Positions 1-64,000 of a stretch of 64,000 bases of DNA are shown piece after piece. Under the pieces are notes generated by a model. It had not been told where the DNA came from. It did no database searches and worked only from the letters and a program-made list of their open reading frames with translations. Origin of the DNA: Candidatus Latescibacterota bacterium (GTDB lineage Bacteria > Latescibacterota > UBA2968 > UBA8231). Numbering within the stretch: the stretch's first letter is position 1; each line of letters starts with the position of its first letter. The stretch is from the NCBI GenBank assembly GCA_965248265.1, contig CBDFJF010000002.1, positions 2,688,001 through 2,752,000 on the forward strand, in the 5' to 3' direction. A program made the position numbers and the translations under genes.

Positions 1-1
1 G

Positions 2-1353
2 CGCGCATACCTTGAATGCGGAATTCTCGCTCACGGGCTCCTGCGAGTACGGTGCGAGGACTGCGGCAAGGATCGCGTCGTCGCGTTCTCGTGCCAGCGA
101 CGTTCCTTCTGCCCGAGTTGTATGGGACGGCGGATGGCCGACACCGCCGCCCGGCTCACCGATGAAGTCCTGCCGCGGGTGCCGGTACGGCAATGGGTGC
201 TGAGCCTGCCGTACGAGATCCGCTATCGCCTGGCCTGGGACAAAGAGCTGGTCGGGGCGGTGCTGGCCGTCTTCCTGCGTGTCGTCTACGGCTGGTATCG
301 CCGTCAGGCTCGGGCGCAGGGATATGAAGACAGTCGCTGCGGCTCGGTCACTTTCGTGCAGCGATTCGGTTCTGCTCTAAACCTCAATCCTCATAACCAT
401 GTCCTCATGATCGACGGTGTCTACGTCGACGGCGAGGACGGTCCGGAATTCGTGCCGGCGCCACCGCTGAGCGACGACGACGTGCAACAGATCGTCGAGA
501 CCACAGCCCAACGGGTGGTGCGCCTGCTGCAACGGCGCGGCCTGCTGGAAGAGGGTAATACCGATGTGCTCATGGAGCAGGAGCCGCTGCTGGCCACGAT
601 CACGGCGGCTTCGATCCAGGGCCAGGTGGCCACCGGCGACCGCGCTGGCCAACCCGTGCGCCGACGCTTGCTCGATCCGCAAGAGGGCATCCGCACGGCC
701 CCGTTGTGCTTCGCCTCCCGCGGCTTCTCCCTGCATGCGGCCACCCGCGTGCCGGCCGCCGACCGCACCCGCCTGGAAAGACTGTGCCGCTACGTCAATA
801 GACCTCCGCTGGCAGCGGGACGCCTGCAGATCCTGGATACCGAAAGAGTGGCCTTCGACTTGAAAACGGTCTGGTCGGACGGCACCTATCGAATTGAGCT
901 CTCGCCGCAAGAATTGATAGAGAAACTGGCGGCCCTGGTACCGCCAAGGCGCCTCAACCTGGTGCGCTATCACGGCGTCCTGGCGCCCAACGCCGGCGGC
1001 CGGGCACGGATCGTACCGGGCCCGAAGGAAGAGGCCCCCGAAGCGGACCCCTGTACGCATACTTCGGCGCCCACCCCCGCCCAACGACGGCACCGCCTGG
1101 CCTGGGCTGACCTCCTCCGGAGAGTTTTTCGAATAGACGTTACCGTGTGCCCCGCTTGCGGCGGCCACATGAAGGGAGTTTGCCGCAGGCAAACTCTAAG
1201 AGACCGGTCATCAGACCGGTCTCCATCGTGGCTGCTCTCACCGATCCACGTTCTATCCAATGCTATCTGGAGGGCGTCGGTCTACCGTCGCGCGCGCCGC
1301 CCATTGCTCCACCACGGCCTCATCCCCAACACGAGTTCGACTTTGCCGCCTGA
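2..1353 (+). pseudogene. IS91/ISCR-family rolling-circle (HUH) transposase; 5' end outside the window, frameshifted by a 50-bp insertion
   Basis: Frame from nt 2 reads ...CEDCGKDRVVAFSCQRRSFCPSC (Zn-binding N-domain), LNLNPHNH (HUH), LCRYVNRP (ISCR-like YxxR), RYHG and CPACGG. Removing 1175-1224 restores MK-IVAALTDPRS...EFDFAA* (stop 1353), as in the copy at 7763-7940. Confidence 0.93.
1175..1224. mobile_element. 50-bp double-hairpin mini-element inserted in the transposase
   Basis: GGAGTTTGCC-GCA-GGCAAACTC-TAA-GAGACCGGTC-ATCA-GACCGGTCTC-C. Absent from the homologous site near 7914 (GAAG|ATC). No target duplication. Related copy at 55647. Confidence 0.85.
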
Positions 1354-1574
1354 GACCGACCGGCCGGACACCGCTGCGTTCCCATCTCTCGCTGACAGCT
1401 GCCGCGGCGCCCGCAGGCGCTGATCCGGGCACCTATCCACTGTCCCATCGTTCACCGCACCACGATCAACGCACAAGCACGACCCTCAACGCCCTCGAAA
1501 AGCCCAAAAACCGCTTGACTGACTACCGATCTCTTTAGGCGAAAGAAGTCAAGGCTTCTGTCTATTCGGAGGAT

Positions 1575-1724
1575 TTCTTCAACTGGCAATAATCTCATTT
1601 CGGTCTTCAATGGAGACCTTCATACTGTTCCGGCCATGTTGAAGAAGCTGGGCCAGAGTGACGGGTTGTAACGCGGGTGATCTCCCAAGGGAGTCACGAA
1701 TCGGGAGCGGTCATCTCTGGCCAG
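1575..1724 (-). ncRNA. predicted bridge/seek RNA of IS110 type 1 (target loop 1648-1724, donor loop 1575-1646)
   Basis: Two stem-internal loop-hairpin units. Guides ATCGGGAG/TGTAA match the oriIS target; ATACTGTT/ATCTC match the element's circle junction. Confidence 0.8.
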
Positions 1725-1743
1725 TTCCTCGTTGTTCGTCCTC

Positions 1744-3018
1744 TCAAGCTGCCTGCCGCTCGTAGGATGCAGCACAAGTGAAATGACGTTCGGTGTTGAA
1801 TGCTTGTCCGGAGCGGTACCACCCGTGGAGCTTTCGCAGAAAGTGTCTCATGACGGCAGTCATGGCTTTCTGTCCGGGCATGGCAAGGCGCTTACGGCGG
1901 TAGTAGTCGCCGTACAGACCCCTTCGTCGCACCAGGGGAAAGATGATCTGGCCAAGAATCTTACGCAGGAGAGGCCTTCCCTTCTTGGAAATCCTGTATT
2001 GCCCTCGATACTGGCCGGACTGGCGCATCTGGATATTGAGTCCGGCGTAGCGCAGGAGCATGCGCCAGCTGGTGAAGTCGCTGAGCGGTCCGGTTTCACC
2101 GATGAGGCGAGCCAGATTCTTGGCGCTGATGACGCCGGCAGTCGGAGCAGGTAGGCTCGGATCCTTGTGACGTAAACGCCGTAAGAGTGATGTCAGCCGC
2201 TTTTCCAGAGTAGCCTTGCGTTGCTCGTAGAGCAGGAACTCCTCCCACAACTGGCTGAGCTCAAGCTCGAGGAGATCGACGTAGGCGGGCGTGAGCTGAT
2301 GACGGGCGGAGGACGTGGCATCGTCCCAGAGCCGCTCTAGTGAACGCTGCCAGATACGCGGCGCCCGCCGCCGCATGGCCCGCTCGAAGCGGGTACGGCC
2401 CGCACGGACGATGCGATAAGGATTGCATCGATACTTATCGATCAAGGCGCGACCCGAGTTGCCGTACAGGAACTCCTTGGAGAAAGAAAAGTCGCAAAAC
2501 AGCTCCATCAGCACACGGTGCAGTCGGCCGCGCACCGCCATAAGGGCTCGATCGGCCCGCTCGTAGAGGAAGCCACATTTGCGCAGCAGCTCATACTCCT
2601 CAGGGAGATCCCGGTGCCGCAGGACCTTATTGAGCCGCGCCAGCGTATTGATGATGTGCGGGTCCTTGAGATCTGTCTTGCCGTCGTCATTGCTCTCGAC
2701 GACACGAAATTTGGCAACCGCCTCGCCGTTGACGTACGCCGTCAGGTGACCCAGTCGTCGCGCTGTGCGCAACAGCTTGTCCTGGTAGCCGCCTGAAGGC
2801 TCGCAGATGACTCGCAGTGATTTGAAGCCGTGCTCTCTCGCCAAGCGCCGACAGGCACGCAGCTTCTTCTCGATCTGTCGGGTCGTATTGGGCCACTCGT
2901 CATCCATGGCCTGATCGCCTAACTCAAAGTAGACATTGAGCTTGCTCTTGCTGACATCGACACAGATATCGAGGACCTGATCGAGTTGGACGGCCGGAGT
3001 CAACTTGGTAGATTTCAT
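1744..3018 (-). CDS. IS110-family recombinase/transposase (424 aa)
   Basis: DEDD motifs (VDVSK, CEPSG, KTDLKD), C-terminal RQSG serine motif, ISKKG..LRK. Confidence 0.95.
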   Translation of the reverse strand: MKSTKLTPAVQLDQVLDICVDVSKSKLNVYFELGDQAMDDEWPNTTRQIEKKLRACRRLAREHGFKSLRVICEPSGGYQDKLLRTARRLGHLTAYVNGEAVAKFRVVESNDDGKTDLKDPHIINTLARLNKVLRHRDLPEEYELLRKCGFLYERADRALMAVRGRLHRVLMELFCDFSFSKEFLYGNSGRALIDKYRCNPYRIVRAGRTRFERAMRRRAPRIWQRSLERLWDDATSSARHQLTPAYVDLLELELSQLWEEFLLYEQRKATLEKRLTSLLRRLRHKDPSLPAPTAGVISAKNLARLIGETGPLSDFTSWRMLLRYAGLNIQMRQSGQYRGQYRISKKGRPLLRKILGQIIFPLVRRRGLYGDYYRRKRLAMPGQKAMTAVMRHFLRKLHGWYRSGQAFNTERHFTCAASYERQAA

Positions 3019-3314
3019 GACGGGCTTCTCCTTTCAGATGCAGACGTGGGCACACGTCTTTGAGGGTCTTCGGACACCTCCGAATATCCGAAAGAGAAGC
3101 CCTCTTTGTTCGCCTAAGAGTATGTAATGCCGTTTATCCTCACTATGCGCTGCCCTCTGATCGAAGGGTACACGGGATGCTCATGGTCTCTACGAGAGAT
3201 TCGGGTTCGAGGTACTTGATGATTCCGCGGCTTGGATGCAGCTGAAGTTCGAGAGGCCATGGTTCCGACCCGAGATGGGCACAGAGTGAATCGAGGGCAC
3301 ACAGGTGGGCAGGA

Positions 3315-3338
3315 CGTATAGGACCGATGAAGTACCAA
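3315..3338 (-). repeat. 24-bp stub of an oriIS-like terminus
   Basis: CGTATAGGACCGATGAAGTACCA is a near-copy of the adjacent terminus at 3339. Confidence 0.75.
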
Positions 3339-3576
3339 CGTATAGGACCGATAAAGCACCATTATGATTAGTTTAGCTGGCGGCGGGATGGTGTCGAGAG
3401 GGAATGTGAACGGTGGATTGGGTGCCGGGTGCGATGGGCGAATGGATTGGGGGTGGATCAGGGCCTGCCAACGGGTCGATGAGGCCTGTCGGTCCGTTGA
3501 AAAACGCCGCCGGGGGGGAGGGGGGGTGGGGGGTGACAGGGTCGGATCATACCGTTTGGGTAAGCTGGGCAAAATA
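3339..3576 (-). mobile_element. 238-bp non-coding oriIS-like mini-element (copy B1)
   Basis: Identical to 4497-4734. Ends GCTTTATCGGTCCTATACG on the minus strand, like the other termini. Confidence 0.8.
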
Positions 3577-4496
3577 GAAGAAGTGGGTATCTTCGGGTAT
3601 CTCTTCGCCGAAATCGCACATGATCACCCCCGCGCCCCACTCTATAAGGAACGCGAGTTTAGACAGGAACCAGTCGATCGCCCCTGGATTGGTGAAGTCA
3701 ACAATACCTGCTTGCGGTTGTACGCCGAGAGCCGCGATGTCTATCTTCGAGAAATCAACATCCTCCACATCCTCGGGTTGATTGGGCAGCGGGCACTGCC
3801 ATAGATAGGTCTTTCCAACGCCGTCTTTCAAGAAGAACCCCTTCCGGTCACCCTCCTCGAACATCTCCGTTTTGACGGAGACCGTGGGTTGGATCCACAT
3901 CCGCGTCTTGAAGCCCCTCTCGCGTAGCGCGGTGAACATCTGCCGAGGGTTGGGAAACTTCCTCTCGTTGAAGACGAAGTCGCAGTAGTGTCCGTTCTCG
4001 AGCCAGAACGGATCGATGGACAGGACATCGGCCGGTATGTTCCGTTCCCTCAGAGCTGCTCCCGTCGCCTCAACCTGCTCCCTGGAGGTGTACCCGTACC
4101 GACTCATCCACAATCCGAAGGACCACTTGGGAGGTAAGACCTCCAGCGGCCGGTGAGATCCATGTAGTGGGAGATGATCTCCTTGAAGGACCCCCCGGCG
4201 ATGAAGTAGAAGTCGAGACGACTATCCTCTACCGCGATGGAGTAGGCGTCAAAAGACCGTGTGGCGAGGGAGTAGTTAATCCTGGATGTGGTGTTTATGA
4301 GAACGCCGTAGTTCTTTGAGTTCATGAAGAAGGGGATGTTCTTGTATGCCCGGTCGGAGCCGACGCCCCTGGCATCGCAGTTCCAGGCCTCCATATTCAG
4401 GCCGCGCTTGTTGATGGGGGAGAATTTCTCACCGAAACCGTAGAGCTTTTCCTCGTGCTCGAGGGCGAAAGAGTCTATCACCGACCGAATCCGGCA
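3577..4496 (-). pseudogene. internal fragment of a GH31 (YicI-like alpha-xylosidase/glucosidase) gene
   Basis: YGFGEKF, KNIPFF, YMDLTGR, WMSRYGY, DFTNP, DFGE motifs. Truncated at both ends by the 238-bp repeats; frameshift near 4130. Confidence 0.88.
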
Positions 4497-4734
4497 CGTA
4501 TAGGACCGATAAAGCACCATTATGATTAGTTTAGCTGGCGGCGGGATGGTGTCGAGAGGGAATGTGAACGGTGGATTGGGTGCCGGGTGCGATGGGCGAA
4601 TGGATTGGGGGTGGATCAGGGCCTGCCAACGGGTCGATGAGGCCTGTCGGTCCGTTGAAAAACGCCGCCGGGGGGGAGGGGGGGTGGGGGGTGACAGGGT
4701 CGGATCATACCGTTTGGGTAAGCTGGGCAAAATA
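4497..4734 (-). mobile_element. 238-bp non-coding oriIS-like mini-element (copy B2)
   Basis: Direct repeat of 3339-3576. Confidence 0.8.
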
Positions 4735-4762
4735 ATTTCGGATTTCGGATTTCGGATTTCGG
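4735..4762. repeat. heptamer tandem repeat (ATTTCGG)x4
   Basis: Read directly. Confidence 0.9.
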
Positions 4763-4787
4763 GGCAATTGTGGTTTAATGAGGGGCG

Positions 4788-7610
4788 ATGATGAACACCC
4801 AACGATGCAACTGCGTCCTGGCCCTGACGGTCCTCGGAGTTTTGGCGGCGCCGGCCGATGGACAGGTCATTGGGCCGCAGAAGAAGATCATTGCGTACAA
4901 GACCACTGTCCGCGGACTGTCGGCGAACATCGAGACGATGGAGGGCGAGCTTCCCGACATCGACGGGGTCATCATCTACCCGCCCGCCGGCCAGTCCTTC
5001 TTCACCGGCAGGCACCGGCTCGAGGACTACCAGACCGCGATCGAGCAGTTGCAGGACGTCCGCACCAGGGCCGGGAAGTACACGCACAACTTCATGCAAA
5101 GCTACCTCACTACCGGTGACAAAGGGGTCCTCCCCACCGACTGGTTCGATCCGCAGTTCGAGGACGTCGTCCACAACTGGAAGGTGGGTGCCGAGTTCTG
5201 TAAGCGCAGCGGCCTGGTGGGGATCCTGTTCGATGACGAGGTGTACTACGGTACGAACCTGTGGACCTACCGGGGCCTGAAACATGAGAACACCAGGTCG
5301 GCCAAGGAGTATGCCGACCAGGTCTTTCTGCGCGGCGCCCAGATCATGCGGGCCATCAACACCGTCTATCCCGATATCCGCATACTCATCCTCAACGGCC
5401 CGAGCAACATCCGGCTGTTCGAGGATGACGCCCGCTACGCTCTGACGCGGCACTTTGTCGACGGCCTCCTTTCGCAATGCACCGGCGGGTCCCAGATCAT
5501 CTGCGGATACGAGCGGGCCTATGGGTACCGCACGTCATCCCAGTTCGCCGCTGCCCGCCGGCTCATGAAGGAGAAACTGCTCCGCCTGAGCCGCGTGCCC
5601 GAGAAGTTCCAGCGCCATTTCCGCGCGGCATTCCCGTTTTACTTCATTCCGGCCCGCGAATACGGCCTCGACGACAACGAGAACCTGGAGAACATGTCGC
5701 CGGCACAGGCCGCGGAGTACTTCATTCCCGAGGAGTTCGAGTATGCCCTGCACCAGGCACTGCGGTACTCGGACGAGTACGTCTGGATCTACAAGGAGGG
5801 GAGCGGCCCGGACCTGTGGAACCGCAGAGCGGGGCGCCCCTACCTAGCGGCGGCCTACCGCGACGCCTTCGTCGCGGCCCGCAGGCCCCATCCCCACCCC
5901 CCAAAGAAACGCGGGCTCGCGGAATACCTCGCCCCGGCCGAGAAGGTGGAGCAGGAGCCCGCCGGGGCCCCGATCGGCGAAGGCAAGAAGGTCTACGTGG
6001 TGGTGGGCCCCAATCGCACCCCAGCGATGCTGCGCGAGCAGGTGGAATGGATGGAGGAAATGGCGGCCTTCGACGGCGTCCTCGTCTATCCGGGAATCCC
6101 ATCCGAGCATCGGGCGGGCGACGCCCTGGGGCGACTGTTCCGCATGGACCGGCGCAACCGAATCGAGGACTTCAGACAGGCCATCGAGGACCTGCGGGCC
6201 GCTCATGCCAAGGCCAAGAAATACCGGCACAACTTCCTGCTCACCTACCACGACCCCGTGGATACCGGTGACCGGACCATCAAGGTACCGGACTGGTTCG
6301 ACCCCGAATTCGAGACCGTGATCAACAACTGGCAGGTGGCGGCGGACTTCTGCAAGCGAGCCGGCCTCGTGGGCATCCACTTCACCGACATGGCATGGCA
6401 CAGCACCAACCTCTGGACCCACAAGGGTCTGAAGTACGCAAAGACCCGCAGCGCCCGGGAATATGCCGACCAGGTCTTTCTGCGCGGGGCCCAGATCATG
6501 CGTGCCATCAACACCGTGTATCCAGACATCCGCATTCTGGCGATGAACGGCCCCAGTAAGGCAGGCTTTAATCCTGACCCCGCGGCTCCCCACGCCCTGA
6601 TGCGGGCCTTCTTCGACGGGCTGCTCTCGCAGTGCACGGGCGCCGCCCGCATCATCGATGGCCACCAGATGGGGTGGGGGTATCGGTCGCCGGTGGCGTT
6701 CGCGTCGGCGCGCCGCGTGGTCAGGAGCAGATTGCGGGCGCTCAGCCGGGTCCCGGGAAAGTTCGACGAACATTTTCAGATCGCGTTCAGCGTGTCCGTG
6801 GGCCCCATGGGCGGGATGCCATTTTCCGACAATGTGGCCCGTAATTACTACACGCCGCAGGAGTTCGAGTACGTTCTGCACCAGGCCCTGAAGTACTGCG
6901 ATGAATATGTGTGGGTCTATACCACCGGATGTAACTGGTTCGACAAGGGGGCGAGCGGCGCTTTCATCGCCCGGGGCTATCGAGAGGCCCTGCTCGGGGC
7001 CCGCGGCCCGCACCCCCATCCGCCACCGCTGCGCAACCTCGACGCCCACGTCGCCTTGCGGCCGGGGCAGGGGGTGCCACCGCGCCGACTCGCCTTTGAG
7101 CCGGCACATGACGAGCAGGCCACGTTCGGCGATCTCTGGGCGCACTTTGTGTCCCTGGCCGACCTGTCGCCGCGGTGGCACTTCCGGATCGACCCCAATG
7201 ACCAGGGCGTGCAGGGGCGCTGGTTCGCCCCCGATCTGGACGAGAGCGATTGGTTTCTGATCAACAGTGATCTGCCGTGGGATAACTACGGGTACCGCGC
7301 CTATGACGGCTACGGCTGGTATCGCCAGACGTTCTCGGTCCCGCCGCTGCCCGACGGCAGGAAGGTGTTTCTTGCGTTTGGAGCCGTCGCTCACGGCGCC
7401 GAGGTGTACGTGAATGGCCGGTTGGCGGGGCACCACAACATGGACGGCTGGGCCCATTCACGTGGCGAACCCTGGAAGAAGCGATTCCTGATCGACGTGA
7501 CCGACACGCTTCGCGGCGGGCAGAGCAACCATCTCGCCGTCCGCGTCGTGGACTACGGCCCATGGGGCGGCGGCATCTGGAAGCCGGTCAAGCTGATTGC
7601 CGAGAAATGA
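4788..7610 (+). CDS. secreted protein: two tandem homologous domains plus a C-terminal GH2-type sugar-binding domain
   Basis: Signal peptide. Internal repeat EYADQVFLRGAQIMRAINTVYPDIRIL occurs twice. C-terminal YDGYGWYRQTF..LAFGAV..VYVNG..GGIWKPV. Confidence 0.82.
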   Translation: MMNTQRCNCVLALTVLGVLAAPADGQVIGPQKKIIAYKTTVRGLSANIETMEGELPDIDGVIIYPPAGQSFFTGRHRLEDYQTAIEQLQDVRTRAGKYTHNFMQSYLTTGDKGVLPTDWFDPQFEDVVHNWKVGAEFCKRSGLVGILFDDEVYYGTNLWTYRGLKHENTRSAKEYADQVFLRGAQIMRAINTVYPDIRILILNGPSNIRLFEDDARYALTRHFVDGLLSQCTGGSQIICGYERAYGYRTSSQFAAARRLMKEKLLRLSRVPEKFQRHFRAAFPFYFIPAREYGLDDNENLENMSPAQAAEYFIPEEFEYALHQALRYSDEYVWIYKEGSGPDLWNRRAGRPYLAAAYRDAFVAARRPHPHPPKKRGLAEYLAPAEKVEQEPAGAPIGEGKKVYVVVGPNRTPAMLREQVEWMEEMAAFDGVLVYPGIPSEHRAGDALGRLFRMDRRNRIEDFRQAIEDLRAAHAKAKKYRHNFLLTYHDPVDTGDRTIKVPDWFDPEFETVINNWQVAADFCKRAGLVGIHFTDMAWHSTNLWTHKGLKYAKTRSAREYADQVFLRGAQIMRAINTVYPDIRILAMNGPSKAGFNPDPAAPHALMRAFFDGLLSQCTGAARIIDGHQMGWGYRSPVAFASARRVVRSRLRALSRVPGKFDEHFQIAFSVSVGPMGGMPFSDNVARNYYTPQEFEYVLHQALKYCDEYVWVYTTGCNWFDKGASGAFIARGYREALLGARGPHPHPPPLRNLDAHVALRPGQGVPPRRLAFEPAHDEQATFGDLWAHFVSLADLSPRWHFRIDPNDQGVQGRWFAPDLDESDWFLINSDLPWDNYGYRAYDGYGWYRQTFSVPPLPDGRKVFLAFGAVAHGAEVYVNGRLAGHHNMDGWAHSRGEPWKKRFLIDVTDTLRGGQSNHLAVRVVDYGPWGGGIWKPVKLIAEK

Positions 7611-7659
7611 TCCGGTCCAAATCGACTCCGCTTGCCCATGCCACCCAACTCGTGTTGCC

Positions 7660-7695
7660 CTCCGCGGGCTCCGCGCTCTCCGCGCTCTCCGCGAT
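7660..7695. repeat. nonamer tandem repeat (CTCCGCGCT-like) x3-4
   Basis: Read directly. Confidence 0.7.
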
Positions 7696-7762
7696 AAGAT
7701 TGTCGCGAAACAGACAATCCTGCAAGTTTGTCACACAGAGTGGGAACCGGCTCAGGGGCAAA

Positions 7763-7940
7763 CGAAGGAAGAGGCCCCCGAAGCGGACCCCTGTACGCAT
7801 ACTTCGGCGGCCACCCCCGCCCAACGACGGCACCGCCTGGCCTGGGCTGACCTCCTCCGGAGAGTTTTTCGAATAGACGTTACCGTGTGCCCCGCTTGCG
7901 GCGGCCACATGAAGATCGTGGCTGCTCTCACCGATCCACG
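7763..7940 (+). pseudogene. IS91-like transposase C-terminal fragment (copy C), without terminus
   Basis: Near-identical to 1023-1250 minus the 50-bp insert. Confidence 0.9.
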
Positions 7941-8846
7941 GTATCGCCATAGGGAATGTAAGAACCCGGCTTGCCGATCGTGGACAGAAACATCAGGGAA
8001 AAGTCGCTGCACCCTATAAGTTCGGGCGGCGTGATCTCCTTGAGGGTTTTTCCCTCGTCGCGTGCCAGCAATGTCAGAGCGATCAGGGCTCGGTAGAGAG
8101 TTGCGGAGACGTAGCCGGGCCCTTCTCGGCCACCGTGATCTTCGGTAGCGTTGAAAACCAGATCTATAGATTCCAGCAGATCCTTTTTGGCCTGGTCGAT
8201 CCATGCCTGCGACCGAGGCCATAGCGACTTCATCGCCAGCAGCCCAGCGATCCGCCCCTGTGAAAAACCCGGTGCCTGATTACAGTGGAAAATGTACTCG
8301 TATTGCACAAAATCCTTGTTGATCAGGGACATACCTTTTTTGGAAACGGCTTCGAGGATGATCCTTCGGCCGGCCTCGGTCAGCAGGACCCCGGCCCAGT
8401 CCAATCCCAGGGCGCAGGAAAAGGCATAGCCGAAGCCTGTAAAGGAGCGATTATCGAAACAACTGCCCGGAAAATGCTCCTGGAAGCACTCGTCCCAGTA
8501 TTGGCTGTGGGCCATGGCCAATATGGCCCGGGCACTCATACGCAGCATCTCCACGTCGCCATCTACGATCCCGGCAAAGCCGCAAACCAAGGCGACATAT
8601 TCCGGGTCCGATTCCCCGCGTTGAATGTCATAGGCTCGGTGGTGCCGGTTGATGGTGGAGCTGGATTCCATCACGAACTGTTCCGGCTTCGCCGTGCTGA
8701 TCAGGTCTTGGGCCTTGACGCGCATCCCGTCCATCAATGGCTTGAACGCCCGGTGAGCCACTTTCTTCCGGAGGGCCTTCAGTTCACGCGTGTCAAACAG
8801 CAGGCCCAGCGTGGGATTCATTTCCACCGGCTCATCCGCCGGTTTG
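7941..8846 (-). pseudogene. truncated cargo gene, possibly heparinase II/III- or lyase-like alpha-helical domain
   Basis: 299-aa frame (GLDWAG, HCNQ, GREGPGY, PYGD) cut at both IS91 junctions. Family assignment tentative. Confidence 0.45.
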
Positions 8847-9389
8847 ATGGATAGTGTGGATGAACAGGATTATCGGGAGTCAGTCAAGCGGCTTTTGAGG
8901 CTTTTCGAGGGCGTTGAGGGCGGTGCTTGTGGGTTGATGGTCGTCCGGCGAACGATGGGCCGGCGAATAGGGTGCGCGGATCAGCCTCTGCGGGCGCAAC
9001 GGCAGCGGTCAGCGAGAGATGGGGACGCAGCGGTGTCTGGCCGGTCGGTCTCAGGCGGCAAAGTCGAACTCGTCTTGGGGATGAGGCCGTGCCGGCGCGA
9101 TGGGCGGCGCGCGCGACGGCAGGCCGACGCCCTCCAGGTAGCATTGGATAGAACGTGGATCGGTGAGAGCAGCCACTATGTTCATGGGGCCACCGCAGGC
9201 GGGGCACACGCTAACGTCCACGCGAAAAACCCGTGCTAACAAGGCGGCCCAGGCCAGGCGGTGCCGGCGTTGGGCGGGGCTGGACTCCTTCGTATGCGCA
9301 CAAGGGTCCGCTTCGCGGGCCTCTTCTTTGCGGCCCGGTACAATCTGTGCCCGATCGGCGGCATTGGGGGCCAAGACGCCATGATACCG
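8847..9389 (-). mobile_element. IS91-like 3' fragment with oriIS-like terminus (copy D)
   Basis: RYHGVLAP...CPACGG...EFDFAA*, then 3' UTR ending CTTGACTGACTCCCGATAATCCTGTTCATCCACACTAT. Confidence 0.9.
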
Positions 9390-10514
9390 ATGACCATATA
9401 TCACGAAGAGGGCATGTACGCCCTGAGCCCGAACGTGGTGCGCACGCCCTCCGGCGATCTGCTGGTGTTCTTCCAGCGGTCCCCGCATCTGGGCCATCCC
9501 CACCACGGCCATCCGCTGTCCAATGTGCAGGCCTGCCGCTCGCAGGACGAGGGGCAGACGTGGAGCAGACCGACGCTGATCACGGCGGATCCGCTGGGGG
9601 GGATCATGGACCGCGGCGTCTACACCCTCTCCGACGGCAGTATCTTCATGCATTGCTCGGGTACGGAGCTGGTGCCGGCCGAGGGGTCCGAGGCCCACGG
9701 ATCCGGGTGGGTCTCGCGCCCCGGCAAACCCTTCTGGGTGCGCTCCCGGGACGACGGCCACACCTGGAGTGAACCGGTGCGCTTCCCGCCCGTTCCGGAC
9801 GCCAACTACGGTCCCCTTGCCGAGCATTCGGGAGTCAGCCGCAGCGGCCTGATCGAGCTTCCCGACGGACGCCTGCTCATGCCCAGCAAGGCGACCGATC
9901 GCCCCGAGAGTGAACACAAATACTTCGGCATGCTGCGGGTGTCCAGCGACATGGGCGAGACGTGGGAGTACGGAGGACGGATCGCCGAAGACCCCGTCGT
10001 CCACTTCAGCGAGCCGGCCATCCACCGCACCCCCAGCGGCCGCATCCTGGTGATCTTTCGCTGTCACGCCAACATGGCGCGGGACGGGGACGAGTCTCTG
10101 CCGCTGCGTGACCGCCAGTACAACAGCCGTTTCCAGGCCCTGGTCACCTCCGACGACGACGGCGACACGTGGACGCCGTGGAAGCGCTCGGTGCACGGCT
10201 ACCCGGCCCACATGCTGGGGCTGCGGGACGGGCGCATCTTCCTCACCGTCGGCACCCGCTGGGACGGCCAGGCCGGCTGTCTCGCCCGCGTCCTGGATCC
10301 GGAAGGCACGGAGCTGGAGACCACGCCAATCCAGACCATGGCTCCCGACCTGGAAAACGGCCCCGACGTGATCGTGCAGAGCGATTCGTCCACCCAGGAC
10401 TGCGGCTACCCCTGGTCGGTGGAGCTGAACGACGGCCGCGTCCTGGTCGCCTACTGGCACCACTACCCGGACAATCACCGCGGCATCGAGGGCGCCATAC
10501 TGGCCGAGAAATGA
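9390..10514 (+). CDS. sialidase-like/BNR-repeat protein (start abuts the IS junction, may be clipped)
   Basis: Asp-boxes SQDEGQTW, SRDDGHTW, SSDMGETW, SDDDGDTW; DCGYP. Confidence 0.85.
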   Translation: MTIYHEEGMYALSPNVVRTPSGDLLVFFQRSPHLGHPHHGHPLSNVQACRSQDEGQTWSRPTLITADPLGGIMDRGVYTLSDGSIFMHCSGTELVPAEGSEAHGSGWVSRPGKPFWVRSRDDGHTWSEPVRFPPVPDANYGPLAEHSGVSRSGLIELPDGRLLMPSKATDRPESEHKYFGMLRVSSDMGETWEYGGRIAEDPVVHFSEPAIHRTPSGRILVIFRCHANMARDGDESLPLRDRQYNSRFQALVTSDDDGDTWTPWKRSVHGYPAHMLGLRDGRIFLTVGTRWDGQAGCLARVLDPEGTELETTPIQTMAPDLENGPDVIVQSDSSTQDCGYPWSVELNDGRVLVAYWHHYPDNHRGIEGAILAEK

Positions 10515-10542
10515 GCCCATTCAACCGGAAGGATTCATTCCT

Positions 10543-11970
10543 ATGAAAGTCCTCAGCACCCGGCGCATAACGAATGACCGCCACCACAATGCGTTCACCG
10601 GAGCGTGCTGGTTCAAGGGTGATTTGTACGTCGCCTATCGCCAGGGTGACTTTCACCATGAGCACGATTCCGGTCGCACCATCGTCCAGCGCAGCCGCGA
10701 CGGGGGGGTAACCTGGGATACGGTAACAGTGCTGCGCGGCCACTTCGACACCCGCGACGCCCACCTCTACACCGACGGAGATCGGTTGTTCTGCACCTGC
10801 TACGTGGATCCCGTCGACGACCTCCCGGTGGTATCGGGCTGTGGTGTTACCGAGGACGGCGATCGCTGGACGCCCTTCGAGCCCTATTCCGGGACCGACA
10901 ATTTCGCGCTGTGGCGTCCCGTCTGGCATCGGGGGAAACACTACTGTGCCGGAGGCTGTTACGACACACCAGATCGCGGCGTTCACTGGTTCGAGAGTGA
11001 AGATGGACACAGCTGGGTGTATGTGCGCCACATCAACGACTCGCCGGAGGATAAGGCAAACGAGTGTTACCTGGAGATATTACCCAGCGGTGCGGCGACG
11101 ATGCTCATGCGGTGCGAGACTGGCCTGAAGAAACCCAAGTTGTGCTTCAGCCAGTACCCGTTCGAGAGCTGGGAAATGCAGCAACTGGACGTCCGCATAA
11201 CCGGGCCCGCCGTCTGGACCGTCGACGACAAGGTCTACATCTCCGGGCGCTGGGACCCGATCGACGAACGCATCCACGCGGAGGAAGACCACGCCGCCCA
11301 CACCGCCATCTTCCGGGTCATCGACGGTGAATGTTTCCTGATCTGCGTGCTCCCCTCCGGACCACACCCGGACAACTCCTACATGGGCGTCGCCCGCCGC
11401 CAGGACAACAGCCATCGGTTCTCGCTCAGCTATTACAGCAACGCCCTCGCCAATGAGGATCCGCTGATAGACCAGTGGCAGAAGCCGGATATCTACGTGG
11501 TCGACGTGCTCTTCGGCGCCGATTTCATCGATGAGATGCTGGTCAGCGATCTGGTGGACGCCCGGCGCGGTCTCGAGGAGGCGACGGAGCCCGATCCCGG
11601 GTCTGATGGGTTGAGATATCGTCCCGTGCGCATACCCGAGGACGGTACGCCTCACACACCCGGTCACAACTTCCTCGACGCCCGCGACGTCATCGGCGGC
11701 CGCGGCGGACTCGTTTACTTCGTCAAGGATATCGAGGTGGGACCGTGGGATCTGGTCGACGTTCACCTCGGCTACGACGGACCGGTGAAGGTGTGGTGGA
11801 ACGGGCAGGAGGTTTTCACTGGCCCCGGAACCGGTCCGGCGGTGCCGGACGCGACCTCACTGCGCCTCGAATCCAGGCACGGTACAAACCGGCTGGCATT
11901 GGCCCTCGATACCAAAGGCGGCCGGGCGCGGGGGATCTACGCGCGCTGGGAGCGCACATGGGAGTCGTAG
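10543..11970 (+). CDS. BNR/beta-propeller protein with a C-terminal beta-sandwich domain
   Basis: HNAFT, SRDGGVTW, SEDGHSW, DNSY; 475-aa ORF downstream of the sialidase. Confidence 0.7.
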   Translation: MKVLSTRRITNDRHHNAFTGACWFKGDLYVAYRQGDFHHEHDSGRTIVQRSRDGGVTWDTVTVLRGHFDTRDAHLYTDGDRLFCTCYVDPVDDLPVVSGCGVTEDGDRWTPFEPYSGTDNFALWRPVWHRGKHYCAGGCYDTPDRGVHWFESEDGHSWVYVRHINDSPEDKANECYLEILPSGAATMLMRCETGLKKPKLCFSQYPFESWEMQQLDVRITGPAVWTVDDKVYISGRWDPIDERIHAEEDHAAHTAIFRVIDGECFLICVLPSGPHPDNSYMGVARRQDNSHRFSLSYYSNALANEDPLIDQWQKPDIYVVDVLFGADFIDEMLVSDLVDARRGLEEATEPDPGSDGLRYRPVRIPEDGTPHTPGHNFLDARDVIGGRGGLVYFVKDIEVGPWDLVDVHLGYDGPVKVWWNGQEVFTGPGTGPAVPDATSLRLESRHGTNRLALALDTKGGRARGIYARWERTWES

Positions 11971-12479
11971 TTGTATCCACCGTAAGCCCACAGAGAGAGC
12001 GGGTGACTGGAGCCTCCCGGCGGGTGGTCTATCGCCTGGACCTGCAGGCCAGGACCGCGCCTGGCCTGCTACCGCTAACCGTTTCCGCTGCCTACCGGGA
12101 TGCGGAAGGCAACGAACGCAGCACGGCTTCCTGCCAGGTCTCTCTTTCGATAGACCAGCACTCGAAGACACCGCTGGACGTCAAATATGGCACCATCGTC
12201 GCGGAAGCTTGGCTGGCGATGGTCGCGCGTCGAGCGATGGGGCTGAACCACATGGAAGATTATCGCGAAGCGGGGTCCTGGCTGCGGCAGCAGAGCACGG
12301 ACTTTAATCGCTACTGGCCGCACCTACCCGACAGCGGGGCGTTGGTCAACCAGATGCGGGCGCTGTGCCGCTCATCGGTGCAGCCGATGCAGGAAAGCTC
12401 GCGCAAGGAGATTACGCTTTCGCGGTATCAGCACCTGAAGGGCGTGTCGGATCAGAGGGTGGCTGCGTCGGAAGCGTAG
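11971..12479 (+). pseudogene. C-terminal gene fragment, possibly from a VWA-domain protein
   Basis: Protein-like frame without its own start; family is a guess. Confidence 0.3.
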
Positions 12480-12519
12480 GATTCGTATCTGGTTTCGGAG
12501 TAGACCAGCAAAGATGAGC

Positions 12520-12925
12520 TGACGGTCAGCACCTGGCAGACGTGCTCGACCGCCTGACGTCGACGCGTCGGCCGCAGAAGTTTCCCCGGGCGGTTTCTTT
12601 CAGGATCGAGAGGTCCAGAGCCTGGTCGGCAACCAGCCTCTTCAACCGTTGGTTTTCCAGATCGAGCTCTTTCAGGCGCCGGGCTTGATCCACTTCCATG
12701 CCGCCGTATTCCTTACGCCAGCGATAATAGGTCTGTTCGCTGACACCGAGATGACGGGCCGCCTCGATGATCGTCTTGCCCTCAGAAATCAGAAATCAGA
12801 ATCTCCGCCCGTCGGAGAGGGCCGAAAATCTGTTCAGCGGTGTACCGTTTCCCGGCCATAGGGCTCCCCTTTCTACGTCCCATATCCTAACTGTAAGACT
12901 GGGAACATTATAGGGGGGCAGGTCA
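12520..12925 (-). mobile_element. IS3-family (IS407-like) left-end remnant with frameshifted orfA
   Basis: Terminal TGACCTGCCCCC. orfA MAGKRYTAEQI..VSEQTYYRWRKEYGG..LENQRLKRLVAD..GNF from 12859, broken by an extra ATTTCTG. GGGAAAC frameshift window; orfB cut. Confidence 0.85.
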
Positions 12926-13202
12926 GTGACGAGGTGACTGTAGTCAAACACAGGCTGCGGCTCGGGGCGGGCCGGCACGATCGGCGGCGCCCGCCGGCTC
13001 AGGCCCATCCCCCACGACCGCCTATGAGGTCGCGACGGGCCCTCACCTCCGTGGGCGTGGCCGGCACAGTCCGCTGCCTCTGCCGCCGGCCCCGGTACGA
13101 TCCGAGACCGGTCAGCCGCATGCGGTGCCAGCACGCCGTGGTACCGCACCAGGTGCGGAGTAAGCCGCGCGGCGCCAACGCCGCCAGCTTCTCGATCAGC
13201 TC
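12926..13202 (-). pseudogene. divergent IS91-like C-terminal fragment (copy E) with internal deletion
   Basis: ELIEKLAAL..VRYHGVLAPHAA..GMGLSRRAPPIVPARP; abuts the IS3 end. Confidence 0.8.
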
Positions 13203-13363
13203 TTAGAAGGTGATGCTGATGAATTGTATGACCTTCAAAATGACCCGCACGAAATCCACAATCTCGCCAGCGATCCAGAATACAAAGACATTGTCTACGA
13301 ACATCATCTGCTCAACTGGCTCGTTGAAACAGAAGACGCGATAACCCGTTAACAGGATTTGCC

Positions 13364-14227
13364 ATGACCGACCTCAACCAACTCCGACACCAAATGGACA
13401 CTGAAGGCTGGTTTATTGCTCGTCAGGTTCTTTCGCCTGAAAATATCGCAACGGTAAAAGATCGCTTGCGTTACATCATTCAGCACCGAGACTTTTTCGA
13501 AAAATATGGAATCCTCTGCCAAGAAAATGAGGCATACAAAAAAGACGATGCCAATAGAACAGACGACTCCCTTCTGCAATTTAACAACGTCGTGAGTGCC
13601 CATATGCGCGACGAGGTTGTTTTAAAGAACACGCTTCATACAGAAAACATGATGGCAATCGTCGCATCTCAAATTGGCCCCGACTACTGCACCAATGGGG
13701 CTTCATTTTTCCTCAAGCCACCGCACTATGGAACAGAAGTCGCATGGCATCAAGATAGTCGCACCTGGGTAAAACAGCCACGCCCCTGGCCTCCTGAAGA
13801 AACGCCGAGATTGTTTGATACCTGGATCGCTTTTGATCACGCTACGAAAGAAAATGGATGTCTGCAATTGTTACCCGGCTCCGAAGAACACGGCATATTA
13901 CCCAACCGAAAACGAGGAGACACGGACTTCGGACATGGTTTTGGAGACGATCCTGCCAGCATGGGACTTTCCGAATCCAATACTGTTCATTGCGTCATGG
14001 AACCCGGCGATGTCGCCGTCTGGCATCAGGATATGTCGCATTATTCTGAACCCAATCGCTCCGACAAACCGCGCCTGGGTCTTTCTCTCTCCCTTGTCGC
14101 AGCCGCAGACATCCCGAGGGTGCGTCCTCACCTTGTTCAAAACCGTTATGTATTTCACGGATACCCAATTTGCATAGGCGGAAAACCAGCTACAATAGGA
14201 AATGCTGCACCTGAATTTGCCAATTAA
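13364..14227 (+). CDS. phytanoyl-CoA dioxygenase (PhyH) family protein
   Basis: WHQD, WIAFD, ENGCL..LPGS, H.SEPNRSDKPR. Confidence 0.9.
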   Translation: MTDLNQLRHQMDTEGWFIARQVLSPENIATVKDRLRYIIQHRDFFEKYGILCQENEAYKKDDANRTDDSLLQFNNVVSAHMRDEVVLKNTLHTENMMAIVASQIGPDYCTNGASFFLKPPHYGTEVAWHQDSRTWVKQPRPWPPEETPRLFDTWIAFDHATKENGCLQLLPGSEEHGILPNRKRGDTDFGHGFGDDPASMGLSESNTVHCVMEPGDVAVWHQDMSHYSEPNRSDKPRLGLSLSLVAAADIPRVRPHLVQNRYVFHGYPICIGGKPATIGNAAPEFAN

Positions 14228-14245
14228 GATTTGGAGGAAGTTTGC

Positions 14246-14474
14246 ATGACACCTGAAGTCGCTTTATGAAAAACGCCACGACATGATCCGGGACGGCTAT
14301 TGCGTTATCGAAGATAGCGTGAGTGAAGATTTTCTCATCGAAATGTGCAAGAAATCGAGCGCTTAATCGCTAACCATGAAGAACCACCCGATCTCGTGTA
14401 ACAGGGCCAGCACATCAATGTGGAACGCGAAGACAACGCCGTCATCGACAAACTCCTCTCCTGGGAGCCATCTT
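14246..14474 (+). pseudogene. degraded N-terminus of a second PhyH-like gene
   Basis: RBS plus ATG; DGYCVIE motif in a shifted frame; ends at the oriIS F terminus. Confidence 0.5.
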
Positions 14475-14812
14475 GCGTATAATTAGAAAGAGAGAGGGTT
14501 ATCGCTACTTCGGTCCAGCGCGTTGGGCGGGGAAGGAGGAACTCAGGCCGCGGCGCCGAGGTCGTGTGGGCTGGTCAGGGATAGAGATGTGAGAACGGGG
14601 GAACGGGAACGGTTAACTTCAGGCGATGTTGGCCGGCCCTGGTGCACCGGTGCCGAGGTGGATCAGGTGACGCAGGAGAAAACGGCCTGCGGAGCGGGGC
14701 GGGGCCGCGCGATGGGGGGCGCTCGCCCGCTCAGGCCCATCCCGGCAAAGCAGCGGCGGATCGACCCGGCCGCGATCACCCGCATGCGGCCATCGCAGTC
14801 GGGACAGATTGC
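14475..14812 (-). mobile_element. divergent IS91-like 3' fragment with terminus (copy F)
   Basis: CPDCDGRMRVIAA..GMGLSGRAPPIARPRP..*, ending CGATAACC..TTTCTAATTATACGC. Confidence 0.75.
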
Positions 14813-15091
14813 TCAGAGCACGTGCTTGCCCGCCCTGGCAGCAGGGATCCCGCAAGGGGCGTGCTCTCCGCTGTCCGTGCACACAGAGACGGCGTCGATA
14901 TCGTCCCTGGAAAATAGGCCGTCGTAATCATCGGTCGGGTCTCCGCCAAACGCGTCGATAATGCCTCTCGCGCGATCGAGATCCCTCGAGCTGACGGCAA
15001 CGAGCTCCGCATCCTCCGTGTCCGAAATGACGTGGGCGTGGAGCTGACTGATCATGCCGGCACCGGCGATGGCGAAACGGACGCTGCTCAC
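14813..15091 (-). pseudogene. Gfo/Idh/MocA oxidoreductase, N-terminal fragment
   Basis: AIAGAGMIS Rossmann motif; cut at AGKHVL before the EKP motif. Confidence 0.85.
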
Positions 15092-15109
15092 AGTGCAGTT
15101 CCTCGCTGG

Positions 15110-15911
15110 TTAGAGTCGATCGATGTAGACATAGTATGCGCCGACGTCGTTTCCATGCGCATCGACGAACCACGTTTGCAGCCGCGTCTCCCCGGCATTG
15201 AGCTTCACCGTGAACGAGATTCCGAAGTCGTCCGCGTTAACGTCGGCTTCTTTCTCGATGTCGGCCACACGGAGACGCGCCTTCCTGATCGGCAGCGCCT
15301 TCCCGCCGCCGTATCCGTCCTTGATCTCGACGTAGGAGCGGAGGTCTCCCTCTATGCCCTCCACGATCGGGCGATCTTCCTCCTTCGGCCATCGCCTGAG
15401 CTCGACACGATATCGGCTGGAGACAGCGACGTCGATTTCCCAGTAGCCGTTGCACGCCATTCCCGCCCGAACCTGCGACTGGTTCCAGGCACAGACCGCA
15501 TCCGGATTGCGCCAGTCGTGAGCGTTCAGCTGGACCGCAGGCACTTCGGTCGATCCAACGGGAATCGGGATCGTACCGCTGAACTGGCGGGACACCTTTG
15601 CCCACCACGCCTCGTAATCCTTCCGCAGGCGGGTGACGACATCCGGATAGTCCGCCGCGACATCCGTGGTCTGTCCAGGGTCCGTCCGGACGTCGAAGAG
15701 TTCTTTCCCGTTGATCAGGCGCCAGCGCTGCGTCATCGTCGCGCTCTTGCGCCACTTGATCGGGTCTGTGATCCGCTGCGAGTCGGTCACGAGCGTGCGA
15801 TCGGGCCAATCGACATCCTCTCCCCGAATTAGCGGGGCCACGCTCGTGCCGTCGAAGTCGTCGTCGTCGTGTTCGATCCCGCACAGATCCATCAGCGTCG
15901 GCATCATATCG
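15110..15911 (-). pseudogene. arylsulfatase, C-terminal fragment
   Basis: DMMPTL..DG.S, ELFD..DPGQ..DVA..P; begins right at the oriIS G terminus. Confidence 0.85.
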
Positions 15912-15969
15912 ACGCTTAGACAAGCGGTAACATGTCAACACCGATCGTGGGCAAATATCGAGTCTCCGT

Positions 15970-17160
15970 TCAGTTGAGGATAGGTGTGTAGGGACGATTG
16001 TTCTTGAGGACGCTGAAGACGACGTGGAGCATCTTGTTGGCGACATGAGTGAGCGCGACGAGATGGTGCTTGCCGCGATCAATGTGTCGCTGATAGACCT
16101 GGGTGAAGAGGGGGTCATGGCTCTTGAAGACGGCGATCTCTGAGGCTTGCATGACGGCGGTGCGCAGGTAGCGACTGCCGCGCTTGGACATTCTGCCGCG
16201 ACCGACCAGATCGCCGCTGTCGAACTGCTTGACGTCGAGGCCAGCGGTGGCGACGAATTTGCGAGCACCATGCTGATCCTCGGGATGAAACACGGGCAGG
16301 ATCTCGGCCAGGATGGTGGGTGCCCACACGGGCCCCAGACCTGGGACGGAGCGCAGAAGGCACTGCTGCTCGGTCACGAGATCTTGCAGTTGTTCGTCGA
16401 GTTGAGCGATCTGTTCGATGAGGAGGTTGACGCGCTCCATGACGAAGCGAATCTCCAGGGACAAGTGCTGACTGCGATGAGTGAGGGCGAAGGAGTTTTT
16501 AGCGGAGGCCTTCAAGGCTTGTGCCTGGTCTCGTCCGAAGGCTCCCCGACTGGCGTCCTTCAACAGACGCGTCAGGCGGCGGATGTCGACGCGGGCCAGG
16601 TCCTCAGCGGTGGGAAACTGTGCCAGCACGGCTCGACTGGAGGCACCGAAGAGATCGGAGAAGTGCTGCCCGTATTCGGGAAAAGCCAAGTCGAGGAGGC
16701 TGACGAGATGACCCTTTTGGGACTTGACGGTCTGTGCGCACTGATAGCGCAATCGCGTCAGATCGCGCAAGGACTGGACCTGTCGATCCGGGATAGCGCA
16801 GACCTTCAGATCGGTCTCCCGCAGCAGATGGGCGATCAGCAGGGCATCGGCGCTGTCGGTCTTGGTGCCACGGATGGTGATGTTGCGCCGCGCTGCCACG
16901 ACCAGGGGATTGATGAGGTCAACGACATACCCTGCCTGGACCAGGGCTTCGTAGAGGACCATCCAGTAGTGGCCGGTGGCCTCCATGCCGACGCGGATGT
17001 CGGCGGCGGGTTGTCCGGTCTCGGCCAGGCGTTGACACAACTGCTCGATGCCCTGGCGAGTCTGCTCCACGGCGAGATTACGGAAAACAGCCTGAGATTC
17101 CTCATCCAACAGCGTGGCGCGATGACTGCGTTTGGCCACATCAATTCCAAGTGTCCACAT
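15970..17160 (-). CDS. IS110-family recombinase/transposase (396 aa)
   Basis: GIDVAK, MEATGHYW, KTDSAD, FDSG, MSKRGSRYLR. Confidence 0.96.
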   Translation of the reverse strand: MWTLGIDVAKRSHRATLLDEESQAVFRNLAVEQTRQGIEQLCQRLAETGQPAADIRVGMEATGHYWMVLYEALVQAGYVVDLINPLVVAARRNITIRGTKTDSADALLIAHLLRETDLKVCAIPDRQVQSLRDLTRLRYQCAQTVKSQKGHLVSLLDLAFPEYGQHFSDLFGASSRAVLAQFPTAEDLARVDIRRLTRLLKDASRGAFGRDQAQALKASAKNSFALTHRSQHLSLEIRFVMERVNLLIEQIAQLDEQLQDLVTEQQCLLRSVPGLGPVWAPTILAEILPVFHPEDQHGARKFVATAGLDVKQFDSGDLVGRGRMSKRGSRYLRTAVMQASEIAVFKSHDPLFTQVYQRHIDRGKHHLVALTHVANKMLHVVFSVLKNNRPYTPILN

Positions 17161-17218
17161 TCGGCGAGCTCCTTGATCAAGTGACCGAAGCTGCCCACGA
17201 TCGGGGTGACGCCAGCTG

Positions 17219-17340
17219 GCACATCCTCGTAGCCAGATCAGGGAACGAAGGTCCCGTCAAGCGGTAAGTGCATGTGCTGGCGCAATGGCGGTCTAAGCCA
17301 GAGGACTGAGCCTCGAGTGGAGGATAGCCAACCCAGCAGC
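17219..17340 (-). ncRNA. predicted bridge RNA of IS110 type 2 (core loops; 5' end not defined)
   Basis: Target guides AGTGGAGGATA (17316-26) and CTAAGC (17293-98); donor guides CAAGCGGTAA (17258-67) and CTCGTA (17226-31); each pair flanks a small hairpin. Confidence 0.8.
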
Positions 17341-17453
17341 TTCGCTGATCCAGGATCGCATTGCTGGCATCAGGAAGCAAGCACTGAGAGTACGCAGCTG
17401 GTCGCCGTCTCGCGGGGCAGACACACCGAAGTGGCCTGCACCTATTATACGAG

Positions 17454-17749
17454 TGGTTATAAAGTAGGTTATCGTTAGTCGATCAGGTGTTATTTTCGCT
17501 TTTTTTCGCGTTGATGGCGGTCTATGTGGGTTGACGGTCGTCGACTGAGCGCTTGAGGCTGCGAATAGGCCCGAAGGGGAGTGGCTGTGAACGAAGATGG
17601 GATTGCCAGCGAGGGATCAGGACACATCGGTGCCTTTGCTGTGACGACGAATCGATCTCAGGCGGCGAAATCTAGCTCGGACTGGGGATTGGGGCGTGCC
17701 GGGGCGATCGGCGGGGCCCGTGATGGCAGGCCGACCCCCTTCAGGTAGA
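17454..17749 (-). mobile_element. IS91-like 3' fragment (copy G); its last bases lie beyond the IS110 at 15912-15919
   Basis: YLKGVGLPSRAPPIAPARPNPQSELDFAA* plus 3' UTR identical to copy H. Confidence 0.9.
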
Positions 17750-17790
17750 CGCGAGCATCCCTCCGTACCCGCTTGCTATCAAACGATGGG

Positions 17791-19323
17791 TCAGCGTGCG
17801 TGTTTACCCGTGAGCCGTAAGAGTTTGCCGCCGCCGGGCATGAGTTCCACCTTGGCGCGGGCGCCGCCCGAGGCCGGGCGCCACTTCCGCTCGGTGGCGT
17901 CGAACACCGCCATTGAGCCCGGGCCGACTACGGTCGTGGTGACCCCTTGGGTGTAGTCGAGGTTCACCACCAGCACATGGGTGGGATCGCCGTCGGTACC
18001 GAAATAGCCCAAGAGCATGCCCGTCACCGGCGCCGGGGGGTTGAACTCAGCCGGCGGCACGGGCGGGTCAAGGGTGAAGCGGGCGTCGGCCGGCAGTCCC
18101 TGCGCCCCCAGGGGAACGGTGCCCAGATGATATGCACCCAGGGAAGTCAGCGGCTGCAGCTCGGTGCCGATGGCGATGAACTCGGGGTTGATCTGTCGCA
18201 GGGCCTCACCCAGCGGGGTCAGGGAATCATCCCAAAGAAGATAATTGGACACTCCCCCTCGAAAAGGACGGACACTGGCGTAGTACACAAACTGGGACAG
18301 GCCCTGGCCGCCATAGGCCAGCGTCGTGTAGGCCAGGAATCTCCCCTCGTCGCCGTTGGGCACGCGCCAGTCGTTGTAGCCCTCATCATCCACAGCGCAA
18401 GCCTGGACGACGTTGACGAAGGGCAGGCCGCTTTTCACCGCCGCTTCGCGGACCAGGGCCAGGTTGAGGAAGTACTGGACGTTGTCACCCTGGCGGAGCT
18501 GGCTGTCCTCAACGAACCGTTCGCTGCCAACTTCGCGCGCAAGCTCACCGAGGAAGTGGTAGTGGTCATAGCTGATCAAGTCGGGCTTGACGATCTCAAC
18601 GAACTGGCGGAGGTGCTCTCTGTAGGCATGGATGCTATAGCCCACGCCTGCAAGAGCATCAAGCGCTCGCTGTTCATCAGAAATCGGTGCATTCGGATCG
18701 ATGGGGATGCCCAGGTTATTAGCGCTGGCGTAAGTGGGGAATAGATTGACGAGGCACATGTGATCGGGGTCACGCTCGCGGATGTACGCCACCAGCCTGC
18801 CCAACTCCGGAAAAAAGGTGGCGCTGTAGGAGAGCTCATCATAGAGGTAGTAGCCGTACATCGCCGGATGGTTCTTCACCCGTTCGATCATCGCATCGAG
18901 TCGCGCCCTGCGCCGCGGGTCGTCCAAGATGAAGGGGGTGATCGTCTGGGCGCCGAAACCGAGGTATCCGGCAAAAAACAACGCCCGCAGCCCCTGCGCG
19001 TGCGCAGCGTCCAGCTCCTCCACGGTCTGGCACCAGACCAGGTTGAAGCCGCCGTCATCCAACTTCCCGGCGATGGCGGGCGTCACCGGCCCGAAATTGG
19101 CCCCCGGGCCCTGGTAGTAGGACGTGATGGGTGCGCCGATCTCCCACTTGCTGCCCGCCGGCCGGCCCCGTGCGGCACCTGAGGCGGACGCGTCCGATGT
19201 TGTGCATACTACCGCCCCCAGCAGTACGAGGCCGAAGATCCGGTACAACCAAATTCTGCCAACATCCGAAGGCTCAGGAAATGTCATTCTTCCGATCTCC
19301 TTTGTTTGTTCTTTGCAATCCAA
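17791..19323 (-). CDS. secreted hypothetical glycoside-hydrolase-like (TIM-barrel) protein
   Basis: Hydrophobic leader, HPAMYGYYLYDE, SYDHY, TLAYGGQG; start may be 19287. Confidence 0.65.
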   Translation of the reverse strand: MDCKEQTKEIGRMTFPEPSDVGRIWLYRIFGLVLLGAVVCTTSDASASGAARGRPAGSKWEIGAPITSYYQGPGANFGPVTPAIAGKLDDGGFNLVWCQTVEELDAAHAQGLRALFFAGYLGFGAQTITPFILDDPRRRARLDAMIERVKNHPAMYGYYLYDELSYSATFFPELGRLVAYIRERDPDHMCLVNLFPTYASANNLGIPIDPNAPISDEQRALDALAGVGYSIHAYREHLRQFVEIVKPDLISYDHYHFLGELAREVGSERFVEDSQLRQGDNVQYFLNLALVREAAVKSGLPFVNVVQACAVDDEGYNDWRVPNGDEGRFLAYTTLAYGGQGLSQFVYYASVRPFRGGVSNYLLWDDSLTPLGEALRQINPEFIAIGTELQPLTSLGAYHLGTVPLGAQGLPADARFTLDPPVPPAEFNPPAPVTGMLLGYFGTDGDPTHVLVVNLDYTQGVTTTVVGPGSMAVFDATERKWRPASGGARAKVELMPGGGKLLRLTGKHAR

Positions 19324-19345
19324 CGGATAGCACGATAAGGGACCA

Positions 19346-19575
19346 CGCTTAGTGGTTATAAAGTAGGTTATCGTTAGTCGATCAGGTGTTATTTTCGCTT
19401 TTTTTCGCGTTGATGGCGGTCTATGTGGGTTGACGGTCGTCGACTGAGCGCTTGAGGCTGCGAATAGGCCCGAAGGGGAGTGGCTGTGAACGAAGATGGG
19501 ATTGCCAGCGAGGGATCAGGACACATCGGTGCCTTTGCTGTGACGACGAATCGATCTCAGGCGGCGAAATCTAGC
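19346..19575 (-). mobile_element. oriIS-like mini-element (copy H, 230 bp)
   Basis: Matches 17454-17675; intact terminus TTTATAACCACTAAGCG. Confidence 0.88.
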
Positions 19576-19779
19576 GTCTCCGAATCAGCAGGGCACGTGG
19601 GCGACGACTTCTGGTCTATCGAGTACAAGGTGGAGTTCGGTCACCTGTCAAAGATTCCCACGCCTGAAAAAGGTGACCGCTGGGGAGTTTCCGCTCAGCG
19701 CGTGTATCGACAGGCGGAGTGGAGTGTGTGGACTGTCGCGGACGAGAATATGAACTATGGATGGTTCCTGTTTCAGTGA
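19576..19779 (+). pseudogene. C-terminal fragment of a CBM9-like sugar-binding protein
   Basis: WSIEYKV...GDRWG...YGWFLFQ*; tentative. Confidence 0.35.
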
Positions 19780-19873
19780 CAGAGTGACCACCCTGGCTCG
19801 CGAAATGCGAGGCCTGCCCGACGCCGCGGATCTGTTTGCCGTTCACGGCACTGCGCTGTAGCGCGAGTAGGTG

Positions 19874-20413
19874 TCAGGCTTCGAGGGCGGCGCCGCGCCC
19901 ATGGCGCACGACCTTCGTGGCCAGTGAAAGCGCTGCGGTCACGGGGGTAGGGAGCTTCTCACCCGTGCTTGGGCCGTACAGCAGCCTGCCGTTCAGCGTG
20001 TCCCCAGCCCCGATGGAGCTGGATTGCGAAACCGCCTCAGTCGGCACAGTGCCGGACTCATTGCTGGCCGCGGCATAGAGAGCACCTTGGGCACCGCGCT
20101 CGATCACGACGCAATCGGGTCCGGCCGCGAGGACAGCTCCTGCCAGTGCTTCGCCGCATTCGTCAGGCAACCACTGGGCGAGCTCCTCTTCGGTGGCAAC
20201 CAGGCCGTAGAGGTGCGTCAAAAGGGCCACCATGCGCTCCCGCGGAACTCTCCCCGCGAACCACGGGCTGGGATCGAAGACGATCCGCGTGCCCTCACCG
20301 TGGGCCGCGGCAAACAGCTCTTCGAGCTCGCCGAAATCCTCGACGAATAGGGAGTACGTGGGCTCCCTGAGCGCCAGCTCTCCGCGCAGAGTACCTTCAA
20401 ACCTCGCGAACAC
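19874..20413 (-). pseudogene. PfkB-family carbohydrate kinase fragment
   Basis: FDP, ERGAQGA, SIGAGD motifs; N-terminus degraded. Confidence 0.7.
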
Positions 20414-20576
20414 CGGGCGCCTTATTAATCCTCAAGCGGCTTGCGACCGCCTCTGGCTCATCCTGAGAGATCGCGGCTGCGGCAGTTCATGGGCATCGCG
20501 TCGCGCGACATAGGGTAACCCGTCTCGCAGATCAAGGGAACAGCCATGCAGCAGAACGACCAGCACCTCGAGCTTT

Positions 20577-20967
20577 GAGTATAGGATAAATGAGTGGCGT
20601 TATGGTGAGTTTAGATCCTTGTGAGGTTTGGGGTCGAGTGGATCTTGGGATCTTTCTGAACGGCGGAATGGGGGTTTCAGGCCATCGACGGGCATGCCGA
20701 AGGAGAGGGATCCAGGGTTGAGCGTGGTTTTCCCTTTTTTGCGACCCGGATGATCAGTTGGGGCGCAGCAATCCAAGCGCGCTGCGATCAGGCGGCGTAT
20801 TCGAACTCAGACTGCTGATCGTGCCTTGCCGGAGCAATTGGCGGAGGCCTTGCCGGCAGGCCCACCCCCTCGAGGTATGACCGAATCGAGGCGGGGTCGG
20901 TCAGAGCAGCCACTATTTTCATCTGCCCCCCACACTCGGGGCATTCTGAAACGTCAATCGAAAACAC
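20577..20967 (-). mobile_element. IS91-like 3' fragment with terminus (copy N)
   Basis: VFSIDVSECPECGG..EFEYAA*, ending ATTTATCCTATACTC. Confidence 0.9.
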
Positions 20968-21073
20968 GGCCAAAGTACCCATCCCGTCCATCACAAAAGC
21001 TCAGATTTTCATTCGACACCAAGACGCGGGCGATCTTGACTACCCATAACGGCCCCTTATTTATCCTATACTC
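20968..21073 (+). mobile_element. short oriIS-like element (copy M), back-to-back with copy N
   Basis: First 45 bp match 21416-21460; ends ATTTATCCTATACTC like copy N. Confidence 0.8.
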
Positions 21074-21390
21074 GCCCTCCCCCCCCTGCCCGTGTCTGAA
21101 ATGTGGTTGTACCGGATCACATGCCCGGACCGGGCGACACGGCCGTCGACCTGTCTTTCAGGCACGTCCATCCAGCAGTTGATCGCCCCCAGGTCACGGT
21201 TTTCCTGACACGTCCGACTCATTCGGTTGAATTCGAGGATATTGCGGCCGAACCCATTGGCCCCGAGATTGATACCGTGATGCGGCATGTCGTGAATCTC
21301 GTTGTGGGCCACGAGGTTCGCGTCCGACAGCCCCAGGAACACGCCGGCGCAGTAGTTGTTGATCCGGACGGGATGATGAATGGGGCCGGA
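21074..21390 (-). pseudogene. right-handed beta-helix (pectin-lyase-like) protein, internal fragment
   Basis: NLVAHNEIHDMPHHGI, ILEFN, DLGAI, IRYNHISD. Confidence 0.75.
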
Positions 21391-21415
21391 ATCCACCCTC
21401 GCCCAGCTCCCGCAA

Positions 21416-21641
21416 GGCCAAAGTACCCATCCCGTCCATCACAAAAGCTCAGATTTTCATCGGCACCACCCATGGCATTGCGGATCAAGCCGGTCCCAAG
21501 GCCGAATCGACGGTCCCATCGCACCCCACCCGACCCACGGCCGGCACCCAAGCGCCCTGGCGACAGCAAGCACCACCATCGAATCCAAAAAAAAACCCAC
21601 TTGACCGACTCCCGATAACACCGTTTATCCTCCCTATGCAT
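21416..21641 (+). mobile_element. oriIS-like mini-element (copy I)
   Basis: Inverted copy of 40428-40637; ends CCGTTTATCCTCCCTATGCAT. Confidence 0.85.
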
Positions 21642-22095
21642 CCAGCTTGAGTTCGGCCAGTTCCCGGCCCATCGGTTGCCACCATGCCTTCGAATTGAAA
21701 AAGTTGTCCTGACAGCCATTGTAGTGGCGTGTCAGCATCAGAATGAACATCATGGCGCATTCTGCCAGCGAGATGCCGCTGGTAACACCCGGACAATTAC
21801 ATGTGGGAATACCCTTGGCCTTCAGAGCCGCCAACGGAGCATCCTCGAAACCCGTCTTGGCAACCTGCCAGAGTTTCAGATCCACGGCGGCCTCGACCAT
21901 CTGCTCAGTGTTCTCTATCAAGCCGTCATCGATCACCGCGTCCATCCCTTTGATTTGGGCCACACCGGGCTGTGACGGATCAAAGAACCGGAGATCATGA
22001 CGATGATGTAACGCCTTCTCAAGGTACGGGCCCAAAGGGTAATACTGGTCTTCGTTGTTCCGGTCGGCCAAATAGAGAACGTTCATAGATGCCAC
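21642..22095 (-). pseudogene. D-2-hydroxyacid dehydrogenase, 5' half (duplicate of 41305-41758)
   Basis: Identical protein up to ELAELKL, then cut by copy I. Confidence 0.92.
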
Positions 22096-22762
22096 TCAGT
22101 GCTTATTTGGGGGTTTTTTGTTGCGACTGCCGGTCGGGTTGCCAACCACACGACCCGATTTTCGGCCAATGGCGGCGATGGTGAGAATGATCGGCGGCGA
22201 GACGAAGGTCAATACCGACCCACTACTTCGATAAGCAATCCGCATTATTGTTCTGGAATCGAGAACTATCGACCCAAGCCGAGGAAATTCGGAGCGAACG
22301 AAGAAACCCGACTCGACAGAGGAGAGAGAGCATGACCGATCGCAAGCTGCGCATACTGACAGTGTCTGCCCACCCCCACGATTTCACCTGGTTTTCCGGG
22401 ACGCTCGGAAAACACGTCGAACGGGGGGACGAAGCCACGGTATGCGTGGTGACCCACGGAGGCAGCACCCATCGAGAGGAATGGATGGAGGAGTTGCGCA
22501 AACCGGTGTCGGAGCGAGATGCGTCAGTCGTCAATGCTTCGGCCGAAAGATACATCCAGCAGAAAGAGGATGAACTGCGCAACGCGGCCGCCATCTTCGA
22601 CGTCACTGACATCCGCATGCTGAACTTCCCGGACAAGCCGTTTCTCATCTCAGAGCATCCAGAGGTTATCGATCGCATAGCGGAACTCATCCTCGAGGTG
22701 AGACCGCACGTCATGCTCACGGAAAGCCCGTTCACCGACTGCGGCCGGCCTATGGTGCACCG
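21642..22762. repeat. 1121-bp segment duplicated in inverted orientation at 40638-41758
   Basis: Identical ORF translations in both places; boundaries read from the sequence. Confidence 0.92.
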
Positions 22763-23201
22763 CTCGGACCATACTGAAGTGGGCATTGCCGCTGCCGAGG
22801 CAAAATTGCGCGCCGAACTGCCCCGCCCGGGTTCGACGGCGCAGCCTCATCAGGTGGCCATGACCTTCTGGCCTGGCCTGGTCTTTGACCTGAGCCAGCT
22901 GGACCTGGTGGTGGAGTTGTCTGATGAATGGTTTGAGAAGCGGGTCCAGGCGGAGGCCTGTTTTGAGACCCAGGGACATGACGAACGATGGGCCCGCCAT
23001 CGGATGCTTCTGGAACTGGGCGTCATGGGCAACCATGCGCGCACAGCCTACGGCGAGGGATTCGTGCGCGAGAAACTGGAATTGAACAGTCATCTCCCGG
23101 TGCCCGAGGTCATGATCCGACAGGCGGAAATAGGAGATACCCAGAACGCGCGACGGATGCTTCGGCTCGATCTCCCTGACCAAGGAGCGCCTCCATGTTG
23201 A
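22332..23201 (+). CDS. PIG-L/LmbE-family deacetylase
   Basis: SAHPHD, THG, HRSDH; GGAG RBS. Confidence 0.88.
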   Translation: MTDRKLRILTVSAHPHDFTWFSGTLGKHVERGDEATVCVVTHGGSTHREEWMEELRKPVSERDASVVNASAERYIQQKEDELRNAAAIFDVTDIRMLNFPDKPFLISEHPEVIDRIAELILEVRPHVMLTESPFTDCGRPMVHRSDHTEVGIAAAEAKLRAELPRPGSTAQPHQVAMTFWPGLVFDLSQLDLVVELSDEWFEKRVQAEACFETQGHDERWARHRMLLELGVMGNHARTAYGEGFVREKLELNSHLPVPEVMIRQAEIGDTQNARRMLRLDLPDQGAPPC

Positions 23202-24292
23202 GAATCGTAGACCGCGGCGTCATATCAAGTCGGCGAGGCCTTGGCGCCTACATGCCGACCATCGCCCCGTTGGCGGACGGCACCTGGGTCGCTGCCCAGC
23301 ACGTGGGTCAGAGCCTTGGCTCGTCTGATAACCACATCGAATTCCTGATTTCTCGCGATGGGGCGACCTGGGAAAATCGCGGCAGCATTCACGGAAGCGA
23401 AGGCGCCGATGAGCGTTATACCTACCGCGCACCCAAGATCGTCGCAGTACCGGATGGCCGCCTGCTCATCTCCGCCGACCGCTACCCGCAGAATACGGGC
23501 GCACTCTTCGACCTGGAGTCGGAGACGCTGTCGCGATCGGAAATGCTGTTGATCTGGTCGAATGACCGGGGAGAGACCTGGGCTGAACCCCAGATCGTGC
23601 CGGTCGACCTGCCGCCGGAGAGGTACAGCTGGAACGGCACCGGACCGGTATTACAGGTGAATCCAAACCGTTGGATCTACACTCTTGAGACCTGGAAACC
23701 GGAGGGGTACGAAGGTCCCCCCGATCAGAAATCGGCCGCCGTGTTCTCCGCCGACGGGGGGCAAACCTGGGGTGAGCTGACGGCGACGGCCGACGATCCA
23801 GAAAACAGGCTGATGTACTACGACCAGATGGGAGCAGTCCTGCCCGACGGTCGGGTCTGTATCCTTCTGTGGACCCATCTGGATGGCACCTCACAAGATC
23901 TGAACAACCACTGGGTCGTCTCATCCGACGAAGGCCGTGCCTGGTCTGCACCGAAACCCACCAACCTGCGCGGCCAGGTCTGCGCACCGATCGCCCTGTC
24001 AGATGGCCGGCTCGCGGCGGTATACAACTTTCGCCACGAGCCCCAAGGGGTACGTCTCGCGCTGAGTGAAGACCTGGAGCATTTCGACGTGGAGAACGAG
24101 GTGGTGGTTTTCGATGCCGGTGCCGAGGCGACCATGGGCCCGCCTGCCGCCGACAGCTTTCACGCCGAGCACATCCAGATCGCCTTCGGCAAACCTGGTG
24201 GCCTGCAGCTTCCCGACGGTGATCTGCTCACCTACTTCTGGTGCACGTCGGAAGGTGTGACTCACACGCGATGGGTACGCCTGCAACTGTAA
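23195..24292 (+). CDS. sialidase-like/BNR-repeat protein
   Basis: SRDGATW, SNDRGETW, SADGGQTW, SSDEGRAW. Confidence 0.85.
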   Translation: MLRIVDRGVISSRRGLGAYMPTIAPLADGTWVAAQHVGQSLGSSDNHIEFLISRDGATWENRGSIHGSEGADERYTYRAPKIVAVPDGRLLISADRYPQNTGALFDLESETLSRSEMLLIWSNDRGETWAEPQIVPVDLPPERYSWNGTGPVLQVNPNRWIYTLETWKPEGYEGPPDQKSAAVFSADGGQTWGELTATADDPENRLMYYDQMGAVLPDGRVCILLWTHLDGTSQDLNNHWVVSSDEGRAWSAPKPTNLRGQVCAPIALSDGRLAAVYNFRHEPQGVRLALSEDLEHFDVENEVVVFDAGAEATMGPPAADSFHAEHIQIAFGKPGGLQLPDGDLLTYFWCTSEGVTHTRWVRLQL

Positions 24293-26642
24293 AATCTCTC
24301 CTGACCAGAGTGATCCTCTGGCCTTGCTCCATCATCAGCTTGTGATGTTTACCTCCGTAGCTGACGCAACAATCAGTCCCAGTCCGACTGTGGATCGTTG
24401 CTGAAACCAGATCGCCACCCTTCCATTTCATGTCCACGACGATGCCACCGCGCGAGTGTACTCCCTTGATCTCGCCGTTTGGCCAGGCATCCGGCAGGGC
24501 GGGCAGCAGGATGACTTCGGCTGGGTCTGTTTCACTACCCGACCAACGCGACTGCACCAGCATCTCGGCGACCCCGGCAGCGCCGCCGAGATTTCCATCG
24601 ATCTGGAATGGCGGGCAGGCACAGAAGAGGTTGGCATAGGAGCCTGAACCTTCTCCGCTGTAGTTGATCCCCATCTCCTCGGAAGGATTCAACAGGTGTC
24701 GAAACAGCTTCTCCGCCCGGTTCCCATCGCGCAGCCGCGCCCAGAAGTTCATTTTCCAGGCCAGCGTCCAGCCACCCGCCGCATCGCCGCGGCGCTCCAG
24801 AGACTTCCGTGCGGCTTGCGCAAGCGCCGGCGTCGTGTCGACGGAGATCTCGTCGTAAGGATGCAGGCCATACAGGTGCGACAGATGACGATGGTGCGGT
24901 TCGGGTTCCTCATAGGGCTCCAGCCACTCCTGAAGCCGTCCGTCCGGGCCAATCTGGTTCGGCGCCAGGCGCTCGCGCTTCGCCGTCAGTTCCTGCCGGA
25001 AGACGTCGTCCACACCCAGAATCGTGGCCGCCTTGATGCAATTACCGAACAGTTCACGCAGCAGCTGCATATCGATGGTTGGGCCCATGCAGATGTGTGC
25101 GGGCATACCATCTTTTGTCAGGAATGCATTCTCGGGCGAGTTCGACGGTGCCGTCACCAGCCACTTGTGATCCGGCTCTTCGATCAGCATGTCCACATAG
25201 AACTGAGCAGAGCCTTTCATGATGGGATAGGCCCAGGCCAGATACTCTTTGTCACGGGTAAAGGCGTAGTGCTCCCAAAGGTGTTCACACAGCCAGGCCG
25301 AACCGCTGGTGGCTGCCCCCCAGCTAGCGTTTTCACCGGGCGCCGTAAAGCCCCAGGGGTTGGTAATGACATGGGCGATCCAGCCGCAGGCGTTGTAATA
25401 GGACTTCGCGGTTTGGCGGCCGGGCACCTGGAGCGACTCAATCAGCTTGAGCATCGGCATATGGCATTCGCTCAAACCAGCCAACTCCGCCGGCCAGTAG
25501 TTCATCTGCACATTGATATCCAGGTGCCAGTCACCGTTCCATGGGGTTTGAATGCTGTCCGCCCAGATGCCCTGCAGATTCGCCGGCAAGGTTCCGGGCC
25601 GCGATGACCCAATCAGCAGGTAACGGCCATAATTGAAATAGAGAGCAGCCATAGACGGGTCGGCTCCGCCTTCTTTGACCGCGGCCAGGCGCCGGTCCGT
25701 CGTTTGCATTGCGGACTTCGCACTTTCGGGCTCGTCATCGGCAATGACAAGTGCGGCGCGGTCGAACCAGGATCGATGTTCCCGGGTATGATCGGCCAGC
25801 ATCGCATCAAACGGTTTTGCAACTGCGGCGGCGATGACCTGTTGGGTCATCTCAACGGGGTCCTTCACTTTACGGTCACGCGGCACATTGCCGTCGTAGT
25901 CGGTCTCAGCGCTGAAAACGATAACCAGCTCATCGGCGCCCGTGACCTTGATCGTCGTGCCGCCTGCTTCAACTGGGCGGCCACCGTGCAACACGCGCAC
26001 ACGTGCCGCATACGAAACCCCATCGCCGCCCTTCCCGTCCGGGAGCGTGCCGGTCATCAGCAAATCGCCGTCGACTACGGAGGTCTCAGAGCGCTCGGGC
26101 CGGCCCATGCCGATCACCAGGGAAAGCTGCCCTGGTCTATCAGCCGTGCAGCGGATCACCCCAACCTGATCCGGCTCACTGACAAGATATTCACGGGTAA
26201 ACCGGACATCGTCCCGCTTGAACGAAACCGTGGCGACAGCTGTGGAGAGATCGAGCACCCGCCGGTAGTCGGCAACGGTGCCCAGATCACTATCCTCGAT
26301 GAGCAGATTTCCCAATGTCTGGAAACAGCCAAACGGCGCATTCGCGCCGCGCCCGCCGCTCGATCCCGGTGGCAAGCAGGTGAACGTCTGGTTGACCAGC
26401 GCCTCCGCTTCCGGGTTATTGCCTGCCAGCAGCAGCTCGCGGATCCTTGGCAGGTTCCCATGCGCTCCGGGCCGGTCGTCCTCCTTCTGCGAGCCGGACC
26501 ACATGGACTCCTCGTTGAGCACGATCCGTTCATCACGGATCCCGCCCAGCACCGTCATCCCCAGCCGCCCGTTCCCGAGCGGCAGTCCCTGGCAAAATTC
26601 CGTCCCTGGCGTGTCGTACCATAATGTTGTTGAATGATTCAT
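24228..26642 (-). CDS. GH95 alpha-L-fucosidase-like protein
   Basis: LPLGNGRLG, YGRYLLI.SSRPG..PANLQGIW, NVQMNYW, SPEN, HRHLSHLYGLHP, PFQIDGN. Confidence 0.95.
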   Translation of the reverse strand: MNHSTTLWYDTPGTEFCQGLPLGNGRLGMTVLGGIRDERIVLNEESMWSGSQKEDDRPGAHGNLPRIRELLLAGNNPEAEALVNQTFTCLPPGSSGGRGANAPFGCFQTLGNLLIEDSDLGTVADYRRVLDLSTAVATVSFKRDDVRFTREYLVSEPDQVGVIRCTADRPGQLSLVIGMGRPERSETSVVDGDLLMTGTLPDGKGGDGVSYAARVRVLHGGRPVEAGGTTIKVTGADELVIVFSAETDYDGNVPRDRKVKDPVEMTQQVIAAAVAKPFDAMLADHTREHRSWFDRAALVIADDEPESAKSAMQTTDRRLAAVKEGGADPSMAALYFNYGRYLLIGSSRPGTLPANLQGIWADSIQTPWNGDWHLDINVQMNYWPAELAGLSECHMPMLKLIESLQVPGRQTAKSYYNACGWIAHVITNPWGFTAPGENASWGAATSGSAWLCEHLWEHYAFTRDKEYLAWAYPIMKGSAQFYVDMLIEEPDHKWLVTAPSNSPENAFLTKDGMPAHICMGPTIDMQLLRELFGNCIKAATILGVDDVFRQELTAKRERLAPNQIGPDGRLQEWLEPYEEPEPHHRHLSHLYGLHPYDEISVDTTPALAQAARKSLERRGDAAGGWTLAWKMNFWARLRDGNRAEKLFRHLLNPSEEMGINYSGEGSGSYANLFCACPPFQIDGNLGGAAGVAEMLVQSRWSGSETDPAEVILLPALPDAWPNGEIKGVHSRGGIVVDMKWKGGDLVSATIHSRTGTDCCVSYGGKHHKLMMEQGQRITLVRRDFTVAGVPIACESHLPTCTRSR

Positions 26643-26854
26643 CTCAACATCCTTTGTCTGAATAAGCCCGGATTCAAGCGGATCATTACATCACGCTCAA
26701 CGGATTCCCCTTGGCAAATCCCGCGCTCTCCCGCCAGCGGCAGGCAACCACTCCTTGACCATGCACGCGAACAGGCTTTAAATCTCCTCCGGGTTCCGCC
26801 TCCATGAGCCAATAGCGGCGGTCGCGGGTTCGCCTGCCTCGCCCTACGAACGGC

Positions 26855-29068
26855 TTGGACAGCGACTGGATGGGCTTTGGCATGGTCGTCCCTCCTCAAC
26901 AGTTCCGGAAACTCGTCGGTGCTTTCCCGCTTCTCGTCTCCGGCATCCTTTCGGCGTCCGCCGCGCTCGCAGCGCCGTGGGATTCCGAAGAGGCCGGGCA
27001 CAAGAAGATGGTGACACTCCTCGCCCAGGTGATGGCCAAAACGTCCGCGGACAACATATACGTTGGAGAGCGCCACGTGCCGGCGTTACGCCGACAGCTC
27101 GCTAGCCTGGGACCCGACGCAGAGACGCGCTGGTCGGTGCTGCGGACGCTGGCCACCGAGGAGTCGCGCCTCGGGAACATGGATGAGGCGATCAGGCTCT
27201 TCTCCGAGGCTCTCGAGCTGATCCGCGCCCGCGGTGACGCATCCAAGGCGCTCTACGTGAACATATACGAGCTCGCGATCACCTACATGCGCCTGGGCCA
27301 GAACCAGAACTGCATTGCCATGCACACGAGCGACAGCTGCCTCCTGCCGATCCGCGGGGAGGGCGTGTACGTCAAGCAAGAGAGTACCCGCAAGGCCATC
27401 GAGCTCTTCGAGGAATTTCTCGCACGGTACCCGAGCGCGCCCGCTGCTCGCTGGCTGCTCAACATCACCTATATGATGGTCGGGGGACACCCAGACGACG
27501 CCCCTGAGCGGTTTCTGATTCCACCCGAGACCTTTGCCTCGGATGAGCCCTTTCCGCGCTTCACGGACATCGCTCCCGAGCTCGGGCTGAACTCCTTCAA
27601 CCTCTCCGGGGGCAGCGTCGTCGACGACTTTGACCGCGACGGCTGGCTCGACATCATGACTTCGACCTCTGACCCCTTGGGGCAGATGCTCTACTTCCGA
27701 GGCCCCCCAGAGAAGCAGAAGTTCATCCCGCGCACCCGCGAGGCCGGCCTCGTGGGCTTGTTGGGCGGTCTCAACATGGTCCACACCGATTACAACAATG
27801 ATGGCTTCCCGGACATCCTGGTCCTGCGCGGGGCCTGGTTGGGCATTGCCGGCACCGTGCCCAACTCCCTCTTGAGGAACAACGGCGACGGCACGTTCAT
27901 CGACGTGACCTTCAGCGCCGGTTTGGCCGAGCCCAGCTATCCCACCCAGACGGCGTCGTGGGCCGACTACGACAACGACGGCGATCTGGACCTGTACGTA
28001 GGCAACGAGACCGGCCCGAATCTCGCCGCTCCGTGCCAGCTCTTCCGCAACGAGGGAGATGGAGCGTTCATCGACGTGGCCACAGAGGCGGGGGTGCTGA
28101 ACGGAGGCTACACCAAAGCCGTGCACTGGGGCGACTACGATGGGGATGGCTTCCCCGATATCTACGCCTCCAATCTGCACGCAGACAACCGGCTCTTTCA
28201 CAACAACGGCAACGGGACCTTTACGGATGTCGCCGAGAAGGCGGGCGTCACCGCACCCCACGACAGCTTCCCGGCTTGGTTCTGGGACTTCGACAACGAC
28301 GGCGCATTGGACATCTGGGTCTCGAGCTACGTGACTTCCATAGATATGCTCGCCGCCAGCTACCTCGGGTTGGAGCATGGCGCGGAGCTGGCGTGCCTTT
28401 ACCGCGGCGATGGCAAGGGCGGTTTCCAGAACGTCGCGGCGGAGCAGGGCTTGACCTTGATGACGCAGCCGATGGGTGCCAACTTCGGCGACTTGGACAA
28501 CGACGGCTACCCGGACTTCTTCCAGGGCACGGGCTATCCGGGGTACGAGGCGATGATGCCGAACGTGATGTACCGGAACCGGGGCGGGACAGGCTTTGCG
28601 GACGTGACGGCGGCAGGCGGGTTCGGCAACCTGCACAAGGGCCATGGAGTGAGCTTTGCAGACATCGACTACGACGGGGACCAGGACGTCCATATCCAGC
28701 TGGGGGGCGCCTTCACCGGCGACAGGTACATGAACGCGCTGTACGAGAATCCGGGCTTCGGCAACCACTGGATCAAGGTGTGGCTCGTGGGCGTGGAGTC
28801 GAACCGGCCCGGAATCGGAGCGCGCATCCGTTGCGACATCCGGGAGGGCGAGGAACACCGCTCGGTGTACAAGCACGTGAACAGCGGTGGGACCTTCGGG
28901 GCGAATCCGTTCATGCAGATGATCGGGCTGGGAAAGGCGACGCAGGTGGAAGTGCTGGAAGTGTACTGGCCGACGAGCGATCAGCTGCAGACCTTCCACG
29001 ACGTGGCGGTAGACCAGTCGATCCGCATCACGGAGGGTCAGGACACCTTCGAGCGCCTGCCGCGGTGA
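26855..29068 (+). CDS. CRTAC1-like FG-GAP repeat / ASPIC-UnbV protein with helical N-terminus
   Basis: Multiple DxDxDGxxD repeats; C-terminal GLG..EVYWP. Confidence 0.9.
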   Translation: MDSDWMGFGMVVPPQQFRKLVGAFPLLVSGILSASAALAAPWDSEEAGHKKMVTLLAQVMAKTSADNIYVGERHVPALRRQLASLGPDAETRWSVLRTLATEESRLGNMDEAIRLFSEALELIRARGDASKALYVNIYELAITYMRLGQNQNCIAMHTSDSCLLPIRGEGVYVKQESTRKAIELFEEFLARYPSAPAARWLLNITYMMVGGHPDDAPERFLIPPETFASDEPFPRFTDIAPELGLNSFNLSGGSVVDDFDRDGWLDIMTSTSDPLGQMLYFRGPPEKQKFIPRTREAGLVGLLGGLNMVHTDYNNDGFPDILVLRGAWLGIAGTVPNSLLRNNGDGTFIDVTFSAGLAEPSYPTQTASWADYDNDGDLDLYVGNETGPNLAAPCQLFRNEGDGAFIDVATEAGVLNGGYTKAVHWGDYDGDGFPDIYASNLHADNRLFHNNGNGTFTDVAEKAGVTAPHDSFPAWFWDFDNDGALDIWVSSYVTSIDMLAASYLGLEHGAELACLYRGDGKGGFQNVAAEQGLTLMTQPMGANFGDLDNDGYPDFFQGTGYPGYEAMMPNVMYRNRGGTGFADVTAAGGFGNLHKGHGVSFADIDYDGDQDVHIQLGGAFTGDRYMNALYENPGFGNHWIKVWLVGVESNRPGIGARIRCDIREGEEHRSVYKHVNSGGTFGANPFMQMIGLGKATQVEVLEVYWPTSDQLQTFHDVAVDQSIRITEGQDTFERLPR

Positions 29069-29127
29069 GAAAAGCTGTTGCTACCTCCTTGAACAAGAAG
29101 CTGGGGGATTTCGTTTTCTCGAGTCTC

Positions 29128-30828
29128 ATGGGGTTCTTTCTCCTAATTGTACCCCCCCTTCTCATAATGTTGGGATGTGACGCCGTCGAAGAGCGCGAGA
29201 GTCGAATCGATTCCTCGAAACAGGTGAGGTTCACGGACGTGACCGATCAGGTAGGGTTAGATTTTCAACATGAGTCCGGAGCCGACGGCAGCTACTTTAT
29301 GCCGGAGTCCGTTGGCTCTGGTGCTGCCTTGCTCGACTATGACAACGACGGCGACCTGGACATCTACCTGGTGAACGGCGCCCATCACGGCACCAAAGGT
29401 GGCAGCACGGTTTCTCCCAGAAATCGTCTTTACCGTCAGGAGGACGAGGGAACGTTTGAGGATGTGACCGGCGATGCGGGACTCGGCGACACCGGCTACG
29501 GCATGGGCGTCGCGGTCGGGGACCTGGACAATGACGGCGACCTCGACATGTACCTTTCCAATTACGGGAGAGACCAGTTGTACCAAAACAACGGAGACGG
29601 AGCGTTCGCGAATATCTCCGAGCAAGCCGGAATCAGCAATCCCGATTGGGGCTGCTCCGTGCTCTTTCTCGACTACAACCTGGACACCCACCTCGACATC
29701 TTCGTGACCAACTACGTGGCATGGGATCCTGCCAGTGTGTGCCCGGACCGCTCCGGCCGCCAGGACTACTGCAGCCCGGAGGGTTTTCCAGGGGTTCCTG
29801 ACTTGCTCTTCCATAATAATGGCGACGGCACTTTCACGGATGTTTCCGGCGAATCCGGGATCACGGCCGCCGCTTCGAAAGGCTTGGGCGTGGTCAGCGG
29901 TGATTTCAACAATGATCAGCATCCGGATCTCTACGTGGCCAACGACGGAGAGGCCAACAACCTTTGGTTGAACCAAGGAAACGGCACGTTTCAGGATCAC
30001 GGCATTTCACTGGGGGTGGCGCTGAACGACGTGGGACGTGCCGAAGCAGGCATGGGCGTTGCGATTGGCGATGTCGACAACGATGAAAACCTCGATCTCT
30101 TTGTAGCACACCTGCGCAAGGAAAGCAATACTCTGTACCGCTACGCCGGCGATTTCGGTTTTCAGGACGAGTCCTCCCCTTCCGGATTGGGAGCCGCAAG
30201 CCTGCCCTACACAGGATTCGGGGCCGGGTTCCTCGACTTTGACCACGATGGTGATCTCGACCTTGCGGTAGCAAACGGCCGGGTAAGCCGCGGGCCGCTG
30301 TTAACCGGTAAGGGAACGTCGAGTTACTGGGATCACTATGCCGAACCGAATTTTCTGTTTGAGAACGACGGTGTCGGTCGCTTCCAATCGGTCGGCGAAC
30401 AAACGACGGATTTCTGTCGTTCGATCGAAAACAGTCGAGGCTTGGCGTTCGGAGACATCGACAACGACGGCGACGTCGATCTGCTGGTCAACAACACGGG
30501 TAGTCGTGCGCGACTTTTTCGTAACGACTCGCGGCCTGCCGGGAGGTGGCTCAACGTCCGCGCTGTCGATCCAGACCTGAACCGCGACGCACTGGGCGCT
30601 CGAGTGACCATTGTTCTCAGCGCCCGCCGAATCAGTCGCCTGATTGCCCCCGCCTACAGTTTTCTCTCAAGCAATGACGCGAGAGCGCATTTCGGATTGG
30701 GCGCGGCCAACCAGGTAGACGAAATTCATGTCGAATGGCCGGGTGGCGTAGTGGAGACTTTTCCAGGCGTCCAGGCGGACCAGTTTGTTACGCTCAGGAA
30801 GGGACAATCCCCACAGGGAAATGAATAA
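29128..30828 (+). CDS. CRTAC1-like FG-GAP repeat / ASPIC-UnbV protein
   Basis: DYDNDGDLD repeats, SRGLAFGD, HFGLG..EWP. The ORF-track start at 27958 overlaps the upstream gene and is rejected. Confidence 0.9.
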   Translation: MGFFLLIVPPLLIMLGCDAVEERESRIDSSKQVRFTDVTDQVGLDFQHESGADGSYFMPESVGSGAALLDYDNDGDLDIYLVNGAHHGTKGGSTVSPRNRLYRQEDEGTFEDVTGDAGLGDTGYGMGVAVGDLDNDGDLDMYLSNYGRDQLYQNNGDGAFANISEQAGISNPDWGCSVLFLDYNLDTHLDIFVTNYVAWDPASVCPDRSGRQDYCSPEGFPGVPDLLFHNNGDGTFTDVSGESGITAAASKGLGVVSGDFNNDQHPDLYVANDGEANNLWLNQGNGTFQDHGISLGVALNDVGRAEAGMGVAIGDVDNDENLDLFVAHLRKESNTLYRYAGDFGFQDESSPSGLGAASLPYTGFGAGFLDFDHDGDLDLAVANGRVSRGPLLTGKGTSSYWDHYAEPNFLFENDGVGRFQSVGEQTTDFCRSIENSRGLAFGDIDNDGDVDLLVNNTGSRARLFRNDSRPAGRWLNVRAVDPDLNRDALGARVTIVLSARRISRLIAPAYSFLSSNDARAHFGLGAANQVDEIHVEWPGGVVETFPGVQADQFVTLRKGQSPQGNE

Positions 30829-41304: not shown

Positions 41305-42288
41305 GTGGCATCTATGAACGTTCTCTATTTGGCCGACCGGAACAACGAAGACCAGTATTACCCTTTGGGCCCGTACCTTGAGAAGGCGTTACATCATCGT
41401 CATGATCTCCGGTTCTTTGATCCGTCACAGCCCGGTGTGGCCCAAATCAAAGGGATGGACGCGGTGATCGATGACGGCTTGATAGAGAACACTGAGCAGA
41501 TGGTCGAGGCCGCCGTGGATCTGAAACTCTGGCAGGTTGCCAAGACGGGTTTCGAGGATGCTCCGTTGGCGGCTCTGAAGGCCAAGGGTATTCCCACATG
41601 TAATTGTCCGGGTGTTACCAGCGGCATCTCGCTGGCAGAATGCGCCATGATGTTCATTCTGATGCTGACACGCCACTACAATGGCTGTCAGGACAACTTT
41701 TTCAATTCGAAGGCATGGTGGCAACCGATGGGCCGGGAACTGGCCGAACTCAAGCTGGGCATCGTCGGCTTCGGGGCCAGTGGCCAGGCATTGGCCCGCC
41801 GTGCCCGCTCTTTCGACATGGGAATTCGCGCCATCAATCGCAGCCCAATCAAACGAGAAATGCTCGAAAAAATACCTCTGGAACTCGCCGGCACTCCTGA
41901 CGATTTGGACCCGGTGATCAGCGAGTGTGATATCGTCTCGCTGCACCTTCCTCTCAACGACACGACTCGACAGATCATGAGTGCGAGACGGATCGGGCTG
42001 ATGAAGCAGGATGCGTATTTGATCAACGTGGCCCGCGGCGGGCTGGTTGATCAGGACGCATTGTTCGAGGCCTTGACGGATGGAAAGATTGCGGGAGCCG
42101 GCCTGGATGTATTTGCCGAGGAACCGCCTGATCCGAACCATCCGGCCTTTCGGTTGCCCAATCTGCTGATCACACCCCACATTGCGGGGAGCACGAACGG
42201 CACCTACCGCAAACGCGGCCTCTGTATGGCTGATAATCTCGACCGGATTGCCGACGGCCTGGAACCGCTCTACCGGGTCGACACCTGA
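41305..42288 (+). CDS. D-isomer-specific 2-hydroxyacid dehydrogenase
   Basis: GFGASG, SLHLP, INVARGG, GLDVF.EEP, TPHIAG. Confidence 0.93.
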   Translation: MASMNVLYLADRNNEDQYYPLGPYLEKALHHRHDLRFFDPSQPGVAQIKGMDAVIDDGLIENTEQMVEAAVDLKLWQVAKTGFEDAPLAALKAKGIPTCNCPGVTSGISLAECAMMFILMLTRHYNGCQDNFFNSKAWWQPMGRELAELKLGIVGFGASGQALARRARSFDMGIRAINRSPIKREMLEKIPLELAGTPDDLDPVISECDIVSLHLPLNDTTRQIMSARRIGLMKQDAYLINVARGGLVDQDALFEALTDGKIAGAGLDVFAEEPPDPNHPAFRLPNLLITPHIAGSTNGTYRKRGLCMADNLDRIADGLEPLYRVDT

Positions 42289-42321
42289 ATCGTCTGGGTC
42301 CACGAATTGTAATACCGACAG

Positions 42322-45300
42322 CTAATACAGCACGCTCTGCGCATACCCCAGGAACAGGCGCACGAAGATCGACGTCGTGTCGAAGCTCTCGAGGAAGCGG
42401 AATTCGTCTTTGTACTCAAGCTTGTCCTGCTTGACCCCCAGATTGGCGGAGATTCGATACCCCGAGTAGTCCGACATATTGGAGAGGACGACCGTCATCG
42501 TCTGCCGCTCGAAGCTGTTGCGCGGCTCGGCCACATCGGTTTGCCGAAACCACCAGCCCGGAACCCCCTGAATCCCCACCTTCAGCTCCGTCGCCAGGGA
42601 GAGTTGATATCGGGCCGTGACGAGAGGGACGACCGTTTGGGTGTGGACCAAAGCCCGGCCCGCCTGCTGGCGGGTCCGCTTCAACCAGAGTCCTTTCAGG
42701 GCGGGCTGCAGCGTCAAATCCCCGAAACGCCACGTGTAGTCGGCTTGCTGCACCCACGCCAGGGAACGAACCCGATCCTCGGCTTGCTCCGAACCGTCTC
42801 CCAGCCGACCCCCATACTGACGGTTGTGTTCCAGTTTCACCCGAGTGATGATGCGCCAGCCGGGAAGCCACCTCAGGATGCCCGATACGTACATCCGGTT
42901 CACCAAGCTGTCGCGATAGCTCAACGGATCCGTAACAAACGTCGGCGCATAGGAGAATCGCCCCGACGCGAGCGTTAAATTTTGTCTGTTGACAGCCGTG
43001 GTGGCCGCTGTCCAGCTGTACACATCATCCCGCACATCGTCCCACACCCGCTTCAACTCATCCTCGATCAGCCATTCACCCACCCCAGGATGCTCCCCGC
43101 CATACCTCAGCCGGATGTAGCGCTGGTCGTTGCGGCCCCCGCCGGCGATCTGATGGGACTGCAGCCATCCCAGCGTTGCCCCCGCGCCCATCCATGGCTT
43201 CCAGCGGACATAAGCATGGCCCCCCCGCAGATCCTGGTCATAGGGAAGATCCGCCTCCTGGTCGTCCTCCCGCTCATCCACGACATCGTTGTTGTTGAAA
43301 TCCAGACCATACACGTATTCATCCGGATCCACCTCGTAGAGCAGAAAGGGCTCCAGATAGTCCGGCAGCTGATTCAGGTTGCGGTTCGTATCCGGGATGC
43401 CATCGTTGTCCGCATCCTGCCCGGGGAACACGGATAGATCACCGGGGGCCACGCCCGGTATCTTGCCCTCCGGATTGCTATCCTGATCGTCATTGTCGTC
43501 GAGAAGAGAGAAGAAGGTCGTCCTGTTCTCCACTGACCGCTGGCCTTGCATCTGGAGCACAAGATCTCCTGGCCTCGCCGTCAGTCGCTGGTTGAACATG
43601 GGCCCGATGGAAAACAGCTCTCCCCCAAAACCATAGCGCTCCGTCTCCCGCTCGAGCTGGACATACCCTGCCCGATCCCCACCGCGGTGACGTGCGCCAT
43701 TTGCCTCCCGAAGCTCCGGCTTGCCGGCAACCCAAACTACCTGCTCTCCAGGCACCCCATCCCGGTAGCGGCTGTACGTGAAGCTCTCCGCAAACTCCCC
43801 GCGCACCCGTAGACCCACAAGGTCCAGCGCCATATTCACACCCCATACCGACTGCCCGGTCTCGGTCCCGATCGGAATTCGTATCCGCTCCACATTGGAC
43901 AGATCCTGCACATTCCCCTCCGCACGACGCACGGTCTTATAGAACGGGGCACTATAACGAGTCTCATACGGGGTACCTTCCCTCGGATTCGACACACTCA
44001 GGTCAGCGACTTCGATGCGGTAATCATTGCCCACCGACGCCTCCACCTCCACCGAGCGCACGTGGGTCAGCCCCTCCAGATCGAAGTAATACACCAGGGC
44101 CTCGGTCCCATCCGCACGCTGAGCCTGGCTCGGATCCTCCCACCCCACAAACTCAACCAGACGATCTACGTCCGTGTTGTTGGCCACATTCGGATCGTCC
44201 GGGTCAAGTGCATAATCCCGCCGGTACAGGTAGTCGGCAAACAACGGCGTTTCCATCCCCCAATAGGGGCCCGGGGTGCGTGCAATGCCGGGTTGGTAGT
44301 AGAAGCTGGGCCCGAAACGCCCATCGACCGAGCTGGTCTTTCCAACCACCGTAAACCGATCCGTGAGATCCCGACGCACCACGTCCGGAACCAGATCCGG
44401 ACGCCTTTGACCATTGACCACCAACTGCACCCCGTACACTACGGGGCCACCTCGTCCATCGGCCGGCGAATCGTCCGAAATCCGTACCGCCAGCAGCGCC
44501 GGGATCGACTGAGTGGCATGCAGATCCCCCCTCAAGTCGGTCGTCGCATAGCGCACGTCGAACATGTGCTGGTTCGCAAACGTGGCGCCCACACGCAACG
44601 GCCCCGTCTCGCGCTCGTAGTGTCCTGCCAGCAGAATACCCGAATCGTTGTCGGTACCGGCTGCGGTCCCCCCTGCCCGATATACCGAATAACTGTAGGC
44701 CGCTACGAGGCTCAAGGCATCTCCAAACGGGCTCAGCACATCCGCCCGGGCTCCCTGCAGCGACACTCGATTCAACGTCAGCGGCGTGAACCGAGTGATG
44801 ATCCCGCGCGTCCACCAAAACTGTTGAGTCATGTGCCCTGTGAAGATGAGATTACTTGCCCATCCCGAGTGGGTCTGTCCTCCCATGGACAAAACCCCGT
44901 GGAAATTACTGAGGTTAGATCTGAGAATACTGCCTCCACGCCGTCTTGCCCCCTCCCTGGACTGTTCCGCGGTCCAGGTGCCCAATTCCCGACCGCTGAT
45001 CAGGAAGTTACCCAGGGGATCGTAGATATTCGACCACGGCGGACGATCCGTCAGCGCCTCGTAGTTTTGATACTCCGTGAACGCGTAGTTTCGATACGAC
45101 TCCCCCGGGTCCCCCAAAAACATCTGATCCGGCACGATCGCAGGCACCATCGGGGTTTCCTTCCACCGACGCTCCGCCTCCCATCTCCCCTCGCCCACCA
45201 CAGTCGTCACGAGAAGAAGATGGAATGCAAATGACAGACGTCTCCCTCGGAAGCCCAAGCGGCACCCTACCCCTTCCAGCCTTTTGCCTTTACGCACGAT

Positions 45301-45357
45301 GCAGGGCCTCGCTTCTGTCTTGTCGTTGGTTTCGCAGTTCGTATATGAAGGGCTCAC
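42322..45357 (-). CDS. large hypothetical exported/outer-membrane-like protein
   Basis: 1011-aa ORF with acidic DxDNDG motifs and a beta-strand-rich C-terminus; start uncertain. Confidence 0.65.
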   Translation of the reverse strand: MSPSYTNCETNDKTEARPCIVRKGKRLEGVGCRLGFRGRRLSFAFHLLLVTTVVGEGRWEAERRWKETPMVPAIVPDQMFLGDPGESYRNYAFTEYQNYEALTDRPPWSNIYDPLGNFLISGRELGTWTAEQSREGARRRGGSILRSNLSNFHGVLSMGGQTHSGWASNLIFTGHMTQQFWWTRGIITRFTPLTLNRVSLQGARADVLSPFGDALSLVAAYSYSVYRAGGTAAGTDNDSGILLAGHYERETGPLRVGATFANQHMFDVRYATTDLRGDLHATQSIPALLAVRISDDSPADGRGGPVVYGVQLVVNGQRRPDLVPDVVRRDLTDRFTVVGKTSSVDGRFGPSFYYQPGIARTPGPYWGMETPLFADYLYRRDYALDPDDPNVANNTDVDRLVEFVGWEDPSQAQRADGTEALVYYFDLEGLTHVRSVEVEASVGNDYRIEVADLSVSNPREGTPYETRYSAPFYKTVRRAEGNVQDLSNVERIRIPIGTETGQSVWGVNMALDLVGLRVRGEFAESFTYSRYRDGVPGEQVVWVAGKPELREANGARHRGGDRAGYVQLERETERYGFGGELFSIGPMFNQRLTARPGDLVLQMQGQRSVENRTTFFSLLDDNDDQDSNPEGKIPGVAPGDLSVFPGQDADNDGIPDTNRNLNQLPDYLEPFLLYEVDPDEYVYGLDFNNNDVVDEREDDQEADLPYDQDLRGGHAYVRWKPWMGAGATLGWLQSHQIAGGGRNDQRYIRLRYGGEHPGVGEWLIEDELKRVWDDVRDDVYSWTAATTAVNRQNLTLASGRFSYAPTFVTDPLSYRDSLVNRMYVSGILRWLPGWRIITRVKLEHNRQYGGRLGDGSEQAEDRVRSLAWVQQADYTWRFGDLTLQPALKGLWLKRTRQQAGRALVHTQTVVPLVTARYQLSLATELKVGIQGVPGWWFRQTDVAEPRNSFERQTMTVVLSNMSDYSGYRISANLGVKQDKLEYKDEFRFLESFDTTSIFVRLFLGYAQSVLY

Positions 45358-45375
45358 GACTCCCGGAAACAGGTA

Positions 45376-47307
45376 CTAGTAGGCCATTCTCAATCCATTA
45401 CCCATCATCCCGGTGAAATAGTCCACGATCAGCCAGAATCCCCCGGCCACGAACTGACCCAGGATCAACCCGTAGAAAAGAGGAGCGAGCGAGCGATAGG
45501 CTTTGAGGCCACCATACTTCAAGAGAACCGACTTGGTCAGCCAGGCCAGAAACACCGGAAACCAGGCCGTACCCATCACCCTGTCCATACTGACCACAAA
45601 TCCCAGAGGGTGTAACGGCCACCACAGGAAGCGGCGATGCAAGATCAGCAGACCTGCCATCATCCCGCCACCCAGCAGCCGGGTGAACCAACCCAGCCAG
45701 TTCGGTCCCACATTCTCGTCGACCCTGTGCGCCACATAGTCCCAAGTGAACTGGGGTAGATAGCTTACGTAACCAGCTACATTGATACCCCCCTCCCGAT
45801 AGGTTACCCACAACGTCATCCAGAACGTACTGACCGCAGAAACCCCGATAGCGATCGCAATCGCCAGCAACAACCATCGCTTCCGATGCGCGATCTCCCC
45901 ACTCAACTTCAACCCCGTGGCCGTATGCGCCATCATCGTGCTCGCCAGTGATTCCGTCCATATCACCGTCGGCCCCAGCGCCGCTATCCCTGAAGGCCCT
46001 ATGTACTTTGCCCCAATCCCCGAGATGACGACGTCCAGGGGGACATTTCGGGGAAACACCATGGGCAGTCCCGCCTCAGCGATGATGCGCGTCAGGCTGA
46101 TAAAGGTCACCAGCGCCCCAAACAGAAACAGCGGCGTTACCCACATGGGCAATCCCGCCCGCCACAGCCACACGCTCATTGTGACCAGTCCGAGGATCAC
46201 CCCCCATACCGCGGTTCGGTAGGACACGATTTCGTCGGCATCGTCCACCGAAGCGTCCCCTCTGAACGCCTTCCGAAACACCTCCTGCAGATGCCCCCGG
46301 GCAATCCAGAGCCCGAAGAGCACCAGCGCCGTCATGGCACCTAGACTCTGATGTGCGAACAGTCCACCGCCATAACCAGACACAGGTTCCCCCATGCCAG
46401 CCCTCACCATGACCAGCGCACCCTCAACCAGTTGCCGCAACAGAGTGAACACCCACATCCCGAGCATGACGTCCGGTTTGAGGAAGTACGCAAACCCCAG
46501 GATCATCAGATTCAGGTAGAAAGAAATGCCGACAAAACCTCGCAACAGGTTTATGTCTCCGAAACTTGCCGGAACCACGGGCACAAAGGGGAAGTAGTGG
46601 TTCAGGGCATTGAGGCTCACCCGACCAAACGCCAGCAGCAATCCCACCCACATCAGGCTGCTCTTGAAAAAGGGCGCCACCAACCCGCCACCAGACGGGG
46701 CCTCCACCATGGCCAGGGGCACTTTGGTGATCGGATAGATCAGGTGCTCGTGCTCCACCCACTGGCGGCGGAGGATCACCATCGCGCAGATGCTCACCGT
46801 CCACAGCGCCACCATGAACAGCGTCCACCAGAACAGCGGCGGCAACCACATGTCCCAGGGAATCGACTCACCCTCCGGCATCCCCTCGAAGAACCACCGG
46901 ATGCCCAGCTCATCCTGTGGCACCATCCACCTGGCCACGTAGGGATGAACCCGCTCCGACCACGCGTTTTCCGGCGTCGCCAGGTAGGACATCCCGGCCG
47001 TGGACGACAACAGCATCAAGCAGAAGCCGTTGCGCTCGCCCCCCGAGAACGAAGTCGCCACGACCATCATGATGTAAATGGTCAGCAACTCCCCCCGGCC
47101 AAGGACCAGCCGTCGGTGAATGACCCCCAGCAGGACCTGTACGACACCCACCCACAGGAAGAACAGGAAGAAGGCGGCGGGCGCATTCAGCGAGCTCATG
47201 TGGCTGCCCATGATGACGAACGCGCCGTAGGGCACCCCCACACCGATCACCAGACTGAGTCCGGCTCCGATGACCAACGAGCGCGGCGTCACGCCCGACG
47301 CCGACAT
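45376..47307 (-). CDS. polytopic membrane protein (putative transporter, DUF6785-like)
   Basis: Many hydrophobic segments; W...E.L.YP, WWPLHPLG, LKYGG; GGAG RBS. Confidence 0.75.
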   Translation of the reverse strand: MSASGVTPRSLVIGAGLSLVIGVGVPYGAFVIMGSHMSSLNAPAAFFLFFLWVGVVQVLLGVIHRRLVLGRGELLTIYIMMVVATSFSGGERNGFCLMLLSSTAGMSYLATPENAWSERVHPYVARWMVPQDELGIRWFFEGMPEGESIPWDMWLPPLFWWTLFMVALWTVSICAMVILRRQWVEHEHLIYPITKVPLAMVEAPSGGGLVAPFFKSSLMWVGLLLAFGRVSLNALNHYFPFVPVVPASFGDINLLRGFVGISFYLNLMILGFAYFLKPDVMLGMWVFTLLRQLVEGALVMVRAGMGEPVSGYGGGLFAHQSLGAMTALVLFGLWIARGHLQEVFRKAFRGDASVDDADEIVSYRTAVWGVILGLVTMSVWLWRAGLPMWVTPLFLFGALVTFISLTRIIAEAGLPMVFPRNVPLDVVISGIGAKYIGPSGIAALGPTVIWTESLASTMMAHTATGLKLSGEIAHRKRWLLLAIAIAIGVSAVSTFWMTLWVTYREGGINVAGYVSYLPQFTWDYVAHRVDENVGPNWLGWFTRLLGGGMMAGLLILHRRFLWWPLHPLGFVVSMDRVMGTAWFPVFLAWLTKSVLLKYGGLKAYRSLAPLFYGLILGQFVAGGFWLIVDYFTGMMGNGLRMAY

Positions 47308-47594
47308 CTTCGTTCTCCTTGGGTGGTCCTGAGCCGTCGGCGCGCTCCCAGTCCGATGCGGTACCGACGGCGGTGATTGGCAAGATCGACGACTGGTCGT
47401 GGGGCACCTAGGGCGTGCCGGGCCTGATGTGTGAGGCCGGCCTGGAGGGCGTCAGCCGCCGTAAGCGGGCGCAAACGACGTGACGCATCGGGACGGGGCG
47501 GGTGGCTTTGAACCTGGTGGATGTGCGGCCGGTCCCTCTCGTTGCAGTACTGTGCTCGGGAGATCCCCTGAGCAGCGCATTTTGGAGATAGCCT

Positions 47595-47636
47595 GAAAAC
47601 AGAGATGGAGGAGGGACATAACCCCTCCTCCACCTC
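47595..47636 (-). terminator. rho-independent terminator
   Basis: GAGGTGGAGGAGGG/CCCTCCTCCATCTC stem followed by TGTTTT on the minus strand, just after the 47661 stop. Confidence 0.7.
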
Positions 47637-47660
47637 GATGATCCGGTCGGGTGACCCTCC

Positions 47661-49595
47661 TTATTTGAGCAGGGTCATCTTCTTGGTCAACTCATGGTCC
47701 CCGACCCGCAGGCGATAGAAGTACATCCCGCCGGCAACGATCTCTCCGCCGACGCTATTGCCATCCCAGCTGGTACGATAGGAGCCCGCTCGCAGGAACT
47801 CGTTGACCAGCGTGCTCACCTGCTGACCCTGGCTGTTGAGTACCGTCAACAGCGCTTGGCCCCCAACCGGAATAGAGAACTCGATCGTCGTCTGGGGATT
47901 GAACGGGTTCGGATAGGCATCACCCAGCTCGTATTCGTCGGGTGTTGCGTCGGAAGTCGTTTCCACGATTGCCGTCGGCAAGTTGGTACCGATCAGTGCC
48001 GTGGAAATCCGGAACGGCAGATGGGCAATCTGATAGCCATGACCATCACCGTGGAACTCCTGTTCAGTAGCCAGAAGATAGAGTCCGTCGTGCTCCGAAT
48101 GCTCGTGGACCATATAAACGCCCGTCCCGGTCGCGTTGTTATGCGACGTCGGAGCCCTGGCTGCGTCAACGTGAAGGAGTCCCGAGCCATCGGGGCCGTA
48201 GAGCGCCCCCCAGTGGGGCTGGACCTCGTTCTGCGTACCCTCAGCCAAGAAAGCGAACCCCTCGGCACTGCCGCTGATCACGTGAGCGTCACCATCCAGC
48301 GTTGACTCAATGCCCAGGGCCTGGGCTTGGGCGTCAAAGATCATGTCGTTGAAGCCGTCCCCGGCATCGTTTATGTAGATGGCGTTCCCGTCCCAGTCGA
48401 CCTTCATCGGGCTTCTTGTTGACGAATCCCCGCCCCAGCCTCCAGCGCAGACGATGAACCCCGAGTCATCGATGACCATAGTCCCAACCATACTGGCAAC
48501 GGGCGAAGTTGACCCATCCTCATTGTAGCGATCCCATACATAGTGTTCGCTGATGTCGATGATGTCCGTGACGTCGCCCGTATTGGAATCCAGTTCGTAG
48601 ATATCGCTGACCGGGGGATTGGTAAAGAACCCATGGCCCAGGTACAGGTTGTCTTCATAGAATTGAAGCGAATTGAAAATGTTCGAGTTTTCGTCGACAA
48701 CAATCCTCTCCTTCCAGCTGGCGGGCGGGTCCCCGAAGCCTTCCATGGGTTCGGCCGTGAGCTGGTCCAGAGATACGGTAGCGCCAAGTATGCCACCATC
48801 CCAGAACTGGTACGACCACCAGCGGGTGAAGTCGTCCGGATCGACGACAGAGCCATGGCTCGTGCCCCCCAGTATCGCTCTCGGGTTCCCGTCAGCGTCC
48901 GTCAGGCCGTAGTCCGGGTATTCGGTGAGCTGGACGAGCTCCATCTCGTCGTTTTCCAGGAAATTGCCCGGTGCGATCGGATATCTCACGAAGGCCCCTT
49001 GACCCGCGATATCCACTCTCGGGCCACCCGGCCTCGTGCCCAAGGGCCCGCCGGTGCCGATGACCCATCCTTCCCCTTGGGCGTTCTGAAGGTAGACAGC
49101 GCGCTGCCGCATTCCCCAACCCGAGACGCCTACCCAGTTGGCATCATCCTGGTCGTTGACGCCGATACAGTAAAGGGTGTACGTGCCCGAGTCGACGGCG
49201 TTCCCTTCCCAATCTCTCCCATCCCACGTGCCACTGTGCGTTCCCTCCTCAAATGACCCCAGCTCGATCACTCGTACCAGGTTGGGGATCCCCGCTTTGC
49301 GGAACACGGCGTGGCCTTCATTTATCTGGGGGATACCAGGGCCACCCCAGCCACCTTCAGTGGGCTGATCCTTGGTGTACACCGCCAGCCAGACGGAGGC
49401 CCGGCTGCCCCGCAGAGTGAAGGGAACGTCCACATTGCCGCTGAAATCGTAGTTCACATTCCCCAGGTCGATCTCCAGCACCTGCAGCGGCTCGCTACGC
49501 ACGTATCGGTAGTCCGGGGTCCCCGCCTGGCCGTAAGCTTGTCCCGCGCAGACCGCGAGGAGGATCATGGACAGAAAGACAGTTCTCGGTTGCAT
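47661..49595 (-). CDS. secreted protein with FlgD-Ig domains and a T9SS-like C-terminal domain
   Basis: Signal peptide; WDGRD..GTY; YPNPFNPQTTI..WDG..G.YFYRL..KKMTLLK. Confidence 0.85.
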   Translation of the reverse strand: MQPRTVFLSMILLAVCAGQAYGQAGTPDYRYVRSEPLQVLEIDLGNVNYDFSGNVDVPFTLRGSRASVWLAVYTKDQPTEGGWGGPGIPQINEGHAVFRKAGIPNLVRVIELGSFEEGTHSGTWDGRDWEGNAVDSGTYTLYCIGVNDQDDANWVGVSGWGMRQRAVYLQNAQGEGWVIGTGGPLGTRPGGPRVDIAGQGAFVRYPIAPGNFLENDEMELVQLTEYPDYGLTDADGNPRAILGGTSHGSVVDPDDFTRWWSYQFWDGGILGATVSLDQLTAEPMEGFGDPPASWKERIVVDENSNIFNSLQFYEDNLYLGHGFFTNPPVSDIYELDSNTGDVTDIIDISEHYVWDRYNEDGSTSPVASMVGTMVIDDSGFIVCAGGWGGDSSTRSPMKVDWDGNAIYINDAGDGFNDMIFDAQAQALGIESTLDGDAHVISGSAEGFAFLAEGTQNEVQPHWGALYGPDGSGLLHVDAARAPTSHNNATGTGVYMVHEHSEHDGLYLLATEQEFHGDGHGYQIAHLPFRISTALIGTNLPTAIVETTSDATPDEYELGDAYPNPFNPQTTIEFSIPVGGQALLTVLNSQGQQVSTLVNEFLRAGSYRTSWDGNSVGGEIVAGGMYFYRLRVGDHELTKKMTLLK

Positions 49596-49733
49596 TTCTC
49601 AAACTCCTCAGGTACGATTGATGGTGAACGTTCGTCGAGCAGTGAGTTGGGCAAAAAACACTTCCTCCCTCCCCCTTCACCCGCACCAGCACGTTCAGAT
49701 TACACTTCTCCTCTCTGGCTGGCGTCACATCAC

Positions 49734-49791
49734 GATATATCCCTCCGATTGGTGTACATAATGATATATCCCTCCGATTGGTGTACATAAT
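49734..49791. repeat. perfect 29-bp tandem duplication
   Basis: GATATATCCCTCCGATTGGTGTACATAAT x2. Confidence 0.95.
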
Positions 49792-49837
49792 ACTGACTCC
49801 TCCGGCCGCATTCAAGCGAAATCGGCTCTGATCGTGC

Positions 49838-51007
49838 TCATCTGCCTGAATCCGCCGACAGTGGAACCGTTGACAAGGTTATCGGAATATAGTTCAGCTT
49901 GTACAGACTTATATCCTGATAGTTGCCCGACACATAAAGCATGGCGGTCACCGTGTTCGCATCGCTGAGCTTCTGGAACTTTTGACCCACGATAGGCACG
50001 TACCAGCCCAACCTGTCTGTGTCCATGGTCTTGAATTTCGTCCAAGGGCCCCAGGGCTTGGGCGCTTCGTACCACTCAACGATCGTTCTCGGATCCACGC
50101 GCAGGTTGTAGGTGGTATAGTGCCATACTGCCATGACATACCTTCCCAAGGCCGGTATGTATGTCATGCCGGTCATGCTGCAATTCAAGGGATCCTCCAG
50201 CACAGGCTTTGCCGAATTCATGTCACCAACCCAGTTGTTCTCCGGTATTCCATCTTCCCCCGCGCAAAATTGCCAATCGGCCGCGTTCAGATTCGACAAT
50301 TTGCTTTTCAAGACGCGGCCCAGGACATAGTTGTCGCCATCTTCAAAGTGGCCGTTGGTGGAAACCGCGTAGACATATCTGTCAGCATTGTCCACCGTCG
50401 CGGCGCCATCCTTGCCGTACCAAACGAAATAGGGAGCACCGAACCGCAATCCGGGAAACATCGGCTTCTCGAAGTTGTCGGCTGCTGATCTTGTCCAGGT
50501 GACGCCTCTATCGATGGATTTGATGATGCTTGCATTCTTGAAAACATGTCGGTTCTCGGTATCGCCGGACTTCTCGGGATAAAGGCATCGAGTCACAAAC
50601 ATGTACAAAATGCCATCCACGCAGTACGAATTCATGGTTTTCCAGTTGGCGCCGTCCGTTGCGTACTCCGTTTCCCCATAGTCCGTCAAGTCGCTTATGG
50701 TGGTACCGATGAGATTGAACGGATCATCGCCGGTGAGCTTGCCAAACGCGACGCTGCGTTGTGGCATGCCTCCGAAACAGGTTCCATCGTTGTTGGCGGT
50801 GTACAAGTCGTCGTCATCCGCCCACGTGGGTGCCCACTCGTCGCCATGACTGTTGGCGATCTGCCGGTATTCGGCATCAAATCGAATATCCACAATCGGT
50901 CTGCCACCGGATGGGGGCAGATTCACTTCGTTCATGATGATTCTCCTGGTGGTCTCCATGGAGGCAGCGCCTTCAACAGCCCTGACAGTTCTGTCCGCGG
51001 CAGTCAT
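49838..51007 (-). CDS. hypothetical beta-propeller protein (DUF4185-like)
   Basis: GDEW.PTWADD, SIDRGVTW, APKPWGPW. Confidence 0.65.
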   Translation of the reverse strand: MTAADRTVRAVEGAASMETTRRIIMNEVNLPPSGGRPIVDIRFDAEYRQIANSHGDEWAPTWADDDDLYTANNDGTCFGGMPQRSVAFGKLTGDDPFNLIGTTISDLTDYGETEYATDGANWKTMNSYCVDGILYMFVTRCLYPEKSGDTENRHVFKNASIIKSIDRGVTWTRSAADNFEKPMFPGLRFGAPYFVWYGKDGAATVDNADRYVYAVSTNGHFEDGDNYVLGRVLKSKLSNLNAADWQFCAGEDGIPENNWVGDMNSAKPVLEDPLNCSMTGMTYIPALGRYVMAVWHYTTYNLRVDPRTIVEWYEAPKPWGPWTKFKTMDTDRLGWYVPIVGQKFQKLSDANTVTAMLYVSGNYQDISLYKLNYIPITLSTVPLSADSGR

Positions 51008-51059
51008 GGGTAAGTACCTCGCTACGAGCAGATGATTGCCAGACCCTGGATGGAGCTGA

Positions 51060-52328
51060 CTAACCTGCGCCGACGGGTTGTTCCATCAAGGCGCAGATGC
51101 CGCGCTCGAGGGTGACATCGGCCGGCAATTCTTCGAAATAGTATTCGGTTGGTTTTCCCAGGAATCCACGTACGTGGGTGGCATCGGCGGACCGCAGCAA
51201 CGCGTCCAACCGTTCGAATCGCTCCCACAGCTGATCCATTTCAGGCGTGGACAACCTTGTCAGCAGTTCCTGTTTCAGCACTGTGCTGAGCGGGGGGTGA
51301 TGGGGACCAATAACGGCCGTCGAAGTATCAACCCCGGCATCCGCTGACTGCCGCTGTGCCTCGATGTCACTTGCCAGGCGTGTCAGGATGATCAGGCAGC
51401 ATAGCCGGCCATCGGGTCCGGGGTGGAGCTTTCCTATCCCTGTCTGCAGGCGGGCACGGTCGCCGGCGATCACGGCGCGATAGATATCCTCGAACAGGCG
51501 GTACTCGGATCGGTAGAGCTCGAAGGCACGGGAAAGTCTGCCGCTGGCCGGTTCATCCAACAATCGGTAAAGATGCGGTGACACGGTGGTGCCGAGTTGG
51601 TGGGGCAGAATGTTGCCGAAGGAGCGGTAAGCGTAGTGCAGTGTCCGTCGCTTCTCGCGGCTCGTGTACTTGCTGCCCCAGTGGAGGAGCATGTTGTTAT
51701 AGACGACACCATCGCCAACCTTCAGGTCGACGCTGATGCTGCCATCGAGAGGGGTGGTGGTTCCTCCTTTTCTGTTCAGCTGCCGGGATTCCACCTCGGA
51801 GTTGAGCCGGCGATGACTGCCCGGAATCACGTTCAGGATGGCCTCGTCGTAGAGGGCGATGTTCCACTGCACGTGAGCGGGTCCGTTGGCATTCTCATCG
51901 GCGATGAGTTCGCCCAGTGGTCCGTTGTGGTCAGGTCGCACGTCCCGATGCCAGTTGCGCGGGTCGGTGCCCCAAGGCTGACCGCTGGGTTGCGGTTGCT
52001 CGGGTTCGAACTCGGGATTGCACAACACCGACACCATGTTGACGCCGATGGCATCTATAGAACAGTCTAGCAGCTGGGCGCTGACCCCCATGGTGTTGTC
52101 GTGGAGGGCGAGCTGAAAGCAGGTACGGGTGTCTCGGTCGCAGTGCTTGTCGATCAGGGTCCGCGGAAACGGCGTCGTGTCCCAGGTGGGATCGGCGGCG
52201 CGGGCGCGGGCGACGACGGTGTCGGTACTGGCGCGCACCGATTCGGTCTGATCCGGAGGCACGACCTGGTTGAGAATGACGAAACCATCCTCGAGGAATT
52301 GCTGCTTCATGGCATTGGTGATATACAT
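51060..52328 (-). CDS. PhyH-family dioxygenase
   Basis: FLEDGF, WHRD, IPGSH, LLHWG..RRTLH. Confidence 0.8.
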   Translation of the reverse strand: MYITNAMKQQFLEDGFVILNQVVPPDQTESVRASTDTVVARARAADPTWDTTPFPRTLIDKHCDRDTRTCFQLALHDNTMGVSAQLLDCSIDAIGVNMVSVLCNPEFEPEQPQPSGQPWGTDPRNWHRDVRPDHNGPLGELIADENANGPAHVQWNIALYDEAILNVIPGSHRRLNSEVESRQLNRKGGTTTPLDGSISVDLKVGDGVVYNNMLLHWGSKYTSREKRRTLHYAYRSFGNILPHQLGTTVSPHLYRLLDEPASGRLSRAFELYRSEYRLFEDIYRAVIAGDRARLQTGIGKLHPGPDGRLCCLIILTRLASDIEAQRQSADAGVDTSTAVIGPHHPPLSTVLKQELLTRLSTPEMDQLWERFERLDALLRSADATHVRGFLGKPTEYYFEELPADVTLERGICALMEQPVGAG

Positions 52329-52430
52329 CCTGTGGCCCTTCGTTCCGTTTGTTGCCCACGTCGGTTACGTGGATGAAGCCCTTCAATGGTTGTGCCTCGC
52401 GGCTCGAAGGTCAAGAACTGGGGCGATTCT

Positions 52431-53822
52431 TCAGTCTTCGGGCCGTTCACCGTGGGGCGCCATCTTTACCAATCTGGGGTCGAAGCGAGCCACCACATCC
52501 ACCAAGTCGGCCTGGTCCGCCATCACTGCCTCGATGTCCTTGTAAACGAACGGAACCTCGTCCAAGCCCGCCGAGAGCAGGGTGACCCTCTTTGCGGCCA
52601 GGACCTTCTCCGCGTCCTGCCAATTGAGCGTTTTTTTCGCCGCCTTGCGACTCATGACCCGCCCTGCTCCGTGCGCGGCAGAGCATAGCGATTCCGGCTG
52701 CCCCTTGCCGCGCACGGCAAAGGCCGGACTCGCCATCGATCCCGGAATAATCCCCAATACATCCGCACCGGCAGGGGTAGCGCCCTTGCGGTGGACGATC
52801 ACCTCCCTGTCTCCGTGCTCTTCCTTCCAGGCGAAGTTGTGGTGATTCTCGATATCGAGGAGCACCTCGGCCCCCAGATGCTCCACGATATGCCGGTGGA
52901 TGCAGGCGTGGTTGGCAGCGGCGTACTGGCCCATCAGTTCCATCGCCTCCCAGTATTCCTGGCCCTCTGCCGCATCCATGTCCAACCAGGCGAGATGTCT
53001 TAGCTCTCGCGGCAGATCCGGCAGGAGTTGCTGCGCCAACTTGCTATAGTGGTCGGCGATCGCCGCGCCGGTCCCCCTGCTCCCGCTATGGCTCAGAAGC
53101 GCGAGATACGTACCGGGGGCGAGCCTTTCCAACGTGTCCTCGACCGAAAACGTGCCAAATTCGACGAAGTGGTTGCCGCTGCCGCTCGTGCCCAGCTGTT
53201 TCCAAGCCCTCTCTTTGTCTGACTTTGCAACCCTCGACAGTACCGACCAGTCGGCATCCATTACCGCGTGCTGGCGCCTGCGCTGGCCCTTGAACGAAGC
53301 GCCGATTCCAAACCGGGTTTCCGCTTTGATCGCCTGCGTCAGCCGATCCTCTCTGTTGTCGAGTGTCTCGACAGGCATATCAAGCACCGACATCTTGACG
53401 CGGCAAGCGATGTCGACGCCGACCGCGTAGGGGACCACCGCGTTGTCGGTGGCCAACACCCCGCCGATGGGCAACCCGTATCCTGGATGCGCGTCCGGCA
53501 TCAGCGCCCCCGCCACCGCCACCGGCAACGCGCAGGCATTTTCGATCTGACGGATGGATTCAGACTCGATGTTGCTCCCCCACTGCTTGTAGGGCGCCGG
53601 CTCTTCGCGCTCGACGTAGCTCCTCTGGATCAGCAACTGAGCCAGTTCCCCGTACGCCGAGTCGTCGCCGAAGGCCTGCGGGTCTTTGACGACCGCGGCA
53701 ATGGCGGTCTTTATTTCCTCGACGTTATGGCCGTCTGCGACTAGGCCGCCGATCATGTCGAAAGCGTGGGTCAACGGCGCTCCTCGCGGGATGCCCAGTT
53801 CCTGTAATTCTTTACTCTTCAT
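52431..53822 (-). CDS. rtcB: RtcB-family RNA ligase
   Basis: MPDAH.GY, GVDIAC, GSGNHF, HSGSRG, HN, HRKGAT, PGSM, HGAGR, YKD. Confidence 0.95.
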   Translation of the reverse strand: MKSKELQELGIPRGAPLTHAFDMIGGLVADGHNVEEIKTAIAAVVKDPQAFGDDSAYGELAQLLIQRSYVEREEPAPYKQWGSNIESESIRQIENACALPVAVAGALMPDAHPGYGLPIGGVLATDNAVVPYAVGVDIACRVKMSVLDMPVETLDNREDRLTQAIKAETRFGIGASFKGQRRRQHAVMDADWSVLSRVAKSDKERAWKQLGTSGSGNHFVEFGTFSVEDTLERLAPGTYLALLSHSGSRGTGAAIADHYSKLAQQLLPDLPRELRHLAWLDMDAAEGQEYWEAMELMGQYAAANHACIHRHIVEHLGAEVLLDIENHHNFAWKEEHGDREVIVHRKGATPAGADVLGIIPGSMASPAFAVRGKGQPESLCSAAHGAGRVMSRKAAKKTLNWQDAEKVLAAKRVTLLSAGLDEVPFVYKDIEAVMADQADLVDVVARFDPRLVKMAPHGERPED

Positions 53823-53915
53823 TTCATCCACTCCTGCCGCGTTTTCCTGCGTGGATGTAACGCCTCGGCAGCATGTGCTCGGCGAGTCGGGTACACTCAG
53901 CAATCAGCAAAGACA

Positions 53916-53964
53916 ATGCATGGTGGATAAAAAGCGGATTATCATTAGTCGGTCAAGTGGGTTT
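53916..53964 (-). repeat. degenerate oriIS-like terminus (copy O)
   Basis: AGTCGGTCAAGTGGGTTT is identical to copy J; ends TTTTATCCACCATGCAT on the minus strand. Confidence 0.6.
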
Positions 53965-54019
53965 CGCGCCTTGCGACGCTGCAAGAGCTAGTTATCGCCT
54001 AACAACAGGGAGCAGAGAC

Positions 54020-55624
54020 ATGGCAAAGCCTCGCATGATGTTCTACCACGACGGACGTCACCCGCTGATCTACATGTACGAGCCACCGATGCAGAAGGAG
54101 GAGTACGAGGCGGGTGTGGACGAGCTGGTGGGCACGTCCATCGAGGCGATCATGTTCTGTCTGGGGGATGGGCGTACGATGTTGCATGACACCAAGGTAG
54201 GAGAGCTATGGGGCACTCCTACCCAGAAGTGGCCCCACCTGGGCTTCCGCAGGGCATACCAGAACGCCAAACACCTTATCGAGGAGGGGAACGACCCCCT
54301 GCAGGTGATCTGTGACCGGGCTCATGCCAAGGGTCTGCTGCTGTACCCCACGCTGCTGGTGCAGCAGTGGAGCGGGGATCCCGAGGCCGATCCCGGTAAC
54401 TTTGCCCGCACCTCCAGCTTCCGCCTGGAGAACAAGCATTTGGAGATCGGTGCCAGGGGGGATCTGGATCCAGAAGCTCGGTCGACCCATTACCTGGACT
54501 TCAAGCACGAAGAGGTGAGGGGGGAGCGGTTCGCGCTGATCCAGGAGACCGTGGACCGGTACCCGGTGGATGGTTTCGAGCTGCAGTTGAACTACGGGCT
54601 CGCCTACTTCCACCCTGACGAGATGGAGGAAGGCCGTCGGACCATGACCGGCTGGATTCGCCGCGTGTATGAGGCGGTCAAGAAGGGTGGCCCGGACCGA
54701 GAGCTGGTACTCCGTGTACCTACCAGCATCGAGATGGCGCATTCCATCGGGCTGGACCTGCGGGAGTGGATCGATCAGGGCATCGTGGACGTGCTCGTGG
54801 GTGAGGAGTTCCACAGGTCCACTTCGCTGAGTTTCTCCTTCGCGAATCCGGGCATCGATTTCACCGAGCTGGTCGAGGTTGCCAGAGGCTCAGGCTGCCG
54901 TGTGCACGCCTCGATCTACAGCCACCTGGACTCGGACCGCCTGAGCCAGGCGACTATCGAGATGATCCGGGCTTCGGCGTGTAACTACTGGGAGCAGGGC
55001 ATCGACGGGATGTACCTGTCGCACTGGTTCAGCAACTGGCCGTACCAAGGGTCATTCTACGAAAAGCTGCGCGAGCTGCCGCACCCTGATGTCATGGCAC
55101 CCAGAGACAAGATCTACCATGTACCGACCAGTACCGGAGTCTACCCTGACCCAGCATCGGAGCCTGGGGTGCCGATGCAGCTGCCGGCGGACCTGGAGGT
55201 GAACGAGCCAATCGAAATAGCGCTTACGATTGCCGACGACCTAGCTCGCTGGGATGCCGCGGGTCGTGTCCACGAGGTGCTGTTGCGGGTGCGAATGATC
55301 GAGACAACGGAGCTAGACCGGTATCGCTTCAAGCTGAATGGCAGCGAGCTGCCCGACCGGCTGCTGCGCAAGATCAACCGGATGTACATGATGGGCGCGC
55401 CCCGATACCGGGTGAGGGGCTACTGGTACGTCTTCAGGCTGGACCGCGAGCACTGGCCCCAGAAGGGACACAATAACGTCGAGGTAACCCTTCTTGAGCG
55501 GGATCCTGACGTGACCCCCCAGGTTCGGCTGCGCGACGTGGAGCTTGAGATCAAGTACCTGATGGGCAAGAACTTCCATCGTGACTTCGTAGACCCGGAC
55601 CTTGGACCGTATGAGCACTCGTAG
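54020..55624 (+). CDS. hypothetical glycoside-hydrolase-like TIM-barrel protein
   Basis: FYHDGRH, YPVDGFEL, GLDLREW, GIDGMY. Confidence 0.7.
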   Translation: MAKPRMMFYHDGRHPLIYMYEPPMQKEEYEAGVDELVGTSIEAIMFCLGDGRTMLHDTKVGELWGTPTQKWPHLGFRRAYQNAKHLIEEGNDPLQVICDRAHAKGLLLYPTLLVQQWSGDPEADPGNFARTSSFRLENKHLEIGARGDLDPEARSTHYLDFKHEEVRGERFALIQETVDRYPVDGFELQLNYGLAYFHPDEMEEGRRTMTGWIRRVYEAVKKGGPDRELVLRVPTSIEMAHSIGLDLREWIDQGIVDVLVGEEFHRSTSLSFSFANPGIDFTELVEVARGSGCRVHASIYSHLDSDRLSQATIEMIRASACNYWEQGIDGMYLSHWFSNWPYQGSFYEKLRELPHPDVMAPRDKIYHVPTSTGVYPDPASEPGVPMQLPADLEVNEPIEIALTIADDLARWDAAGRVHEVLLRVRMIETTELDRYRFKLNGSELPDRLLRKINRMYMMGAPRYRVRGYWYVFRLDREHWPQKGHNNVEVTLLERDPDVTPQVRLRDVELEIKYLMGKNFHRDFVDPDLGPYEHS

Positions 55625-55646
55625 GACTGGATATGTATTACGTGCG

Positions 55647-55698
55647 GGAGTTTGCCGCAGGCAAACCCAAAGAGACCGATCGTTAGATCGGTCTCTCC
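55647..55698. repeat. second copy of the double-hairpin mini-element, between convergent genes
   Basis: GGAGTTTGCCGCAGGCAAACCCAAAGAGACCGATCGTTAGATCGGTCTCTCC. Confidence 0.85.
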
Positions 55699-55701
55699 TA
55701 T

Positions 55702-56781
55702 TCAGGGGAATAACGGGTGCTCCAGGGCCTCCTCGTAGGTCTGCGCTCGTCCCGAGTGGTCGCCGCCGAGCCATCGGTAGGGCTTGGGGTAGAGCGTCAG
55801 TGAACGGTCCTCCAACGGAAGCTTCAGTGGCACACTGCCCCACAGCGCCGAGTACTTGGCGGCAATCGCCACCTCCAGTGACTGCCGCAGGTCGTGTCCA
55901 GATACGAACAGCTCGCCGCCATTCGATACCACGTCGAGGAAGGACAGGATCGTGGTGCCCAGGTACGAGAACCGGGGGTATCGCTCGGGTGCGTACGCCC
56001 GGTCTACCTTGATTCGGGCGCCGCTCGGGTCGAAACCCTGGTAGATTTCGGGCGTCACCCAGTCCCAGCGGACGAGGGTATCGTCGGTCCATACGTCGAC
56101 CCCGTGACATGGGGTCCGCTGGCCGAAAACAGGACAGCTGAGGCCGTTGGTCAAGCTGAACAGCCCGTTGATGATCAGACCTTCGTCCGTGTCGCTCTTG
56201 AGCGCCTCTTCGGGGGTACCCCAGGCGATGACTTCACTCACCTCGGCCTGGGCCAGGAGCCGCAGCACGGCGATATGCTGGCACCCACCACCCGAAACCT
56301 CGCCGCTGCCCCATCCATGCACGCTGGCGCCGCGCAACTCCCCGTAGTCGCCGGCGCGCAGCCAACCGGCGACCTCCTGGATCGGCGACATCGCCCGCTT
56401 GAGGTTACCGCCGGCAAAGACGACGCCGCGCTCGGCACACACGTCGACCATTTCGTCGGCATCTGCCAGACACGCCGCGATCGGCTTGTCCGTGGACACC
56501 CCCTTGACCCCCGCCTGGGCGCTGGCGATCACCGCCTCCTTTATGTGCTTGGCGGGCAGCACGACGGCGGCCAGGTCAGGCACGATCTCCCGGTACATGG
56601 CCTCCGCGTCCGGGTAGAGCGCTTTGATACCGAAGCGTTCACCGACTGCCCGCCGCCGGTCCGGGTTGATCTCTGCAATGGCGACCAATTCAGTATCTGG
56701 GAGCGTCTGATAGACCTCGGCATAGTGCTGACCGAGGCGCCCGCCACCAATTACGGCAACGGTATGTTTGGGCTCAGCCAT
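55702..56781 (-). CDS. Gfo/Idh/MocA oxidoreductase
   Basis: VIGGGRLG, DKPIA. Confidence 0.88.
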   Translation of the reverse strand: MAEPKHTVAVIGGGRLGQHYAEVYQTLPDTELVAIAEINPDRRRAVGERFGIKALYPDAEAMYREIVPDLAAVVLPAKHIKEAVIASAQAGVKGVSTDKPIAACLADADEMVDVCAERGVVFAGGNLKRAMSPIQEVAGWLRAGDYGELRGASVHGWGSGEVSGGGCQHIAVLRLLAQAEVSEVIAWGTPEEALKSDTDEGLIINGLFSLTNGLSCPVFGQRTPCHGVDVWTDDTLVRWDWVTPEIYQGFDPSGARIKVDRAYAPERYPRFSYLGTTILSFLDVVSNGGELFVSGHDLRQSLEVAIAAKYSALWGSVPLKLPLEDRSLTLYPKPYRWLGGDHSGRAQTYEEALEHPLFP

Positions 56782-56990
56782 GATTGACTCCACCTGAAGG
56801 TCGCGAGTGCCGAGCGAGTTACGTCTGTTCCGACTCACCTTTGCAACCAATGCTGCACTGGTCTGTCAAGAAACTCGTCCAGCGGTACGCCGTCGCCACC
56901 CACCAGCAGCGTGCGATCTGGCTGGAAGGCGTCGGAACACCAATCGTGGGCAAATGTCGGGTCTAATGCGTCGGCGAAAATCCATGTGCT

Positions 56991-58139
56991 TTAGGCTTGG
57001 ATCAGACGAAACGCAGGATCGAACAGATCGCCGATCTGACTTTGATCGCCAGACATGAAGGCACTGTAAATCCTGGCTTCTCGTTGTTCCATGCGGTCGC
57101 CGTCGAATGCGTGGGCGCGTGTTCTGGCCGCAATCCCCAAGCTACGACGCAGGTTCACATCGTCCATGAGACGGGCAAATCCGTCCCTGAAGGCATCTGC
57201 ACTACGGTCGACGATCAGTCCCGTGTCCCCCAACAATTCCGGAATTGGCTCCGTCGGACAGGCGACAACGGGAAGCCCAGACGCCATAGCCTCTAACACA
57301 GGTATGCAGAATCCCTCATACAGCGTAGACATCGCAAAAACGTCCGCTGCACGGTAAGTCTCATGAATGCGATCATTGGGAACGGACGGGACAAAGGACA
57401 CCCTCGCGCCCATATCGAGTTCCTCGACGAGCCGATGTAGCTTGTCTTCCAACTCCCCCTGACCGACCAAGACGAGATTCGCATCGAGCGGCTTGATCGC
57501 ACGGATGATCGTCTCCGGATCTTTCTGGGGATCCAGGCGCATGACTGAAAGAATGGTGAGAGGTCTGTTCTCCGAATACTTGCGTTCATGAACGAACTGA
57601 GAAGTGTAGACCCGATTGTAGTTCGTGATCGTACGTTCGGACCCGTGCCGCTTCGCGTATCGGTGCAGGTAGTTGCTCACGCAGATGACGGCCGACGCCT
57701 TGCTCATGGTATATCTCTCGAGCGGTCGGACCAGGTTGAGCAAGACGGGCCGCTCGTATCGTCGCACCACGTCGATGTCGTTGTGGATCGAGGCCACGCA
57801 CGGAATGCCCAGGCATCTGCCAGCATACACACCTAGGCTCCCACATTGCCAGGGGCCATGAGCACGAATGATGTCTGGCTCGATCCTACTGACTAGACTG
57901 CGAACGCGCGGATAGTAAAAGGGAAGGGTAGCCATGTTCGGCCGCCCAATTTCATGGATGTAGAGCTTCGCATTCCCCACGAGGGCCTGTACGGAGCTTG
58001 GCTCGACATCTTTCTTGCACAGCGAGATGATGTGGACCTCGTCGAAGAGGCCCTGCGGGTTCCAATACCGAGTCTTTATCTCGCCCTTCTGATAGTACTT
58101 GTAGAGAGGATCTCCAGGTACTACCACAAGTCTACTCAT
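56991..58139 (-). CDS. GT4 glycosyltransferase
   Basis: R...K, EGFCIPVLEAMASG. Confidence 0.92.
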   Translation of the reverse strand: MSRLVVVPGDPLYKYYQKGEIKTRYWNPQGLFDEVHIISLCKKDVEPSSVQALVGNAKLYIHEIGRPNMATLPFYYPRVRSLVSRIEPDIIRAHGPWQCGSLGVYAGRCLGIPCVASIHNDIDVVRRYERPVLLNLVRPLERYTMSKASAVICVSNYLHRYAKRHGSERTITNYNRVYTSQFVHERKYSENRPLTILSVMRLDPQKDPETIIRAIKPLDANLVLVGQGELEDKLHRLVEELDMGARVSFVPSVPNDRIHETYRAADVFAMSTLYEGFCIPVLEAMASGLPVVACPTEPIPELLGDTGLIVDRSADAFRDGFARLMDDVNLRRSLGIAARTRAHAFDGDRMEQREARIYSAFMSGDQSQIGDLFDPAFRLIQA

Positions 58140-58449
58140 CGACCGACCTCGGTTTTCTGGTTCATCTTCTTGAAAAAAGCCACGAAGGAGCTCGACGTGC
58201 CACTGATGTTGGCGATGACCCGGTTTTGTAGGTATAGGGATCATGCTCCGATACTGTCAACTCTGTGAAAATTGCCTTAGCAGCAATCCTTCGTCGGGAT
58301 GACACAATCAAGCTTCGATGGTATCTTAGTACTCCCCCCACTCTGCAGTGCAATACTCTCCAACTCCCTTCCGTGAATTCATCTCGCGCCAGTCAGGTTG
58401 CTGCCGTGAGTATCTGAGCTGTCGATCCGAATCGCATGGGAGCATCTGT

Positions 58450-60270
58450 ATGTCTGTGATCCTGGGTCTGCATGTCGGCCACGACGGGACGGCCGGTCTC
58501 GTCATCGACGGGCGGATCGTGGCCGCCATAGGTGAGGAACGGCTCAGTAGAACCAAGCAGCACTATGGCTATCCATATCTCGCGATCGCCGAAGTGTTGA
58601 GTGAAGGGGGCGTAAGTCCGGAGCATGTCGAACAGATCGCGATCGGTGGCGATGAGGTGATGAATCTGAATCCATGGCAGATCCGACATATCTATTCACG
58701 GGAAGAGAAGGGGATCACGGATTTCTCCAATGCCGTGCCTCGTATGGTTGGCTGCGAGGCAGTGATCGGAGCACTGGGGATTGGTACTCGTAAGGTTCTC
58801 GGACTCGCAGACGCAAGGCCAGTACGGGCACGACGAGCACTGGAGGGTGCCCTGCGCGACAGTGGTCTCGACCCCGGGCGGATGAGGAACTTCGACCATC
58901 ACCTATGTCATGCTGCCGGCGCCTACGGTACATCACCCTTCGACGAAGCGCTCGCCGTCACCATCGATGGATACGGGGATGGCGTGAACACGGCGTTATG
59001 GCGCTGTTACCCCAAGGGCATTGAGAGGATCGCCTACGGTCCCAGACCGGATGATGCAGCCGCCTATTCCCCCGGCGACTTCTACTCCTACGCAACGTGC
59101 ATGCTCGGCTATAAACGCAACCGACATGAGGGTAAGATCACAGGGCTGGCGGCGCTCGCCGACCCCAACGATCTCTACGCAACACTCGAGGATCTACTCG
59201 TCGTGGATGAGGAAAACGCTGCATTCTCCTCGAGTGTCACGGCTTTCCGCAATACAGGTGAACGCCGCCCACACGTGATCCTTGAGCGCCTGGCACGCTG
59301 GGCCTTCACCGGCAAGCTGTGGGACCCGCTCCTGGTGCGCGAATTGGAGAGACGATGTGATGGGGCGTCCCCGGCACAGGTGGCAGCGGCAGTTCAACAG
59401 TTGGTTGAGAATCGCATCGTCAGCGTTGTCGACCACTGGGTGCAGAAGACGGGTCAGCGAAATATCTGCCTCGCCGGGGGTGTCTTCGCCAACGTGAAGA
59501 TCAACCAACGCATCGCCGAATTGCCGGGCGTAGATGAAGTCTACATCCACCCCAACATGGGAGACGGTGGACTAGCGATGGGTGCCGCCCTGCTCGCCAG
59601 CGGCAATGGTGTTTTACCAAGACAGATGATAGACGACGTCTTCCTTGGCCCAACCTACTCCGACAACCAGATCGAGAAGGCTCTACGCGCCGCAGATGTC
59701 ACCTTCGCGCACGACCCTCAGATCGAACACAGAATCGCCGACGCTGTCCACAATGGGCGCATCGTGGCTCGTTTCGACGGTCGCATGGAATATGGGCCAC
59801 GTGCCCTGGGGAATCGTACGATCATCGCTTCCCCGACCGATGCCAGTATCAACGACTGGCTCAACAAACGCCTACATCGAACCGAGTTCATGCCCTTCGC
59901 GCCGGCGGTACTTGCCGAAGACGGGCCGAAAGTTTTTGAGAACTTCCGAGCAACACAAGCCTTGAAATTCATGACGATCACGATGGATGTGAAACCGGAA
60001 TGGATCGAGCGCGCGCCAGCAGTGTGCCATGTTGACGGCACAGCTCGGCCACAGCTTCTCGATCCAGTCAACACGCCTTCCTTCTACAAGACCGTGCAGG
60101 CTTACAAAGCCCTCTCCGGTCTGCCGCTACTGATCAACACCAGCTACAACATGCACGAAGAGCCAATCGTCTGTAGTCCGAGTGATGCCATTCGGGCATT
60201 CAAATTGGGCCACCTCGACGTGTTAGCCATCGGACCTTTCTGGGTCTCCCAGCCGCGCCAGGCCGACTGA
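58450..60270 (+). CDS. carbamoyltransferase (NodU/CmcH family)
   Basis: HD, EERLSR.K, HHLCHA, EGK..GLA, AGGVFAN, EYGPRALGNR, HVDGTAR, NTS.N. Confidence 0.95.
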   Translation: MSVILGLHVGHDGTAGLVIDGRIVAAIGEERLSRTKQHYGYPYLAIAEVLSEGGVSPEHVEQIAIGGDEVMNLNPWQIRHIYSREEKGITDFSNAVPRMVGCEAVIGALGIGTRKVLGLADARPVRARRALEGALRDSGLDPGRMRNFDHHLCHAAGAYGTSPFDEALAVTIDGYGDGVNTALWRCYPKGIERIAYGPRPDDAAAYSPGDFYSYATCMLGYKRNRHEGKITGLAALADPNDLYATLEDLLVVDEENAAFSSSVTAFRNTGERRPHVILERLARWAFTGKLWDPLLVRELERRCDGASPAQVAAAVQQLVENRIVSVVDHWVQKTGQRNICLAGGVFANVKINQRIAELPGVDEVYIHPNMGDGGLAMGAALLASGNGVLPRQMIDDVFLGPTYSDNQIEKALRAADVTFAHDPQIEHRIADAVHNGRIVARFDGRMEYGPRALGNRTIIASPTDASINDWLNKRLHRTEFMPFAPAVLAEDGPKVFENFRATQALKFMTITMDVKPEWIERAPAVCHVDGTARPQLLDPVNTPSFYKTVQAYKALSGLPLLINTSYNMHEEPIVCSPSDAIRAFKLGHLDVLAIGPFWVSQPRQAD

Positions 60271-60544
60271 CAGAGAGGTTCGGGAAATGAAGGCCAGGAA
60301 TGCGAGCGTCTTCGCTGGCATTCATTGCCCTGGGTGTCCTGCTCTTTGCCCTTGGTGGCGCTCAGGTAGCGGAATTTACCCCAGAAGGTGCAGCCTCGGA
60401 ATCTAGCTGGGGACGGGGGCGCGCCGGGGTGATCGGCCGGGGTACCATGTCGGGGATGTGTAGTTATAAACATCATAGTCGTTACAAACGTCATAGTCGT
60501 GAGTCTATATCGGTCTGAGCGTGTGTCGAGATAGTTTCTTCACA

Positions 60545-61405
60545 TTACACCCTCCCCGGAAACGATCGCCCCCGCACCTGCTTGAACGGTGGCATCTTCG
60601 GCGCATCAGTGACCGCATCGTCTTTGAATGACCTCGCCCGCATGTAGTGGACAGCGCAACCGCGGCGACGGGCGGCAGATTGGTTGGCACCGCTGCAGTG
60701 CAGGGTGAGACTGTGATGGAAGCTGATGCTGCCAGACCCCAGCGGTGCTAGCACAGACGGCCATCGACCCTGGTTGAGGTCATCCACGAAGGGAGCTACC
60801 CGCTCCAAGTTGCCGCCGCTGCCATCAGGCACCAGAACCAGGACACTCTCTACTCCATGGCCAGCGGTAGTGACAAACAGGGGCGGAAATTCACTGGCGT
60901 CGGTGCGGATGACGTTGGGACGGAAGTAGGCGTCGTCAATGAAGCCATCGTAATACTGCCATGGCCGCTCGATCCTACCCTCGCCCTCGAGGATCTCGAT
61001 CCCGACAAACGGCTCCGTTACCAAGATGGGCCCATCGCTCGGAAAGAAGGCGATTCTGAAGTCATGCAGGCCAGCGTCGGAGTGCTTGAAGACCAGGGGA
61101 TGTTCCACGCGGCCGTTAACGACAAGAGCGCGGTGCTCGAGGATCCCTCGTGATGAGTCGAACTCGAACGTCAACGCCGGAATTCCCTCATCTGCGACGC
61201 TGCCCCTGACCCAATATGTCTCGCCCGTCGTGAACCGCGTGGGCAATGGTGCGTCCAAGGCGATGATCCCATCAAGATACTCCTCCGGAACTGACTGTCC
61301 GAACGCGGCCGTGCTCACGACGCAACCAGCCAACCAGGCTACCACGAGACGGTTGGTTCCTGAGTGAAGCGCTGCTTGGTAGCCATTGAGATGAACGTGA
61401 GGCAT
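60545..61405 (-). CDS. hypothetical secreted protein, C-terminus probably degenerate
   Basis: Signal-like leader; coding-like for roughly 200 aa. Confidence 0.45.
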   Translation of the reverse strand: MPHVHLNGYQAALHSGTNRLVVAWLAGCVVSTAAFGQSVPEEYLDGIIALDAPLPTRFTTGETYWVRGSVADEGIPALTFEFDSSRGILEHRALVVNGRVEHPLVFKHSDAGLHDFRIAFFPSDGPILVTEPFVGIEILEGEGRIERPWQYYDGFIDDAYFRPNVIRTDASEFPPLFVTTAGHGVESVLVLVPDGSGGNLERVAPFVDDLNQGRWPSVLAPLGSGSISFHHSLTLHCSGANQSAARRRGCAVHYMRARSFKDDAVTDAPKMPPFKQVRGRSFPGRV

Positions 61406-61433
61406 AGTGTCGCAATCACCGGCGGCCTACAAC

Positions 61434-62075
61434 CTAACCAACCTTGACCTCGGTACCCGCCATCTGCTCTTCAACATGTGCGACGCAGTCGGCAACCGAC
61501 TTGAAAGGGTGATTGGGGTAAGCCTCGAGGCTGAAGTCCAGGTCGTTGGGGCCAAAGGCGAACATGTCCACACCCGGCTTGGCGAGTAGTCTGGCATTGG
61601 TCACCGCATGCACGGACTCGAGCTGGAGGATGAGGATACCCGTCTGGTTCCACCACTCGGCGTATTCCAGCCGCTCGCTGCTGTCGTCGAAGCCGTATCC
61701 CCAGAGCGGGCCCCAGCTCCTCTTGCCGAGGGGCGGGTAGTAGAAAGCATCGATCGCCTCGTCGACAGTCGCTTCGGTTTCAACCTGAGGCACCATGATT
61801 GCCATCGGACCGAGGTCGACGTAATTGCCGATCAAATAGGCGTGGCGAGTGTGCTTGATGCGCAGTTGCACGGGGATGTCGAGTTCGTCAGCCGCGGCAC
61901 AGATGGACACCAGGCTCTCTTCATTGAGAGGGCCGTGCTGTCCGTCCACCGAGAACATGTCGACGGTGCTTCGCGCGGCGATCTCTTCGAGCTGTTGCCT
62001 GGTTGCCGTCAGGGGCGCGGGCACGACTTCGACGTCAGCTCCGCTACGTAGTCTCTGTTTGAGTGATTCGGGCAT
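61434..62075 (-). CDS. HpcH/HpaI aldolase family protein
   Basis: DGQH, MVPQVE, YPP.G.RS, QLES, GPNDL. Confidence 0.9.
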   Translation of the reverse strand: MPESLKQRLRSGADVEVVPAPLTATRQQLEEIAARSTVDMFSVDGQHGPLNEESLVSICAAADELDIPVQLRIKHTRHAYLIGNYVDLGPMAIMVPQVETEATVDEAIDAFYYPPLGKRSWGPLWGYGFDDSSERLEYAEWWNQTGILILQLESVHAVTNARLLAKPGVDMFAFGPNDLDFSLEAYPNHPFKSVADCVAHVEEQMAGTEVKVG

Positions 62076-62211
62076 GTTGCCACCTTCCTGGTTCACTACC
62101 GAGTTTTGCGCTTGGTTTGTTATGTCCTGGAATATGACCAGTGGCTGAATGTGCCTATCCCGTTGAGGATCTGGCAAGACCCCCGACACCTCTTCTTATA
62201 GAGGCAACGAC

Positions 62212-64000
62212 ATGAAGGCAGTGTTGAGCGACTACAACGCCGCTTGCTCGCTCGAGCCGCATCATCCATCACTGAACCACGGAATCTGGTCGGCAGAATT
62301 GGGTAAGGCCCGCCTTGCGGGGGGTGAGCTCTTCACATCTGATACGTCAACGGATGACCACCGCGGGGGGCGGGGGAGGTACTACCGTCGACGATTGACC
62401 CCCGAGGAGTTCGCCCAGGGTGCTGATCTGCGGGTCGAAGCGACATTTCGCGTACTGCAGAGCATCGGTAGCCCGGCAGCCACCTGTGTGGCCGTCACCA
62501 CGCCCGACGGCAGGACGTTTGGCGTCGGATTCCTCAAAGAACTCGTCTCGCCCGAACCCGATCAGGTCCTCTTTTTCGCTGACAGTGGCCAAGCGCTACA
62601 GGGCCATGGTGATTATCACTGGCCTGATTGGCTGCTCAATCCGGTGGTGCTGGGCAATTACGAGATGCCGCTCGACGTGACGCGGACCTACGTCCTGGAA
62701 CTCCTCCGGCTCGGCAGGGAAGCGAACCCGCTGGTTCGTCTTTCGATCCGGGACGCGGACCTCGAGCCCATGGAAACACCTCTGATGGAAACACCTCTGG
62801 TTGACCTCAGGAGTCGACCTGCTTTGCCGGGGGTCCTGTTCGGCCATCCGGTGATTCACGGGTACGGCGGCGCCGTCTGGCAGCGGTTGACGATCTTCAC
62901 CACGACCACCGACTCGATTGGTGTGGCCGACACGGTTCGTCATATCGGTCAACGGCGGCAGCTGTTTCTGGATGATTGGATCGTTGAGGAATCCCAAAGA
63001 CTCGAGCGTCGACTGGGGCAGCCGGTCAAGCATCCAGGAAATCCGGTTCTCAAGCGTGAGCATCCGTGGGAGGCGGTGCAATGCGATCTGTACGGCAGCG
63101 CATTGTGGGACCCGCAGATGAAGAAGCTTCGCCTCTATTACGAGACAAGAGGCAATCCCAATGGCGGAGACGACAAGCTCGCCTACGCCGAGTCAACCGA
63201 CGGCGGCTGCACGTGGGTCAAGCCGGAGCTCGCCTTGTTTCCCTTCGAGGACCATGAGCGAACGAACCTCGTCTGGCTTCCGATGGGCCGTGCGCTGGCT
63301 GGGCCGAGCGTGTTCTGTGATGAGGACGACACCGATCCGGTACGAAGGTACAAATTGTTTGCCGGGGACTATGAGCACGACTCCGATCACGCGGAGGCGA
63401 AGGGGATCCATGTGGCGTTCTCACCGGACGGGATCCACTGGGAGGGCTCGAAGCTCAACCCGGTGACAACGTTTGTCAGCGACACTGGCCACTGTGCTTT
63501 CTGGGATCCGCAGATCAACAGGTACGTGGCCTATGTCCGAGCCAAGCTCGAGAATTGGCGGCGGTGTGTGGCTCGTATCGAAAGCGAGGATTTCGAGCAC
63601 TGGACGGAGCCGGAGATCTGCTTCCATCCGCCGGTGTACCAGTACTACAGCATGGGCGTGACTCCCTACCAAGGGATCTACATCGGTACGCCCTGGGTTG
63701 TCTGGGAGAAATCAAAGGATCGCACAGCCCATACGCCCGTGATTTCCCCCGGTCTGGCAGTGAGCCGTGACGGCTGGGATTGGCAGCAACTGTTTCTGGG
63801 TCAGGCGCTGCTTCCCACGGGCGAACCGCACAGTGGCGACAATCGGCAGATCCGCATGGCCAGTTCGCTGGTGGTACTGGAGGATCGCATCCTCCTGTTC
63901 TATGGGCAGAGCGACGACCCCCACGTCAAGGACATGGGAGTGGACATCGGCATGGCCACGCTGCGCCTGGATGGCTTTGTCAGCATGGCCGGCGGCAAAC
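62212..64000 (+). CDS. five-bladed beta-propeller glycoside-hydrolase-like protein, runs off the window (absent from the ORF track)
   Basis: Open frame from ATG 62212: RQLFLDD, NPVL, YAES.DG..W.KP, S.DGIHW, SRDG..W, LRLDGFVS; in-frame METPL duplication at 62771-62800. Confidence 0.8.
   Translation, partial: MKAVLSDYNAACSLEPHHPSLNHGIWSAELGKARLAGGELFTSDTSTDDHRGGRGRYYRRRLTPEEFAQGADLRVEATFRVLQSIGSPAATCVAVTTPDGRTFGVGFLKELVSPEPDQVLFFADSGQALQGHGDYHWPDWLLNPVVLGNYEMPLDVTRTYVLELLRLGREANPLVRLSIRDADLEPMETPLMETPLVDLRSRPALPGVLFGHPVIHGYGGAVWQRLTIFTTTTDSIGVADTVRHIGQRRQLFLDDWIVEESQRLERRLGQPVKHPGNPVLKREHPWEAVQCDLYGSALWDPQMKKLRLYYETRGNPNGGDDKLAYAESTDGGCTWVKPELALFPFEDHERTNLVWLPMGRALAGPSVFCDEDDTDPVRRYKLFAGDYEHDSDHAEAKGIHVAFSPDGIHWEGSKLNPVTTFVSDTGHCAFWDPQINRYVAYVRAKLENWRRCVARIESEDFEHWTEPEICFHPPVYQYYSMGVTPYQGIYIGTPWVVWEKSKDRTAHTPVISPGLAVSRDGWDWQQLFLGQALLPTGEPHSGDNRQIRMASSLVVLEDRILLFYGQSDDPHVKDMGVDIGMATLRLDGFVSMAGGK

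Follow-up and report, generated by a model that had tools for sequence, protein, structure and literature searches.

An IS110-type element with a predicted bridge RNA inserted in the putative oriIS-side ends of ISCR/IS91-like elements

The stretch of DNA analysed here (the window, 64,000 nucleotides) carries two copies of an insertion sequence of the IS110 type, both of which are located at a CT dinucleotide close to the terminus of "ori" repeats, the ends found downstream of the transposase genes of ISCR/IS91-like elements. The element most probably, with a likelihood of roughly 85%, moves by bridge-RNA-guided recombination and uses these ends as its target. The recombinase belongs to the IS110 family, the leader preceding its gene has a covarying fold with the layout of a bridge RNA, the guides of related elements are complementary to the flanks of these elements across the family, and the resident copies lie in ori ends. 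It is otherwise an ordinary IS110-type insertion sequence that was probably active recently.

The two copies (Table 1) differ at three positions (17435, 17439 and 17443), and their identity ends exactly at CT on both sides. Read in the sense orientation, which is the minus strand, copy 1 is flanked as TTATAACCA-CT-[IS]-CT-AAGCG and copy 2 as TTATCCTCA-CT-[IS]-CT-ATGCG; the element itself starts with CT-CGTATAAT... at the left and terminates with ...TTGACATGTTACCGCTTGT-CT at the right. CT is present on both sides of each copy, and a single CT is found at the empty sites. The flanks and the empty sites agree with the proposal of an earlier note on this DNA that the element entered two ori sub-families, each time at the corresponding CT close to their terminus, and paralogous empty sites were found at both places where that note had located empty alleles, near 19351 and 3143. 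Since the flanks of the two copies differ up to CT and empty sites exist, their comparison indicates that the copies arose by transposition rather than by duplication. Within the 1534 bp, 293 nt precede the start codon and 50 nt follow the stop codon; a repeat search revealed no inverted repeat at the ends of the IS110 element. The same genome contains copy 3, with an open frame and 89% amino acid identity, and a further copy of the same lineage that carries a deletion. A search of a plasmid collection for distant relatives gave no match.

Domain searches identify the predicted 396-aa protein as an IS110-family DEDD/Ser recombinase. Residues 4–161 match PF01548 (E 3.6e-39, 134.5 bits, cut-off 29), residues 268–357 match PF02371 (E 2.6e-16, 60.2 bits, cut-off 21.3), and the NCBIfam model NF033542, "IS110 family RNA-guided transposase", is matched with 235.3 bits against a cut-off of 140. 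The recombinase also matches IS621 at E 9.1e-18; the catalytic residues of the latter are D11, E60, D102, D105 and S241-G242, as given in the available part of PMC11208158, and the phmmer alignment to 8wt6_A places D7, E60, D102, D105 and S315-G316 of the present protein opposite them. The protein encoded by copy 2 (36309–37499) is identical to that of copy 1. The description of this second IS110 as unrelated to the first one in the window was overstated: the two recombinases are 24% identical and have both Pfam domains in common.

The target belongs to another class of mobile elements. The Y2 (HUH) transposase of the window was recognised by PF04986 (96.9 bits, cut-off 20.9), by the NCBIfam model for ISCR clade Ia with E 5.5e-102 but a score of 341.9 that is under the cut-off of 925, and by the IS91 model with a score of 97.8, also under its cut-off (125). 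Five near-full-length Y2 genes have an ori-type end downstream. The distance is 199–361 nt for four of them; for the copy in the window it is 1729 nt, the other DEDD element being located between the gene and the ori-type end. The position of oriIS relative to tnpA, as described in the available parts of PMC13181058 and PMC6218425, and the arrangement of these genes identify the ori repeats as the end that follows the Y2 transposase gene in ISCR/IS91-like elements, the putative oriIS side. The bases beyond the shared ori end, where a conserved target tetranucleotide would be expected in the IS91/ISCR family, differ among copies, except for one C or T; the 89 pattern matches to the ori end are uncurated, some being due to chance and others being palindromic ends counted on both strands. 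The left flank of copy 1 is identical over 225 nt to the empty paralogue (17452–17676 = 19351–19575). A check of whether most other copies lie outside ori motifs, run in the element's own genome, found 4/4 of the copies keeping the left end to be inside ori ends. Related elements occupy comparable positions: L004, from the kin genome G026, and L102/L103, from a metagenome, are located at ori-like ends 225–330 nt downstream of Y2 gene remnants. The insertion splits the last 5–6 bp from the rest of the ori end, so it likely disables this end.

Table 1. Location of the element copies, their target ends and the predicted parts of the leader in the window
Feature	Coordinates	Strand	Remark
IS110-family element copy 1	15920..17453	-	1534 bp incl. 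one of two flanking CT
IS110-family element copy 2	36259..37792	-	1534 bp; offset from copy 1 = 20339
Recombinase gene, 396 aa	15970..17160	-	DEDD_Tnp_IS110 + Transposase_20
Leader encoding predicted bridge RNA	17203..17449	-	-10 box to conserved ACCCC; RNA ends predicted
TATAAT -10 box, left end	17444..17449	-	2 nt from left terminus
Target-binding loop 5' side, left target guide (LTG) UAUCCUCCACU (DNA TATCCTCCACT)	17316..17326	-	
Hairpin closing target-binding loop, GAGG/CCUC	17301..17314	-	Compensatory changes in relatives
Target-binding loop 3' side, right target guide (RTG) GCUUAG	17293..17298	-	Reverse complement of CT-AAGC
Left donor guide (LDG) UUACCGCUUG (DNA TTACCGCTTG)	17258..17267	-	= last right-end bases, 15921-15930
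Hairpin closing donor-binding loop, GGGA/UCCC	17241..17255	-	Compensatory changes in relatives
Right donor guide (RDG) UACGAG	17226..17231	-	Reverse complement of left-end CT-CGTA
TTGACA -35 box, right end	15933..15938	-	13 nt from right terminus
Y2 (HUH) transposase gene, ISCR/IS91-like	2..1423	+	Downstream end = "ori" repeat
Ori-type end (solo fragment) hosting copy 1	17454..17676	-	Last 5-6 bp (AAGCG-T) beyond IS, 15912-15917
Ori-type end hosting copy 2	37793..38076	-	99% inverted match to 1266-1530, downstream of Y2 gene
Empty paralogue of copy 1 target, ...TTATAACCACTAAGCG	19346..19575	-	Terminal bases 19361-19346
Empty paralogue of copy 2 target, last 28 bp of ori end, ...TTATCCTCACTATGCG	3122..3149	+	Terminal bases 3134-3149

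The leader shows the layout of a bridge RNA and is a predicted bridge RNA. The four guide strings that had been claimed upstream of the gene are all present on the minus strand (Table 1), and target and donor loops resembling those of bridge RNAs, proposed earlier as well, appear as two internal loops between covarying stems. The donor guides fit the junction of right end, CT and left end (RE-CT-LE), as had been suggested: the LDG equals 10 nt of the right end, and the RDG is the reverse complement of CT-CGTA. An alignment of 14 related leaders has 93–95% of its cells paired in the proposed fold, compared to 43–60% with slid partners, and changes on both sides in 10/21 or 11/22 pairs; the covariation score was reached by 0/500 shuffles. 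RNAalifold indicated compensatory changes at 11/33 pairs, and the four core helices are 92–100% paired, with 8/15 of their pairs changed on both sides. The middle strand of the RNA can form either of two alternative helices, both backed by covariation; we know of no description of such a strand pairing with either of two covarying partners. Folding of the single leader sequence gave z = -1.6, which is no unusual stability. Rfam searches revealed no family at the gathering score within the window and, at E up to 10 in the interval 15800–17600, two chance-level matches only.

The integrated copy contains no complete promoter, and no -35 partner for TATAAT was found there. Judging from the two ends, the RE-CT-LE junction of a circle would give TTGACA-N17-TATAAT, with a 17-bp spacer running through one CT; both boxes at the element ends are kept in relatives. 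When copy 1, copy 3, the deleted copy and the relatives are compared, hardly any change is seen in the donor loop or at either end of the element; the variable positions map to both sides of the target loop. Contigs of one study, taken from four DNA runs that may represent the source sample, were compared with copy 1; they diverge from it exactly at RTG and LTG (loose ends 17283 and 17330), and therefore other loop variants exist in that sample. Such contigs cannot show absence, and none of them spans the left junction at 17453; neither a circle junction nor an empty-site joint at copy 1 was seen. At the right junction (15919/15920), three contigs extend 27 nt into the element, fewer than the 31 letters required.

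The correspondence between guides and flanks was evaluated with 12 independent related elements and 20,000 re-pairings of guides with flanks. Left out of this comparison were copy 2 (treated separately, its guide being that of copy 1), L103 (the locus of L102), L106 (whose contig lacks the left flank), L024 (which lacks the right one), L104 and L108 (whose anchors could not be located) and L002 and L026 (no left end). Matches at the left target (LT) positions amounted to 60/84 (re-paired mean 42.9, sd 3.5) and those at the right (RT) positions to 43/48 (re-paired mean 18.8, sd 3.8); 0/20,000 re-pairings reached the observed sum for either side. The left guide agrees with the left flank at 5–7 of 7 positions in 9/12 elements, and that of L004 fits 7/7 at an ori-like end.

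The fit in the window itself is uneven. The right guide matches 4/4 positions at copy 1 and 3/4 at copy 2, and over the four resident copies the right arm fits at 4/4, 3/4, 3/4 and 4/4. The left guide is not simply complementary to its targets; in the register of the relatives it agrees with 3/7 LT positions at both sites, a value that is the mode (3) of non-cognate pairs and the lowest among the 12 elements. At the copy 1 site, the left arm matches CCA only, and the core and the right arm match fully; at the copy 2 site, the left guide fits out of register, 6/7 with a 1-nt shift and 10/10 when the flanking TAT and CT are included, with one extra C bulged. The targets of the two copies differ at 4/11 non-core positions. 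The target guides had also been interpreted as a composite of the two targets, but the combination of the copy 2 LT and the copy 1 RT is an actual third ori sub-family, TTATCCTCA-CT-AAGC, which fits the target loop best and is represented by 12 sites, all empty; the two poorer-fitting ori classes are occupied at 1/4 and 1/7 of their sites. The ori end occupied by copy 3 is likewise a poor match to the guides of that copy (4/7 in the best LT window, RT 3/4), and distant multi-copy relatives show similar slack between guide and target. A natural tolerance of guide mismatches is a reasonable reading of these sequences.

The 13-mer predicted from the guides in register occurs in the genome with 0 exact matches, 1 site with one mismatch, 41 with two and 545 with three; ori context was absent at all 42 sites with at most two mismatches, and 60 of the 545 three-mismatch sites were inspected. 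Since the in-register fit of the left arm is poor and better sites elsewhere have no ori context, simple base pairing fails to explain the choice of sites. An ori variant that would fit the left guide in register was also sought in 61 genomes using a 16-nt pattern with one mismatch allowed; 14 matches were obtained against 9 for the reversed control, and 7 of the 10 returned loci were inspected, all seven being coding-like and devoid of the ori motif, so this candidate was dropped for the 61 genomes.

These observations leave room for the site being chosen mainly by something besides pairing of the left guide, namely by a half-match limited to the right arm and the CT core, aided by a second layer of specificity residing in the ori end, be it a DNA structure, single-stranded ori DNA arising from rolling-circle activity or a protein contact, with the left guide largely dispensable. 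This is possible, although we would put the odds against it. It would agree with the finding that all insertions lie in ori ends despite a left arm at chance level in register, with the many better in-register sites elsewhere that stay unused, and with the fit of the right arm in the four resident copies. Accounts available in part for two other elements point the same way: IS621 recombines in vitro with one arm plus the core (preprint 10.64898/2026.08.31.748434), and ISPpu10 uses a stem-loop of the target as an extra determinant (preprint 10.64898/2026.03.19.712850). However, the left guide tracks the left flank in relatives, which indicates that the left arm is normally used in the lineage, and inspection of the ori ends by eye found no conserved hairpin.

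A trans-acting guide would account for the mismatches differently: the two insertions might have been directed by a different variant's bridge RNA with a target loop matching these sites, the variant having since been lost or residing in another strain of the community. The donor loop and the ends are common to the variants while their target loops differ, so cross-mobilisation would be allowed; moreover, the contigs, with their departures at RTG and LTG, point to other target-loop variants in the sample, and the recombinase of ISPpu10 is termed trans-acting in the available part of preprint 10.64898/2026.03.19.712850. Nevertheless, this explanation requires an unseen partner, and neither AACCA-CT nor CCTCA-CT is matched in register by any copy in the assembly or by the two loop variants of the contigs, which makes it unlikely. 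Far less probable still is a spread of the copies with no RNA guidance, through segmental duplication, gene conversion between ori repeats or hitch-hiking in an ISCR-like element. It is true that ori ends recur and that rearranged repeats abound in the region, but the identity of the copies stops at CT on both sides, the ori flanks come from different sub-families and the empty sites are precise; besides, the 5–6 bp of ori sequence beyond the insertion point are too little for homologous exchange. The comparison of flanks comes near to refuting this explanation as a whole, and gene conversion and hitch-hiking were rejected on its basis.

Bridge-RNA-guided insertion into ori ends, the preferred reading, would proceed as follows. 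Excision by the recombinase would yield a circle, and its joined ends, ...TTGACA...TTACCGCTTGT-CT-CGTATAAT..., would create a consensus sigma-70 promoter from which the leader is transcribed. In the folded leader RNA, the donor-binding loop would pair with the RE-CT-LE junction and the target-binding loop with a site around a CT dinucleotide; in this lineage, that site is found 5–6 bp from the terminus of the end that follows the Y2 gene, the position of oriIS in ISCR/IS91-like elements. The target loop shared by copies 1 and 2 would suit TTATCCTCA-CT-AAGC best, and one guide RNA may have directed both window insertions into near-cognate variants; at copy 2, the left arm would pair if one C of the guide bulges out, leaving one mismatch in the right arm. 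A more far-reaching version, in which the CT core, the right arm and a feature of the ori DNA locate the ISCR-like ends, a left guide one base out of register is tolerated and two distant DEDD lineages act as hyperparasites, seems doubtful to us. If it were true, the copies would record a natural half-match or bulge-tolerant bridge recombination, and the IS110-type element, along with an IS1111-like one situated 23 nt upstream, would split, and probably disable, rolling-circle origin ends.

Bridge recombinases are being developed as programmable tools for DNA insertion, and the rules of their off-target activity are an open practical question. One guide, two differing targets and 12 better-fitting empty sites make up a small natural set of substrates, suited to asking about the tolerance of left-arm mismatches or of a 1-nt bulge and about the specificity contributed by target context. 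The origin end of ISCR/IS91-like elements joins the features of mobile elements on which insertion sequences of the DEDD family specialise, and the target loops diversify along sub-families of this end. The current picture of the IS110 mechanism is unchanged, and the element is a modestly useful natural case of imperfect guide matching.

Several features are shared with IS621 of E. coli and the bridge recombinases of the IS110 group, as described in the available parts of PMC11208160 (Durrant et al. 2024) and PMC11208158 (Hiraizumi et al. 2024): a DEDD RuvC-like domain combined with a Tnp domain containing the S-G loop, a leader upstream of the gene, a CT core on both sides, a right-end -35 box and a left-end -10 box that here would be joined in the circle only, an RNA whose target-binding loop lies 5' and whose donor-binding loop lies 3', both being internal loops with a closing hairpin, left guides that read as the top strand and right guides that are its reverse complement, and a target that is a repeated element of the host genome. 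The protein is, however, a remote relative at the E-value given above, with 326 aa in IS621 and 396 aa here, and, as far as the same parts describe IS621, the present element has the longer leader (293 nt), a right target guide that extends at least 4 nt beyond the core instead of 2 nt, a left guide out of register with its own sites, a middle RNA strand able to pair with either of two covarying partners, and, in place of REP, the end of another transposable element as its target.

The literature searched, with the sources available in part, gave no report of IS110-type targeting of the oriIS-side end of ISCR/IS91-like elements; Supplementary Data 2 of PMC11208160 might list relatives. Elements of the IS1111 group are described in the available part of PMC11187229 as targeting other mobile elements, IS4321/IS5075 being inserted in the inverted repeats of the Tn21 family and the IS1111-attC elements (ISKpn4, ISPst6) in integron attC sites. 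As here, these insertion sequences of the DEDD family have specialised in one conserved feature of a different mobile element, inserting at a fixed position and in a fixed orientation; unlike them, the present element is of the IS110 type with the RNA upstream, and its target is the oriIS-side end of ISCR/IS91-like rolling-circle elements. ISPpu9 and ISPpu10 of Pseudomonas putida, as presented in the available part of PMC12288879, are likewise IS110 elements confined to one repeated intergenic sequence, which in their case is REP; according to the part of preprint 10.64898/2026.03.19.712850 that is available, base pairing and a structure encoded by the target together set the specificity of ISPpu10, and this may serve as a model for the restriction to ori ends observed here.

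The 1534-bp sequence is present twice in the window (C2:2688001-2752000) in direct orientation (copies 1 and 2), and the copies differ only at positions 17435, 17439 and 17443. The encoded 396-aa protein contains the two domains of the IS110 recombinase family (PF01548, E 3.6e-39, and PF02371, E 2.6e-16) and scores 235.3 bits with the NCBI model 'IS110 family RNA-guided transposase' (cut-off 140). The solved IS621 recombinase aligns remotely with it (E 9.1e-18); the IS621 residues D11, E60, D102, D105 and S241-G242, reported as essential (PMC11208158), correspond to D7, E60, D102, D105 and S315-G316. A genome BLAST search with the element revealed a third full-length copy with an open frame (copy 3, contig C2:2786745-2788280; 84.5% nucleotide and 89% amino acid identity), a copy with an internal deletion (C2:2652804-2653866) and several fragments comprising the right end only.

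Positions of the IS110-type copies, their predicted RNA loops and other transposase features in the window
Feature	Position	Strand	Remarks
IS110-type element, copy 1	15920-17453	minus	1534 bp
IS110-type element, copy 2	36259-37792	minus	1534 bp
Recombinase ORF	15970-17160 (copy 1), 36309-37499 (copy 2)	minus	396 aa, proteins identical
First internal loop (target)	17326-17293	minus	closing hairpin 17314-17301
Second internal loop (donor)	17267-17226	minus	closing hairpin 17255-17241
Second DEDD-family IS	1531-3123	minus	transposase 1744-3018, 424 aa
Y2 (HUH) transposase ORF	2-1423		basis PF04986

The repeat that hosts the copies consists of the 3' end of Y2 transposase genes and about 125-360 nt more, and ends in the conserved motif ...GACTA.CGATAA....TTAT.....CT-A..CG. 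The window's Y2 ORF is matched best by the NCBIfam model of ISCR clade Ia, followed by IS91, both under their cut-offs. This end lies 199-361 nt downstream, on the same strand, of four near-full-length Y2 genes of the genome, and 1729 nt downstream of the window's own Y2 gene, because another IS intervenes. In IS91 and ISCR1, oriIS is the end downstream of the transposase gene (PMC13181058, PMC6218425), which makes 'ori end' a fair label by position, putative as to origin function. A regex scan of the genome gave 89 matches (an unfiltered count), the majority being recognisable ori ends in several sub-families; comparison of these ends revealed no evident conserved flanking tetranucleotide. 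The ori ends of one sub-family are alike to 5-6 bp beyond the CT and diverge after it, so the IS110 insertion severs the last few bases of the end.

Solo ori fragments also occur on both sides of single genes, in direct orientation (ori at 19575-19346, gene at 19323-17791 and an identical ori at 17676-17454, within 17454-19575, minus strand), and about eight ori ends of one sub-family are clustered 3-6 kb apart at C2:1134-1156 kb (G000:C2:1134000-1157000, G000 being this genome); both arrangements recall the one-ended capture of neighbouring genes by ISCR elements. At one of two loci (21432-22763 and 40428-41758), a 210-bp ori end is followed by a 1122-bp segment, whereas at the other the segment comes before an identical ori end in inverted orientation (A-B versus B-A). 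At copy 1, the sequence directly past the ori terminus is an ORF remnant (15110-15907, minus strand) lacking its N-terminal part, so that the end borders a truncated gene; the remnant had no Pfam match and, by eye, resembles the C-terminal portion of a sulfatase-like gene.

The flanks, given on the sense strand of the element, are ...CTACTTTATAACCA-CT-element-CT-AAGCGT... for copy 1 and ...GCCGTTTATCCTCA-CT-element-CT-ATGCGC... for copy 2. On either side, identity between the two loci ends precisely at the CT; the copies therefore arose by two separate insertions rather than by duplication. An exact repeat of the 225 nt at 17452-17676 lies at 19351-19575, where the sequence continues as ...TTATAACCACTAAGCGTGG and represents an empty paralogue; another is found on the plus strand at 3134-3149 (TTATCCTCACTATGCG). 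The proposal of the earlier note that the copies occupy the equivalent CT of two ori sub-families, with empty alleles near 19351 and 3143, was borne out in every detail. That note had also named a location of most other copies outside ori motifs as evidence against its reading; as far as this could be checked, the outcome did not go against it, since all four resident copies with a left end occupy the same ori-end position, and CT-A(A/T)NC(G/T), as in ori ends, comes after each of the four right-end fragments. L004, a degenerate relative in the kin genome G026, is located about 330 nt downstream of the remnant of a Y2 gene, in an ori-like end, and a 77%-identical element at one metagenome locus (L102 and L103) about 225 nt downstream of another such remnant; more distant relatives (48-67% aa identity) are located in other sequences, two of them palindromic. 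Ori-end targeting is, therefore, a trait of the element's sub-lineage.

The second DEDD-family element of the window has sub-terminal inverted repeats and a long non-coding part downstream of its gene, and is therefore IS1111-like. The two elements had been called unrelated, which does not hold, since their transposases are 24% identical and have both domains in common; the 424-aa protein scores under the NCBIfam cut-off. The IS1111-like element occupies an ori end of the same kind, at a point 23 nt upstream of the terminus, with AT flanks; at C2:582272 and C2:2763256, decayed copies of it adjoin ori ends in the corresponding position.

The 293-nt leader preceding the recombinase start codon had no Rfam match, and folding of this leader alone indicated no unusual stability (z = -1.6). 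Aligned with 13 related leaders, it shows the bridge-RNA plan described for IS621 (PMC11208160). RNAalifold predicted 33 pairs from the alignment, 11 of them with compensatory changes; a structure drawn by hand has 93.1% or 94.8% of cells paired, versus 43-60% with slid partners, and 10 of 21 or 11 of 22 pairs have changes on both sides. The covariation score of that structure was reached by 0 of 500 shuffles, a count that is no probability, since the leader sequences share kinship. GCCRGC (17282-17275), the strand that separates the loops, has two possible partners, the 5' GCYGG (17340-17332) and the 3' GCYGGC (17219-17210). Each helix can form in all 14 relatives and contains compensatory changes, so the leader RNA may have two mutually exclusive folds.

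In the second loop, the 5' side (UUACCGCUUG) has the sequence of the right end's last bases (15930-15921), and the 3' side (UACGAG) is reverse-complementary to CT-CGTA at the left end, in agreement with the donor guides proposed earlier; in the relatives, both sides of this loop and the element ends are nearly invariant. TTGACA is present in the right end, 13 nt from the tip, and TATAAT in the left end, at a distance of 2 nt; with the ends joined via one CT, the two would be spaced by 17 bp, and no complete sigma-70-like promoter was found in the integrated copy. The joined ends would form a junction promoter, and the layout matches the arrangement known in the IS110 family. The three positions distinguishing copies 1 and 2 span no more than 9 nt and lie in the first hairpin, right after the -10 box, and their states are shared mosaic-fashion with copy 3 and the deleted copy; the copies may have recombined, or a site close to the transcription start may be prone to mutation.

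Differences among the resident copies and relatives gather in the two sides of the first loop. For 12 independent elements, the reverse complement of the right side matched the four bases after the CT at 43 of 48 positions (re-paired mean 18.8, sd 3.8), and the best 7-mer of the left side matched the seven bases before it at 60 of 84 (mean 42.9, sd 3.5); neither sum was equalled in 20000 re-pairings. The loops are therefore rightly identified, the target loop where the earlier note had located it, and track targets within the family. The deleted copy fits its own ori site well (right flank 4/4, or 5/5 with the next base; left flank 5/7), L004 matches its site at 7/7, and the ori end that holds copy 3 fits the guides of that copy poorly.

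In copies 1 and 2, the target loop reads UAUCCUCCACU ... GCUUAG. Its right guide, corresponding to CT-AAGC, fits copy 1 perfectly and copy 2 with one mismatch. Placed in the register of the relatives (equal loop length, CU over the core), the left guide corresponds to TCCTCCA-CT, matching the real sites at 3/7 in both copies. None of the 12 elements has a lower score, and among non-cognate pairs 3/7 is the most frequent one. The left flank of copy 2 fits at a one-base shift only (TATCCTC-ACT versus UAUCCUC(C)ACU, 10/10 with one bulged C). The guide had been taken for a composite of two targets, but the left flank of copy 2 joined to the right flank of copy 1 gives the sequence in which a third ori sub-family actually ends (TTATCCTCA-CT-AAGC), and all 12 genome sites of this sub-family are empty; one of four sites is occupied in copy 1's class and one of seven in copy 2's. 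The predicted in-register 13-mer has no exact site in the genome; sites with a single mismatch number 1, those with two 41 and those with three 545. The 42 closest sites all lack an ori context (60 of the 545 three-mismatch sites were inspected), and no ori variant fitting the left guide in register was found in 60 kin genomes with one mismatch allowed. In-register pairing thus fails to account for the site choice, although the element is confined to ori ends.

Three readings of the site choice remain. The recombinase may tolerate a bulge or distal left-arm mismatches, as near-identical multi-copy relatives also vary at 1-3 left-flank positions, once with a 1-nt shift (Oceanivirga L055-L060; Aminivibrio L047/L048). 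Most natural cases have 0-2 mismatches (PMC11208160), and the level at copies 1 and 2 is at the loose end of the known range, not beyond it. Alternatively, the core and the right arm may be enough, together with a second determinant in the ori DNA, consistent with the half-match result for IS621 (preprint 10.64898/2026.08.31.748434) and the target stem-loop of ISPpu10 (preprint 10.64898/2026.03.19.712850). Finally, the RNA of another variant may have acted in trans, which the donor loop common to the variants would permit; contigs from DNA runs that hold the element show variants whose sequence parts from copy 1 precisely at the right guide and at the left guide, but no variant seen fits the sites of copy 1 or copy 2. 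The poor fit of copy 3 somewhat favours one of the latter two readings. Since one identical guide is associated with two sites differing at 4 of 11 non-core positions, some guide slack is certain, provided that the resident guide acted; the mismatch tolerance suggested earlier is one of the three readings.

In L055-L060, L047/L048 and L063/L066, near-identical multi-copy distant relatives from other genomes, the left flanks vary at 1-3 positions and the bases adjoining the CT are shared, and distal left-arm slack may be common in this branch of the family. The contigs leaving copy 1, at 17283 and 17330, come from four DNA runs of one study, possibly on the source sample, and suggest further target-loop variants in that community, with loops fitting other ori sub-families.

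The feature is real and rightly located and, judged by its sequence, the element would work as those with a bridge recombinase of the IS621 type do, showing the tested defining features of the family, the in-register left-arm match of 3/7 apart. The two copies and the ori sub-families constitute a moderately interesting natural substrate set for questions of guide mismatch. In the open-access text searched, no description was found of IS91/ISCR origin ends as targets of an IS110-family element; the element is an example of an IS parasitising the origin end of rolling-circle elements, and members of the IS1111 group are described as specialised on conserved features of other mobile elements, namely Tn21 inverted repeats and attC sites (PMC11187229).
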